Assembly (NCBI GenBank): GCA_964371245.1 | Contig: CAYJKP010000001.1 | Location: 1 to 51,127 of the forward strand | DNA: 51,127 bases | Direction: 5' to 3' | Source: an uncultured Gammaproteobacteria bacterium | GTDB taxonomy: Bacteria; Patescibacteriota; Patescibacteriia; JAHIZJ01 | In this document: positions 1-51,127 of the stretch, piece by piece | How the letters are laid out: each line of letters starts with the position of its first letter | How positions within the stretch are numbered: position 1 is the first letter of the stretch | Position numbers and translations under genes: made by a program | The notes under the pieces: model-generated | The model's input: only the letters and a program-made list of their open reading frames with translations | Databases searched by the model: none | Told to the model about the DNA's origin: nothing

Positions 1-458
<458 letters not shown>

Positions 459-522
459 TTACTCTGGCTGACCAGAATCGCGGATGCAATGTATGGTTGT
501 TACTCTATTCACTCGCAGGTGT

Positions 523-630
523 ATGATTAAAAAGTATAAAATTTATCTTACGCTGGTTTTCTTCGTCGTTTTGGTGACCGTCTTTATTGGCCTCGTCTTC
601 CTGCTTACGCCAGCGCAACTCGTCCTCTAA
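523..630 (+). CDS. Putative 35-aa single-TM membrane peptide in the 23S-5S spacer (MIKKYKIYLTLVFFVVLVTVFIGLVFLLTPAQLVL)
   Basis: Translated by hand: ATG at 523, TAA at 628-630. Basic N-terminus followed by a hydrophobic run of about 22 aa; AGGTG upstream. Too short for the supplied ORF track. Confidence 0.55.
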   Translation: MIKKYKIYLTLVFFVVLVTVFIGLVFLLTPAQLVL

Positions 631-650
631 CAAAAACTTCAGTTCAGAGA

Positions 651-769
651 TCCGGGTGTTTCAAGCGACTGGGTCACACCTGTTCCCATTCCGAACACAG
701 CCGTTAAGCCAGTCCGCGCCGATGATACTCGCCCCATAGAGGGTGCGGGAAAGTAGGCCAATGCCCGGT
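651..769 (+). rRNA. rrf: 5S rRNA
   Basis: Core CACACCTGTTCCCATTCCGAACACAG..GTTAAG..CGCCGATGATACT..GGAAAGTAGG. Terminal helix CCGGGTGTT/AATGCCCGG; flanking precursor stem TTCAGTTCAG/CTGAACTGAA. Confidence 0.97.
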
Positions 770-789
770 TCCCTGAACTGAACGATACG

Positions 790-824
790 AAAAGACTCCC
801 GAGAGGACGGGGGTTTTTTCTTTT
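790..824 (+). terminator. Intrinsic terminator of the rRNA operon
   Basis: AAAGACTCCCG/CGGGGGTTTT stem with G-U pairs, followed by a T tract. Confidence 0.75.
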
Positions 825-852
825 GTCTCATCATAGGAAGATATGCTATACT
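823..852 (+). promoter_or_regulatory. sigma70-type promoter with extended -10
   Basis: TTGTCT-18nt-TATACT with TG at the extended position. Confidence 0.5.
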
Positions 853-884
853 AAGCGCACGAAATCATTAAAAAAACCTCGTAT

Positions 885-1727
885 ATGACCAAAAGCGGAC
901 GAACTCGTCTCACCATTACGTTGCGCAAGGATATTCTCAGCCAACTCGATAGCATCATCGACGGTGAGCGGATCCGAAACCGGTCGCACGCGATTGAATA
1001 TGTCTTGAGCCAAAACCTCGGACCGAAAATACACCACGCGCTTATTCTGGCTGGTGGCCAAGGCGTAAAAATGCGGCCGTTTACCTATGAAATGCCGAAG
1101 CCGATGATTCCGGTAAAAGGCCGGCCGATCCTTCAGCATATCATCGAATCGATACGGAATTGCGGCATCACCGACATTGTGATCGTGATCGACAAACAGC
1201 TCGGCGAAAATATCAAGAAGTATTTCGGCGATGGCTCGAACTTTGGCGTGAAGATCACCTACATTGTTGAGAAGGAACGGGCCGGGACAGCGGGCGCGAT
1301 CCGGCTGGCCAAAGACAAGCTAACCGAGCCGTTTCTGCTCTACTACAGCGACGTGCTGGCGGAAATTGATTTGCCGGCGTTCATGGAGTTTCATAAGAAC
1401 ACCGGGTCAGTCATGAGCGCGGCGCTGAACGCGACCGATAAGTTCTCTGATTACGGCGTGGTCAAGCTTCAGGGAAACACGATCGTGAATTTCGTCGAGA
1501 AGCCCACTCATAACGATACCTTCGGTCTGGTTAACGCCGGAATATTCCTGGCTGAGCCAGAACTCTTTGAATTATTGCCTCAAAAAACTCCCGCCAGCCT
1601 GGAGCACGACGTGCTCCCGAATCTGGCGAAACGCGGCCAACTTTCCGGCTACCCGTTTTCGGGAAAATGGTTCGATATTTCCACGCCGGAAATATATGAA
1701 CGCGTCTTGAAAGAATGGCAAACATAA
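885..1727 (+). CDS. Ribbon-helix-helix (CopG/NikR-like) domain fused to an NTP-transferase (sugar-phosphate nucleotidyltransferase) domain
   Basis: N-terminal RTRLTITLRKDILSQLD...NRSHAIE is RHH-like. It is followed by ALILAGGQG..MRP.T...PKPMIPV.GRPIL, FVEKP, VNAGI and WFDISTPE. Confidence 0.85.
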   Translation: MTKSGRTRLTITLRKDILSQLDSIIDGERIRNRSHAIEYVLSQNLGPKIHHALILAGGQGVKMRPFTYEMPKPMIPVKGRPILQHIIESIRNCGITDIVIVIDKQLGENIKKYFGDGSNFGVKITYIVEKERAGTAGAIRLAKDKLTEPFLLYYSDVLAEIDLPAFMEFHKNTGSVMSAALNATDKFSDYGVVKLQGNTIVNFVEKPTHNDTFGLVNAGIFLAEPELFELLPQKTPASLEHDVLPNLAKRGQLSGYPFSGKWFDISTPEIYERVLKEWQT

Positions 1728-1733
1728 ACGGTG

Positions 1734-1830
1734 GAATTCAGAATTCACAATGCAGAAGGAAGAAGGTTGGTTGTTCCGCTGCGGGACTTCAATAATTATT
1801 CCGTCTGAATTATGAATTATTAATTTCTGA
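1734..1830. repeat. Inverted degenerate heptamer arrays flanking a small GC hairpin
   Basis: GAATTCA GAATTCA CAATGCA (1734-1754); GTTCCGCTGCGGGAC (1773-1787); TCTGAAT TATGAAT TATTAAT (1804-1824). Confidence 0.55.
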
Positions 1831-1833
1831 TGA

Positions 1834-2580
1834 ATGGTCGTTGAACAAACACTTGAGAAGCTCGGTTTCAGCGAAAAAGAAAGCGCTGTCTATTTAGCCT
1901 TGCTCCGGCGCGGGCCGTCGGCTGTCCGGGCACTGGCCAGCGCGGCCGGGATCAACCGCGGCACAACCTATGATATCTTGAAGTCGCTACGCGACCAAGG
2001 CTTGGTTTCGTATTACCACCAGGACACCCATCAGTATTTTGTGGCCGAGGATCCGGAGAAACTCACCGCCCTCCTTGAATCCAAACAGCGGTTGCTGGCG
2101 GAAACGAAATCAGAACTCGCGCGACTCATCCCTGAGCTCAAATCAACCTACGATAAACAGGGCGAGAAACCGGTCGCCAAATATTATGACGGCGCCAAAG
2201 GCATCACAACGATCTTGCGCGACGTTATTGAAACGATGGCCAAAGCGCCGGCGCCGAAAGAATATTACGTCTATTCATCGGCTGATATCCGAAAATATCT
2301 CTACCAGGATTTTCCTGATTTTACGGAAGAACGGAAAAAACGGAAGATCCACGTTAAAATAATCGCCCTCGGTGAAGGCGGCAAACCGCTGGGACTGGAC
2401 GAACGGCGCTGGCTCAGCCAGAAGAAGGGCGCGCCGACCTATATCATTATTTACGACCACAAGACCGCACATATTTCGGTGGCCAAGGACGGAACGCCCC
2501 GCGGCATTATCATCGAGGATGCCGGCTTGGCGCAGACGCAACGGGTGTTGTTTGAACAACTGTGGAAAACGCTCGTCTAG
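1834..2580 (+). CDS. TrmB-family transcriptional regulator
   Basis: LGFSEKESAVYLALL...INRGTTYDILKSL...GLV winged helix, coiled linker, then a C-terminal effector domain starting KYYDGAKGI. Confidence 0.9.
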   Translation: MVVEQTLEKLGFSEKESAVYLALLRRGPSAVRALASAAGINRGTTYDILKSLRDQGLVSYYHQDTHQYFVAEDPEKLTALLESKQRLLAETKSELARLIPELKSTYDKQGEKPVAKYYDGAKGITTILRDVIETMAKAPAPKEYYVYSSADIRKYLYQDFPDFTEERKKRKIHVKIIALGEGGKPLGLDERRWLSQKKGAPTYIIIYDHKTAHISVAKDGTPRGIIIEDAGLAQTQRVLFEQLWKTLV

Positions 2581-2605
2581 CGGCGTGTTAATCAGACGAC
2601 CTTTT

Positions 2606-3637
2606 ATGTTGTCGGCCGTGCCAAAAAAACCAGCCAAGGAGAAAACCGTAGGAATGTTTCCGGTTGCGGCGGCGCTGATCGGAAATTTTTTTGTGCTTAT
2701 CATAAAAAGTCTAGCCGCCATAATTTCCGGATCAAGCGTTTTGTTTTCCGAGGCGATCCATAGTTTTGCTGATACTGCCAACCAAACCTTATTGGCAATC
2801 GGCCTTAGCCGGTCCCGGAAAAAACCAGACGCACTATTTGTTTATGGCTATGGCAATGAACGGTTCTTTTGGGCCTTAATTTCAGCCTGTGGTATTTTTT
2901 TTATCGGCTCGGGCGTGACGATTTTCCGTGGGATAACGTCATTTCTGACTGGACACGGTATTGTCGCTGAGCCGATCGTTTATGTCATTTTGTTCGCCTC
3001 CTTTTTTATCGAATCAGCCACTCTGATAATTGCCTTCAGAGAACTGCGGAAAAAAAATGAACGAGCCGGCATTTGGGACATAATTAGCTCTGGGGATCCA
3101 TCCACCCTGGCCGTGCTGTTTGAAGACGGGGTGGCCGTTTTAGGCGTGATGATTGCCTTTGTTAGTATATTGCTGACTGAACTGACCGGACGCAACTATT
3201 GGGACGCAACCGGCTCAATCGTAATCGGCGCGCTGCTCGGCGTGGTCGCAATAGTTTTGATTGTTAAAAACAGACGATACTTGATCGGCGCGACAATGCC
3301 GAAGAATTTAAGCACCGAAATAATTACCTATTTGGAAGCCGACCCGGCGATTGAAAAAGTCCTTGATTTTAAATCCACGGTCCTTGACATTGGCGTGTAC
3401 CGCATTAAATGCGAGATGGAATTTAACGGCCACGCGTTATTGAGGGAAATCTATCCGACTTCAGATCTGAGAAAAAAGTTTAATCAGGTCAAGAACGACT
3501 ATGAAGAATTCAAAAAATTCTACGTTGAGGTGGCCGATCGCATTCCGCGGCTCGTCGGCCGGAGAATCGACGAAATAGAGGATCGCTTGAAAACAAAACA
3601 TCCGGGGATAAAATATATTGATATCGAAATAAATTAA
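2606..3637 (+). CDS. Cation diffusion facilitator (CDF) family metal transporter
   Basis: SEAIHSFADTANQ, YGYGNERFFW and EDGVAVLG motifs; six TM segments. Start moved to ATG 2606 to avoid overlap with trmB (2654 also possible). Confidence 0.9.
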   Translation: MLSAVPKKPAKEKTVGMFPVAAALIGNFFVLIIKSLAAIISGSSVLFSEAIHSFADTANQTLLAIGLSRSRKKPDALFVYGYGNERFFWALISACGIFFIGSGVTIFRGITSFLTGHGIVAEPIVYVILFASFFIESATLIIAFRELRKKNERAGIWDIISSGDPSTLAVLFEDGVAVLGVMIAFVSILLTELTGRNYWDATGSIVIGALLGVVAIVLIVKNRRYLIGATMPKNLSTEIITYLEADPAIEKVLDFKSTVLDIGVYRIKCEMEFNGHALLREIYPTSDLRKKFNQVKNDYEEFKKFYVEVADRIPRLVGRRIDEIEDRLKTKHPGIKYIDIEIN

Positions 3638-3675
3638 TTTAGGATACGTTATAATTGGTAACGACGCGTATTCCC

Positions 3676-4932
3676 ATGGCACACATTATTACAGATCTCC
3701 ATCTCCATTCGAAGTACTCCCGGGCCGTGTCCCAAGACATGGACCTTGAGCACATGGCCGCCTGGGCGGCGAAAAAAGGCATTGACGTTATCGGCACGAG
3801 CGACTTCACTCATCCCGAATGGTTTCGAGAACTGACGGGTAAACTCGAACAACGGCCGAACGGTTTATATAAACTGAAAGCTTCATCCCTTCCAGTTTTT
3901 TTCATCCCGGTGACCGAGCTTTCATGCATCTACAGCCAGGGCGGACGAACGCGGCGAATCCACACCGTCGTTGTCGCCCCAGATTTGAAGATCGTTGAAT
4001 TGATCCGGACCAAGCTTGGCTGGCAGGGAAATTTAAAATCTGACGGCCGGCCGATTCTCGGTTTGAGCTCGATCGAGCTCGCAAAAAACATCTTTGACGC
4101 CTCGCCCGACTGTCTGATCATCCCGGCGCACGCTTGGACGCCGTGGTTTTCGCTCTTCGGCTCGGAGTCGGGCTTTGATTCGCTGGTCGAATGTTATGGT
4201 GAGTTTTCGGACCGGATCTACGCGATTGAAACCGGCTTGTCATCCGACCCGCCGATGAACTGGCGTTTGAGCCAGCTTGACAAGAGGCAAATTGTATCAT
4301 TCTCAGATGCGCACTCCGGTGCAAATCTCGGTCGGGAAGCCACGGTTTTCGAGCTCGAAGAATTAAGTTTTAAAAACATCGCGGAGGCCCTGAAGTCGCC
4401 GACAGACAAAAATCGCATCGCTTACACGATTGAGTTTTTCCCTGAGGAGGGCAAATACCATTGGGACGGCCACCGAAAGTGTGAAGTTCGATTTTCACCC
4501 CAGGAAACAAAACAGCATAATTCGATCTGTCCGAAGTGCGGCAAACGCTTGACTGTCGGCGTAATGAGCCGGGTGGAAAAACTGGCTGACCGGCCCGAAG
4601 GTTACAAACCCGATACCCGGCCTCCGTTTAAAAGCCTCGTGCCACTGGCCGAGGTGATCGGTGAGGCGCTGGGCGTGGGTAAAGGATCAAAATCCGTCCT
4701 GGCCGAGTATGACAAGCTCGTTCAGGCCGGGAAGAGCGAATTCAACGTTTTGTTAAATGTCGAGTTGAGTGAACTTCAGACGATGACTCAGCCGCGGATA
4801 GTCGAGGCGATTCAAAAAGTCCGCGATGGAAAAGTACACATTAACCCGGGATATGACGGTGAATACGGCACGGTGAAGATATTCGATGAACAGGGAAAGA
4901 ACGTGGCGACAAGGCAAAGCTCGCTGTTTTAA
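3676..4932 (+). CDS. Endonuclease Q family (PHP domain plus zinc finger) DNA repair protein
   Basis: DLHLHSKYSRA, GTSDFTHP, PAHAWTPW, ETGLSSD, SDAHS, GKYHWDGHRKC..CPKCG and PGYDGEYG motifs. Confidence 0.9.
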   Translation: MAHIITDLHLHSKYSRAVSQDMDLEHMAAWAAKKGIDVIGTSDFTHPEWFRELTGKLEQRPNGLYKLKASSLPVFFIPVTELSCIYSQGGRTRRIHTVVVAPDLKIVELIRTKLGWQGNLKSDGRPILGLSSIELAKNIFDASPDCLIIPAHAWTPWFSLFGSESGFDSLVECYGEFSDRIYAIETGLSSDPPMNWRLSQLDKRQIVSFSDAHSGANLGREATVFELEELSFKNIAEALKSPTDKNRIAYTIEFFPEEGKYHWDGHRKCEVRFSPQETKQHNSICPKCGKRLTVGVMSRVEKLADRPEGYKPDTRPPFKSLVPLAEVIGEALGVGKGSKSVLAEYDKLVQAGKSEFNVLLNVELSELQTMTQPRIVEAIQKVRDGKVHINPGYDGEYGTVKIFDEQGKNVATRQSSLF

Positions 4933-4981
4933 GGCGAGACATTATTTTTGCAGCTGAAAAGCTGCTTTTATTATTGTAAAG

Positions 4982-5010
4982 TTGATTATTTCCCCAAAAT
5001 ACGGTACAAT
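4982..5010 (+). promoter_or_regulatory. sigma70 promoter for the tRNA-Ser locus
   Basis: TTGATT-17nt-TACAAT, 21 nt upstream of the outer tRNA 5' end. Confidence 0.65.
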
Positions 5011-5056
5011 CGCAACGATTAGTATCGTCGTGGAGAGATGCCAGAGTCTCCGTCAT

Positions 5057-5075
5057 TCCCGGATCAAGTCCGGGA
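5057..5075. repeat. REP-like palindrome inserted in the D-loop of the outer tRNA
   Basis: TCCCGGA-TCAAG-TCCGGGA, a perfect 7-bp stem. Confidence 0.75.
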
Positions 5076-5090
5076 CTGGGGCAGAGGTTG

Positions 5091-5120
5091 TCAGCCAGAG
5101 GCTGATCCGCCTCTGGCGGA
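5091..5120. repeat. Double-hairpin palindromic element inserted in the D-loop of the outer tRNA
   Basis: TCAGCC-AGA-GGCTGA followed directly by TCCGCC-TCT-GGCGGA; the loops AGA and TCT are complementary. Confidence 0.8.
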
Positions 5121-5159
5121 AATGGGCCGCACTCGAAATGCGGTACCCAGCACTAAGGT

Positions 5160-5246
5160 GGAGGCGTGCCAGAGCGGTTGAATGGGCCGGTCTCGAAAAC
5201 CGGTATGCCTGCAAAGGTATCGGAGGTTCGAATCCTCCCGCCTCCG
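5160..5246 (+). tRNA. tRNA-Ser (anticodon CGA), intact, CCA not encoded
   Basis: Acceptor GGAGGCG/CGCCTCC; anticodon arm CCGGT-CTCGAAA-ACCGG; long variable arm; T arm GGAGG-TTCGAAT-CCTCC; discriminator G. Confidence 0.97.
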
Positions 5247-5307
5247 CCCTAGTGCTGGGTCGGATCCCTCCCTCTTCGCCAGACAATAATGAATAGTCAT
5301 TTACTAA

Positions 5308-5664
5308 ATGAAGGTTACCCGCGGTGAGGCAGCCAAGAAGGAAAAACACGGCATCAACCTTTGGGTTTATCCAACCGATCAGGAAGAAGTCGGCGTGGTT
5401 TATATTGAGGTAGCTGAAGGGCATTTAGAAGAGTTTTTTCATCGGCGGTGTACCTTTATCTATTACGTGCTTGAGGGCGAAGGGACATTTTACTTAAATG
5501 GTAAACCAACGCCTGTTCAAGCAACCGATCTTGTCGTTATTCCGCCAATGACCAAAATTTATTATCTCGGTACAATGAAATTAACACTGACAACCGTGCC
5601 AACCTGGACTGAAAAAGATGAAGTCCACGTGCGGTTTATATCTAAACCTACGCCTAAAATCTAA
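5308..5664 (+). CDS. Cupin domain protein
   Basis: FFHRRCTFIYYVLEGEGTFYLNG...DLVVIPP cupin pattern. Confidence 0.85.
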   Translation: MKVTRGEAAKKEKHGINLWVYPTDQEEVGVVYIEVAEGHLEEFFHRRCTFIYYVLEGEGTFYLNGKPTPVQATDLVVIPPMTKIYYLGTMKLTLTTVPTWTEKDEVHVRFISKPTPKI

Positions 5665-5666
5665 CC

Positions 5667-6878
5667 ATGATCGAAAATAGCATTGTCTATCGCGACCTGA
5701 AAAAGTACAACTTCTTCCGGATGTCGAAAGCGGAAGGTTCGTTTATTTGGGACCGGGACGGAAAACGATACATCGATTTTACGTCCAGTTGGAATGTGAC
5801 GAATCTCGGCTGGAACCACCCGGAGGTGAATGAAGCGGTGGCCGCACAAACAAAAAAGAATGTTCAGGGATTGTTGTGGGGCTCTGACCCGATCCAGGAA
5901 GAATATGCGATGAAACTAACGTCTGCTTTACCCGATTCTTTAAATGCCTGCGCGAAAGCGACGGGTGGTACTGAAGCCATCGAGGAATCGATTAAAATCG
6001 CCCGCGCCGCGACCGGCCGGAAGACCATCGTTGGGTTCAAAAGCAGTTATCACGGTCAGCTGTTCGCTTCCCTGGCGCTCGGCTATTCGGCTGAAGCGGT
6101 CGAACGGATCGCACCGCTGGTGCCGGAGTTCGTTCAACTGGATTTTCCGAAAGAATCATTGGGCGAAGCGAATAATAAGCTTTTCCTGGCTCGTCTGAAT
6201 GAAGTACTAATGAGAAAAGACGTGGCGGCGCTCATTACTGAGCCCGGAATTATCACTGGTTGGGGCTCGACGGCCGTTGCTTACTCTGGCTTCGTAAAAG
6301 ATATTCGCGCGTTAACTCAGAAATACGGGACGTTGCTTATTATTGATGAAGTAGGCACGGGATTTTCACGAACAGGAAGACTATTTGGCATTGAACGTGA
6401 GGGTATTATTCCCGACATGATTGTTTTCGCGAAAGGAATTTCAAACGGAGCGGCGGCGATCGGCACGGTCGTCGGGAACGCCGAACTGTTCCGTTCTACA
6501 TTTCCGTATACCAGCCTTATTTCCACCTTCGGCTGGACACCGGTGGCCTGCGCGGCCGCTCTGAAAACACTTGAAATCCACCAGCGGGACAAGGTTTGGG
6601 AGCAGGCCGAGGCAAAAGGAAAACGCATCAAACAGAAACTTGAACCACTTGTTGGTCAAGCCATAACTGATCTTCATGGCTTGGGCATGGAAATAGGCTT
6701 TTTGGTCAACAACGAGGGAACAGCGAAGAAGCTTATTGACGAAGCGTTGGTGAACGGACTGCACGCTGTCATCGGCGGCGGACAGAACATCCAGATTATG
6801 CCGCCGCTGACCATTCCGTACGATGTCCTAGACGAAGGTCTGGATATATTAATTAATACAATTAACAACGTATCGTAA
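5667..6878 (+). CDS. Class III PLP-dependent aminotransferase (ArgD/GabT-like)
   Basis: DGKRYIDF, LGWNHPEV, GTEAIE, SYHG and LLIIDEVGTGFSRTG motifs; PLP lysine in FAKGISNG. Confidence 0.92.
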   Translation: MIENSIVYRDLKKYNFFRMSKAEGSFIWDRDGKRYIDFTSSWNVTNLGWNHPEVNEAVAAQTKKNVQGLLWGSDPIQEEYAMKLTSALPDSLNACAKATGGTEAIEESIKIARAATGRKTIVGFKSSYHGQLFASLALGYSAEAVERIAPLVPEFVQLDFPKESLGEANNKLFLARLNEVLMRKDVAALITEPGIITGWGSTAVAYSGFVKDIRALTQKYGTLLIIDEVGTGFSRTGRLFGIEREGIIPDMIVFAKGISNGAAAIGTVVGNAELFRSTFPYTSLISTFGWTPVACAAALKTLEIHQRDKVWEQAEAKGKRIKQKLEPLVGQAITDLHGLGMEIGFLVNNEGTAKKLIDEALVNGLHAVIGGGQNIQIMPPLTIPYDVLDEGLDILINTINNVS

Positions 6879-6890
6879 GGAGACAATATC

Positions 6891-7175
6891 ATGATGTCCC
6901 AAATCCCCATCCAATTACAAAAAGCCAAACCCGAGGAAATCGACGCGGAAATTCTCCGGGCCGGCATCATTGCCGAGTATGACGCCATAAACTTGTATGA
7001 GCAAATGGCCGCGCTGACCGGAAACGCCGATCTTAAAAAAGTACTTCTGGAGATCGCCCGAGAAGAAAAAACCCACGTTGGCGAATTCCAGGCCATGTTA
7101 CTGAAACTCGATAAGGAACAAGTGACCGAGCTCGACAAGGGGAAAAAAGAGGTTGAAGAATTGACCGGCAAATAA
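6891..7175 (+). CDS. Short ferritin-like/rubrerythrin-family protein (encapsulated-ferritin-like half bundle)
   Basis: AEYDAINLYEQ...IAREEKTHVGEF diiron motifs in 94 aa. Confidence 0.85.
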   Translation: MMSQIPIQLQKAKPEEIDAEILRAGIIAEYDAINLYEQMAALTGNADLKKVLLEIAREEKTHVGEFQAMLLKLDKEQVTELDKGKKEVEELTGK

Positions 7176-7206
7176 ACACAGCCTTAAATCGTCTGCTTCA
7201 CCAACC

Positions 7207-7602
7207 ATGTATCGGAGTAAAAAGATCGAGAAAAAACCGCGCCGGAGGCTGGCCATTGATTTTGATGGAGTGATCCACCGATATTCAAAAGGTTTTCATG
7301 ATGGCTCGCTATATGACATTCCCATCGTTGGGACTCGGCGGACGCTCGCAAGCCTGCGCAAGAAATGGTGGCTGTATATCTACACTACTCGCGCTCGTGA
7401 TCGGAAAGGGCGGCAGGCAGTGGAACGCTATTTACGTAAGTATTCCATTCCGTTTGACGAGGTGGTCGGGCAAAAACCGATCGCCTTTGCCTATATTGAC
7501 GACCGGGCGATACATTTCACCGATTGGCCGGGTACATTGAAGGTATTATCGGCCATGGATCGAGCGCATCAGAGGAAATTAAAAGAGGCAAAGAAAAAAT
7601 GA
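7207..7602 (+). CDS. Cap-less HAD-superfamily phosphatase
   Basis: AIDFDGVI motif I, YTTR motif II, KP...YIDDRA motifs III/IV. Confidence 0.85.
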   Translation: MYRSKKIEKKPRRRLAIDFDGVIHRYSKGFHDGSLYDIPIVGTRRTLASLRKKWWLYIYTTRARDRKGRQAVERYLRKYSIPFDEVVGQKPIAFAYIDDRAIHFTDWPGTLKVLSAMDRAHQRKLKEAKKK

Positions 7603-8717
7603 TCGCCATTTCAGAAATAAAAGATCGGGCGGGTATTAAGAAATTCGTTCGCTTTCCCTGGCTGATCTATCGAAACGATCCAAACTGGGTACCACCTTTA
7701 CTAAAAGACAAAGAGGATTTTTTGAATCCAGAGAAAAACCCGTACTACAAACATTCCCGGGTATTATTGCTCATGGCTTATCGGGACGGGAAACCGGTCG
7801 GTCGCTTATCGGTTCACGAAAACACTGAGCACGTCAAACGGCACAACGAAAAAATAGGATTTTTTGGCTTTTTTGAATGCATTGATGACTTTGACGTTGC
7901 CAAGGCCATGTTCGATTACGGCAAGGAGTGGCTGCGAAAGCTCGGCTACCTCAAGATGCGCGGCCCGGCGAATTTTTCGATCAACGGGGAATATTCTTTG
8001 CTCGTCGACGGCTTTGACTCCCCGCCAATGGTGATGATGACCTACAATCCGCCGTATTATGCGACATTGCTTGAACGCTACGGGTTTAAAAACTCGCAGA
8101 ACATGTATGCTTATCAGATTGATCTCTCGGTCGGTTTGCCGGACGCGGCTTTGAAATTTGCCACCGCCGTTGAAACAAGCCGAAAAGATTACCGGGTACG
8201 GAAGGTAGACCTGAAGCACTACGACCGTGATGTGGGCATCGTGCATACAATATACACCCAGGCCTGGGATGATAACTGGGGCGCCGTGCCAGAGACCGAG
8301 GCCGAAATCAGAGCGCTGGCAAAAGATCTCAAAATGGTAATTGATAAGAACATTGCCTTTGTCGGTGAATTGAACGGTCAACCCATCGGCTTTTCGTTAT
8401 CCATCCCGGACATCAACCAGGCGATTCGGACGGCCAACGGCAAACTATTTCCTTTCGGACTGTTGCGGATCCTTTTAAAAAAACGGCACATCGACTCTAT
8501 GCGCGTGTTAGTCATGGGCGTGTTGAAAGAACATCGGCACCAAGGATTTGACGCGGTTTTTTATAAGAGGACACTTGAAGAGGGAAGAAAAAAGGGGTAT
8601 AAAACAGCTGAGATGTCATTAATAAATGAATCCAACGCACCGATGCGCCAGGTTTTGGAACGAATCGGGGCAAAGATATATAAGACATATCGGATGTACG
8701 ACCTTGATATTATCTAA
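7599..8717 (+). CDS. Tandem GNAT N-acyltransferase, YghO / bacterial ceramide synthase-like family
   Basis: FPWLIYRNDPNWVPPL, GFFGFFEC, MRGPANFSIN, GFDSPPMVMMTYNPPYY, AWDDNWG and MGVLKEHRHQG. Start overlaps the upstream stop (ATGA). Confidence 0.8.
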   Translation: MIAISEIKDRAGIKKFVRFPWLIYRNDPNWVPPLLKDKEDFLNPEKNPYYKHSRVLLLMAYRDGKPVGRLSVHENTEHVKRHNEKIGFFGFFECIDDFDVAKAMFDYGKEWLRKLGYLKMRGPANFSINGEYSLLVDGFDSPPMVMMTYNPPYYATLLERYGFKNSQNMYAYQIDLSVGLPDAALKFATAVETSRKDYRVRKVDLKHYDRDVGIVHTIYTQAWDDNWGAVPETEAEIRALAKDLKMVIDKNIAFVGELNGQPIGFSLSIPDINQAIRTANGKLFPFGLLRILLKKRHIDSMRVLVMGVLKEHRHQGFDAVFYKRTLEEGRKKGYKTAEMSLINESNAPMRQVLERIGAKIYKTYRMYDLDII

Positions 8718-8771
8718 TAATAGTGCATCTTCAAGAGGAATAATACCTAATTTTTAATTGCCGGTACACAC

Positions 8772-9173
8772 ATGTCACCAGAGGGCGAACCAATACCAAC
8801 TGTCGACAACGAAGCAGCCAAAGTAGTTTCCGAAAGAGATGCGTCAAAAGAGAAAGAGCGTCAACGACAGCTGGCGCAGGCAGAAATGATCGCGATAATC
8901 GGTCAAGAATTACGCAATGGCGCTTTTGATGAGTTTGGAGAATTAAGGCTTGATACGATTATCTTTGATGATGACATGGGTCATCACCACGAACATGCGA
9001 TTTCCCAGGATGAAGCTGAAATCGTGGTACGGGCTATGTGGGATGCTGTGACTACTGAATATGACTCATTGTGCACTCATGTTTATAATCAGCTACAGGC
9101 GGTCGGGTTTGATATGCAAGAGCCCTCGGCCATTAAAGTCACGTTAGTGAAGACCAGCCAAGAACAGAAATAA
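8772..9173 (+). CDS. Hypothetical acidic protein
   Basis: Clean 133-aa ORF followed by a terminator; no recognisable motif. Confidence 0.7.
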   Translation: MSPEGEPIPTVDNEAAKVVSERDASKEKERQRQLAQAEMIAIIGQELRNGAFDEFGELRLDTIIFDDDMGHHHEHAISQDEAEIVVRAMWDAVTTEYDSLCTHVYNQLQAVGFDMQEPSAIKVTLVKTSQEQK

Positions 9174-9190
9174 CCCAAGCAGATTTTCAG

Positions 9191-9230
9191 AGAGAGGACT
9201 GGAAACCAAGGCTTTCAGTCTTTTCTATTT
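9191..9230 (+). terminator. Intrinsic terminator
   Basis: AGAGAGGACTGGAA/TTTCAGTCTTTTCT stem, T-rich 3' side. Confidence 0.6.
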
Positions 9231-9281
9231 AAAGCATAGCCAGTCCTTCTAGATAATTCTCGACTGGTGTATGCTGTAGCC

Positions 9282-9785
9282 ATGGAGCTGATCGACATTG
9301 TTAACGACCGCAACGCTGTAATTGGCCGAATTTCAAAGGACCAACTCTATGACGGCCCGAATAACCACCGGATCGTCCACGTTTTAATTTACAACGACAA
9401 GGGCGAGATCGCCCTGCAACTCCGTAGCCGGATGGTCGCCTTTTTGCCGTCGCACTGGACCACAGTTGTCGGCGGACACGTCCAAGCCGGTGAAACCGTT
9501 GAACAGGCGGCGAAACGGGAAATGAACGAGGAAATCGGTTTGGTTGCACCGATCAAAAAACTGTTTGAAATTATCTATGTGCCACCGCGCGTGCCTGGAA
9601 TGAAAAAGTTTCTGACCGTTTTTAAAACAACGCACAATGGACCCTTTTCGCCAAATCCAGAGGATGTTGAGCGCATTGAGTTTTTTAGCCCTAATAAAAT
9701 CAAACAAAAAATCGTCCGGGGCAAGAATTTGCATCATGAAATGATAGTGATTATGAAAACCCTGCTGCAAAATAAACGCAGATGA
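9282..9785 (+). CDS. NUDIX hydrolase (IDI/YfcD-like)
   Basis: HRIVHVLIYNDKGEIALQLRS and Nudix box GGHVQAGETVEQAAKREMNEEIG. TATGCT lies 6 nt before the ATG. Confidence 0.9.
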   Translation: MELIDIVNDRNAVIGRISKDQLYDGPNNHRIVHVLIYNDKGEIALQLRSRMVAFLPSHWTTVVGGHVQAGETVEQAAKREMNEEIGLVAPIKKLFEIIYVPPRVPGMKKFLTVFKTTHNGPFSPNPEDVERIEFFSPNKIKQKIVRGKNLHHEMIVIMKTLLQNKRR

Positions 9786-10183
9786 ACAAGAAATTAACCC
9801 CCGAACAATATAATATCTGTTTTCTCAAAGGCACGGAGCCACCCGGCAGCGGCAAGTATTTGCATACCAAGGAGCCGGGTGAATACCAGTGCGTGAATTG
9901 CGGCCAGCTTTTGTTTTCTTCGGAGACCAAATATGATTCAAATACCGGTTGGCCGAGTTTCTGGGATACGGCTGATCCGAGGCATTTCAAATTTGAAGAA
10001 GATCGCTCACTCGGCTTAGTCCGAACGGAAGTTTTGTGTTCGAAGTGCGGCGCGCACCTCGGCCATGTTTTCGACGATGGTCCGACTGACAAGACAGGCA
10101 AGCGATATTGCATCAATTCGCTGGCCTTGGAATTTCAAGCCAAAAAAACTGAAACTCATCCTCTCAATGCGCAGCAAAATTAA
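9782..10183 (+). CDS. msrB: Peptide-methionine (R)-S-oxide reductase
   Basis: GTEPPGSG, CVNC, KYDSNTGWPSF, RTEVLCSKCGAHLGHVFDDGP and RYCINS. Confidence 0.97.
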   Translation: MNKKLTPEQYNICFLKGTEPPGSGKYLHTKEPGEYQCVNCGQLLFSSETKYDSNTGWPSFWDTADPRHFKFEEDRSLGLVRTEVLCSKCGAHLGHVFDDGPTDKTGKRYCINSLALEFQAKKTETHPLNAQQN

Positions 10184-11102
10184 AGCCCGACAGACCGCGT
10201 TTTTTCAAAGTAGAAGAACTTTCATTTTTCGGTTTGCTCAAGGAACGCTTTGGGCGGCGTTGTTATTACTCGGCCTCGGTGCGCCACGCTTTCTTGATTC
10301 GACGTTTGCGACCAGTGCGGTCTTGTCGAGTCGGATATCAAGCCAACCGCCAAATTTCACTCAGACTAATAATGAACTTCCGCAAATTCAAAAAAAAGAC
10401 GTGCCTTCGCCGGCAGTAGGCAATTTCGAGAAGCGTCTCCCGGTGATTTCCATGAAAGGCTCAGATACATTCAGCATTCCGATCGTGATGTATCATTACG
10501 TTCGGTATCGTGATCCGAACGACCCGGGTGACGTCGGGTTATCCGTCTCACCGGAGAATTTTCGTGCTCAACTCGCTGATTTAAAAAAGAAAGGCTATCA
10601 GACAATCACTTTTCGCCACGTCCGCGAGCAACGCCTGCCGGCCAAGCCCGTCATTCTCACGTTTGACGACGGGTATCAGAATTTTTACGAGGTGGCGTTT
10701 CCGGAACTAGAGAAACAAAACATGGTCGCCGTGGTTTATGTGATCGCAAATTTCAAGAAAAAGGAATACCTTACTGACGCTGAAATTGTCAGATTGTCGA
10801 ATGCTGGCATCGAGATCGGCTCTCACACGCTCGACCACCGTTTGCTGGATATTCTTTTGCCGGAAGAACGGCGACGCCAAATTCAGGAAAGTCGAAGCCA
10901 GCTTGAGCGCCTGACAAAGAAACCGATTGTTAGTTTTGCCTACCCCTTCGGCGACTATTCTCTCGAAGCGGCCAGAGAGGTGCATACAACCGGGTATTCA
11001 TACGCCGTCACGACAGCCAATGTGTTGGCTGACTTTTCGTCGCCATTCAGGCTGGGTAGATTCCGGGCGCATGATCGACCCGACCTCGAATTTCTTAACT
11101 AA
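10167..11102 (+). CDS. Membrane-anchored polysaccharide deacetylase (NodB/CE4)
   Basis: IPIVMYHYV, LTFDDGY, EIGSHTLDH and FAYPFG; N-terminal TM. Start uncertain. Confidence 0.9.
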   Translation: MRSKIKARQTAFFQSRRTFIFRFAQGTLWAALLLLGLGAPRFLDSTFATSAVLSSRISSQPPNFTQTNNELPQIQKKDVPSPAVGNFEKRLPVISMKGSDTFSIPIVMYHYVRYRDPNDPGDVGLSVSPENFRAQLADLKKKGYQTITFRHVREQRLPAKPVILTFDDGYQNFYEVAFPELEKQNMVAVVYVIANFKKKEYLTDAEIVRLSNAGIEIGSHTLDHRLLDILLPEERRRQIQESRSQLERLTKKPIVSFAYPFGDYSLEAAREVHTTGYSYAVTTANVLADFSSPFRLGRFRAHDRPDLEFLN

Positions 11103-11116
11103 TGACCCGTCAATGT

Positions 11117-11812
11117 ATGAACAAAAAAACGAAAGCAGGAAATACTTTCACGGTCCAGAAAATACTACGGCGTATGCGCACGCACGCTAATCCAAAAAAC
11201 GTGGCTGGCATGGCTCGTTTTGGCATAAATCCAAAAAACACACTCGGTCTCAGTATTCCGATGCTCAGGAAGCTAGCGAAAGAAATCGGCAAAAATCACT
11301 CGCTGGCCGGACAACTGTGGAAGACAAAAATACATGAAGCGAGAATATTAGCCGGTTTCATCGACGATCCGGCGCAGGTCACGCCCAGCCAGATGGATCG
11401 TTGGGCGAAGGATTTCGATTCCTGGGACGTCTGCGACCAGGTAGCGTGTTTTCTCTTTGACAAGACGCCATACGCCTATCAAAAAGCGATTCAGTGGTCG
11501 CGCGCCCGGGAAGAATTCGTCAAACGAGCCGGCTTCGCGCTCATGGCTGGGTTAGCCTGGCATAACAAGACAGCGGCTGATAAAAAGTTCGTACCCTTTT
11601 TGCACTGCATTGAGCAACAAGCTGATGACCCGAGGAATTTTGTAAAAAAAGCAATCAATTGGGCGTTACGCCAGATCGGGAAGCGAAGCCCCGCCCTTGC
11701 GAAAAAAGCCGTACCGGTGGCCAAGAAATTAGCCGAATCAAAAAAACCGGCGGCCCGTTGGGTGGGCAGCGACGCACTCCGCGAATTCATCAAGAAGGGC
11801 ATGGCGACATAA
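11117..11812 (+). CDS. DNA alkylation repair protein (AlkD-like HEAT-repeat glycosylase)
   Basis: GMARFGI, HEARILA, DFDSWDVCDQ and DPRNFVKKAINWALRQIGKR. ATG 11102 also possible. Confidence 0.9.
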   Translation: MNKKTKAGNTFTVQKILRRMRTHANPKNVAGMARFGINPKNTLGLSIPMLRKLAKEIGKNHSLAGQLWKTKIHEARILAGFIDDPAQVTPSQMDRWAKDFDSWDVCDQVACFLFDKTPYAYQKAIQWSRAREEFVKRAGFALMAGLAWHNKTAADKKFVPFLHCIEQQADDPRNFVKKAINWALRQIGKRSPALAKKAVPVAKKLAESKKPAARWVGSDALREFIKKGMAT

Positions 11813-11815
11813 CTG

Positions 11816-11844
11816 TTGACAGTTTGCATATACCATGGTAAGAA
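11816..11844 (+). promoter_or_regulatory. Putative sigma70 promoter
   Basis: TTGACA-17nt-TAAGAA with TG extension; -10 imperfect. Confidence 0.45.
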
Positions 11845-11917
11845 GACGCCGTCTGGAATCAGGCGGCGGTTTTCAATGCCCGGCGGGTTCATGGTCGTTT
11901 GGAAAAGGGAGGGACGG

Positions 11918-12034
11918 ATGCTCGGCTATCTTCGGTGTTATTGGCTGGGAGTCGGACGGTTCTGGCTGTCGGCACACGCGGTCACGATGTCACCGAGGGC
12001 GATGAAGCAGTTGGCTGAAGGAGGCGTTCTATGA
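11918..12034 (+). CDS. Putative 38-aa peptide (MLGYLRCYWLGVGRFWLSAHAVTMSPRAMKQLAEGGVL)
   Basis: Strong SD (GGGAGGG) upstream; ATGA overlap with the next gene. Confidence 0.4.
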   Translation: MLGYLRCYWLGVGRFWLSAHAVTMSPRAMKQLAEGGVL

Positions 12035-12771
12035 ACGAACAGCGGTCAAGTTCTGCTGCCTGGACGGTTTTCATCGCACTGTGCTTGCTCGTTCTCATTG
12101 GCTTGATGGTCCCGGCGATCATCTGGACAGTGCTCATCGTGCTGGGTTCGCTTGGCCTGCTTGGCTGGATGGTCTTCGCGACCGCCAGTTTCATCGCGGC
12201 GACCAAGACGCACGGTCCGCTCATGGCCTTTTCGAAGTTCTTCTTTCTTGGCACGCTGGGTACGATCATCTCCACGGTGCTGGTCAAGGGAAGCTGGACG
12301 ATCGCTCATGGGGTTGAGCAATCGCTGGTCTGGGGGGTCTTCGGCGTCTGGATCGGCGCGGCTTTTGTCTACGCCCCGGCCGGCGTGAACGCGTTACTAG
12401 CCAAAAGCTGGTGGCCGAGTCTTTCCTGGCTGTGGTCGTTCCTCGGCTGCCGGAACGGTGGAGCGCGATGGTGGATGGCGTTTTCGACGAGCGCCTGGAT
12501 CAACGTGCTGGGCGGATACGCATATACGATGATGGTGACCCATAAGTTCACCGACCACCTGATCCTCAACCACTGGCACGGCATCTTCGGTCTGACCGAC
12601 TTTGCGGGCAGCGTCAATCCACAAGTGATTGTTGCCTTTCTCTGGAAGACAATCTGGTTCTTCTGGCTCTGGGCGCACACGGTTACGTTCCGTTTGCCCG
12701 AGGAGTGGAGAGTGATCTTTGGCGCCCTCCTGTCGGTGGCTCTGGGCATCTTGCTTGCCTGGATGCGATGA
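12031..12771 (+). CDS. Multi-pass membrane protein, Mpv17/PMP22-like
   Basis: KFFFLGTLG, MMVTHKFTD and WKTIWFFWLWAHTVTFRLPEEWRVIFGALLSVALGILL resemble bacterial Mpv17/PMP22 proteins. SD AAGGAGG. Confidence 0.7.
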   Translation: MNEQRSSSAAWTVFIALCLLVLIGLMVPAIIWTVLIVLGSLGLLGWMVFATASFIAATKTHGPLMAFSKFFFLGTLGTIISTVLVKGSWTIAHGVEQSLVWGVFGVWIGAAFVYAPAGVNALLAKSWWPSLSWLWSFLGCRNGGARWWMAFSTSAWINVLGGYAYTMMVTHKFTDHLILNHWHGIFGLTDFAGSVNPQVIVAFLWKTIWFFWLWAHTVTFRLPEEWRVIFGALLSVALGILLAWMR

Positions 12772-12799
12772 CAGAGGCACCTTCAGATGAGGTAGCTGC

Positions 12800-12826
12800 A
12801 GGGGCATTTCCCGCCCCTTTTTATTT
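12800..12826 (+). terminator. Intrinsic terminator
   Basis: AGGGGC-ATTTCCC-GCCCCT-TTTTATTT. Confidence 0.7.
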
Positions 12827-12887
12827 ATCTAATATTAGCAAAATAATTGGAATTAATTACATTATGCGGAAATTTGATAAAAAATGT

Positions 12888-12916
12888 TTGACATAATATA
12901 GAAAATAAGGTATAAT
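12888..12916 (+). promoter_or_regulatory. Perfect consensus sigma70 promoter
   Basis: TTGACA-17nt-TATAAT in an AT-rich intergenic region. Confidence 0.85.
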
Positions 12917-13017
12917 ACTAATAGTAAACGAAAATAAAAACAATAAAAAAGTCGAATATATGGAACGAGCGAAAAGCAGACACTCTTTACATCTCTGCTT
13001 TTTATTGTTAAGAATAC

Positions 13018-16000
13018 ATGTTTCCTGAAACGATAAAAAAACCTAGGAAATACTGCAAAATGAGGAATTTTTTTCTTAGACAGATTAAAATTGCAGATCA
13101 AGGATTTTCAGAGAAAAAGTCCAAGTTCTGGCTGCCTCTTTGGTCGTTATTGATGAAAATCGGCCTGATTTTATGTTCGTGGCCGGCTTATCTGACCAAA
13201 ACACAACAAGAAAGTTTTGCTGAATTTGCCGGTCGCGATGAGCGTGGATTATATCTCGAAAGTTATTCGCAGCATATCCGATATTATCGGGCAGCGGTGA
13301 CATCATTCCTTTCAATAGTTGCACTGATTGGCTTAATCTTCTCCGGAATAACGCTACTCGGCCTGGCAGCATTTGAGCCGGTACGGACGACAGCAAAATC
13401 TGATGGTCAGATAGCGGTCTCTTGTCTCTCGCCAGGTGTTGTCATGGCTTGGCCGGAAGGAACAACATATTGTAACAGCGGGGGAGAATTCGACATCATC
13501 GGCCATTGGTATGGTATCGGCACGTGCATGAATACCCATGATTTATACTGGATGTTTGTTCGCAATCAATCAACAAATGTCGACATGCTGCCAACCGGCA
13601 CGGAATTAACCGCACCAACAAATCCAATGGTCGGGTATTCGGAAAACCAAGACGCCTGGACGCTTGCTACCTGTCAGACCACTGGGAAGTATCAGGTGGG
13701 GATCCGGACGGAAAACAACAAATACAGTTCAACGCTCTGGGTTTATGTTAATCCGCCAGCCAGTCCCACAAATATCGTTCAAACGGCCGCAACCGCTACC
13801 TCGATTACTGTCAGCTGGACTGATAATTCAAACAACGAAGAGCGATTCCGCGTTCAACGCCAAACGAACGTTACGCCAATTACGGATTGTGACGCGCCGA
13901 TAGATCTAGGGACGGCGAATGCAGACCAGAACTCATACTACAACAATAATTTGACCGCTAATACGGGATATTGTTATCGGGTGCGGGCGGAAAACGGAAA
14001 CGGTAACACCGACTATACCAGCGCTGTGAAAGCATATGCCTTGCCAGTCGCGCCAAACCTGGCTGCCGACCGGTCAGCCTCAACCTGGTATAATACGCCA
14101 AGCTTTCAATTTACTAATAGCGCTGGTTGGAACGAGGGCGGGGTCCGGTATTACCGCTCTGTCTGGGACACGAACCCAACCCACACTTGGGACGATACCG
14201 AGTCGCTCTGGAGCGAGGCCGAGAACGACTGCCCGCCCTTTGACGGCGGCAATGGTTCATGCGGAGCGACCGGCAATACGATCACGGAAACGGCCGTCAG
14301 CGAAAGCAACAGCCTTTATCTCCACGTCAGAAGCTATAACTATGCCGGTGCGAATAATGGCAGTCAGGATTACGGACCGTTTTATTACGACGCGACAGCA
14401 CCAAGCGAAACCGGCACAGTCAGCGATGGGTCAGCTGAGTCTGACGCCGACTGGATAAACAGTACCAGTTCATTGAGCGGCTTCTGGGAAGCGGCTACTG
14501 ATAGTTTGTCCGGTATCCAGAAATACGAATACGCGCTCGGAACGACGGCCGGCGGTACTGATGTTGTTGACTGGACAAATAACGGTGCATCAACCTCGGT
14601 CACGATCAGCGGTTTATCACTCACCAACGGACAAAAATATTACCTCTCAGTCAGAGCGGTTGATGGAGCCGGCAATACCGGCAGTGTTTCAACGTCAGAC
14701 GGTAGCACTATCGATATTGTGGCCGCGACACCATCGAGCGTGACGGCCAATCCTACTGAAACCAGTGCGACCATTACCTGGACGACCAATGAACTGACCA
14801 CCACCCAGCTGGAATGGGGTACGACCGAAGCCTATGGCAATCTGACGGTTGAGGACGAGGAATTAACCACGACGCACACCGTCACACTCACGGGTTTAGC
14901 TGGAAACACCCAGTATCATTTCGGGGTTCGCGGCACGGACCGGGCCGGCAACGAAACCGCGGGCAGTGACAATACTTTTATCACAAATGAGCTTGAGTCG
15001 ACGATTATCACAAATACGGCCAGCGAGGTTTTAAGCACCACCTCGGTTCGGATTACCTGGACCACAAACCATCCGGCTACCTCGCGCGTCCGCTACGGCC
15101 GGACGACCGCGTACGGCACCGAAATTTCTGATGCCGGACTGGTCACCAGCCATCGCTTGACACTAACTGGCCTCACGGCCGGCCAGACGTATCATTATGA
15201 AGTTTTATCGGTCGGAAACACCTCAGCGAATGATGCCGATGCAACCTTTACCACCTTGGCTGCAACAACGCTGAGCGGGCTCACGGTTGAAGTTGTTGAC
15301 GAGCATACCGTGACGGTCAGCTGGACGACAAACCACGGAGCAGATTCAAAAGTCGAATATGGCGTGACCACGGCCTACGGAAAAGAAATAACCGAAAGCG
15401 GATTAACGACTGCGCACAGCGTGTTGCTGGCCGGGCTAACACCCGAAACAACCTATCATTATCGCGCTACCTCCGCGGGTAATACAACCGTTACCAGCGC
15501 CGATCAGAGTTTTACGACCCCGGCGGAGACGGAAGAGCCCACTGATGGAAAGGTTGTCCGGCCGACGATTATTAGTCCGACAGCCTCTCAGGTGACTATT
15601 AAAACCAAGCCGATTATCACGGGCGTGGCGCATAGCGGCAATACCATTCTCGTGTATATCGACAACGTCTATAATGGAAAGACAACGACCACAACGCATG
15701 CGTCTGGTACCGGAAGCTTTGCGTACACGCCATTTCTTGACTTACGACCGGGCTGGCACAGCGTATTCGTGAAAGCGGAAGATGCTTCCGGAAAAAAGAG
15801 TGCCGTGACTAGCGCAATACTGTTCAAGATTGAATTGCCCTATGTGCCACCGACTATTATCCAGCCAGAGGTGCACGACGGCGCCAATCCGACCATCGTG
15901 CTCAAGGGCGTGGCGAAGAACGATTCGATCATCCGGGTGATGCTTGATGGCGAGGTTATAAAAGAAATCGCGGTCACGAACAGCCCCTCGGGTACGGCCA

Positions 16001-16350
16001 GTTTCAACTGCGAGATTTCAACCGACGGTACCGTCGCGGTCGGTAGGCACTCCGTGACGCTGGTGGCGCTCGATGAAAACGGTAAAACGAGCAATACAAC
16101 CGAACCGATTGTTTTCACGAAGACTGCCATGACGTCTGTTTCGTCCTCGGTGCCAAGAATGAGTTTTGGCGAATCCGTTTCGTATGTCGTTCAATCGGGT
16201 GATTCATTGTGGAAAATCGCTGAAAAATATATCGGCCAAGGAATGCAGTATAACGATATTGTATGGGCAAATCGCGATCGCTACCCCTCGTTATTAACAG
16301 ATCCAAGCTATATTTTACCTGGCTGGAAATTGATAGTCCCGGGAAAATAA
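13018..16350 (+). CDS. Large membrane-anchored surface protein: multiple FN3 / purple-acid-phosphatase-N-like domains, Ig-like domains, C-terminal LysM
   Basis: N-terminal TM; WTDNSNNEERF FN3; three ITWTTN...YG.TTAYG...H...LTGL...TYHY repeats; YVVQSGDSLWKIA LysM. Start could be 13060. Confidence 0.88.
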   Translation: MFPETIKKPRKYCKMRNFFLRQIKIADQGFSEKKSKFWLPLWSLLMKIGLILCSWPAYLTKTQQESFAEFAGRDERGLYLESYSQHIRYYRAAVTSFLSIVALIGLIFSGITLLGLAAFEPVRTTAKSDGQIAVSCLSPGVVMAWPEGTTYCNSGGEFDIIGHWYGIGTCMNTHDLYWMFVRNQSTNVDMLPTGTELTAPTNPMVGYSENQDAWTLATCQTTGKYQVGIRTENNKYSSTLWVYVNPPASPTNIVQTAATATSITVSWTDNSNNEERFRVQRQTNVTPITDCDAPIDLGTANADQNSYYNNNLTANTGYCYRVRAENGNGNTDYTSAVKAYALPVAPNLAADRSASTWYNTPSFQFTNSAGWNEGGVRYYRSVWDTNPTHTWDDTESLWSEAENDCPPFDGGNGSCGATGNTITETAVSESNSLYLHVRSYNYAGANNGSQDYGPFYYDATAPSETGTVSDGSAESDADWINSTSSLSGFWEAATDSLSGIQKYEYALGTTAGGTDVVDWTNNGASTSVTISGLSLTNGQKYYLSVRAVDGAGNTGSVSTSDGSTIDIVAATPSSVTANPTETSATITWTTNELTTTQLEWGTTEAYGNLTVEDEELTTTHTVTLTGLAGNTQYHFGVRGTDRAGNETAGSDNTFITNELESTIITNTASEVLSTTSVRITWTTNHPATSRVRYGRTTAYGTEISDAGLVTSHRLTLTGLTAGQTYHYEVLSVGNTSANDADATFTTLAATTLSGLTVEVVDEHTVTVSWTTNHGADSKVEYGVTTAYGKEITESGLTTAHSVLLAGLTPETTYHYRATSAGNTTVTSADQSFTTPAETEEPTDGKVVRPTIISPTASQVTIKTKPIITGVAHSGNTILVYIDNVYNGKTTTTTHASGTGSFAYTPFLDLRPGWHSVFVKAEDASGKKSAVTSAILFKIELPYVPPTIIQPEVHDGANPTIVLKGVAKNDSIIRVMLDGEVIKEIAVTNSPSGTASFNCEISTDGTVAVGRHSVTLVALDENGKTSNTTEPIVFTKTAMTSVSSSVPRMSFGESVSYVVQSGDSLWKIAEKYIGQGMQYNDIVWANRDRYPSLLTDPSYILPGWKLIVPGK

Positions 16351-16416
16351 CAGCCGAAAAAATTACTATGGATTAAGTTCAATGAAAACCGGCGTCTTTG
16401 TATTTAATGCAAAAAG

Positions 16417-16425
16417 TGTTATAAT
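16417..16425 (+). promoter_or_regulatory. Extended -10 promoter (near-leaderless)
   Basis: TGTTATAAT 9 nt before ATG 16435. Confidence 0.55.
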
Positions 16426-16434
16426 AAACACATA

Positions 16435-19400
16435 ATGAAAAAAATATCCGCCAGATTGAATAGCAGCGGCCCGACTCGCCAAAAGCGAGGTCTTCGTTTG
16501 CGCTCATTTCCCTGTCTGGCCGTGCTTATCGGATTGGGTCTCGGCGCTCTGCTTATCATGGAATCAACTGTTTTGTTCCCTTGGCGGGCAGACGCAGACA
16601 CGACCGCTACCCTAGACCAAAATGCTTTTCGCTTCTATGTAGATAACGATCTGGTCCAACCGGCAGATGCGTGGCCAGCCGGGGCGACCGATTTGGCCGA
16701 AAATACTGCGATCACCACGGCCGATACGCCACCTGACGACAACCAGCTCATCCGGATGCGCGTATCTCTCGGCATCACGGGCGATACTATGGCGGCGGCC
16801 TCGCAAGCATTCAAACTTCAGTATGGCGAGGGAACAGATTGCGCGGCGATCGTCACTTGGAACGACGTTGGCGCGGCTGGTTCCGATACGATCTGGCGCG
16901 GCGAGTCGGATGCCACACCAGCGGACGGCACGACCGTTTCAGCGGCGCTTCTGTCTACAGCTGGCACGCTTCAGACATACGAGGAAGAAAACAACTCGGC
17001 GCTTAATCCAAATCAGGCCACAGCCGGGCAATCAGCCGAATGGGACTGGCTAGTGCAAAACTACGGCGCGTTGCACGACACAACCTATTGTTTTCGCATG
17101 GCCAAAAGCGATGGGACCGCCCTGAATACATATACGCAATATCCGAAAATCCAAACTGAAGCCACTGTGTTCGACAGTTCATTTGAACAAGGTAACGGAT
17201 ATAATTTTACTAAGCCATACGGCGGCAGCGCGGCTAAGTTCAGCTTCGAGAGCGAGCTGGATCCCGCCTCACAGCCGATCTGCGCGGTAAATAATAAGCA
17301 GGGATGGTTTTATTTCAGCTTTGATAATGCGCTGCACCAGTCTTTTGATATCACCCTGCTGCATGCCATCGACAACAATAACCAGACCGGCGCCTGGGGG
17401 CATGATCTGCTTAAACCTATTTACTCATATGACCAGGTAACCTGGTACCGCCTACCGGCCGTGCCGGTTATCGATGGCGTGAACCGGACATATTCAGCGC
17501 CGGGCGGTGGCGCGAAATTTACCCAGGATACCGTCTATTTCGCTTTCGGTTTTCCGTATAGCTACAGCGATTACTTAGCTGATCGGGATGTTTGGGACAA
17601 CTCCCCCTATGTTACTGTCACGGATATCGGTGACTCAATCCAGGGCCGTCAGATGGACCTCTTGACAATACAGGATACGAACTCCCCGGTCCCGGCGGCT
17701 GAAAAGAAAGTGTACTGGCACCTGGCGCGCCAACATGCTATGGAGATGCCTGGGAGTAATGCAATCGACGCCATCATCCGTTTCTTAATCGGCGGGAGCG
17801 ATGAAGCCAAGCTGATGCTCCGTTCGTCGATTTTCAAAATTATCCCGATGATGAACCCGGACGCCGCCTATAACGGCTATACCCGGACGAATGCCGACGG
17901 CTGTGATTTAAACCGGGAGTGGCTGGACACCGGTCCGGATATCGCCAATCAAACGACAGAGGTGTACCTTGCCCATACCGCCATCGCTGATTGGATGACC
18001 AACGGTACGCCGAATACGGTCAATGTGTTTACCGACCATCATAGCATCACCAGCATGCAGTCGACGATCTATGACGGTGATTCGGCCATGAACGGAACGA
18101 CGGACAATCCGTACGAGAAACTATTTGAGATTTTGGACACCAATGCGCATGATCCGGTAGGAAATTACGTATCGTCGTCAGCTGGATTATTTAATGTCGA
18201 GATATATGATCAATACAACGCCACCAAGGGGTCGCTTGCTTTCACCCATGAAAATTCGGCGATTATGCATTGGGGCGACGTCTATCCGACCGTGCAGTCA
18301 AACGAAGCGTACGGTATCGCCTGGCTGAAAACCATCTTCGCGGCCAACGAGAGCAACGCCAAGATTTTTGGCCTTTCACCATCGGATGCGGGCGGCTCAA
18401 CCGATCAACGCTATTACGTGGCGGTGTCTCCAAACCAGTATACGATCGCTTTTGACGAAGACCGCGGTGGCGGCATTGCGCGTTTCTGGGATCGGGAAAA
18501 TAACGCGAATATGACGTTTCAACAAGTTGACGCTGAACGGGTTCTTGATGATGTGGAATGGAACAACGGCACGGTACTCAGGACAAACAATTCAACCAAC
18601 GCTGCCTTGACGGTCGTGAGCAATACCGGCAATCACTTGCGTCTAAAATATGAAGGTTTGCTTGGCAACGTGGCTGACGTCGATTACACCCACGAACGGA
18701 GCATCTGGGAAGATGGGAAAATTTGGTCCGCTTTTACGCTGACGAATAATACCGGATCGCCGATTGACTGGGCGGACATGGCTTTTGACGTCTCGGTCGA
18801 AAACGGCTATGCCGCTCGCTATAGCGCCGCGTATGATAACACCGCTGACCCCCCGACAGCCGGAACAGATCGGTGGTTTGGGTTTTTTGGCACTGGCGGG
18901 TATAAGACCAACGCCTTTGCTCACTTTGTCGGTCAGACAGGCGGCTGGGTGTATGACGATTACACGACGACGAGCGATGCGAACGGTACCAGAAACGCCT
19001 ATACGATGACAAATGGCCCGTCGCAGGCAGATGGCAGCCCAATAACGACTTACTTAGCGTATCAACTCCGGCCGGACCTTGACGTGGTGGCAAACGAAGC
19101 GGCAGTTGATGTTTATCGCAACGACATAGCCAGCCCGGACACGCCGACGATGACAACCGGAACCTTTTCAAGCTTTGACAAGCAGGAAGGAAGTTTAACA
19201 TTCGGCACTACCACAAACCATCTTGTCTTTACGTATACAAACGCCGACACGGTAACAAAAAAGCGACCAACGTACGTTGTCACGGGGTACACTGCCAGCA
19301 CAGCCCCGACACTGAGCGTCAATGATGCCTATCTTGACGGCGAGGACGGTTCGGCGCACAGCGGAACGACGCATATCGGTGCCTCATACACATCTTCCGT

Positions 19401-21624
19401 TGATACTACAAATGACATCGCTTATGTCCAATACCTCGGCGATATCTCGGCCAACTACCAGGCGAGGATCGGTGATACCCAGTCGTATACCCTTACCTAC
19501 ACCGCCGGCGCGAACGGTTCAATCACCGGCACATCACCGCAGACGGTTGATCACGGCGCGGACGGGACAGAAGTCACGGCTGTGCCGGACACCGGCTACC
19601 ATTTTACCAGCTGGTCGGACGGGATTTTAACCGCCGCCCGGACAGATATAAACGTGACCGATGATATTACTGCCACGGCCAGTTTCGCCATCAATACGTA
19701 TACCCTCACCTACACCGCCGGCGCGAACGGCTCAATCACCGGCGACTCGCCGCAAACAGTCAATTACGGCGCGGATGGATCCGAAGTTGTGGCCGTTCCC
19801 GATGCCAACTACCATTTCACGAGCTGGTCCGACGGGGTGTTGACGGCTGCTCGGACGGATGAAAATGTCACTGGCAATATTACAGTGACCGCTAGCTTTG
19901 CCATAAATACCTACACCCTCACCTACAACGCCGGAGCGAACGGTTCAATAACCGGCACATCGCCTCAAACCGTTAATTACGGCGCGGATGGATCCGAAGT
20001 TGTGGCCGTTCCCGATGCCAACTACCATTTCACGAGCTGGTCCGACGGGGTGTTGACGGCTGCTCGGACGGAGACAAATGTGGTTGCCAACGTAACTGTT
20101 ACTGCCAGCTTTGCCATTGATACGTTCACTCTTACTTATACCGCTGGCACTCATGGCTCGATCACCGGGACAACGCCGCAAACGGTGAATTACGGCGCCG
20201 ATGGTTCAGAGGTCACGGCGGTACCTGGCACGGGCTACCATTTTACCAGTTGGTCGGATGGCGTGTTAACGACTGTGCGAACCGATGAAAATGTTACTAG
20301 TAACATATCGGTCACCGCCAATTTTGCCATTGATACCCATACTCTTACATACACGGCTGGTACACATGGCTCGATCACCGGGACAACGCCGCAAACGGTG
20401 AATTACGGAGCGGATGGAGCCGAGGTAACAGCGGTTCCATCAACCAATTACTATTTTGTCGATTGGAGCGACGACAGTACCGAAAATCCACGCACTGACA
20501 CAAATGTGACAAACGATATCTCCGTTACTGCCAACTTTGCACCAATAACACTGATTACGGACGTGACAGAAAAAAATATCACCACCTCAACTGCCACGAT
20601 TACTTGGGCGACAAATCACGCGGCGACCTCGAAGATTGAATACGGAACGACAACTGCCTATGGAAATACTGAAACAGATAGCGCTGAGGCGACTGAACAT
20701 GAGTTTGAGTTGACAGGCTTACACGCTAATACCACCTATCATTATCGCGTTGTGTCGGTTGGCAATACCACCGCCACAAGCGTCGATGGCACGTTTACGA
20801 CTGCTACCGAACCAGTACGCCCGCCCGCACCGACGATCACAATTCCGGCAAACCAGGCTACGTTAATAAACGCGCAACCGGTAATCTTTGGCTATGCCAA
20901 GAGCGGCAATACTATTCTTGTCTACATTGACGGTGACTATAAAGGTAAAACTGAGACCAGCCAGCATGCCTCCGGTACAGGGAACTTCACGTATTCGCCG
21001 AGTTCAGCATTAGGGCTGGGTTGGCACACATTGATTGCAAAAGCCGAGAACGACGATGGGATAAAAAGCAAACCATCGAAAATAGTGCGTTTCAAAATTG
21101 AGGCGCCGTACGTTACCCCAACTATTTTACATGCCGAAGTGCATGACGGGACGAGTCCGACAATCGTGATAACCGGTTTGGCAAAGAATGACTCGATCAT
21201 CCAGGTATTGATTGATGGCGTCATTACAGAGGAGCACGCGGTACTCAACCACTTATCCGGTACAGCGAATTTCTGCTACACAATAACAACTGACTCAGAT
21301 TTATCGATCGGCCAACACGCACTCACGCTGGTGGCGCGCGATCACAGCGGAAAGCCAAGCCTGCCGTCCAGCCAGATATATTTCACCAAGACCGAAATCA
21401 AAGTATTACCATTGCCTGGCCTCAATCCAGTCCTGACGAGTCCTGTGACATACATCGTGCAAACGGGCGACTCGCTCTGGAAAATCGCGAAACGGTTTAT
21501 CGGCTTCGGCGTCAGCTACAACGACATCGTCTGGGCAAATCGGGAAAGCTTACCGTCATTGCTCAAAAACCCAAGCCTGTTGTTACCGGGCTGGTCGCTG
21601 CTTATTCCGTTAATCACGCGCTAG
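16435..21624 (+). CDS. Giant surface protein: M14 zinc carboxypeptidase domain, five InlB-B/Flg_new-type repeats, FN3, Ig-like domains, C-terminal LysM
   Basis: N-terminal signal/TM; ARQHAME (HxxE), MNPD, RTNADGCDLNR, DHHS and FTHE; repeats YTLTYTAGANGSITG...YHFTSWSDG; YIVQTGDSLWKIA. Confidence 0.88.
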   Translation: MKKISARLNSSGPTRQKRGLRLRSFPCLAVLIGLGLGALLIMESTVLFPWRADADTTATLDQNAFRFYVDNDLVQPADAWPAGATDLAENTAITTADTPPDDNQLIRMRVSLGITGDTMAAASQAFKLQYGEGTDCAAIVTWNDVGAAGSDTIWRGESDATPADGTTVSAALLSTAGTLQTYEEENNSALNPNQATAGQSAEWDWLVQNYGALHDTTYCFRMAKSDGTALNTYTQYPKIQTEATVFDSSFEQGNGYNFTKPYGGSAAKFSFESELDPASQPICAVNNKQGWFYFSFDNALHQSFDITLLHAIDNNNQTGAWGHDLLKPIYSYDQVTWYRLPAVPVIDGVNRTYSAPGGGAKFTQDTVYFAFGFPYSYSDYLADRDVWDNSPYVTVTDIGDSIQGRQMDLLTIQDTNSPVPAAEKKVYWHLARQHAMEMPGSNAIDAIIRFLIGGSDEAKLMLRSSIFKIIPMMNPDAAYNGYTRTNADGCDLNREWLDTGPDIANQTTEVYLAHTAIADWMTNGTPNTVNVFTDHHSITSMQSTIYDGDSAMNGTTDNPYEKLFEILDTNAHDPVGNYVSSSAGLFNVEIYDQYNATKGSLAFTHENSAIMHWGDVYPTVQSNEAYGIAWLKTIFAANESNAKIFGLSPSDAGGSTDQRYYVAVSPNQYTIAFDEDRGGGIARFWDRENNANMTFQQVDAERVLDDVEWNNGTVLRTNNSTNAALTVVSNTGNHLRLKYEGLLGNVADVDYTHERSIWEDGKIWSAFTLTNNTGSPIDWADMAFDVSVENGYAARYSAAYDNTADPPTAGTDRWFGFFGTGGYKTNAFAHFVGQTGGWVYDDYTTTSDANGTRNAYTMTNGPSQADGSPITTYLAYQLRPDLDVVANEAAVDVYRNDIASPDTPTMTTGTFSSFDKQEGSLTFGTTTNHLVFTYTNADTVTKKRPTYVVTGYTASTAPTLSVNDAYLDGEDGSAHSGTTHIGASYTSSVDTTNDIAYVQYLGDISANYQARIGDTQSYTLTYTAGANGSITGTSPQTVDHGADGTEVTAVPDTGYHFTSWSDGILTAARTDINVTDDITATASFAINTYTLTYTAGANGSITGDSPQTVNYGADGSEVVAVPDANYHFTSWSDGVLTAARTDENVTGNITVTASFAINTYTLTYNAGANGSITGTSPQTVNYGADGSEVVAVPDANYHFTSWSDGVLTAARTETNVVANVTVTASFAIDTFTLTYTAGTHGSITGTTPQTVNYGADGSEVTAVPGTGYHFTSWSDGVLTTVRTDENVTSNISVTANFAIDTHTLTYTAGTHGSITGTTPQTVNYGADGAEVTAVPSTNYYFVDWSDDSTENPRTDTNVTNDISVTANFAPITLITDVTEKNITTSTATITWATNHAATSKIEYGTTTAYGNTETDSAEATEHEFELTGLHANTTYHYRVVSVGNTTATSVDGTFTTATEPVRPPAPTITIPANQATLINAQPVIFGYAKSGNTILVYIDGDYKGKTETSQHASGTGNFTYSPSSALGLGWHTLIAKAENDDGIKSKPSKIVRFKIEAPYVTPTILHAEVHDGTSPTIVITGLAKNDSIIQVLIDGVITEEHAVLNHLSGTANFCYTITTDSDLSIGQHALTLVARDHSGKPSLPSSQIYFTKTEIKVLPLPGLNPVLTSPVTYIVQTGDSLWKIAKRFIGFGVSYNDIVWANRESLPSLLKNPSLLLPGWSLLIPLITR
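19486..20541 (+). repeat. Five tandem 213-nt (71-aa) coding repeats
   Basis: Period 213 nt; 19762-19859 is identical to 19975-20072. Confidence 0.9.
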
Positions 21625-21634
21625 CCATAATAAA

Positions 21635-21663
21635 CAAAAAAAGCCGTGTGGAACGGCTTTTTT
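21635..21663. terminator. Bidirectional intrinsic terminator between convergent genes
   Basis: AAAAAAAGCCGT-GTGGA-ACGGCTTTTTT. Confidence 0.9.
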
Positions 21664-21681
21664 ATATACCAAGTTTTTTAT

Positions 21682-22617
21682 TTAATTACCATCACATTCA
21701 GTGGTACTGACGTGCGTGTGGGTTGGAGAGGAGCTTGGTTCTTTTTGATGGAAACCAGCCATGCCATGGCAAGGACCATTTAATGCTTCGGCAATCTTGT
21801 CGTATAACTCATCCTCAGTATGGCCTCCGGCGGCATTAAAATCAACCCCTTCTGGCCCGTTGGTTCCGCTGTGACCGCCATAATGGCAGGAATATTCAGA
21901 GTGAGAGCAGACGCCACAGACACCTTGTCTGCCCCGGATGTAATTACATGCCGGGTGGTCCTGATCACAGGTATATATTTGATTTGTGTCTATCCAGCCA
22001 GCTGGTACATTTTGCCGAACGCAAGAAATCAGGTTATTTAGCGCCGCCGATCCAGATCCGTTTATGCACGGATAGGGGACGTTGTTTTTATCAGCCAGGG
22101 CATGAAAGTCATTACATTGGCCGCCGCCGCTGGGTGGCGGACCTTGCTCCTCAGTGGGAATAGTAGCCTCCGTCGTCGGGCATTTATTGCCGCCGAGTTT
22201 CCACCATTGGGAGCTGACATTTTCATTATTTTTGCCTACAAAGGCCGCAAAGAGTGTGTTAATTATTGCCCAGGCGGCAAAGACCATGAATAAACCAACC
22301 AAGGCCCCGGTCAAGGTTTTTTTACCGGCTTCGAGTCGTTGCGGGTTTCCGGAAGAAACGACCATCGAGAAAGCGCCGTTGACCAGAAAATATAGAGCAA
22401 ATAAAGCGGCCAGGCCAAGAAACCACGTACCTAAATTAACAAACATCAAGACGAAATCGCAAAAGTGGCAATCGCCGGTGCAGGTACATGGCGGCAGGAT
22501 TTTTCCGACGGTACAGGTGGCCGCTGAAGTAGGCAGGGGAAATACGACAAAAACAAAACCGAGTACGAATAGTCCGCCGATGATGAAATTACGCTTGTTT
22601 CGTGCGATTGTAGACAT
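21682..22617 (-). CDS. CPR-type pilin (TrbC/VirB2-like) with a C-terminal Cys/His-rich extracellular domain
   Basis: Signal peptide; C..GDC.FCDF..MFVN; TM-GAF..VVSSGN...LEAGKKTL.GAL.GL-TM pattern; C-terminal SCH...GVDF...HTHVS. Confidence 0.8.
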   Translation of the reverse strand: MSTIARNKRNFIIGGLFVLGFVFVVFPLPTSAATCTVGKILPPCTCTGDCHFCDFVLMFVNLGTWFLGLAALFALYFLVNGAFSMVVSSGNPQRLEAGKKTLTGALVGLFMVFAAWAIINTLFAAFVGKNNENVSSQWWKLGGNKCPTTEATIPTEEQGPPPSGGGQCNDFHALADKNNVPYPCINGSGSAALNNLISCVRQNVPAGWIDTNQIYTCDQDHPACNYIRGRQGVCGVCSHSEYSCHYGGHSGTNGPEGVDFNAAGGHTEDELYDKIAEALNGPCHGMAGFHQKEPSSSPTHTHVSTTECDGN

Positions 22618-22724
22618 CTATCATCAGTATACTAGAAAAATAGGGAGTATGGAAGGCGCGGAAAAAGTAAGGGCGACTAAACAAATAAGAATGAACTACG
22701 GCAATTTCGATGGTATTTGTGATG

Positions 22725-23456
22725 TTAAAATCGAGACAGGATAAAGGCAACCAGAAATCCCAAAACCGTTAATAAGCCGACGGCCGTTCCGCCTTCTTCA
22801 TACGCTTCCGGGATCATGCTGTCGGCCAGCATGGCGAGAATGGCGCCGGCGGCGAACGCCTCTAAAACACCAATCGTATTTCGCGGCAAACCATGCAGAA
22901 ATTGGTAGCTGATCACTGTGACGGCGAGGGTGGCCACGCCGGCAATGCCCCAGAGGAGATAAATCCGTTTGTTTTTGAAACCCTCGTTCTTGAGACCGGC
23001 GAGCGAGGAAATGCTTTCGGGAAAGTTTGACAGGAAAATCGCTACCAGCATAAGGAAGCCGGTGGCAGCACTATTGAACAGGGCAATGCCGAGCGCCACG
23101 GATTCAGGAATGCCGTCGAGAACCGCCCCAAGCGTGATGACTTGACCGCCGGCATCGCGCTTCGGCTGATAAAGTGGACGACGTTTATGCTTCCGGCCGC
23201 CGTATATGTGGAGCAGGTAATCACCACCGATAAAAACCACCCCGCCAGCCAGGAAACCGATAATGACGGCATCAAAGCCGCCATAGTTAAACGCCTCTTC
23301 CATCAAGCCGAACGTCAGGGCGCAGATCAGGACGCCTGAACCAAAGGCCATAAAGGCGGCGACAACTTTTTGCTTCAAATGGAAGGTCAGGCCGACGAAC
23401 GCGCCGACGATGAGTGAGAGACCGCTGATCGCGCCATATAATATTGCTTGCGTCAT
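22725..23456 (-). CDS. ZIP (ZupT-like) metal transporter
   Basis: MAFGSGVLI, LDGIPESVALG, FLSNFPES and AAGAILAMLADSMIPEAY. Confidence 0.92.
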   Translation of the reverse strand: MTQAILYGAISGLSLIVGAFVGLTFHLKQKVVAAFMAFGSGVLICALTFGLMEEAFNYGGFDAVIIGFLAGGVVFIGGDYLLHIYGGRKHKRRPLYQPKRDAGGQVITLGAVLDGIPESVALGIALFNSAATGFLMLVAIFLSNFPESISSLAGLKNEGFKNKRIYLLWGIAGVATLAVTVISYQFLHGLPRNTIGVLEAFAAGAILAMLADSMIPEAYEEGGTAVGLLTVLGFLVAFILSRF

Positions 23457-23498
23457 AGAATCATGTTATCGGACTTTCGCCTGTTCGGTCTAGGCGGT

Positions 23499-24407
23499 TT
23501 ACGTTTTCTGTTCTGGAGATTCGGGAGAGGTCGGTTGATTTTCGGCCGCCCCTGGTTTTGGCGATGTCCGCTCGGCATCTTTTTTGATCCGGTCTTCCAT
23601 TTCAGCGATCTCTGATGCGTTTATGAGCGGCTCTAGGTCATCGTCAAAGAAGATATTTACGTTTTTTATGAGATTTGGTTTTCCGAAGAGCCGATCGATG
23701 ATCGACGTCGCCTCCCAGCTCAACCAAATGTCCTCGAATGGCAGTTCATCGGTTTTTCCGCTGACGTAATCAGCTGATTTATTATCAATCGCTTTTTGAG
23801 AACGAATTTTCATCAAATCCACGACCATTTCTAAATTCGCCGCGCCTCTTGTTCGCCAGCTGTTCTTCAAACCTTGCTCGAACGCTCTCGTAACATCCCG
23901 TTTCAATGAGTCCATTTCCACTTTTCGTGCGTCCAAGTTCTTTTCTTGGTCGGGATCGCTATCATCCTCTTCTGCCTGTTTTCTTAATGAACCGGCCCTC
24001 ATTTCGCCGCCGTTCTGGCCGGCCGGCATTACCATCCCCTCAGGCAGGTTCTCGCGGCCGTGCTCGCTGATCCAGCCGTCTTTTTGGGCGTCGAGCGCAG
24101 CCTTTTCTTCCTGCAACCGAACAAGCCGATCCGTGTCAGCGCGTTGTGATGGCGATGATTCGGCCACCGCCGCCACATCCAAGCCCTGGCGCGCCTCGTC
24201 GAGTTGCGTACGATTTACCTCAAGCGAGGCTGATAGATCGGCGATTTTCTCATCGAGCGCATTAATTCTTTCCAAAATAACTCCGATGGTCGGAGCCTGT
24301 CCCTCGACCTCTTCGGTTTTTCGATCGGCTGCGTCCCCGGCATTTGTCTCAGGTTTTTCTAGGCCTGACGGCTCGATCGTTGGTTGGAGTGTTTCTTCTT
24401 TCGGCAT
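23499..24407 (-). CDS. Hypothetical acidic coiled-coil protein
   Basis: Long ORF with heptad-like stretches. Start 24407 chosen because a promoter sits 6 nt upstream. Confidence 0.75.
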   Translation of the reverse strand: MPKEETLQPTIEPSGLEKPETNAGDAADRKTEEVEGQAPTIGVILERINALDEKIADLSASLEVNRTQLDEARQGLDVAAVAESSPSQRADTDRLVRLQEEKAALDAQKDGWISEHGRENLPEGMVMPAGQNGGEMRAGSLRKQAEEDDSDPDQEKNLDARKVEMDSLKRDVTRAFEQGLKNSWRTRGAANLEMVVDLMKIRSQKAIDNKSADYVSGKTDELPFEDIWLSWEATSIIDRLFGKPNLIKNVNIFFDDDLEPLINASEIAEMEDRIKKDAERTSPKPGAAENQPTSPESPEQKT

Positions 24408-24413
24408 GTTTTC

Positions 24414-24481
24414 ATAATGCTCGCAGACCGCCATACTGTCAAGATAAAAAAATTGCGTTCACGGCTAATGTCGGGTACAAT
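24414..24481. promoter_or_regulatory. Back-to-back divergent sigma70 promoters, both positioned for leaderless mRNA
   Basis: Minus strand: TTGACA(24442-24437)-17-CATTAT-6nt-ATG 24407. Plus strand: TTGCGT(24453)-17-TACAAT-6nt-ATG 24488. Confidence 0.7.
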
Positions 24482-24487
24482 ATGAAT

Positions 24488-25081
24488 ATGACAACGCCAA
24501 CAAAAGCGCAAAAATTATTACATGAGATTGATTCACTGGCTATTACCGAAATCAAGAAATACGGCCTCCCTCCATTGTTTGAATACCATGAGGTTAACGC
24601 AATCGCCGAACGGTTCGCGAAGCAGCTGGGCGCTGACATTTATATCGTTCAGCTTGGTATCCGGCTGATGGACATAAAGGTCGGCGAAGCGGTCAAAAAA
24701 AACGTTTTTCCGGAACATATTACCTGGGGAATAAAAGTGGCCAAGACTATTTTTGAAACCCACGCGGTTAATCCAGCGATAACAAAAAAAGTAATCAATT
24801 GCATTGAAGCGCATCATGCCACGGTGCCATATACCTGTCTCGAGGCTGAAATCTGCGCTAATGCCGACGCGCACAAGTTTCTATTGCCAAAATTATTTAT
24901 CAAACGCATATACGAACGCGCTGGTTCTCGCACAATCAAAGAAGCGTTAGACCTGCAGGTCATGAAAATGGAGGAAAAGCACAAAATCGTTTCGCTCGAA
25001 GTGTGTAAAAAAGAGCTGGAAGAAAATTATCAATTGCTCAAGAAATTCATCGCCAAGATCCGTGAAGACGAAACGATATGA
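24488..25081 (+). CDS. HD-domain-like protein (degenerate HD motif)
   Basis: AKQLGAD..IV.LG..LMDI, EHITWG, CIEAHH and EAEICANADA follow the HD fold, but HD is replaced by MD. Confidence 0.75.
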   Translation: MTTPTKAQKLLHEIDSLAITEIKKYGLPPLFEYHEVNAIAERFAKQLGADIYIVQLGIRLMDIKVGEAVKKNVFPEHITWGIKVAKTIFETHAVNPAITKKVINCIEAHHATVPYTCLEAEICANADAHKFLLPKLFIKRIYERAGSRTIKEALDLQVMKMEEKHKIVSLEVCKKELEENYQLLKKFIAKIREDETI

Positions 25082-25512
25082 AGATCTACTTTGCCGGCGC
25101 GGTCCAGGCTGGGCGGCATGACCAGGAGTGGTACCGGGATATTATCGAACACCTTGGACAGTACGGCGAAGTGTTAACCCACAAAATCGGGGCTGAAGAT
25201 TTGGATGAACACGGCGAAAACCATTTAAAACCAGAAGAGGTCTACGATTGGTTGATGGATCGGCTGGATGAAGCGGACGTATTTGTCGCCGAGGTCAGCA
25301 CACCGTCGCTCGGCGTCGGATATGAAATCGCGGCGGCCGAGGAACTGAAAAAGAAGATAGTATGCCTTTTTCGCCGGGGCGGCGGACGACGGTTGTCAGC
25401 CATGATTGAGGGAAACAAGAACGTCGATCTGGTTTATTACGACAAGTTAAAAGATGCGCAAGAAGCGATTGATGAATACTTCGGCAATGCAAAATTCAAA
25501 ATTAAGAAGTAA
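25078..25512 (+). CDS. Nucleoside 2-deoxyribosyltransferase / DNPH1 (Rcl)-like deoxynucleotide N-glycosidase
   Basis: MKIYFAGA, GEVLT, ADVFVAEVSTPSLGVGYEI and LSAMIEG. Confidence 0.92.
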   Translation: MKIYFAGAVQAGRHDQEWYRDIIEHLGQYGEVLTHKIGAEDLDEHGENHLKPEEVYDWLMDRLDEADVFVAEVSTPSLGVGYEIAAAEELKKKIVCLFRRGGGRRLSAMIEGNKNVDLVYYDKLKDAQEAIDEYFGNAKFKIKK

Positions 25513-25519
25513 GAATTGA

Positions 25520-25966
25520 ATGAAATTCTGTAGCGCCTGCTTGTTGGGCGTACAATGCCGCTATGACGGCCAAATAAAACCGAACGAACAAGCCAAGAAA
25601 CTGGCCGTTTCGGAGCCGTTAATTCCCGTCTGTCCGGAACAGCTCGGCGGACAAGCGACGCCCCGACCAAATGCCGAGATCAGGGGCGGCGATGGAAATG
25701 ACGTATTGGCTGGACGGGCTACGGTCATCGAGCCTGATGGTAAGGATATTACTGGACAATTTGTCGCCGGGGCTCATGAGGTTTTGAAGCTAGCCAAGCT
25801 CTATGATGTCACGGCAGCGATCATGAAAAGCAAGAGCCCTTCATGCGGCTGTGGCCGGATATACGACGGTACCTTCTCCGGCAAACTGACTGATGGCGAT
25901 GGAGTGACCGCGGCGCTATTAAAGCAGAACGGTATAAAAATAATATCTGAGGATGAATTAACGTAA
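25520..25966 (+). CDS. DUF523 / TudS-family 2-thiouracil desulfidase-like protein
   Basis: SACLLG..CRYDG, PVCPEQLGG, KSKSPSCG and GDGVTAALL. Confidence 0.92.
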   Translation: MKFCSACLLGVQCRYDGQIKPNEQAKKLAVSEPLIPVCPEQLGGQATPRPNAEIRGGDGNDVLAGRATVIEPDGKDITGQFVAGAHEVLKLAKLYDVTAAIMKSKSPSCGCGRIYDGTFSGKLTDGDGVTAALLKQNGIKIISEDELT

Positions 25967-25974
25967 AGATTTAT

Positions 25975-26322
25975 ATGACACAATCGAAAACATTTCAAGA
26001 AATCGTTGAGCAGAATCGGGTGGTAATAAAAGAATTTGAGAAAGTCGAGCAAAAACCCTGGGGCATCGAGGGCTCGATGATCGAGCTGGCCAAGCAGGTC
26101 GGTGATCTAGCCAAGCACGTCATGGTGTATGAGAAATATTACCTGTCGAGTCGGGAAAAGCTGACCCAATATACGACAACAAAAGATGAAATAGCCGATG
26201 AATTGACGGACCTATTTTTCATGATTGTCCGAATCGCCGATCATTATGATATCGACCTGGAAGAGGCACTGGTCAGAGTACGGCAAAATGACATGGCGGA
26301 GCTTAGGAAAGAAGCGTCGTAA
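25975..26322 (+). CDS. MazG-like NTP pyrophosphohydrolase
   Basis: All-alpha pattern LAKQVGDLAK...EIADELTDL....RIADHYDIDLEEA. Confidence 0.8.
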   Translation: MTQSKTFQEIVEQNRVVIKEFEKVEQKPWGIEGSMIELAKQVGDLAKHVMVYEKYYLSSREKLTQYTTTKDEIADELTDLFFMIVRIADHYDIDLEEALVRVRQNDMAELRKEAS

Positions 26323-26329
26323 TAAGAAC

Positions 26330-26776
26330 ATGGACAAAAACAAGCAGAAAATCGGCGTCGGGCTCGGGGTCATGATTCTGAAAGACGAAAAGGTACTTTT
26401 GGGTTTGCGCCACGGCGACCCGGCCAAAGCCGATTCCGAACTGCATGGCGAAAACACTTGGACCATGCCGGGCGGAAAATTGGAATTTGGCGAAGAGCTA
26501 GAGGACGCGTGCATCCGCGAAGTGTTTGAGGAGACCGGACTGACGATTGAACGGAACGCGTTACGGCTTATCAGCGTGGCAAACGACAAGGTCGCGGACG
26601 CGCACTTTATCACGCTCGGTTTTCTCTGTACCGAATTTTCCGGTGAGCCGGCGGTGAAAGAACCGGATGAAATAGTCGAATGGCGCTGGTGGCCGTTGGA
26701 GCAATTGCCGGAAAATATATTTTTTCCAAGTAAAAACGTGTTAACGAACTATCACAGTAAGAGAGTATATAGATAA
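26330..26776 (+). CDS. NUDIX hydrolase (NUDT15/MutT-like)
   Basis: VGLGVMI, TWTMPGGKLEFGEELEDACIREVFEETGL, HFITLGF and EPDEIVEWRW. Confidence 0.92.
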   Translation: MDKNKQKIGVGLGVMILKDEKVLLGLRHGDPAKADSELHGENTWTMPGGKLEFGEELEDACIREVFEETGLTIERNALRLISVANDKVADAHFITLGFLCTEFSGEPAVKEPDEIVEWRWWPLEQLPENIFFPSKNVLTNYHSKRVYR

Positions 26777-26781
26777 ACGCT

Positions 26782-27987
26782 ATGGTAGTACCAACTAGCG
26801 TGGAACAACAGCCGGATGCAATAAACGAAAAGGAAGCGAAGAAAAACGTCCGAACGTTTGCGGCCGCGTCGTTTTTTAATGACATGGGCTCGGACATGAT
26901 CTATCCGATCTGGCCGCTTTTTTTAACTGAGGTCCTGGGCGCGAACATGGCCATTCTCGGTCTGGTTGATGGACTTGGCGACGCCCTGGTATCAATCTCT
27001 CAAGCGGTTTCCGGCTATATCTCAGACCGAATTCGCAGACGGAAGGTCTTTGTTTGGATTGGATATTTCTTCGGTGGCATTTCGCGCGTCGGGTACGCGT
27101 TGGCCGGAACGTGGCAGCACATCATTCCGTTTCGCGTTCTCGACCGAGCCGGGAAAATGCGCGGCGCGCCCAGGGACGCGATGATCGCCGACGAATCCAC
27201 CCAGGCTAACCGCGGATCGCGCTTTGGCTTGTTGCGGACGATGGACAATCTCGGCTCAGTGCTTGGGGTGTTATTTACCATCGCTTTTCTCGGATTGTTG
27301 GGCTATCGGAAAATATTTTGGCTGGCGGCGATACCGTCAATCATCGCGGTAATACTTGTCATGTTTATCATCAAAGAGCGAAAAGCGCCCGAGTCAAAGA
27401 TATTTAAGGGCTTCAGCTTGAAATTTCTGCAGCGCGACTTCAAATTATTTCTCAGCTTGAACGCGGTTTTTGCGCTCGGCGCGTTCAGCTATTCATTTCT
27501 TTTAATTCTGGCCAAGAACCATGGCTATCGCGATGTAACCATCCCCATCCTTTATTTAGTATTCAGCGCCGTGGCTTCGTTGTTTTCTCTGCCGTTCGGC
27601 AAGCTGGCTGATAAAATCGGCCGGAAGAAAGTCATGCTCGTCGCTTTTCTGCTCTGGGTGGTTGTCTGTCTCGGCGCAATATTTTTTACGAGCATTTGGA
27701 TTATTCCCGTTATCTTTGTATTGTACGGCTTGCACCGGGGCGCTCTCGAACCGGTCCAGAAGACGCTCGCCTCTGAATTGGCGCCGGTCGATTACCGGGC
27801 GAGTAGCCTGGGAGCGTTTCAACTTATCACGGGATTTGCAGCTTTACCGGCATCGCTCGGCGCTGGTCTGCTCTGGGTGAGATTCGGAGACACGATCCCG
27901 TTTGTTGTTTCATTAGGGTTGACTGTTGTGGCCGGACTTTTGTTATTATTCATTCGTGAAAATAATAAATTAATAATTAAGGAATAA
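26782..27987 (+). CDS. MFS transporter
   Basis: About 12 TM segments; motif A GYISDRIRRRK and GKLADKIGRKK; DRAGKMRGAPRDA. Confidence 0.93.
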   Translation: MVVPTSVEQQPDAINEKEAKKNVRTFAAASFFNDMGSDMIYPIWPLFLTEVLGANMAILGLVDGLGDALVSISQAVSGYISDRIRRRKVFVWIGYFFGGISRVGYALAGTWQHIIPFRVLDRAGKMRGAPRDAMIADESTQANRGSRFGLLRTMDNLGSVLGVLFTIAFLGLLGYRKIFWLAAIPSIIAVILVMFIIKERKAPESKIFKGFSLKFLQRDFKLFLSLNAVFALGAFSYSFLLILAKNHGYRDVTIPILYLVFSAVASLFSLPFGKLADKIGRKKVMLVAFLLWVVVCLGAIFFTSIWIIPVIFVLYGLHRGALEPVQKTLASELAPVDYRASSLGAFQLITGFAALPASLGAGLLWVRFGDTIPFVVSLGLTVVAGLLLLFIRENNKLIIKE

Positions 27988-27991
27988 TAGT

Positions 27992-28324
27992 ATGGAAGAA
28001 AAAAATAACACTCCGGGTTTGAAAAAAAGTAAGCTAGCCTTATGGTCATTTATATTTTTATTAGGTGGATTATTTTTCTTTTTTACGGCATTTGCATTCG
28101 AAATGAATATGGGATGCGGAAGTAGTTTAATTACGTGGCACCAAAAATGCCCAGAAAATATTTATGGACTCTTCGTGTTAGGTGGCTGGGTATCATCATT
28201 ATTATCAATAACTTTCGGAATAATGGGGCGGAATACCGAAAAGAGAATACTTGCACGAATTAGTATAACCGCTAGTATTATACTGTTATTCTTAGCCGTT
28301 ATTAATTGGTTCATAGCGGGATGA
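27992..28324 (+). CDS. Small AT-rich three-TM membrane protein
   Basis: Three hydrophobic helices and a Cys pair in the loop; ATGA overlap with the next gene. Confidence 0.75.
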   Translation: MEEKNNTPGLKKSKLALWSFIFLLGGLFFFFTAFAFEMNMGCGSSLITWHQKCPENIYGLFVLGGWVSSLLSITFGIMGRNTEKRILARISITASIILLFLAVINWFIAG

Positions 28325-28977
28325 TTAAAGCCGTCATTTTTGACCAAGACGACACGCTCGTCAATACCTGGCCGTGGCACTGCGGCTCCATGGATGCCAT
28401 CATTCGCGAATATGGCCATCGCTTTTCGGAACTGCCAGCGGAAACCCAGAAGCGGATCGTCGGCCGCGAAACGACCGAGGCGATGGAGTCGATTATCGAC
28501 TTTTTCCATTTGCCCATACAGCCAGTTGATTTTCAGCAGAAGCGCCGGTCAATTTTTAATGCCCTGGCAAAAACTGGCCAGACGGACATGCCAGGCGCGC
28601 TCGATGTCTTGAAGCGTTTCGCGCAGGCCGGGTATGCGCTCGCCTTAGTTTCCTCGGGCAGCCCGTGGTATGTCCATGATGTTATCCAGCGGCACGGTTT
28701 TGAAAAATATTTTTCCGTTGTCATTACCTCAAAGGACGTCGTCGGACACAAACCCCTGCCCGATCCGTATGTAGCGGCCGTTCAGCGCCTCGGTTTACGA
28801 TCGGATGAGTGCGTCGTGGTTGAAGACGCCGAGATTGGCATTGAATCAGCCAAGGCCGCCGGTTGCAAATGCATTGCCGTACGAAACAGCCAGGTGCCCG
28901 AGCAGAATTTAGCGCCGGCCGATGTGATAATTTCATCGTTATCGGAACTTAGCCTTGACCTGATCCGTTCACTATGA
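28321..28977 (+). CDS. HAD family phosphatase (beta-PGM-like, IA variant 3)
   Basis: VIFDQDDTLV, VSSG, KPLPDPY and VVEDAEIGIESAKAAG. Confidence 0.92.
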   Translation: MIKAVIFDQDDTLVNTWPWHCGSMDAIIREYGHRFSELPAETQKRIVGRETTEAMESIIDFFHLPIQPVDFQQKRRSIFNALAKTGQTDMPGALDVLKRFAQAGYALALVSSGSPWYVHDVIQRHGFEKYFSVVITSKDVVGHKPLPDPYVAAVQRLGLRSDECVVVEDAEIGIESAKAAGCKCIAVRNSQVPEQNLAPADVIISSLSELSLDLIRSL

Positions 28978-29405
28978 GTAAACCAGCGACAATTCCCTGT
29001 GCCGGCTGCGCCATTATTGAGGATGGCAAGCTGTTATTGATGTTCAAGCGCGTCCATGGTCACTATGAATTTCCCGGCGGCCAGGTAGAGGCAGGCGAGA
29101 CGCTGGAGCAAGCCGCTCGCCGCGAGGTCAAGGAGGAGGCCGGCTGCGAGGTTGAAATAACGAAATACTTCGGCTATAGCGATATGACGTTTGTCCAGGC
29201 AAAAGGGAAAATCTATCGCGGGCATGTCTTTCTCGCGAAACGTAAACCAGGAGAAACAGTCAGGCTGGCTGATCCGATTGAGCATGAAAAAATCGTCTGG
29301 GTTCCGTTAGCTGAGTATCGTGAACAGCCACTCGCTCCAAACGTCAAGGAATTCTGCAAAAGATACTTAGCAGAATATGCTCATAATGTGACCATAAAAT
29401 CATGA
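28974..29405 (+). CDS. NUDIX hydrolase
   Basis: FPGGQVEAGETLEQAARREVKEEAG. Confidence 0.92.
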   Translation: MSKPATIPCAGCAIIEDGKLLLMFKRVHGHYEFPGGQVEAGETLEQAARREVKEEAGCEVEITKYFGYSDMTFVQAKGKIYRGHVFLAKRKPGETVRLADPIEHEKIVWVPLAEYREQPLAPNVKEFCKRYLAEYAHNVTIKS

Positions 29406-29722
29406 CTGGCCGAGCCGTATTCGTTGTCGTCTTTATTGCGCTCCTTGTTTTTGGGGCGATTCTGTATTTTTCGGAGTTTGCCCCGAGCAGCGGAACGACA
29501 ACCCAGAAAAACACGAATACGGCGCCAGCCCAGCATGAAAACTGCAATCAGAGATGTATCAACCGAGGTTTTGCCAAAGGACTGTGTCTGCGCGGGACAG
29601 CGGCCGAGTCAGCCAGCGTTTGCGTGAATCAACAGGGTACGGCAATTACCAACACCAACATCCCTATACCAGATTGCAATTATCAGACGGACGCGCAAAT
29701 CGGCGTCTGCTGCTGTCTATAG
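29402..29722 (+). CDS. Small membrane-anchored Cys-rich protein
   Basis: N-terminal TM and eight Cys (C...C....G.C ... CCC end); ATGA-coupled to the upstream gene. Confidence 0.75.
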   Translation: MTGRAVFVVVFIALLVFGAILYFSEFAPSSGTTTQKNTNTAPAQHENCNQRCINRGFAKGLCLRGTAAESASVCVNQQGTAITNTNIPIPDCNYQTDAQIGVCCCL

Positions 29723-29734
29723 GTTGAATTAGGC

Positions 29735-29757
29735 ACGAGCCTTCAGGTCTCGTTTTA
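29735..29757 (+). terminator. Probable terminator of the 24488-29722 operon
   Basis: ACGAG-CC-TTCA-GG-T-CTCGT-TTT. Confidence 0.5.
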
Positions 29758-29781
29758 TATTAGCAAAAAGCAAGTTATGTC

Positions 29782-30012
29782 TTGACGAAATGTGAAAAAG
29801 GGAGTAATATACATGCCGTCGCGAGTTTACTACGTGGAGGAACAACTGCTCGCGATGTGCATGGGGCACTCGAACGATGGAGGAACATCATGAATCGTTC
29901 CGGATCCCCTCACGCTCCAGGTTGACGCCCTTTTACGGGGTAAACAACATGGGTGGCTAGGCCATCATCACGCTCATCACGCGGTGTTGGCAATCGCCAC
30001 CCCTCTTTTTTT
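29782..30012 (+). ncRNA. Small transcription unit 1 (about 195-nt structured RNA or micro-ORF carrier), promoter included
   Basis: TTGACG-17-TAATAT; hairpins TCGCGAG/CTCGCGA and GAACGAT/ATCGTTC; 3' stem GGGTGGC/GCCACCC plus T tract. Confidence 0.55.
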
Positions 30013-30032
30013 ACTCGTTATTCAACTGATTA

Positions 30033-30300
30033 TTGCAATAAAGCTACCGAGGGAGTATCCTTGTTTTGTCATCCGTTTCCGGTACTGTCGTTCGCGGATG
30101 ACGCGAGTCCATGGGTCTTCCCGGATGGGAGAAAGGGACAACGTATGGCTCGGATCTGGAGGAGCATCCTCGTCTGATCACCTGAGGGGTGGCAACGACG
30201 AGTGAATCGCTCCAAACGGCCGGTGGCTAAAGCCTCGCGCAGCGCGCATTCGTGCGCATTGGGTGTTACCTGGCGATGGAGGCTGAAGCCACCCTTTTTT
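30033..30300 (+). ncRNA. Small transcription unit 2 (about 230-nt structured RNA or micro-ORF carrier), promoter included
   Basis: TTGCAA-17-TATCCT; 5' stem GTCATCCG/CGGATGAC; 3' stem GGTGGCT..AGCCTC/GAGGCT..AGCCACC plus T tract. Confidence 0.55.
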
Positions 30301-30321
30301 ATTGACAGTTTTTTATCAATG

Positions 30322-30516
30322 AAAAAAGCCGTCGGGTCAGTGCTTCTAGGGGTTGATGTGGACAAGTATCTCCTTGATTGGTCCAGGACCGGTACACTGA
30401 CTCCAGACGGCAGCCGTGGTGAGCAAGCTTGTGCTTTCCAGCACTGAGGGCTGGTGGTACGGCTAGGCCACTACCCGGCAGCTGGTAGTATAGGAAATAA
30501 TAACATGTGCTGTCAA
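30322..30516 (-). ncRNA. Small transcription unit 3 (about 160-nt RNA, minus strand), promoter included
   Basis: TTGACA(30516-30511)-18-TATACT; long 3' stem GCCGTC..GTCAGTG/CACTGAC..GACGGC followed by TTTTTT. Confidence 0.6.
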
Positions 30517-30524
30517 TAACGATA

Positions 30525-30553
30525 TTGACAGTATATCGGTTCTCAAGTACCAT
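30525..30553 (+). promoter_or_regulatory. sigma70 promoter for the lipoprotein gene, back-to-back with the unit 3 promoter
   Basis: TTGACA-17-TACCAT. The two -35 boxes form the inverted repeat CTGTCAATA-ACGA-TATTGACAG (30510-30531). Confidence 0.7.
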
Positions 30554-30623
30554 ACCGACGTCCCAACAACCATACACACCTGAGGGCTGGGCACGAGGGT
30601 TCGTTCTCCAAGGAGGGTCTCCA

Positions 30624-31166
30624 ATGCACCGGAAACTGTTCCTGAGCTGTGGTTACTGGGGTGTTGTCGCGTTGCTGTTGTCGCTGGGACTGGGCGCTAC
30701 TTCGTGCAGCAAACACGAAGCTGACCCTTTCACTACGGTGGCGGAGGCGTCTCATGGTGCGGTTGCGGCCGACTCAACCGGGGCGGTGCCAACGGCGACG
30801 ACGGATGCGTCGGTCGAGTCCGCGAAGGAACGTGACCCGGAACTGGATCTCAAGGGCACCATCGACGGCTATGACTACACGTATTGGCAGCGGCCGGGCA
30901 GCTGTCGGGAGTTGGTCCTGGCCCATGGCGACACCACTTGGGTCGTCTACGACGAGAATGACGACAACGTCATCGGCAGCGATCCTTGGGATGAGTACCG
31001 GATGACTATCGGCCAGGAATCCGTCAGGTGCGACTCCGAGGGGATCGAACGGTCGAAGCACTGGCCGGACGAGAAGCTCGATCGCGCCACTACGCTGCGT
31101 CGCGCCACGGACGATTTCCAAGACTGGCGGCGCAAGATCTTCATCAAGCACAACCAGCCGCTCTGA
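30624..31166 (+). CDS. Putative lipoprotein (ORFan-like)
   Basis: SD AGGAGG at 30611; signal MHRK...LLLSLGLGATSC; GC-rich codon usage. Confidence 0.8.
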   Translation: MHRKLFLSCGYWGVVALLLSLGLGATSCSKHEADPFTTVAEASHGAVAADSTGAVPTATTDASVESAKERDPELDLKGTIDGYDYTYWQRPGSCRELVLAHGDTTWVVYDENDDNVIGSDPWDEYRMTIGQESVRCDSEGIERSKHWPDEKLDRATTLRRATDDFQDWRRKIFIKHNQPL

Positions 31167-31184
31167 TTGTCAGTGCGGCTGAGC

Positions 31185-31213
31185 GCTCCTGAGTGATCAG
31201 GAGCTTTTATTTT
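31185..31213 (+). terminator. Intrinsic terminator
   Basis: GCTCCTGA-GTGA-TCAGGAGC-TTTTATTTT. Confidence 0.85.
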
Positions 31214-32832
31214 AGTATTCTCCGGGAGGAACCAGGGATCTTATTTTTCACCATATATGTTTCCTGCAGTCGATATCCAAGCCTCCGATAATAGCCGCGC
31301 ACGCCAATGCCGGAAATGACTGCTATTTTTTTATACCCATGCTCCTTCGCTATGCGTTCAGCTTCACGCATCAAACGTTTGCCAAAACCGAGGTGTTGAA
31401 CCGCCCGTTCACGGCCGCGTTGTAGCGGCAGTAATTGTCCGTAGGTATGGAGTTCGCGGATGATCGCCGCGCCTGTTAAAACAGGGAGTAAATAGTGTAG
31501 GCGAGAATGATCCCCGTAATGAATATGGGGCAAGCTATTTTTGCCTGGCGGTGACGGTAAGCGCAGCCGCACAAATGCATAGAGACGCTTTCTCGCCTTG
31601 TCTTCGTAGGAAATAAAATATTCGGTTCCGCCAGCGGCGCGGTATTTTTCAATCCACAGTTTTGCCTGGGTTGAATTTACCTGCGCGGCTCGGGCTTCGC
31701 GACAGCGGATACAATGGCATACCACCCCGCGTTCGTGAAGCACCTGCCGCAAGTTTGTGACGGTACTGCCGGCAGCAATATCCGGGCCGGGAATGTCGCG
31801 GACAAGCCGTTCCAGCCGAACCCAGCGCGGAACAAGAGCTTTCAGCTTCGGGATCAACGACAACAGTTGTTTCTCGGTGTACGGCCGATATTTATTCTGC
31901 TGCCAAAGCCGATACAGAGGCGAATGTTTTAACACCACGGTCGGATACAGCTTGAGGTAGTCGGGTTTGAACCGATCATCCGTAAAGACGCGGCGGAAAA
32001 CCCGTCTGTCCTTGGCCGGCGTAGCGCCAGGCAGCCCGGGCATGAGGTGGTAATTGATTTTTAAGCCGGCGTTACGGAGCAGCGCCGTGGCTCGTGAAAC
32101 GGTGGCGAGATCGTGGCCGCGTTTTATGTATTTCAATATTTTTTCATCGGTGGTTTGGACGCCGATTTGGACGCGGGTAACGCCGAGTTCGCGTAACCGG
32201 ACAATCTCCTCAGTGGTGACGAAATCAGGTCGAGTTTCAATCGTCAGTCCGATAATCCGGTTGTCGGCTTTTTCATTTCGTTTCTGCGCCTGGAGCAAGG
32301 TTGGCTCGTTTTTCCCGTTGGCCGCGTCGAAACAGCGCTTCACAAACCAGAATTGATAGCGAGGGGGATAGGCTGACCAGGTGCCGCCTAAGATGATGAG
32401 CTCGATTTTATCCGTCGGGTGACCGTTTGCCTGCAGGGTTTGAAGCCGCGACTGAACCTGGCGAAACGGATCAAAGTGATGGCTTAGCGCACGCTGGGCA
32501 GCGGGCTCGGAGGCGAGGTAGCTTTTTGGCATGCGGGCTTCGGCTGGGCAATAAATACACTGCCCCGGACAAGGATATGGTTTTGTCAGGACAGTGATCA
32601 CGGCGACGCCTGAGAGGGTCCGTATTTTACGCCGGCGAAGCAGGGTAATAATGATTGGATTCTCCGGTCGCCCCTGTTGATGAATGAATTGTCGATACGC
32701 CTGTAACAGTGTATGATGAGAGGGTAGGGTAAGGCTATATTTCTTGGCCACCCAACGCTTAAAACGCGCCAAGTCATCAGGCGTTTCAAGATTCGCGGCT
32801 ATCAATTTTTTTATCACGGGGGTGAGATCCAT
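31207..32832 (-). CDS. elp3: Elp3 radical SAM/GNAT tRNA U34 carboxymethyltransferase
   Basis: RTLSGVAVI, CPGQCIYCP, PKSY...EPA, DKIELIILGGT, IETRPD, HLMPGLPG, CHCIRCRE, RELHTYG, QHLGFGKRL and VISGIGVRGYY. Confidence 0.95.
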   Translation of the reverse strand: MDLTPVIKKLIAANLETPDDLARFKRWVAKKYSLTLPSHHTLLQAYRQFIHQQGRPENPIIITLLRRRKIRTLSGVAVITVLTKPYPCPGQCIYCPAEARMPKSYLASEPAAQRALSHHFDPFRQVQSRLQTLQANGHPTDKIELIILGGTWSAYPPRYQFWFVKRCFDAANGKNEPTLLQAQKRNEKADNRIIGLTIETRPDFVTTEEIVRLRELGVTRVQIGVQTTDEKILKYIKRGHDLATVSRATALLRNAGLKINYHLMPGLPGATPAKDRRVFRRVFTDDRFKPDYLKLYPTVVLKHSPLYRLWQQNKYRPYTEKQLLSLIPKLKALVPRWVRLERLVRDIPGPDIAAGSTVTNLRQVLHERGVVCHCIRCREARAAQVNSTQAKLWIEKYRAAGGTEYFISYEDKARKRLYAFVRLRLPSPPGKNSLPHIHYGDHSRLHYLLPVLTGAAIIRELHTYGQLLPLQRGRERAVQHLGFGKRLMREAERIAKEHGYKKIAVISGIGVRGYYRRLGYRLQETYMVKNKIPGSSRRILK

Positions 32833-33540
32833 ATGAAACCGGAATACGCGCAAACATTACTCCGAAAGGTGCGGAGCGACTATCAAATGATCGCTGACGA
32901 ATTTTCACAGAGCCGATTCGATATCTGGCCGGAATTTTTGGAATTTAAGAAATATCTCCAACCAGGTATATCGGTGCTCGACGTCGGTTGTGGCAATGGT
33001 AGAGTAACGAAGATTCTTGATGATGTAAAGGCGGAATATATCGGTTGCGACGTCAGTACGCGCTTGTTGGATCAGGCGAAGAAACTGTGTCCGAACCGGA
33101 AATTTGTCATCGGGGACAACATCAGCTTACCCTTTCCTGACGCGAAGTTTGACGCAGTCTTCTCAATTGCCGTCCTGCACCAGATTCCCGGCAATGAACT
33201 GCGCCAGAAAGCGCTCAACGAGATGGCGCGCGTCTTGAAACCGGGCGGCTATTTGTTTCTGGAAGTCTGGAATCTCTGGCAGACAAAATACCGCCACCTC
33301 TATCGGGCAACCAATATAAAAAAAATATTTGGCTTCACCGCGCTCGATACAAATGACGCGTTTCTGCCCTGGCGGCATTCCGACATCAAGCGCTATTACC
33401 ATGCGTTTACCGAAAAAGAATTACTGGAACGCATCAGCCAGGCCGGGTTTCGCATAGAAAAGAATTTCTTCAGCCACACCCTGCCGCCGGTCGGTCAAAG
33501 CCAATCGGACAATATTGTCGCCATTGCCCGAAAGCCGTAG
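32833..33540 (+). CDS. Class I SAM methyltransferase, Trm9/ALKBH8-like
   Basis: Y..IA..FS.SR...WPE; LDVGCGNG; SIAVLHQI....R..AL.E..RVLKPGG....VW; D.FLPW; RYYHAF...EL. Confidence 0.85.
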   Translation: MKPEYAQTLLRKVRSDYQMIADEFSQSRFDIWPEFLEFKKYLQPGISVLDVGCGNGRVTKILDDVKAEYIGCDVSTRLLDQAKKLCPNRKFVIGDNISLPFPDAKFDAVFSIAVLHQIPGNELRQKALNEMARVLKPGGYLFLEVWNLWQTKYRHLYRATNIKKIFGFTALDTNDAFLPWRHSDIKRYYHAFTEKELLERISQAGFRIEKNFFSHTLPPVGQSQSDNIVAIARKP

Positions 33541-33564
33541 CCGGCTAACAATTAACGAAACATC

Positions 33565-34719
33565 GTGATGAAAAAATTCATATTTGTCGGGCTGCTGATG
33601 GTTATCGGTCTCGCCGTGCCGCAACTCGGTCAGGCCGCGTTTGATCAACGGAGCATTGTCTCGACAAATGAGGTGGTGCATGATAATTTCGTGAGTTTCG
33701 CCAACACCATCACGATCGACGGAAAAGTCGAGGGCGATGTTCTGGCGGTTGGCTCGCAGGTGACCATAAACGGTGAGGTTACCGGCGATGTTATCGCCGC
33801 CGCATATTCATTGACTGTGAGCGGCCGGGTGAACGGGAGCGTCCGAGCGGTTGCGACCGATGTGACGATTCGGGGAGCGGTTAGCCGCAATGTCACAGTC
33901 GCCGCCGCGAACGATCTGATGGTGACAAACATTGGCTCGATCGCGGGCAGCCTCTCCTATGTCGCCGGCAACGTCACGATCGCCGGTCCAATCGCCGGCA
34001 ACGTGACCGGCCAGGCGGTATCGCTCGACCTCAACGCCGAAGTGAAAAAAGATGTCCAGGTTGGAGTGAGCGGAAAAGGCTTAACCCTTGGTTCACTGGC
34101 GAAAATCGGTGGTAACCTCCGGTATGACAGCAGCGAAACGATACCGCTTAATGCCAGCGTTGTGGCTGGAACGATTGTGCATCGCGAACCGCGGGTCGAC
34201 GTTACCAGTCTCCGCCAGTTTGCCATTAAGGCCTCCTGGACGTTTCGTGTTATGAATTTCCTCGGTCTGCTTCTGATTGGTCTAATTATCATCGCAATCA
34301 TGCCAAAAGGTGCCTCGGCGGTGGTACACGATATGGCCACACGGCCATTCATGAAAATCGGCTGGGGAATCCTCTTGCTGATCGGTTTTCCTATTGCCAT
34401 GGTTATCCTGGCTGGTTCGATCGTTGGCCTGCCGATGGCCGTTATTCTCGCAACATTATATGCCCTAGGAATCTACCTCAGCCCCGTATTTGTAGGGCTC
34501 TTAATCGGACAAAGCTTCTTTGCCTATGTCCTGCGGGGAAAAAATATACCGATGGCCTTGTCATTTACGGTCGGATTTATCGCCTATACCGCTTTAACCT
34601 GGATTGTGTATCTTGGTGTTTTTATAAGCTTGGCTGGGGTCATCTGGGGCTTTAGCAGCCTAGTCAGGGTCATAGTCAGTCATATCCGTCAGACAAACAG
34701 TCTCCACGAATCAAAATAA
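33565..34719 (+). CDS. Secreted bactofilin-like beta-helix repeat domain plus a C-terminal multi-TM domain
   Basis: Signal peptide; repeats V.I.G.V.GDV..A; five or more C-terminal TM helices. Confidence 0.85.
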   Translation: MMKKFIFVGLLMVIGLAVPQLGQAAFDQRSIVSTNEVVHDNFVSFANTITIDGKVEGDVLAVGSQVTINGEVTGDVIAAAYSLTVSGRVNGSVRAVATDVTIRGAVSRNVTVAAANDLMVTNIGSIAGSLSYVAGNVTIAGPIAGNVTGQAVSLDLNAEVKKDVQVGVSGKGLTLGSLAKIGGNLRYDSSETIPLNASVVAGTIVHREPRVDVTSLRQFAIKASWTFRVMNFLGLLLIGLIIIAIMPKGASAVVHDMATRPFMKIGWGILLLIGFPIAMVILAGSIVGLPMAVILATLYALGIYLSPVFVGLLIGQSFFAYVLRGKNIPMALSFTVGFIAYTALTWIVYLGVFISLAGVIWGFSSLVRVIVSHIRQTNSLHESK

Positions 34720-34767
34720 GCACACGTCTGCGCCTAGCGCGCAAACGTTTTTTACGTTTATAAAGCA

Positions 34768-36129
34768 ATGGAGTCTATTACAAAGAACATCTTCAAAGCC
34801 TATGATATCCGCGGGCTCTACCCGACGGAGCTGAACGAAACCGGAATGGCCGAGATTGCCCGGGCGTATTATGCAATGTGTCATCCGAAAAACCTGGTCA
34901 TTGGCCGCGACGCGCGGCTCTCGTCAGCGCAACTAAAAACAGCCTTTGTTGACGCCCTCCGGGGCTACCCGGTCACTGTTACGGATCTTGGTTTGATACC
35001 GAGCGAGGTTATGTATTTTGCCGTCGGAAAATTCGGCTATGATGCCGGCGCCATGATCACCGCCTCGCATAATCCTGCTGAATATAACGGGATCAGGTTT
35101 GTCGATGAAACTGTTCGCATGATCCCGGGTCGGGGCATCCTTCCATATCTTGAGAAGGCCGAAACACCAGCTGATTCGTCGTCACGCTTGCTGACGCGGA
35201 ACATAATACCGGAATACGTCCAGCACGCGTTGACGTTTATTGATCGAACCAAGATACGACCGCTGAACGTCGTGGTTGATGCCGGCAACGGAATGGCTGG
35301 GACGGTTATCACGGAATTAGCTGCGCGCCTGCCGATAAGAGTTATTCCGTTATTTTTCGAGCTGGATGGCCGATTTCCGAACCGGTCGCCCAACCCCGTT
35401 TTGCCCGAAGCCCGCACCGCCTGCAGCCGGCGCGTCCGCGACGAGCACGCTGATTTCGGGGTGCTCTTTGACGGCGACGCGGATCGGGCAATGTTTATTA
35501 CGGAAGAAGGCGAGTGGATCCGCGGCGACATCGGTTTATTGCTACTGGCCAAGCAACTGCTAAAAAAATATCCGGGCAAGGGCGTATCGTATAACGTTGT
35601 CTGCAGCCGCGCCGTGCCAGAAAAAATCACGCAATGGGGCGGTCGACCGCTGCGCACGCCCGTTGGTTTTGTCAATGTCTCGGGCGCCCTGCGAAAGCAT
35701 GACGGCATCCTGGGCGGCGAGACGTCTGCTCATTACTGTTTTCGGGGTAATTATTTTGCTGATTCCGGTTTGATTGCGTTTGTGACTGTTCTTGAATTGC
35801 TTTCCGAAGCCGACCAACCATTGTCGCGCCTCGTGGCTGATTTAAACCCCTACCATCGCGTCGAAGAGTATTTTACTGTATCAGACCAGCATCCAATCGT
35901 TCGGGCGATCGAAGAAAAATACGTCGATGGGAAAAAGGATGGACTCGACGGCTTGACCGTCGAATATGACGACTGGTGGTTTAACATCCGGCCATCGAAC
36001 ACCGAGCCGATATTGCGATTAACGATTGAGGCGGTGACTGAGGCGAGGTTACAAAAGCAGGTGGCTGAGCTTGAAGACTATTTCCCGGCCAAGAGTAAAA
36101 GGGCAACGATTGTGGGTAAGCAGCATTGA
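34768..36129 (+). CDS. Phosphomannomutase/phosphoglucomutase (paralog 1)
   Basis: FKAYDIRG, ITASHNP, FDGDADR, GGETSAH and IRPSNTEP. Confidence 0.95.
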   Translation: MESITKNIFKAYDIRGLYPTELNETGMAEIARAYYAMCHPKNLVIGRDARLSSAQLKTAFVDALRGYPVTVTDLGLIPSEVMYFAVGKFGYDAGAMITASHNPAEYNGIRFVDETVRMIPGRGILPYLEKAETPADSSSRLLTRNIIPEYVQHALTFIDRTKIRPLNVVVDAGNGMAGTVITELAARLPIRVIPLFFELDGRFPNRSPNPVLPEARTACSRRVRDEHADFGVLFDGDADRAMFITEEGEWIRGDIGLLLLAKQLLKKYPGKGVSYNVVCSRAVPEKITQWGGRPLRTPVGFVNVSGALRKHDGILGGETSAHYCFRGNYFADSGLIAFVTVLELLSEADQPLSRLVADLNPYHRVEEYFTVSDQHPIVRAIEEKYVDGKKDGLDGLTVEYDDWWFNIRPSNTEPILRLTIEAVTEARLQKQVAELEDYFPAKSKRATIVGKQH

Positions 36130-36204
36130 CGCGAGGCGCATTCAACGGTAAAATCAACCAGAGCTTTCAAAAAGCATGTCAATCTAAAATATTCAAAAAA
36201 ACGA

Positions 36205-37638
36205 ATGAAAATCAATCCATTTGTCTTTCGAAATTACGACATTCGTGGGATTGTCGATCAAGACCTCGATGCCGATAAGGTTGAAGCAATCGCAAAAGCG
36301 TTCGGTACGTTTTTACATCGTCGGAAAATCCGACAGGCGGTCGTCGGCCGGGATTGTCGACTAAGCGGTCCGGACTATCAAGCCGCCGTGATTCGGGGGT
36401 TGACCTCGACCGGCGTCGACGTCATCGATCTTGGTATGGTGATGACCCAGATGATGTATTATGCCCAGTACCGCTATCAAACCAATGGCGGCGTTATGAT
36501 TACCGCCTCACACAATCCTTGGAATTTTAATGGTTTTAAGCTCGGGATCGCCTATTCACAGACGACCGAGCCGGAGCACGTTCAAGAGATAAAAGACCTC
36601 GCCGATCGCGATGAGTTTTATGTTGCGCCAACGGCCGGGACGGTTACGCAGGCAGACGTGAAAGAGGACTACATCCAGGACGTCTTGAAGCGCATTCGCT
36701 TGAAGCGTAAATTTAAGGTCGTTGTTGACTGCCACCAGGGTACAACCGGAATGTTTGTACCCGAAATACTCGAGCGCGCCGGTTGTGAGGTAATCGGAAA
36801 AAATCTGACCGTTGACGGTCATTTCCCGGTTGGCACGCCTGATCCGACCGACCAAAAAGTCATGGTGGAGGTTGGTCGCATGGTGCTGGAAGAGAAAGCC
36901 GATTTTGGACTGGCCTTTGACGGTGACGGCGATCGGATCGGCACGGTTGATGAAAAAGGCAGAATTCTCTGGAATGACGTGCTGGTAGCCATCTTTGCCA
37001 AAGAAATCCTTGAACGTTTTCCAAACACAAAGATTGTGTACAACACCCTGTGTTCACAAGTTGTGCCAGAAGTGGTTAAACAGTCGAACGGCATACCGGT
37101 TATCTGGCGAACCGGCCATTCTTTCATCAAGGCGAAGATCGCAGCCGAAAAAGCGGCGTTTGGCGGAGAGCTATCCGGCCACTTCTTCTTTGCGGACAAT
37201 GCGTATGGCCACGATGATGGCTCGTATGCTGCCCTCCGTCTGCTCGAATACCTCTCCGACAAAGGTATGACGCTGAGCCAGCTCTATGAGAGTTTCCCGC
37301 CCTACATTTCCTCGCCGGAAATCAAAATCGGTTGCCCAGACGATAAGAAGGCCCAAGTGGTAAAGGAAATTTCTATAAAATTTAAGAATGATTTTCCAAA
37401 CGGACGCGTGACGGATGATACAATTATACCGGGTGATGACGGCTGCCGGATCGATTTCGACGATGGCATGATCATTTTTCGGTATTCGCAGAACGGCCCG
37501 TATCTGACGGTAAAATTTGAAGCCAAGGACAAAGAAACGTATGAACAACGTCGTCTCTACGTCCGCGATACCTTGAAATCGTACCCGGACATGATTTGGG
37601 AAGACCAACTCTGCGTTAATTTAGCCGTACTTGAATAA
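36205..37638 (+). CDS. Phosphomannomutase/phosphoglucomutase (paralog 2)
   Basis: FRNYDIRG, ITASHNP, FDGDGDR and GGELSGH; phosphate loop RYSQNGP. Confidence 0.95.
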   Translation: MKINPFVFRNYDIRGIVDQDLDADKVEAIAKAFGTFLHRRKIRQAVVGRDCRLSGPDYQAAVIRGLTSTGVDVIDLGMVMTQMMYYAQYRYQTNGGVMITASHNPWNFNGFKLGIAYSQTTEPEHVQEIKDLADRDEFYVAPTAGTVTQADVKEDYIQDVLKRIRLKRKFKVVVDCHQGTTGMFVPEILERAGCEVIGKNLTVDGHFPVGTPDPTDQKVMVEVGRMVLEEKADFGLAFDGDGDRIGTVDEKGRILWNDVLVAIFAKEILERFPNTKIVYNTLCSQVVPEVVKQSNGIPVIWRTGHSFIKAKIAAEKAAFGGELSGHFFFADNAYGHDDGSYAALRLLEYLSDKGMTLSQLYESFPPYISSPEIKIGCPDDKKAQVVKEISIKFKNDFPNGRVTDDTIIPGDDGCRIDFDDGMIIFRYSQNGPYLTVKFEAKDKETYEQRRLYVRDTLKSYPDMIWEDQLCVNLAVLE

Positions 37639-37651
37639 GTAATAAAACATT

Positions 37652-38515
37652 ATGGATTATCAGATTGCTCGGAAGGTAGCTCAGACGGCTGTGCGTCGAG
37701 CCGGACGCTTGTTATTGGAGAATTTTCAGAAAGTGCAGCGTATTGAGATAAAAACGCGGCGCGATTTAGTGCTGGCAATTGACCTCAAAGCGGAACGGCT
37801 AATCGTGCAAGAAATTCAACGGCATTTTCCGGATCACAATATTCTCTCCGAACAGGCGGGCTTTACCGACAAAGGATCGCCCTATACGTGGGTGATCGAC
37901 CCGATGGACGGTTCGGTGAATTATTATAATGGCGTGGCGCCGTTTTGCACCAGTATGGCCCTTGTCTATCGCCAGACGACGATACTCTCGGCTATCTATG
38001 ACCCGATGGAGAAAAAACTGTATTATGCGGAGCGAGGCAAGGGCGCCTGGGTGAATGATCGGCGCCTCAGGGTCAGTCGGCACGCCGACATCCACAACAC
38101 GCTGGTTATGACGCATCTCTCTTCCCGACGCATCGCGCGCGCCCTGACGCTGAAAACCTTTGGTCGGTTGTATGATTATGATATGCGTATTCGACTGTTT
38201 GGTTCTGGGATCGCCGCGCTTACGTATGTCGCGAGCGGAACGTTTGATATATTTTACAATATTCTGACGTATCCTTGGGATATAGTTTCGGGCGCGTTAT
38301 TAGTGGAAGAGGCGGGCGGGAAGGTGACTGATTTCCAGGGCCGGCCTATTACCTTGAAATCAACCTCGATTGTCGCGACCAACCACAGGTTTCATGCGAC
38401 AATTCTTCGGATTGTAAAGGGCGCTCATGTTTCCAGCAAGGTCATTCACAAGGCGATTTTTCGGACCATACACGGAGACAAGGCTGTCCGTCACTCGAAA
38501 TCATCGAGACATTAA
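37652..38515 (+). CDS. Inositol monophosphatase family protein (SuhB-like)
   Basis: WVIDPMDGSVNY and PWDIVSGALLVEEAGGKVTD. Confidence 0.93.
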   Translation: MDYQIARKVAQTAVRRAGRLLLENFQKVQRIEIKTRRDLVLAIDLKAERLIVQEIQRHFPDHNILSEQAGFTDKGSPYTWVIDPMDGSVNYYNGVAPFCTSMALVYRQTTILSAIYDPMEKKLYYAERGKGAWVNDRRLRVSRHADIHNTLVMTHLSSRRIARALTLKTFGRLYDYDMRIRLFGSGIAALTYVASGTFDIFYNILTYPWDIVSGALLVEEAGGKVTDFQGRPITLKSTSIVATNHRFHATILRIVKGAHVSSKVIHKAIFRTIHGDKAVRHSKSSRH

Positions 38516-38544
38516 GATTTTCAAATAATACCTAAATAATTTGC

Positions 38545-39186
38545 ATGTCATATAAGGGTATACTGTTTGATCTCGATGGCGTATTGATAGATTCTGAATC
38601 GGCTATCGAGGAAATATTCAGACGCATATTGAAAGCCATCGGCAATTTTAATCTAACCCCGGAGCTTTATATTAAATACTTCTTAGGCCGGACCGATGCT
38701 GAAGGTTTGGCGATGTTTCAGAAAGATTATCCCGCCATTCCGGTCAATCTCGTCGATAAACACAAAGAACCGGAATACCGGGGGCTGATTGGCGCCAAGA
38801 TAGTGCCGTATCCGGGCGTGCTGGATATTCTGCAAAAAGCCAAACAAGCCGGAATACTGGCCTTGGTAACGAGCTCAATGCGCTGGCAAGTAGAAGCGCT
38901 CGAGCAAATTATTCCCATCAACGCTTTTTTCCCAATAATCACCACAGCAGATGAAATATCTCGTTCAAAGCCGGACCCGGAAATATATCAGATCACTTTA
39001 AAGAAACTTGGTTTGTCGGCCGGCGATTGTCTTGCCATCGAGGATACGGCCAATGGTGTGCGCTCGGCCAAAGCCGCCGGTTTGACCTGTTGGGCGGTTG
39101 AGCATACCACGCCAAAAATAGAGTTAAAAGGGGCGGACAAAATATTTGAAAGAATTGGTGATATTAATTTTATAGAGGCATTATGA
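38545..39186 (+). CDS. HAD family phosphatase
   Basis: LFDLDGVLIDS, VTSS, SKPDPEIY and IEDTANGVRSAKAAG. Confidence 0.92.
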   Translation: MSYKGILFDLDGVLIDSESAIEEIFRRILKAIGNFNLTPELYIKYFLGRTDAEGLAMFQKDYPAIPVNLVDKHKEPEYRGLIGAKIVPYPGVLDILQKAKQAGILALVTSSMRWQVEALEQIIPINAFFPIITTADEISRSKPDPEIYQITLKKLGLSAGDCLAIEDTANGVRSAKAAGLTCWAVEHTTPKIELKGADKIFERIGDINFIEAL

Positions 39187-39971
39187 TCGGAATTTTCGAC
39201 TCAGGCATCGGCGGCTTGACCGTGGTCAAGGAGGTATTTCGGCAATTGCCGGATTACCAGATTGTGTATTTTGGCGATACCGCCCGAACGCCGTACGGCA
39301 GCAAAAGCGAGGAAACAATTACCAAATATGCGCTGCAAGACGCTCAATTCCTGATCGAGCAAGGGGCAAAAATAATCATTGTGGCGTGTCATACCGCCTC
39401 GGCGGTGGCTGCCGAAACACTCAAGAAACATTTCCGCGTACCGGTCTTTGAGGTTGTTACCCCGGCGATCAATAAAGCCCTGGCTGTCACCAGAAAAAAG
39501 CGGCTCGGCATCATTGGTACGACCGCCACGATCGCGAGCGGTATCTATCAGCAGCGGCTGAAAGCAACCAATAGGGATATCGTTATTATCACTCAGGCTT
39601 GCCCGCTTTTTGTACCATTGGTGGAGGAGCGCTGGACAAAAAAGCCGGAAACGAAAATGATCGCCAAACGCTACCTGTATTCAATGACGCTTAAACAAAT
39701 TGATACGCTCGTGCTGGCCTGCACCCATTACCCGCTGATGCGCGACGTCATCCAGCAGAAGATCGGACGGCGCGTCAAGCTGGTCGATCCGGCGGCTGAG
39801 GTTGTTGCTGAGGTAAAACGTTTTCTCGAGGCCCAGCCGGATATAGAAAAAACGTTGACTCGGGGCGAGGCGCACAAATTCTTTGTCAGCGATATTACGG
39901 ATAAGACGCGCCAATCGGCCAAAGATTGGCTTGAGCGGCCCGTACGTCTTGAAAAACACCTGTTGGAATAA
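39183..39971 (+). CDS. murI: Glutamate racemase
   Basis: IGIFDSGIGGLTV, PYGSKS, VACHTAS and LACTHYP. Confidence 0.96.
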   Translation: MIGIFDSGIGGLTVVKEVFRQLPDYQIVYFGDTARTPYGSKSEETITKYALQDAQFLIEQGAKIIIVACHTASAVAAETLKKHFRVPVFEVVTPAINKALAVTRKKRLGIIGTTATIASGIYQQRLKATNRDIVIITQACPLFVPLVEERWTKKPETKMIAKRYLYSMTLKQIDTLVLACTHYPLMRDVIQQKIGRRVKLVDPAAEVVAEVKRFLEAQPDIEKTLTRGEAHKFFVSDITDKTRQSAKDWLERPVRLEKHLLE

Positions 39972-40001
39972 TGGACCCGTCTTTCTGTTATCTGTTCCAA
40001 T

Positions 40002-40030
40002 AAAAAAAGCGCTTCATTCACCCGAAGCGC
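40002..40030 (-). terminator. Intrinsic terminator
   Basis: Minus strand GCGCTTC-GGGTGAAT-GAAGCGC-TTTTTTT. Confidence 0.8.
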
Positions 40031-40061
40031 GAAAGGGCGGGAGCAGTCGAAACGCGGTAGC

Positions 40062-40406
40062 CTAGGATGAGGCACCGCGTTTGTCGGCCGTCGTCATTCT
40101 GGCCAACTCCTCATACGCTGCTGCCTCGGGGCTTTTCGGATCGAAAACGCTCCATTGAGAGGCCACATCAGTGCCATCCCCGAGCGTAAAGAGGACGGGC
40201 TGCTTGAGCGACAGCTGGACCGGCGCGGCGGGTGAATCAGTGAACGATGGACCGTCAGGACCCCAGTTCAACTCCCGGCCGTCCTCCTCGAAGAAGAGAT
40301 ACTCGATTCCGTCCGTCCCCTCAAGGTAGCCAATCGTATCCTGGCCCTGTGGGATAGCCGCGACTCGACCAGCTCTGATACCCGCTGGCAGTCTTTTGGC
40401 GCACAT
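40062..40406 (-). CDS. Hypothetical protein (possible OB/cold-shock-like beta fold)
   Basis: SD GGAGGAGG before ATG 40406; G.V...IGYL...DG.EYLF pattern; own terminator. Confidence 0.7.
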   Translation of the reverse strand: MCAKRLPAGIRAGRVAAIPQGQDTIGYLEGTDGIEYLFFEEDGRELNWGPDGPSFTDSPAAPVQLSLKQPVLFTLGDGTDVASQWSVFDPKSPEAAAYEELARMTTADKRGASS

Positions 40407-40528
40407 ACTAATCGCCTCCTCCAGTCTGGGTTGAGAGAGCAAGAAAACACCGTTTTTGTATAATATTACTTTTGGGCAAAAAAGCAAGCTTTTCAGCTTG
40501 TTTTAAAGTGAATTATTTTTGATATAGA

Positions 40529-41512
40529 TTAAAGTAGCCCCATTTTTCGTTTGACTTCAGCCAGGGTGTAGCGGGCGATGGGCCGGGCTTTCTTCGCCCC
40601 GTCAGCGAGCGTTTTCCAGACTGCCTTCGGATCTTGAGCCAGCTCAGCCCGTTTTTTCTGGAACGGCTGGAGTTTATTTACCACCGCCTCAGCGAGAGTC
40701 TCCTTCAGTTCGGAATAGCGTATGGTTTTGTTATTGTAAGCTGTTTCGTATTTCTTGTATTCCATGGCTGTGCCGAACTCATGGAGCAGTAAAAACAGGT
40801 TTTTCACGCCCGGACTCATTTCGTTTTCGTTCGCGCCAACGTCGGTCACGGCGCTCTTTATTTTTTGCCGGATCACGTCCGGCGTGTCAGTTAAAATAAC
40901 TGAGTGTTTCTGCCCGAACTCTTTACCCATTTTTTTTGTCGGATCAGTAAGGGACATGATGCGGCGAGTTTCAGTGAGCTGAGCCTTAGGCATAACGAAT
41001 GTGGGACCAAATGCATTATTAAATTTTCTGGCGATAATACGAGTCAGCTCCACGTGCTGTTGTTGATCTTCGCCGACCGGCACAACATCTGTTTGGTATA
41101 GTAAAATGTCCGCTGCCATAAGAACGGGATAGTTTAGTAAACCGGCCTGTACGCTCTTCTGAGTCTTTGATTTATCTTTATATTGCGTCATCCGTTCCAG
41201 CTCGCCAACGGGCGTAATCGTCTCCAATAGCCAGGCTAATTCTGTATGCTCGGGTACGTCGGATTGCAGAAAGATAATCGATTTATTCGGATCAAGGCCA
41301 GCGGCCAGATAGTCAAGCGCAGCGTCAAATATCCGCTCGCGCATGATTTTTGGATCATATGCAACTGTAATCGCGTGATAGTCGACGATGCAAAATATAC
41401 AGTGGTTGTTTTCTTGGAGCTCCAGCCACTGTGTTATAGCGCCAAGGTAATTACCAAGATGGATAGCGCCAGATGGTTTAATACCGGAGAAGACGGTTTG
41501 TTTTTTCACCAT
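40529..41512 (-). CDS. trpS: Tryptophanyl-tRNA synthetase
   Basis: SGIKPSGAIHLGNYLGA, VDYHAIT, YPVLMAADILLY and VPVGEDQ..HVE; KMSKS appears as KMGKE. Confidence 0.97.
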   Translation of the reverse strand: MVKKQTVFSGIKPSGAIHLGNYLGAITQWLELQENNHCIFCIVDYHAITVAYDPKIMRERIFDAALDYLAAGLDPNKSIIFLQSDVPEHTELAWLLETITPVGELERMTQYKDKSKTQKSVQAGLLNYPVLMAADILLYQTDVVPVGEDQQQHVELTRIIARKFNNAFGPTFVMPKAQLTETRRIMSLTDPTKKMGKEFGQKHSVILTDTPDVIRQKIKSAVTDVGANENEMSPGVKNLFLLLHEFGTAMEYKKYETAYNNKTIRYSELKETLAEAVVNKLQPFQKKRAELAQDPKAVWKTLADGAKKARPIARYTLAEVKRKMGLL

Positions 41513-41542
41513 AATATGACTATTTTAGCATATAAAACGAAA

Positions 41543-41594
41543 GTAGGCGAGGATAACTTGCCCCGTATTTATTACGGGGATCATCCTCGCCTAC
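41543..41594. repeat. Nested palindrome upstream of trpS
   Basis: GTAGGCGAGGAT/ATCCTCGCCTAC 12-bp stem enclosing CCCCGTA-TTTAT-TACGGGG. Confidence 0.7.
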
Positions 41595-41607
41595 GAATAT
41601 AACAAAC

Positions 41608-41638
41608 CAAAAACCCCTGCAGCCAGCAGAGGTTTTTG
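41608..41638 (-). terminator. Intrinsic terminator of the FG-GAP protein gene
   Basis: CAAAAACCCCTGC-AGCCA-GCAGAGGTTTTTG. Confidence 0.75.
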
Positions 41639-41658
41639 TATTGAGTTGTCTAGAGTTG

Positions 41659-44600
41659 CTAGATTGCCGGGCTGATCGTGATACCGCCGCGGAAACCAGG
41701 GTGGTGCGAGAAGAATTGCGACAACGCCTGGCCGTCCTGGTTGAAGGTGCGCACCTGCGGTCCCATACCGGTACCAGGCGCGGTCACAATCTCCGTCGTG
41801 CCATCGCCATTGAGGTCGGCCACGAACGAGGTGAAGTTGCCGCGGAGGGTCGAGGCATAGGCCCAGAATTGCGAGAGCACCGTGCCGTCAACCTCGAAGA
41901 CGCGGACTTGCGGGCCGGCGTTTGATTCCGGCGTAACTACGATCTCGAGATTGCCGTCGCCGTCAACATCGCCGCCTGAGGCATAGATGCCGCCGCGGAA
42001 CGTTTCAGCGTAGGCGAAGAAGCGACCGAGCAGATTGCCATTCCCATCAAAGGAAGCAACCTGCGGGCCGAGGCCGGCTTTCGGGCTGACAACAATGTCA
42101 TAGACGCCGTCGCTATTGACGTCGCCGAGCGTGAGGTTGAAGCCGCCGCGGACGTTTGAGGCATAGGCGAAGAATTGGCTTAGCAACGTGCCGTCGGATT
42201 TAATAACGCGGATTTGCGGACCAGCCGCGCTTTCCGGGGCGACCACAACTTCTTGCGCGCCATCGCCGTTGACATCGGCAACCGCCAGTTCGACGCCGCC
42301 GCGGAAGGTTTCGGCATAGGCGAAGTATTGGCGTTTCATTTCACCCCGGCTGTTGAAGATTTTCACCTGCGGGCCACCGCCAGCCATTGGGGCGGTAACT
42401 ATCTCATAGACGCCATCGTTATCATCATCGATGACTGAGAGGTTCACACCCATGTGCAGACCGGAATCATACGCCCAGAATTGGCCCTCGACTTGGCCGG
42501 CTTTGTTGAAGATGCGGATCTGCGGGCCGGCACCGGCGCCGGGCGCGGTGATGATTTCTACCTCGCCATCGCCGTCAACGTCAGCCGTGACAGCCTGGAT
42601 GCCGATGCGGAGGCTCGAAGAGTAGGCGAAGAAGTTGGTAACGATCTTTCCGTTTTCATCAGCCACGATGACCTGCGGACCGCCATTGGAGAGCGGCGTC
42701 ACGAGGATATCGTTTTGCGTTGTCCCAAGTCCACCAAGGATATTCGCGCCGGCAACGAGAGCAAAATTCGTGAAGTGAGTGGACTGGAAACAGATGGTAT
42801 TCGCGTCAATATCCTGAGTCGCACCCTCGGGCAATTCCCACGTGCCGGTGGTGGCGTTGTAATACTTCGCGATCAGATTGTTTTCATCGAGTCCCTGTTC
42901 ATCGACAACGTCCTGGCTGTATGGGATACAGACGCTGACCGCGCTGTTGAACGATTCAACAAGGGCGCCATCCGGGTCGGTCATCTCGAAGTTCCAGGCA
43001 AAATTCAACGGCTTGTTGTTCTGATCATAGAAGAGCTTGATATTCGGTGAAGCCATGAGGGTCATGGTATCGCCTTCGGGGCCGAACGCGGCAGGCGAGG
43101 CTGTGAGCGTCGTACCGTCGGGCAGCGTCAGGCTGAGTTGCGTACCGGCGTCAAACTGAGTGGTAAAACCTTCCGGCATCGTCCAGTTCTTTTCGAGCAA
43201 GGTGATCTCGCCAATATTAACCTCACCGGTTGTTGGTACGTTCACTGCTTGCGGATCGGAACGGCTCATTTTCCGATTACTATCGGAACCGCACTCAACT
43301 TGCCATACGTCACCAGAGTTCACCGGGATACTGAAGGCGCCGTTTATGATTTCACCACCAGAGAATTTACCGTTAAATGTGAAGGCATTACAGAAGCCCC
43401 ATGATACCGATTCGCCGTTTTCATTGACCGTCGTACCCTTGATTGTAGCATCGGCCTGGCCGAATTGAAGGGTGAGGGTCTTCGTGTCACCGTCCACGAG
43501 CGTTACTTCCTGCATATCCGGCGGCATCCAGTTAGTGTTCGTTGATTGGTCTATGCCAGCGCCGCACTCAAAAGTGCCCGCAATGACATTGACCTGTCCC
43601 TGACCGTTTCGGATCTCGCCGCCCGTGTCAACCATAGTGCTCTCAGCTTCGACCTTGTTTTCCATTTCCTTGCGGTTTGAACACCAGGCCCAGCCGAATT
43701 TCACCGCTTTGCCGTCAGGATCGAGTAAGCTTACTTTCACGTGAGCCGTGGCGCGGAAGGCTGTCAGGACCTTCGTCACAGTACCGTCAACCGGCACGGT
43801 GAAAGGATCCATGTTTGGCGGGGAGTTCAGGAAGTCGCCGCTGCCTGTTCCCATATTCGGGAAATTGTAGCCCATGACATATTTCAGGCCACCTTTGACA
43901 CTGAGTGAAAAACTTCCATCGGCTTGATTTACCCGCGTACCGAGCCAGACGCCTCCGCCGCCTTTATTGTCTCCGCCGACCACGGCGTAGACTTCTGCGT
44001 CAGCGCCTTTGATAGCCTTGCCGTTTTGGTCTTTGAGGAAACCACGGATCTTAGCATCCGGACGTTCCATGACCAGCGCAACGTTGGCGGACTCACCCTC
44101 ATCAAGCGTTACTTCAACTTCTTCTCGGAGCAGCATGACATTGGCATTGTCAGTCGGTACCTGAGCGCCGACAATGTATGTTTGGCCGCCAAGCAGAGCG
44201 ATCGTGGCGGCGCCGCGGTCGATGCCGCTGCCGAAGTTCGAGCCACCGTTACTGCTCTTTTTTCGAGCATAGGCCCAGCCGAATATATTTGTGATGGCGT
44301 TTCCATCGGTATCCACCAGTCGAACGTTGATTTGCGCATCAGCCCGCTGGACCTCGAAGTTCACGCCCGAAATCGTTTCGTTCGCTGACAGATCATAGAG
44401 CTCTGATGGACCCGTTTGAGGCATGATATATTCCGTATTGCGGTCATCCGGCCGGCATTCATATTGGCCGGGGGGGAGCCAGATAGTGAATGACCCGTCA
44501 GCGACAGTGGTGGTTTGACCCCAGCCAGAGCCGTTGCGCGTCCAGCAGTTTAATCGGAGCCCCTCGACCGGATCGCCGGCGTCGACGAGCGTGACCTTAC

Positions 44601-46011
44601 CCGTTATTTTTGAGGTTTTTTGTTCCATGGTCAACGTGCCAAGATCGAGCGTCTGGTCAGTGGTAACTGTTACGGTCATCGTCGGGAGGTAGTATCTCGC
44701 CATGTTGGGATTCTGGTTGTCTGGATTGATTGTTAGCTGATACGTTCCAGCGGTGACATTGGCCAAGAAGCGACCATCGCTATTTATACCGGTGCCCATG
44801 CCCTGGCCCTGGCCTTGTTGGAGATTGACGCCGCCGCCGCTCATCCAATTCCCATTTGGCAGTTTGACGCGCCCTTTAACGATCGCGTCAGTTTTCGTAA
44901 CAGTGAGAGCGGCGTTTTTCGTTTCAGTCGTGTCATTGTCGGCGAATTGGACCAGCTCGCCTTGGCCATTATAGGTCCAATTGCAGACGCGCTGTTGCTG
45001 AGTCTCCTGATCCCAGCCGCAATTCGGTCTGATTTCCCAGGTGCCGCCGGACAAAAATATCTCGAATGTTCCATCAGCCCCGACCGAGGCGTTCTTGCCG
45101 CCGCCGCCACCTTGTTTATTGGCGTTGACTTCGGCGCCGGTCGTGACGAGCTGACCGGTGTTATATCTCACTGTGCCGGTAACTTTCTTTTTGGCAGCCT
45201 TGAGCTGTGCGTTTTTTGTCACCGTGGTGCCAGCGTATTGGAACTCGACCGGGTCAGGCGCAACATAATCGCCATAATCAGGGTTGAGCCAAATTTCCAT
45301 AATGACCGTCCCAGTTGGGAACCCAGCGGCCGATACAGAATAAAACCCAAGCCGATCGGTATTGCCCTGGCCATTGAAGGAAAAATCGGCGGTATGGAAA
45401 CCAACGCCGAGCTGTGCGGCCGGATCGTTGGAGGGGTCGGTGATCGTTCCTTTTACTGCGACTGGCGCGAAGAAGTATGGGTCGGACGGTGTGCTTGGCG
45501 GCTGCTCGCCCTCGGGTGGTGGTTCTTCACCATAGGCCTGACTGTTTGCGTAGACGCGGTAATGGCTCATTAATTGGCTGGGATTGCGGACACCGCTGAT
45601 CACCAGAGTGTACGTTCCTGCAGTAAATGGTTCAGCGCGTACGCCGAAGCTTTGGTTATATTTTTCATATAGACCACCTGGCAAGCCTGAAACCAGCGTC
45701 GAGTTTTCAAAGCCAGGTTGGCACTGCGACCAGTCACCTTGGCAGTTACCGCTGCCTTCAAAGTTGAAGTTAATAAACCCGCCGGGAGACAAGGTCTGAT
45801 CGAGGGTAAACGAGACGGTATAGTTGGTGGTAGCGCCAGCCGCCGTGCTCGTTGGCGTGAAGCTCACGCTACTGATTCGATCGTCGAGATCGATCGTTTC
45901 AGGCTGAATGATTCCAGCCGAGGCGACATGCGCGGCAAAAAAGAAAACGCACATCACCAGTGCGCTGCCGAACCCTAGCGCGATCTTTCTATTAACATTG
46001 AGGTTTTTCAT
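41659..46011 (-). CDS. Large secreted surface protein: tandem carboxypeptidase-regulatory-like/Ig beta-sandwiches plus a C-terminal seven-bladed FG-GAP/VCBS beta-propeller
   Basis: Signal peptide ending AHVASA; repeated (I/V)KG.V.D..G..V; seven repeats of about 51 aa GPQV...G....FFAY....RGG....DV.GDG..EI. Confidence 0.88.
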   Translation of the reverse strand: MKNLNVNRKIALGFGSALVMCVFFFAAHVASAGIIQPETIDLDDRISSVSFTPTSTAAGATTNYTVSFTLDQTLSPGGFINFNFEGSGNCQGDWSQCQPGFENSTLVSGLPGGLYEKYNQSFGVRAEPFTAGTYTLVISGVRNPSQLMSHYRVYANSQAYGEEPPPEGEQPPSTPSDPYFFAPVAVKGTITDPSNDPAAQLGVGFHTADFSFNGQGNTDRLGFYSVSAAGFPTGTVIMEIWLNPDYGDYVAPDPVEFQYAGTTVTKNAQLKAAKKKVTGTVRYNTGQLVTTGAEVNANKQGGGGGKNASVGADGTFEIFLSGGTWEIRPNCGWDQETQQQRVCNWTYNGQGELVQFADNDTTETKNAALTVTKTDAIVKGRVKLPNGNWMSGGGVNLQQGQGQGMGTGINSDGRFLANVTAGTYQLTINPDNQNPNMARYYLPTMTVTVTTDQTLDLGTLTMEQKTSKITGKVTLVDAGDPVEGLRLNCWTRNGSGWGQTTTVADGSFTIWLPPGQYECRPDDRNTEYIMPQTGPSELYDLSANETISGVNFEVQRADAQINVRLVDTDGNAITNIFGWAYARKKSSNGGSNFGSGIDRGAATIALLGGQTYIVGAQVPTDNANVMLLREEVEVTLDEGESANVALVMERPDAKIRGFLKDQNGKAIKGADAEVYAVVGGDNKGGGGVWLGTRVNQADGSFSLSVKGGLKYVMGYNFPNMGTGSGDFLNSPPNMDPFTVPVDGTVTKVLTAFRATAHVKVSLLDPDGKAVKFGWAWCSNRKEMENKVEAESTMVDTGGEIRNGQGQVNVIAGTFECGAGIDQSTNTNWMPPDMQEVTLVDGDTKTLTLQFGQADATIKGTTVNENGESVSWGFCNAFTFNGKFSGGEIINGAFSIPVNSGDVWQVECGSDSNRKMSRSDPQAVNVPTTGEVNIGEITLLEKNWTMPEGFTTQFDAGTQLSLTLPDGTTLTASPAAFGPEGDTMTLMASPNIKLFYDQNNKPLNFAWNFEMTDPDGALVESFNSAVSVCIPYSQDVVDEQGLDENNLIAKYYNATTGTWELPEGATQDIDANTICFQSTHFTNFALVAGANILGGLGTTQNDILVTPLSNGGPQVIVADENGKIVTNFFAYSSSLRIGIQAVTADVDGDGEVEIITAPGAGAGPQIRIFNKAGQVEGQFWAYDSGLHMGVNLSVIDDDNDGVYEIVTAPMAGGGPQVKIFNSRGEMKRQYFAYAETFRGGVELAVADVNGDGAQEVVVAPESAAGPQIRVIKSDGTLLSQFFAYASNVRGGFNLTLGDVNSDGVYDIVVSPKAGLGPQVASFDGNGNLLGRFFAYAETFRGGIYASGGDVDGDGNLEIVVTPESNAGPQVRVFEVDGTVLSQFWAYASTLRGNFTSFVADLNGDGTTEIVTAPGTGMGPQVRTFNQDGQALSQFFSHHPGFRGGITISPAI

Positions 46012-46078
46012 GCTCTTTTCGTTAGTGTTTTAGTAGGGAGATATCCCCAAAACTGTTTTTATTGCGTTTATTGATATA

Positions 46079-46231
46079 TAAAAAGCCACGAAACGTGGCT
46101 GTTGTTGTTAGAAACCGTAATTTCCTACCAAAAAAGATGAAATTTTTATTTTCCTCAATGTTTTCCACTCCAACATGAGGTAGCTTTATTAATTACCCTT
46201 TCATTATACCGGATTAGGGGAATATTGTCAA
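46079..46231 (-). promoter_or_regulatory. Perfect promoter followed by a structured leader ending in an intrinsic terminator (attenuator or sRNA candidate)
   Basis: TTGACA(46231-46226)-17-TATAAT(46208-46203); hairpin CCTCATGTT/AACATTGAGG; AGCCACG-TTT-CGTGGCT-TTTT at 46100-46079. Confidence 0.6.
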
Positions 46232-46239
46232 AAAGATGT

Positions 46240-47973
46240 CTACACCTCGATGATGACCGGCAAAATCATCGGCCGTCGCTCAGTCTTCTGGAAAAGAAAT
46301 TGACCAACATCATCGCGGATTTTTTCACGAATATAGGTGTCGTTGAGGGATGATTTCGGTTCGCGGTCGTCGAGAATTGCCTTGACACGGTCACGGGTCT
46401 GATCAATCAGCTTCTGGTTCGCCTTCATATAAATGAAGCCACGCGAGATAATATCAGGTTGGCCGACCAAATGTCCCGTCTTTGCTTCAGCTGTGATGAT
46501 CACAACCACCATGCCGTCGGAGGCGAGCTGGTTGCGGTCGCGCAGGACGACGCTGGAAACGTCGCCAACGCCCAGGCCGTCGACCATGACGTACTCAGAG
46601 GGGACCTTTTTATTCGTCAGTTTGCCGCCCTGTTTCGTAAACTCGATGATCTGGCCGTTGTCCGGGACGAATATCTTATTCTCATCGAAGCCCGCCTGCT
46701 TTGCGATCTTCGCGTGTATTCTGAGGAAGGAGTGATTTCCTTCGATCGGGATCAGGTATTGCGGGTTAACCAGCTTCAGCATCAGCTTTAAATCTTCCTG
46801 TTTGGCGTGGCCGCCGGCGTGAATGTCCATCATTTTATAATTGATCACCTCGGCGCCTTCGCGGTAGAGGGTGTCGACTAGCCGTTGGACTGAACGCTCA
46901 TTGCCCGGGACGACTGAGGACGAGAAGATGATCGTGTCGCCTTTTTCGATCTGCGCCTTTTTGTGTTCCCGGTTGGCCAGGCGCATCAGCACGGCCTTGC
47001 CTTCACCTTGCGCGCCAGTGCACAAGATAATGAGTTTTTTACTGGGATAGCTTTTCATCTGATCATAGCTGATGAGCGTACCCGGCTTAATCTTCATATA
47101 GCCAAGCTGCTGGGCGATCTCGACGTTTGTGCGCATACTGTAGCCGTCGATGATAACATGCCGCCCGTACTGTTCGGCCAGCTGGATGATTTGTTGAATC
47201 CGTCCGAGCAACGAGGAAAACGTGGCAATGATCAATCGACCGGTGGCGGTGCGGAAAATATCTTCCATATTGCCGATGATCTCCTGCTCGCTGAACTGGT
47301 GGCCGGGCTGGGGCGCGTTGGTGCTGTCGGCGAGCATGACGAGGACGTTCTCTTCGTTTAATTTGGCGATTTTTGCAATGTCGACCGGTGTATCTCCGGA
47401 GGGCTGGAGGTCAATTTTGAAATCACCCGTATGGACGACTGGCCCGAGCGGTGTCCGGATGACCACGCCGAGCGAACCGGGAATATTATGACTGACGCCG
47501 AAAAACTCGACTTCAAAAACACCGAGCCGGAGTTTTGTTTCGCTGTCGACTGCCTGAAGGTCGAGCTTGCCGCCATTTTTATAGTCTTCTTGGCGCTTGG
47601 CGATGATGCCAAGCGTGAGGGGTGTGCCGAAAACAGGCGGACGGCCGAGTCGCGGGATAAGGTGGGGAATTGCCCCGATGTGGTCGTAATGCCCGTGGGT
47701 AATGATGACGCCCTTAACGAATTTTTCCTTGCCTTTGAGATAGCCGATATTCGGAATGATATAGTCAATTCCAGGCATGTCTTCCTCGGGGAATTGGAGT
47801 CCCATATCGACAATAAGGATGTCTTGTCTGTATTCGATCACGGTCATATTCCGGCCGACTTCCTCAACGCCGCCAATCGGGATAATCCGAAGACGATCCG
47901 TTTTCTGGGCTTGGGGTTGGGGAAAGGCGGATGAATGTTTTTTTCGTGAGCGTTTCTGATGTCGTGCCATCAT
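46240..47973 (-). CDS. rnj: Ribonuclease J
   Basis: GGVEEVGRNM, THGHYDHIGA, HTGDFK, DSTNA, TGAQGE, HAGGHA and RRPMILPVIIEV. Confidence 0.97.
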   Translation of the reverse strand: MMARHQKRSRKKHSSAFPQPQAQKTDRLRIIPIGGVEEVGRNMTVIEYRQDILIVDMGLQFPEEDMPGIDYIIPNIGYLKGKEKFVKGVIITHGHYDHIGAIPHLIPRLGRPPVFGTPLTLGIIAKRQEDYKNGGKLDLQAVDSETKLRLGVFEVEFFGVSHNIPGSLGVVIRTPLGPVVHTGDFKIDLQPSGDTPVDIAKIAKLNEENVLVMLADSTNAPQPGHQFSEQEIIGNMEDIFRTATGRLIIATFSSLLGRIQQIIQLAEQYGRHVIIDGYSMRTNVEIAQQLGYMKIKPGTLISYDQMKSYPSKKLIILCTGAQGEGKAVLMRLANREHKKAQIEKGDTIIFSSSVVPGNERSVQRLVDTLYREGAEVINYKMMDIHAGGHAKQEDLKLMLKLVNPQYLIPIEGNHSFLRIHAKIAKQAGFDENKIFVPDNGQIIEFTKQGGKLTNKKVPSEYVMVDGLGVGDVSSVVLRDRNQLASDGMVVVIITAEAKTGHLVGQPDIISRGFIYMKANQKLIDQTRDRVKAILDDREPKSSLNDTYIREKIRDDVGQFLFQKTERRPMILPVIIEV

Positions 47974-48209
47974 AATCAATTCAAAATTAAAAATGTAAAA
48001 TTCAAAGCTATGGATTATTAAATATTAATGCTTTGATTTATTATAGAGTTTTTTAATCAAACGAATACTTCTTTCAGTTCGGCGGCGGATTCATCGCGGA
48101 ATCGGGTGTTCGCGTCCTTATCTTTGAAAAGAATCAACCGCGCCTGATGCGGGAACGGCAATCACCGGTGTTTCGGCGGGATGTAATCTATGCCAAAGGC
48201 TTATATTTC

Positions 48210-48296
48210 TGGTGCCGGGAAGAGGACTCGAACCTCCATGGGATTGCTCCCACACGGCTCTGAACCGTGCGTGTATACCAATTTCACCATCCCGGC
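48210..48296 (-). tRNA. tRNA-Leu (anticodon CAG), CCA encoded
   Basis: GCCGGGA/TCCCGGC-ACCA acceptor; CACGG-TTCAGAG-CCGTG anticodon arm; long variable arm; GGTTCGAGTCC. Confidence 0.97.
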
Positions 48297-48305
48297 GTAC
48301 CGTGG

Positions 48306-50096
48306 TTATTTCCACTGACGCTTCGTCTTGATATACCAATCTTCGATGTTTGTAAAGCGATCAGCCGGAACAGTCAACTGCGTCAAATCAAAACCCTTCA
48401 CCTTTTTATTTAAACCGTAGGTATAGGTTGGATTATAGAGGAAAAGCGCGGGCAGTTCGTCAGCTAGAATGTTTTGAAAATGGAGATACTTCATCCGGCG
48501 CTGTTCCGGATCGGTCGTCTTGCGTGCTTCTTCGAGCAGCTGGTCGACGCTTTTATTCACATAGACCGAAAGGTTCAGGCCCGGATCGCGGCCTTGGGAA
48601 GAGTGCCAGAAAGAATACGGATCCGGATCAGTACCGACAATCTCGCCGACGAGGAGCGCCTCGAAGTCGCGCGGTTTGATGACGAATTTTTCGATCCGGC
48701 TTGGATCGATGATCCGCAGCTCAACGCCGATCCCGACCTTTTGCCAATAGCCTTTGATCAGATTCGCCGTCGCGACAAAGTCGGGCTGGTCGATCGTGGT
48801 GAGGGCTAGCTGGAGCTCCTGGTCACCCTTTTTTCTGATGGTTGAACCTTCGGGCAGGGCCCAGCCGGCTTGGTCGAGAGTTTCAATCGCCTTGGCCGGG
48901 TCAAATTCGTATTTGCGAATTTCCGGATTATAGCCTAGAAAACCAGGCAGAATCGGTGCGTGGATTTGTTCACCCTCGCCTCCTAAGACCTGATCGATAA
49001 TCTCCAGTTTGTTGATGGCGTAGGCCATGGCCTGCTTTATCTCGAGCGTCTTTAAGAGCTGGTTTTTTTGATTCAAGAAGATCGCCGTGTATTGAGGCAA
49101 ATGAAGAAGATGGGCCTGAATGGTCTTATTCTTCTCAATCTTGTCTTTCGATTCTTTTGGAATATAACCGACGCCCTCGACGTTTTTCTTTTCACCGGCT
49201 TGAACGAGGCTGTCGAGATTTGCGAAAAATTTGAAAGTAATTAATTCCACGTAGGGCGGCCGGCGATAAAAGCTAGCGTTTCGCTCCAGGGTGTAGGATT
49301 TAATCGAGCCAGAGCGGTCTTTTTTCAACGATTTAAATCGATACGGGCCAGTCCCGACCGGCTTCAAGTTTGCTTCGGCGAGATGAAAGGATTGGGGTGG
49401 AATATCGCTCCAGATGTGCGCCGGCAATATGCCAAACGTCAGGGAGCTTAAGAACGGCGCGAACGGTTCTTTCAGCGTCAGAACAATAGTTGTTTCGTCC
49501 GGCGCTTCGGCCGTGACGCCGCGGAGATTTCCGGCCAGCGGGCTTTTGATCTCTGAATTTTGGATATCGTCAATTGTCAGGAGCACATCTTCAGAGCTGA
49601 GTGGCTGACCGTCGTGCCACTTCACGTCGGCGCGAAGCTTAATCGTATAGGTCTTTTGATCCTCGCTGATGGTATAACTTTCAGCCAGATCGGGTACGAT
49701 CGTGCGGTCACGGTCGTATCGAAACAGGCCCGAGTAGACCAGCCGGGAAATATCTAGATCAACGTCATTTGACTGAGCAAGCACTGGATTTATATAGGCG
49801 GGATTTCCAACTAAACCCTCGGTATATTCTCCGCCAACGATCGGCACTGGTTTTGTTTGGTGCAGATACAAACGGGTGCCGAGCGTTCCGAGCGCGACGA
49901 GGAAAACAACAACACAAGAAAAGAACAGCCACCTCTCCGTTCGTGAGAGCACTTTTGGTAAGCGCATCAATTGACCGGCGGAGGGAAGCCGATGATCAGG
50001 GTTTGACCATGACTGCTGCCGGCCAAAGGGTAGTCGGAGCCCGTGGAAGCGCTCGCGGCGGAATAGATTTTTGAACCAGTCAGAAAAACGTGCCAC
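48306..50096 (-). CDS. Peptide ABC-type substrate-binding protein (family 5, OppA/DppA-like) with N-terminal TM anchor
   Basis: INPVLA, LVYSGL, PDLAESY, WHDGQPL, PVGTGPY and AINK; GTG start. Confidence 0.92.
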   Translation of the reverse strand: MARFSDWFKNLFRRERFHGLRLPFGRQQSWSNPDHRLPSAGQLMRLPKVLSRTERWLFFSCVVVFLVALGTLGTRLYLHQTKPVPIVGGEYTEGLVGNPAYINPVLAQSNDVDLDISRLVYSGLFRYDRDRTIVPDLAESYTISEDQKTYTIKLRADVKWHDGQPLSSEDVLLTIDDIQNSEIKSPLAGNLRGVTAEAPDETTIVLTLKEPFAPFLSSLTFGILPAHIWSDIPPQSFHLAEANLKPVGTGPYRFKSLKKDRSGSIKSYTLERNASFYRRPPYVELITFKFFANLDSLVQAGEKKNVEGVGYIPKESKDKIEKNKTIQAHLLHLPQYTAIFLNQKNQLLKTLEIKQAMAYAINKLEIIDQVLGGEGEQIHAPILPGFLGYNPEIRKYEFDPAKAIETLDQAGWALPEGSTIRKKGDQELQLALTTIDQPDFVATANLIKGYWQKVGIGVELRIIDPSRIEKFVIKPRDFEALLVGEIVGTDPDPYSFWHSSQGRDPGLNLSVYVNKSVDQLLEEARKTTDPEQRRMKYLHFQNILADELPALFLYNPTYTYGLNKKVKGFDLTQLTVPADRFTNIEDWYIKTKRQWK

Positions 50097-50121
50097 CCGA
50101 AAGGTTTAGCAGGTTAGGTGT

Positions 50122-50340
50122 TTAGGCCAAGAGAATATTCGCGACGGCTACGCCTAAGAAGAGGATAGCCACCACGATCGTAAATACAAAGAGATACCGT
50201 TCGACGCCCCGGCGGGTTTCGAAGACGTTACCTTCGCCGCCGAATACGCCGCCCAAACCCGAACCACGCTGCTGCAGCAAAATGGCTGCGGTCAGCAGGA
50301 CGGCGAGGACGATCAGGGCGATATTGAAATAAAATTGCAT
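50122..50340 (-). CDS. secG: Preprotein translocase subunit SecG
   Basis: ILLQQRGSGLGGVFGG...TRRGVE between two TM helices. Confidence 0.95.
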   Translation of the reverse strand: MQFYFNIALIVLAVLLTAAILLQQRGSGLGGVFGGEGNVFETRRGVERYLFVFTIVVAILFLGVAVANILLA

Positions 50341-50380
50341 AGTAATTATTACTGAAAAAAGCCAAGGCTGGCTGCTCTAG

Positions 50381-50409
50381 AGAGTATCACGAGCGGTAAC
50401 ATTTGTCAA
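50381..50409 (-). promoter_or_regulatory. secG promoter
   Basis: TTGACA-17-TACTCT, overlapping the stop codon of the upstream small ORF. Confidence 0.65.
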
Positions 50410-50555
50410 TCTTGGCGTCGGGATTTTCGGATGATCAGGCGCTGCAGCTCCCGGACGCTCCGGCCGCTGACCTTCATCGGCGGATTCTTCTTTTTTTCAC
50501 GCCGGCTGGCGCGGCGTTCAAGTTTTTTTTCAATTCTCTCGATTGGATCAGGCAT
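50406..50555 (-). CDS. Small basic 49-aa protein (MPDPIERIEKKLERRASRREKKKNPPMKVSGRSVRELQRLIIRKSRRQD)
   Basis: Translated by hand; fills the gap upstream of secG in the same orientation. Below the ORF track cut-off. Confidence 0.65.
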   Translation of the reverse strand: MPDPIERIEKKLERRASRREKKKNPPMKVSGRSVRELQRLIIRKSRRQD

Positions 50556-50559
50556 GGCG

Positions 50560-50588
50560 TTGACAAAAGATGAATGATATGATAGTAT
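50560..50588 (+). promoter_or_regulatory. sigma70 promoter
   Basis: TTGACA-17-TAGTAT, followed by a leader hairpin (TTCGG/CCGAA) and SD AAAGGGGG. Confidence 0.7.
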
Positions 50589-50649
50589 GCGCAGTTGTTG
50601 AGTTCGGTGTTCGCACGAGACTCAGGGAAGAACCGAAAGGGGGAACAGG

Positions 50650-51127
50650 ATGTTCATGGGACCTTTCAGAAGCAGGGTCGGCGACTGGCGGACCAGCGGC
50701 CTCGTCGTCGTCGCGGTGATCACGCTCGTTCTGGGCGGGTTTCTGAACTGGTGGCTACACCCGCGTGTGGTCACTCACGTCGTTTACCAGTGGACGGATG
50801 CTTTTGCGCCGGAGCTGGGTCGGAGTTACGATCTCGAATCGGCGCCACGGCTAGTGGAGGTATTCAACAGCCAGTTGACGACCGAAGGTGAGCTCGGCGT
50901 GAGCGTTGAGCTGAACCTGCCTCAGCAGGCCGATCCGCTCATGCGTTGGTACCCGCGGCTGGTCTACCCGCGCAACGAGGTCATCTGGGTTGACCAGTTA
51001 CCACCCAAATCGGCGGTATTTGTCCAGGCTGGTGACGGTTCGATCAAGCTGCTGCTCAGCGCGCCCCGGCCGGATACGCGACTGCCGGACCGCACGTTCG
51101 CGCAGTTCTGCTCGGTTGCTCAATAGC
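50650..51127 (+). CDS. Hypothetical single-TM protein, 3'-truncated by the window
   Basis: SD, ATG, hydrophobic helix GLVVVAVITLVLGGFLNWWL; GC-rich; open to the end of the window. Confidence 0.75.

What the first reader, a model, noticed from the sequence alone, without database searches (positions are those of the whole stretch)
5032..5281. Matryoshka tRNA: an intact tRNA-Ser(CGA) nested in the variable arm of another tRNA-Ser(CGA)
Seen: an outer tRNA skeleton (5' GGAGAGATGCCAGAG at 5032, a perfect anticodon arm with CGA at 5134-5136, 3' CCCTC-CCTCTTC-GCCA at 5281) has its variable arm replaced by a perfect 11-bp inverted repeat, ACCCAGCACTA (5145-5155) / TAGTGCTGGGT (5250-5260). That repeat brackets a complete tRNA with the same anticodon (5160-5246). 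The two differ in their stems (CCGCA/TGCGG versus CCGGT/ACCGG), so this is not a simple duplication. The promoter serves the outer 5' end, and only the outer copy encodes CCA. Inference: an inverted-repeat-bounded element delivered a replacement tRNA into the resident gene, or the outer shell is a processing or regulatory scaffold.
Basis: partly seen in the sequence, partly recalled or inferred. Interest (0 to 1): 0.86.

Follow-up and report, generated by a model that had tools for sequence, protein, structure and literature searches.

The report
Spare tRNA inside a dead tRNA
A working serine tRNA gene sits inside the broken remains of the older serine tRNA gene it replaced, and this looks like one case of an apparently undescribed habit: mobile nuclease-plus-tRNA cassettes that invade tRNA genes in small-genome bacteria.

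Summary
The nested arrangement is real. An intact tRNA-Ser(CGA) lies at 5160-5246 (Rfam 57 bits). An 11-bp perfect inverted repeat brackets it, and the unit sits between the 5' part (5032-5144) and the 3' end (5261-5281, with CCA) of a second tRNA-Ser(CGA).

The outer copy is a relic, not a gene.
- It lacks the 5' strand of the T stem and carries a 74-nt hairpin insert in its D loop.
- ARAGORN does not call it once the inserts are removed.
- It is decaying differently in a sister species.
- A sister genus has an uninterrupted tRNA-Ser(CGA) behind the same promoter, which is the empty site.

The same genome holds further nests or flanking partial copies at Ser-TGA, Ser-GCT, Val-GAC and Gln-TTG. 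The Gln nest still carries a 91-aa GIY-YIG nuclease gene of the SLX1/UPF0213 type between twin hairpins, and the sister species has that site empty.

Across the class, 24 of 30 such nuclease genes lie within 400 nt of a co-oriented tRNA. In 16 of those 24 loci the tRNA has partial copies beside it.

Best reading: a replacement tRNA unit was inserted into the resident gene, and the nuclease gene has been lost here. Nuclease-driven homing is inferred, not shown. I found no description in print.

The parts
4982..5010 (+). Promoter-like site (TTGATT, 17 nt, TACAAT) of the resident gene. It now has to drive the inner tRNA.
   Evidence: Conserved in G001 and G006 with the same spacing to the first tRNA base.
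5032..5046 (+). Shell, 5' part: acceptor 5' strand, positions 8-9 and the start of the D arm of the former resident tRNA-Ser(CGA).
   Evidence: 82% direct repeat of 5158-5174. Aligns with the start of the intact G006 gene.
5047..5090 (+). First part of the D-loop insert. Includes a 6-bp hairpin at 5058-5074.
   Evidence: I3. Absent from G006 and replaced by an unrelated sequence in G001.
5091..5120 (+). Twin hairpin: two adjacent 6-bp stems with 3-nt loops, in the shell's D loop. It belongs to a motif dispersed through the class, often next to tRNA genes.
   Evidence: I2.
5121..5144 (+). Shell: end of the D arm and the complete outer anticodon arm (stem 5127-5131/5139-5143, anticodon CGA 5134-5136).
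   Evidence: 84% direct repeat of 5181-5205.
5145..5159 (+). Leader arm of the inverted repeat (perfect 11 nt at 5145-5155) plus 4 nt that pair with positions 73-75 and onward of the inner tRNA's 3' side.
5160..5246 (+). Inner tRNA-Ser(CGA), the working gene. It is the only Ser(CGA) gene ARAGORN finds in the genome and has no encoded CCA.
   Evidence: 100% identical in G001, where the surrounding 1.1 kb is 89% identical.
5247..5260 (+). Trailer arm of the inverted repeat: CCC, then the perfect 11 nt at 5250-5260.
5261..5281 (+). Shell, 3' end: the 3' part of the T loop, T-stem 3' strand, acceptor 3' strand, discriminator G and CCA of the former resident gene.
   Evidence: (88% to the 3' end of tRNA-Ser(GGA) at C1:69260-69284), 73.

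Best explanation
The outer tRNA is the wreck of the gene that used to live here. The inner tRNA is its replacement.

A unit made of a foreign or paralogous tRNA-Ser, with a leader and trailer that pair with each other, was inserted between the variable region and the T loop of the resident tRNA-Ser(CGA) gene. The insertion removed the variable arm and the 5' half of the T arm.

The inner gene is now transcribed from the resident promoter, as part of a precursor whose roughly 150-nt leader is the dead 5' half of the shell. This is inferred. The inner tRNA would then be released by RNase P and 3' trimming, and completed by the CCA-adding enzyme. All the needed genes are present.

The shell has no role left. 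It collects hairpin insertions and point mutations, and it is being eroded.

The event belongs to a lineage-wide family of insertions into the D, anticodon and T loops of tRNA genes. In their fresh state these insertions carry a small SLX1/UPF0213-type GIY-YIG nuclease gene, a spare copy of the tRNA, and twin hairpins at the junctions. I infer that the nuclease cuts the uninvaded tRNA gene and that repair copies the cassette in, as in free-standing homing endonuclease genes. The spare tRNA would make the destruction of the resident gene harmless. At the window locus the nuclease gene has been lost, or was never present.

Shown: nesting, relic status, empty sites, and the association of nuclease genes with tRNA genes and partial tRNA copies.
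Inferred: the cut, the homing, the processing route, and what the hairpins do.
For: 1. Relic status.
- ARAGORN calls no tRNA in the shell after the D-loop insert and the inner tRNA are removed. Only an aberrant call with a 4-nt anticodon appears at 80% threshold.
- Rfam at E<=10 finds only one tRNA in 4900-5400.
- In G001 the shell's anticodon stem no longer pairs, its acceptor stem has a different mismatch, and the D-loop insert is a different sequence. The inner tRNA is 87/87 identical.

2. Empty site.
- G006, in the same family, has an uninterrupted tRNA-Ser(CGA) with CCA behind the same upstream gene, terminator and promoter.

3. Foreign inner gene.
- The inner tRNA is 71% identical to the G006 resident. 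It is 92% identical to the syntenic CGA gene of another family (G040) and 91% to the G001 TGA gene.

4. Sister nests in the same genome.
- Ser-TGA at C1:138804-138941 has a homologous inverted repeat.
- Val-GAC, Gln-TTG and Ser-GCT are also nested or flanked by partial copies.

5. Polymorphism within the genus.
- G001 has un-nested tRNA-Ser(TGA) and tRNA-Gln(TTG) genes at the same loci.
- The G000 Gln shell is a chimera: inner-like at positions 21-39, resident-like at 40-76.
- In G001 the Val shell has lost its 5' half.

6. Nuclease link.
- The Gln nest holds a 91-aa GIY-YIG ORF (Pfam 64 bits). Its closest solved relatives are UPF0213 and SLX1.
- Paralogs are found in 38 of 41 relatives, with up to 13 matches per genome, several with internal stops.
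- 24 of the 30 fetched loci have a tRNA within 400 nt, and every such tRNA is co-oriented. About 4.6% of this genome lies within 500 nt of a tRNA.
- 16 of those 24 loci have partial tRNA copies of 14 nt or more.
- L067 (tRNA-Cys) has the window's layout plus the ORF. L080, L072 and L070 show 5' part, twin hairpin, ORF, full tRNA, twin hairpin, 3' part.

7. Nuclease lineages follow tRNA identity.
- 21 label changes on the tree against 27.4 +/- 1.1 in shuffles, with 0 of 500 shuffles as low.

8. Maturation machinery is present.
- RNase P RNA at 189 bits, a CCA-adding enzyme family hit and RNase III.
Against: - No nuclease ORF or recognisable remnant lies at the window locus. The insert is 116 nt (5145-5260).
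- No target-site duplication is seen.
- The inverted repeat here is not a twin hairpin, so the link to the nuclease cassettes rests on layout (L067) and on the shared genome-wide pattern.
- The shell's D and anticodon part is closer to the inner tRNA than to the G006 resident (local alignment score 24 against 18). Gene conversion or a local duplication could have contributed.
- The Ser-TGA nest occurs in 5 of 7 family genomes, so its absence from G001 could be a secondary replacement rather than an empty site.
- Nuclease activity, target and homing are untested. Prokaryotic SLX1-like proteins have been read as vertically inherited repair enzymes (PMC1564403, passages read).
- The family has only 7 genomes and relatives are not independent. 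The tree has 87 columns and many unresolved forks. Three Ser-TGA rows are near-identical relatives.
- Some shell-side elements are conserved across genera, for example the 150-nt insert in the T loop behind Ser-GCT. That is odd for junk.
Confidence: 0.7

Rival explanations
1. The nest arose by ordinary recombination among paralogous or imported tRNA-Ser genes, with no dedicated nuclease. Examples would be homology-facilitated illegitimate recombination anchored on the conserved D-arm and T-loop segments, or remnants of integrase-type attachment sites. On this view the nearby nuclease genes elsewhere are passengers or repair genes.
For: - Junctions fall in or next to the most conserved tRNA segments, the D loop and T loop.
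- The Gln shell shows a recombination joint inside the tRNA.
- No nuclease gene lies at the window locus.
- Copies of a tRNA's 3' end, from T loop to CCA, behind Ser-GCT and Lys-TTT resemble attachment-site duplications.
Against: - No integrase was seen among the 7 ORFs scanned around the locus.
- 5' fragments upstream of the full gene are not what 3'-restoring integrases leave. That expectation is recalled, not tested.
- 24 of 30 nuclease loci lying beside co-oriented tRNAs, twin hairpins at both junctions, and nuclease lineages tracking tRNA type are hard to explain if the nuclease genes are passengers.
Confidence: 0.17
2. The outer shell is functional. Either it is an interrupted tRNA whose inserts, including the inner tRNA, are removed from the transcript, or it is a scaffold needed to process or regulate the inner tRNA.
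For: - The whole 253-nt stretch folds far better than shuffles (z = -6.6).
- The leader pairs with positions 73-75 in 11 to 13 of 13 related tRNA-Ser genes.
- The two substitutions in the leader arm in G001 keep G-U pairs.
- RNase III is encoded.
- The shell supplies the promoter.
Against: - The T-stem 5' strand is missing, and ARAGORN makes no call after de-insertion.
- The outer anticodon stem is broken in G001, and the D-loop insert is not conserved between two species of one genus.
- No tRNA splicing endonuclease (PF01974) or RtcB ligase was found in a genome scored 100% complete.
- No group I intron match.
- The sister genus does without any shell.
- The tRNA set is complete without the shells.
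Confidence: 0.08
3. Assembly artefact: two tRNA-Ser genes from different strains or loci collapsed into one contig.
For: - tRNA arms are repeats that break de Bruijn graphs.
- Per-run contigs break inside the inner tRNA's 3' end, between 5220 and 5249.
- No single contig spans the whole stretch.
Against: - One contig per run runs from the upstream gene through the shell's 5' part into the inner tRNA (4700-5245/5249). Another runs from about 5220/5247 through the trailer arm and shell 3' end into the downstream gene. Both have 0 differences, in three runs.
- The same nest is in a separately assembled same-genus genome, and its flanks are in a run of another study.
- Homologous nests occur at other loci and in other genera.
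Confidence: 0.01

Closest known systems
Free-standing GIY-YIG homing endonuclease genes in tRNA gene clusters, e.g. phage T4 SegB (PMC2330249, search listing and start of abstract only)
   Same: - A GIY-YIG nuclease gene sits among tRNA genes.
- Presence or absence varies between close relatives.
- Flanking tRNA sequence appears to be co-converted (Gln shell chimera).
   Different: - The nuclease here is a 90-aa SLX1/UPF0213-type domain with no DNA-binding domain.
- The cassette lands inside a tRNA gene and brings a whole spare copy, leaving a nested wreck.
- Twin hairpins mark the junctions.
- The hosts are cellular genomes of several phyla, not a phage.
- Cleavage is untested here.
Integrative elements that insert into tRNA genes and restore the displaced part (attachment sites in the anticodon or T loop; recalled, no paper read)
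   Same: - The targets are tRNA loops.
- The element supplies what the insertion destroys.
- Duplicated tRNA 3' ends, from T loop to CCA, occur behind Ser-GCT and Lys-TTT.
   Different: - No integrase was found among the 7 ORFs scanned around the locus.
- A complete tRNA is supplied, not only a 3' segment.
- 5' fragments are left upstream.
- The inserts are only 0.1-0.6 kb.
Disrupted tRNA genes of Archaea and a red alga: intron-containing, split and permuted tRNAs (PMC4390854 and PMC3728597, listings and abstracts; PMC10714607, passages read)
   Same: tRNA genes are interrupted at several positions, with leader and trailer helices around the pieces.
   Different: - Those genes are functional and are spliced by the bulge-helix-bulge endonuclease.
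- Here the interrupted copy lacks essential parts, and neither the endonuclease nor RtcB was found.
- A whole second tRNA lies in the gap.
Insertion sequences with homing endonucleases in rRNA genes of CPR bacteria (PMC11270868 and PMC9297842, abstracts)
   Same: The same kind of host, a small genome with uL30 not found. Structural RNA genes are invaded by mobile inserts, some encoding homing endonucleases.
   Different: - Those inserts lie in rRNA and are removed from the RNA.
- Here the target is a tRNA gene, which is killed and replaced, not spliced.
Prokaryotic SLX1-like stand-alone GIY-YIG proteins (UPF0213; PDB 1zg2, 1ywl; PMC1564403, passages read)
   Same: The cassette nuclease matches these best (E 1.6e-9 and 1.8e-8). 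It is the minimal GIY-YIG domain.
   Different: That paper treats the family as repair enzymes of mostly vertical descent and derives the selfish GIY-YIG enzymes from the UvrC-like lineage instead. Here the family members are multi-copy, often broken and tied to tRNA genes.

Membership tests
Bacterial type II tRNA (tRNA-Ser): inner copy 5160-5246 | Covariance-model score above the curated threshold, with a cloverleaf | tested here: met
   Rfam RF00005, 57 bits against a gathering score of 29. ARAGORN calls Ser(cga).
Bacterial type II tRNA (tRNA-Ser): inner copy 5160-5246 | Long variable arm and discriminator G73. These Ser identity features are recalled. | tested here: met
   A 6-bp variable stem and G at 5246 are visible.
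Bacterial type II tRNA (tRNA-Ser): inner copy 5160-5246 | Evidence of constraint | tested here: met
   87/87 identical in G001, where the surrounding 1.1 kb is 89% identical.
tRNA gene: outer copy 5032-5281 with inserts removed | Detectable as a tRNA after de-insertion | tested here: not met
   ARAGORN finds 0 genes at the default threshold in three de-inserted variants. One aberrant call with a 4-nt anticodon appears at 80% threshold. A covariance model could not be run on a spliced sequence with these tools.
tRNA gene: outer copy 5032-5281 with inserts removed | Complete T arm and a paired acceptor stem | tested here: not met
   The T-stem 5' strand is absent. The acceptor stem has one A-C mismatch and one G-U pair.
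Archaeal-type spliced or split tRNA | tRNA splicing endonuclease and RNA ligase encoded in the genome | tested here: not met
   PF01974: 0 matches. PF01139 (RtcB): 0 matches. The genome is scored 100% complete.
Group I intron in a tRNA gene | Ribozyme core recognisable | tested here: not met
   No intron family among the Rfam matches in the window or in 4900-5400 at E<=10.
Free-standing homing endonuclease cassette | Nuclease gene within the inserted DNA | tested here: not met
   None lies at the window locus. One is present in the sister nest Gln-TTG of the same genome and in L067, L070, L072 and L080.
Free-standing homing endonuclease cassette | Occupied and empty sites among close relatives | tested here: met
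   CGA locus: G006 empty. TGA and Gln loci: G001 empty, G000 occupied.
Free-standing homing endonuclease cassette | Co-conversion of flanking target sequence | tested here: inconclusive
   The Gln shell is inner-like at 21-39 and resident-like at 40-76. No comparable tract could be read at the window locus.
Free-standing homing endonuclease cassette | Site-specific cleavage of the uninvaded allele | not testable with these tools
   Needs the purified protein and DNA substrates.
Integrase-type island at a tRNA gene | Recombinase gene, and direct repeats of the tRNA 3' end bounding the insert | tested here: not met
   The seven ORFs between 885 and 8717 that were scanned are a nucleotidyl transferase, TrmB, a cation efflux protein, a weak PHP_C match, a cupin, an aminotransferase and a weak GNAT match. 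The repeats at this locus are nested, not direct 3'-end copies.
MITE-like element with terminal inverted repeats | Terminal inverted repeats, target-site duplication and many copies | tested here: inconclusive
   An inverted repeat is present. No duplication is seen at its outer edges. The repeat motif recurs at only a few places: the Ser-TGA nest, one hairpin behind Ser-GGA and one hairpin in G039.

The most novel reading that the evidence does not exclude
The window shows the fossil of an undescribed class of selfish element. The element is a twin-hairpin-bounded cassette that encodes a minimal SLX1/UPF0213-type GIY-YIG nuclease together with a spare tRNA. It homes into a loop (D, anticodon or T) of the cognate tRNA gene, destroys that gene and substitutes its own copy. 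In effect it is a gene-replacement drive acting on tRNA genes.

Repeated rounds would give matryoshka layers, as in G006 Ser-GGA, which has three. They would also explain why tRNA gene trees disagree with species relationships.

The same nuclease family sits beside co-oriented tRNAs with partial copies in Dehalococcoidia, Chloroflexia and Acidobacteriota. If so, prokaryotic SLX1-like proteints, long read as repair enzymes, would largely be mobile tRNA-gene parasites, with the twin hairpins (cruciform-forming palindromes) as their substrates.
Probability: 0.4. Interest if true: 0.85.

Novelty: new variant of a known kind. Interest (0 to 1): 0.78.

Why it matters
If the reading holds, four things follow.
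- tRNA genes in small-genome bacteria are battlegrounds, not static housekeeping loci. Resident genes are repeatedly overwritten by mobile copies.
- That would explain stray tRNA fragments, tRNAs without CCA in genomes that otherwise encode CCA, and tRNA phylogenies that conflict with genome phylogenies.
- It would give a concrete and testable function to the widespread stand-alone SLX1/UPF0213 GIY-YIG proteins, and to a conserved twin-hairpin motif.
- It would add a selfish strategy, "destroy an essential gene and bring the spare", to the list of homing mechanisms.

Practically, annotation pipelines will miss or mis-call such loci, and tRNA-based integration-site logic will misread the fragments.

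Tried and rejected
- **Group I intron or another known RNA family in the shell or its inserts.** Rfam at gathering score over the whole window and at E<=10 over 4900-5400 gave only the inner tRNA and chance-level hits. The same search over six other nests at E<=0.1 gave only tRNAs and sub-threshold hits.
- **Archaeal-type splicing.** No endonuclease and no RtcB.
- **Twin hairpin as a stand-alone D-loop intron of working tRNAs.** A pattern for it in Val/Ala-type D arms hit 3 of 151 class genomes (4 places). Only 2 of those places are twin hairpins, and both lie in nuclease cassettes already seen. The pattern was narrow, so this says little about other tRNAs.
- **Expression.** No RNA holder is listed among the 9 runs that hold the stretch. 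The contigs laid cannot show RNA ends.
- **My first automated twin-hairpin detector** missed hairpins with mismatches or long loops. I do not use its count of 12 of 30 loci.
- **Taxon name.** The scan of named genomes leaves out the window's own records. I infer a CPR/Patescibacteria-like host only from genome sizes in the class (0.6-1.6 Mb) and from uL30 not being found.
- **Literature.** Eight searches found nothing describing nested tRNA genes in bacteria or a link between SLX1-like GIY-YIG genes and tRNA genes. The library lacks most subscription journals, and supplements were closed.
Full report
**What is in the window**

- ARAGORN finds one tRNA-Ser(CGA) at 5159-5249. Rfam's tRNA model matches 5160-5246 at 57 bits against a threshold of 29.
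- A permissive Rfam scan of 4900-5400 finds no second tRNA.
- Around the inner gene, 5145-5155 and 5250-5260 are a perfect 11-bp inverted repeat. It runs on into the inner acceptor stem to give 22-nt arms with 20 of 22 positions paired.
- Outside that lie pieces of a second tRNA-Ser(CGA):
  - acceptor 5' strand and the start of the D arm (5032-5046);
  - the end of the D arm and a perfect anticodon arm with CGA (5121-5144);
  - a 3' end made of the second half of the T loop, the T-stem 3' strand, the acceptor 3' strand, G and CCA (5261-5281).
- These pieces are 82-84% direct repeats of the matching parts of the inner gene.
- Between the first two pieces lies a 74-nt insert (5047-5120). It holds one hairpin (5058-5074) and a pair of adjacent 6-bp hairpins (5091-5120).
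- A promoter-like site sits 21 nt upstream of 5032, with none inside the shell.
- The whole stretch folds much better than shuffles (z = -6.6).

**Not an artefact**

- A same-genus genome (G001) has the same nest within a 1.1-kb stretch that is 89% identical.
- In three runs of one study, which may be the source sample, one contig covers 4700-5245/5249 and another covers 5220/5247-5700. Both have no differences. In two runs the contigs overlap by 26-30 nt; in the third they only abut.
- A run of another study carries the flanks with G001's two substitutions in the shell's 3' end.
- No single contig spans everything. The break falls in the T-arm region, which many organisms share.

**The outer copy is a relic**

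- It has no 5' strand for its T stem, and its acceptor stem has a mismatch and a G-U pair.
- With the D-loop insert and the inner gene cut out by coordinates, ARAGORN calls nothing at its default threshold.
- In G001 the inner gene is identical at 87 of 87 positions. The shell's anticodon stem no longer pairs, its acceptor stem has a different mismatch, and its D-loop insert is an unrelated sequence.
- The genome has a full tRNA set without the shells: 51 ARAGORN calls, one of them Ser(CGA).

**The relic is the former resident gene**

- In G006 (same family, another genus) the same upstream gene, terminator and promoter are followed, at the same spacing, by an ordinary uninterrupted tRNA-Ser(CGA) with CCA. 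Its acceptor stem resembles the shell's.
- In G002 the syntenic locus has a 5' shell fragment with a hairpin, then a different tRNA-Ser(CGA) flanked by an inverted repeat.
- The window's inner gene is 71% identical to the G006 resident. It is 92% identical to the syntenic gene of another family (G040) and 91% to the tRNA-Ser(TGA) of G001.
- More generally, tRNA-Ser identities do not follow relatedness. The G000 TGA inner gene is 97% identical to G006's but 83% to G001's.

**The locus is one of many**

In the same genome:
- tRNA-Ser(TGA) at C1:138836-138926 sits in a shell that ends in the anticodon loop and resumes in the T loop. Its inverted repeat is homologous to the window's.
- tRNA-Val(GAC) sits in a shell that also ends in the anticodon loop.
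- tRNA-Ser(GCT) is preceded by a 5' fragment split by a twin hairpin and followed by a copy of its last 21 nt.
- tRNA-Lys(TTT) is followed by a copy of its last 21 nt, and tRNA-Asn by a copy carrying three hairpin inserts.
- tRNA-Gln(TTG) lies inside a tRNA-Gln shell split in the D loop. A 91-aa ORF and two copies of a twin hairpin lie at the junctions.

Other genera of the family have nests at Ser-TGA and Ser-GGA. In G003 the roles of the two acceptor types are reversed. G006 has three layers.

**Gain and decay within one genus**

- G001 has, at the same loci, an un-nested tRNA-Ser(TGA) and an uninterrupted tRNA-Gln(TTG) with CCA. It has no hairpins, no ORF and no inner gene there.
- The 3' part of the G000 Gln shell is identical to the inner gene over positions 21-39 and matches the G001 resident from 40 on. 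That looks like a conversion tract.
- The Val nest is shared, but G001 has lost the shell's 5' half.

**The nuclease**

- The Gln ORF is a GIY-YIG domain (Pfam 64 bits). Its nearest solved relatives are the UPF0213 proteins and SLX1, a structure-specific endonuclease.
- Relatives of it occur in 38 of 41 sampled genomes of the class. There are up to 13 matches per genome, several with internal stops.
- Of the 30 loci fetched, 24 have a tRNA within 400 nt. All of these tRNAs are co-oriented, and most start 1-100 nt after the ORF. About 4.6% of this genome lies within 500 nt of a tRNA.
- In 16 of those 24 loci the tRNA has partial copies of 14 nt or more beside it. The breakpoints cluster in the D loop (14-21), the anticodon loop (34-36) and the T loop (55-58).
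- Clean examples:
  - L080, tRNA-Leu: positions 1-34, twin hairpin, full tRNA, ORF, twin hairpin, positions 35-86. Both halves are 100% identical to the inner copy.
  - L072, tRNA-Val, and L070, tRNA-Pro: 5' part, twin hairpin, ORF, full tRNA, twin hairpin, 3' part.
  - L067, tRNA-Cys: positions 1-34, twin hairpin, 35-46, ORF, an inverted-repeat-flanked tRNA without CCA, then 58-76 with CCA. This is the window's layout with the ORF still in place.
- In 30 loci from named genomes of other groups (Dehalococcoidia, Chloroflexia, Acidobacteriota and several CPR groups), 15 have a co-oriented tRNA within 400 nt. Of the 16 loci with any tRNA, 9 have partial copies, often as full tRNA, ORF, copy of 44-76. 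That set is biased by the peptide patterns used to find it.
- On a tree of 57 of these proteins, the neighbouring tRNA's amino acid changes 21 times, against 27.4 +/- 1.1 in 500 shuffles, none as low. The Gln-linked ORFs of three class genomes from two families, plus one unplaced genome, form a clade with 98% support. The tree is short (87 columns), and relatives share labels.

**How it most likely works**

Shown:
- the nest and the relic status of the shell;
- the empty sites;
- the foreign character of the inner genes;
- the tight link of this nuclease family with tRNA genes and with partial tRNA copies;
- twin hairpins at the junctions of fresh cassettes.

Inferred:
- The nuclease cuts an uninvaded tRNA gene in a loop-coding region.
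- Repair copies in the cassette from an occupied allele.
- The spare tRNA makes the loss of the resident gene harmless.
- The ORF later decays and is deleted, leaving an inner tRNA in a shell, as in the window.

The inner tRNA would be made from the resident promoter. It would be released by RNase P and 3' trimming, and completed by the CCA-adding enzyme. All three components are encoded, and RNase III is available for the 22-bp leader-trailer helix.

Several things remain open. I do not know what the inverted repeat does. In 13 related tRNA-Ser genes the three leader bases next to the tRNA pair with positions 73-75 in 11 to 13 of 13 sequences. The two changes in G001's leader arm keep G-U pairs. 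That favours a constraint at the RNA or hairpin level over a transposase end. The same hairpin sequence occurs uninterrupted in a T-loop insert behind tRNA-Ser(GGA) and in a tRNA-Gln fragment of another family.

**Comparison with what is known**

- The closest mechanism is the free-standing GIY-YIG homing endonuclease SegB in the tRNA cluster of phage T4 (PMC2330249, listing and start of abstract).
- The closest outcome is a tRNA-targeting integrative element that restores its target (recalled).
- The closest anatomy is the disrupted tRNA genes of Archaea (PMC4390854 abstract; PMC10714607 passages). Those are spliced, and the enzymes for that were not found here.
- CPR rRNA genes are known to carry mobile inserts with homing endonucleases (PMC11270868, PMC9297842, abstracts).
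- Prokaryotic SLX1-like proteins have been treated as repair enzymes of vertical descent (PMC1564403, passages). That paper notes a fusion with a tRNA G18 methyltransferase.
- Eight literature searches found no account of nested bacterial tRNA genes or of this nuclease-tRNA link. The library is incomplete and supplements were closed.

**Verdict**

The scaffold idea is not.
- The locus itself is a fossil. It points to what looks like an undescribed, widespread way in which tRNA genes are overwritten.
- Confidence in relic plus replacement is about 0.7-0.8. Confidence in nuclease-driven homing is about 0.4.

Noticed in passing
window 5091-5120; also L029-L036 and many places listed: A 30-nt twin hairpin (two palindromes of 6+3+6 nt) recurs at 88-97% identity at many sites in genomes of many families of the class. 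It often lies next to tRNA genes or tRNA fragments. In G000 it or a variant lies in the Ser-CGA shell, in the Ser-GCT 5' fragment, twice in the Gln nest, and 47 nt upstream of Gly-CCC.
   Followed up: partly
G000:C1:138999-139155, C1:69285-69440, C1:195682-195851 (outside the window); L012, L041, L015: A purine-rich insert of about 150 nt follows tRNA-Ser(GCT), Ser(GGA) and Lys(TTT). It has a conserved closing stem and ends in a copy of the tRNA's T loop to CCA. It is conserved in three genera of the family. It has no Rfam match. It may be a T-loop insertion in a shell, or a structured RNA.
   Followed up: partly
L120 (G001:C2), about 590 nt directly after tRNA-Gln(TTG): G001 has an insert with an ORF right behind the tRNA's CCA. 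It is flanked by a 7-nt direct repeat of the tRNA's last bases and is absent from G000. It looks like a different element that also uses the tRNA end.
   Followed up: no
G000:C2:24906-25324 (outside the window): A tight cluster of tRNAs (Glu, one with an unreadable anticodon, Pro-CGG, Val-GAC) without encoded CCA. It duplicates anticodons present elsewhere in the genome. It could be cassette- or phage-derived.
   Followed up: no
G000:C1:652161-652636 (outside the window): The RNase P RNA match spans 476 nt against a 367-position model, so it probably carries insertions.
   Followed up: no
G000:C2:291990-292391 and C2:293000-293330: The CCA-adding enzyme gene lies about 0.7 kb from the tRNA-Val nest. 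This may be coincidence.
   Followed up: no
window 5058-5074 and G000:C1:98960-98980: A hairpin in the window shell's D-loop insert resembles the hairpin inserted in the T loop of the interrupted tRNA-Asn copy. It may be a second recurrent hairpin type.
   Followed up: no
window 1-769: The window starts with the 3' end of a 23S rRNA gene (1-461) and a 5S rRNA gene (652-769).
   Followed up: no
L087, L088, L094 and other loci: In Dehalococcoidia, Chloroflexia and Bryobacteraceae genomes the same small GIY-YIG ORF sits right after a complete tRNA. It is followed by a 97-100% identical copy of that tRNA's positions 44-76.
   Followed up: partly
window 5146-5264; L055 82-241: The Rfam family sX4 (a proteobacterial sRNA) gives sub-threshold hits over tRNA-Ser plus flanks (26 and 39 bits against a threshold of 70). 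That family's model may itself contain a tRNA-Ser-like core.
   Followed up: no
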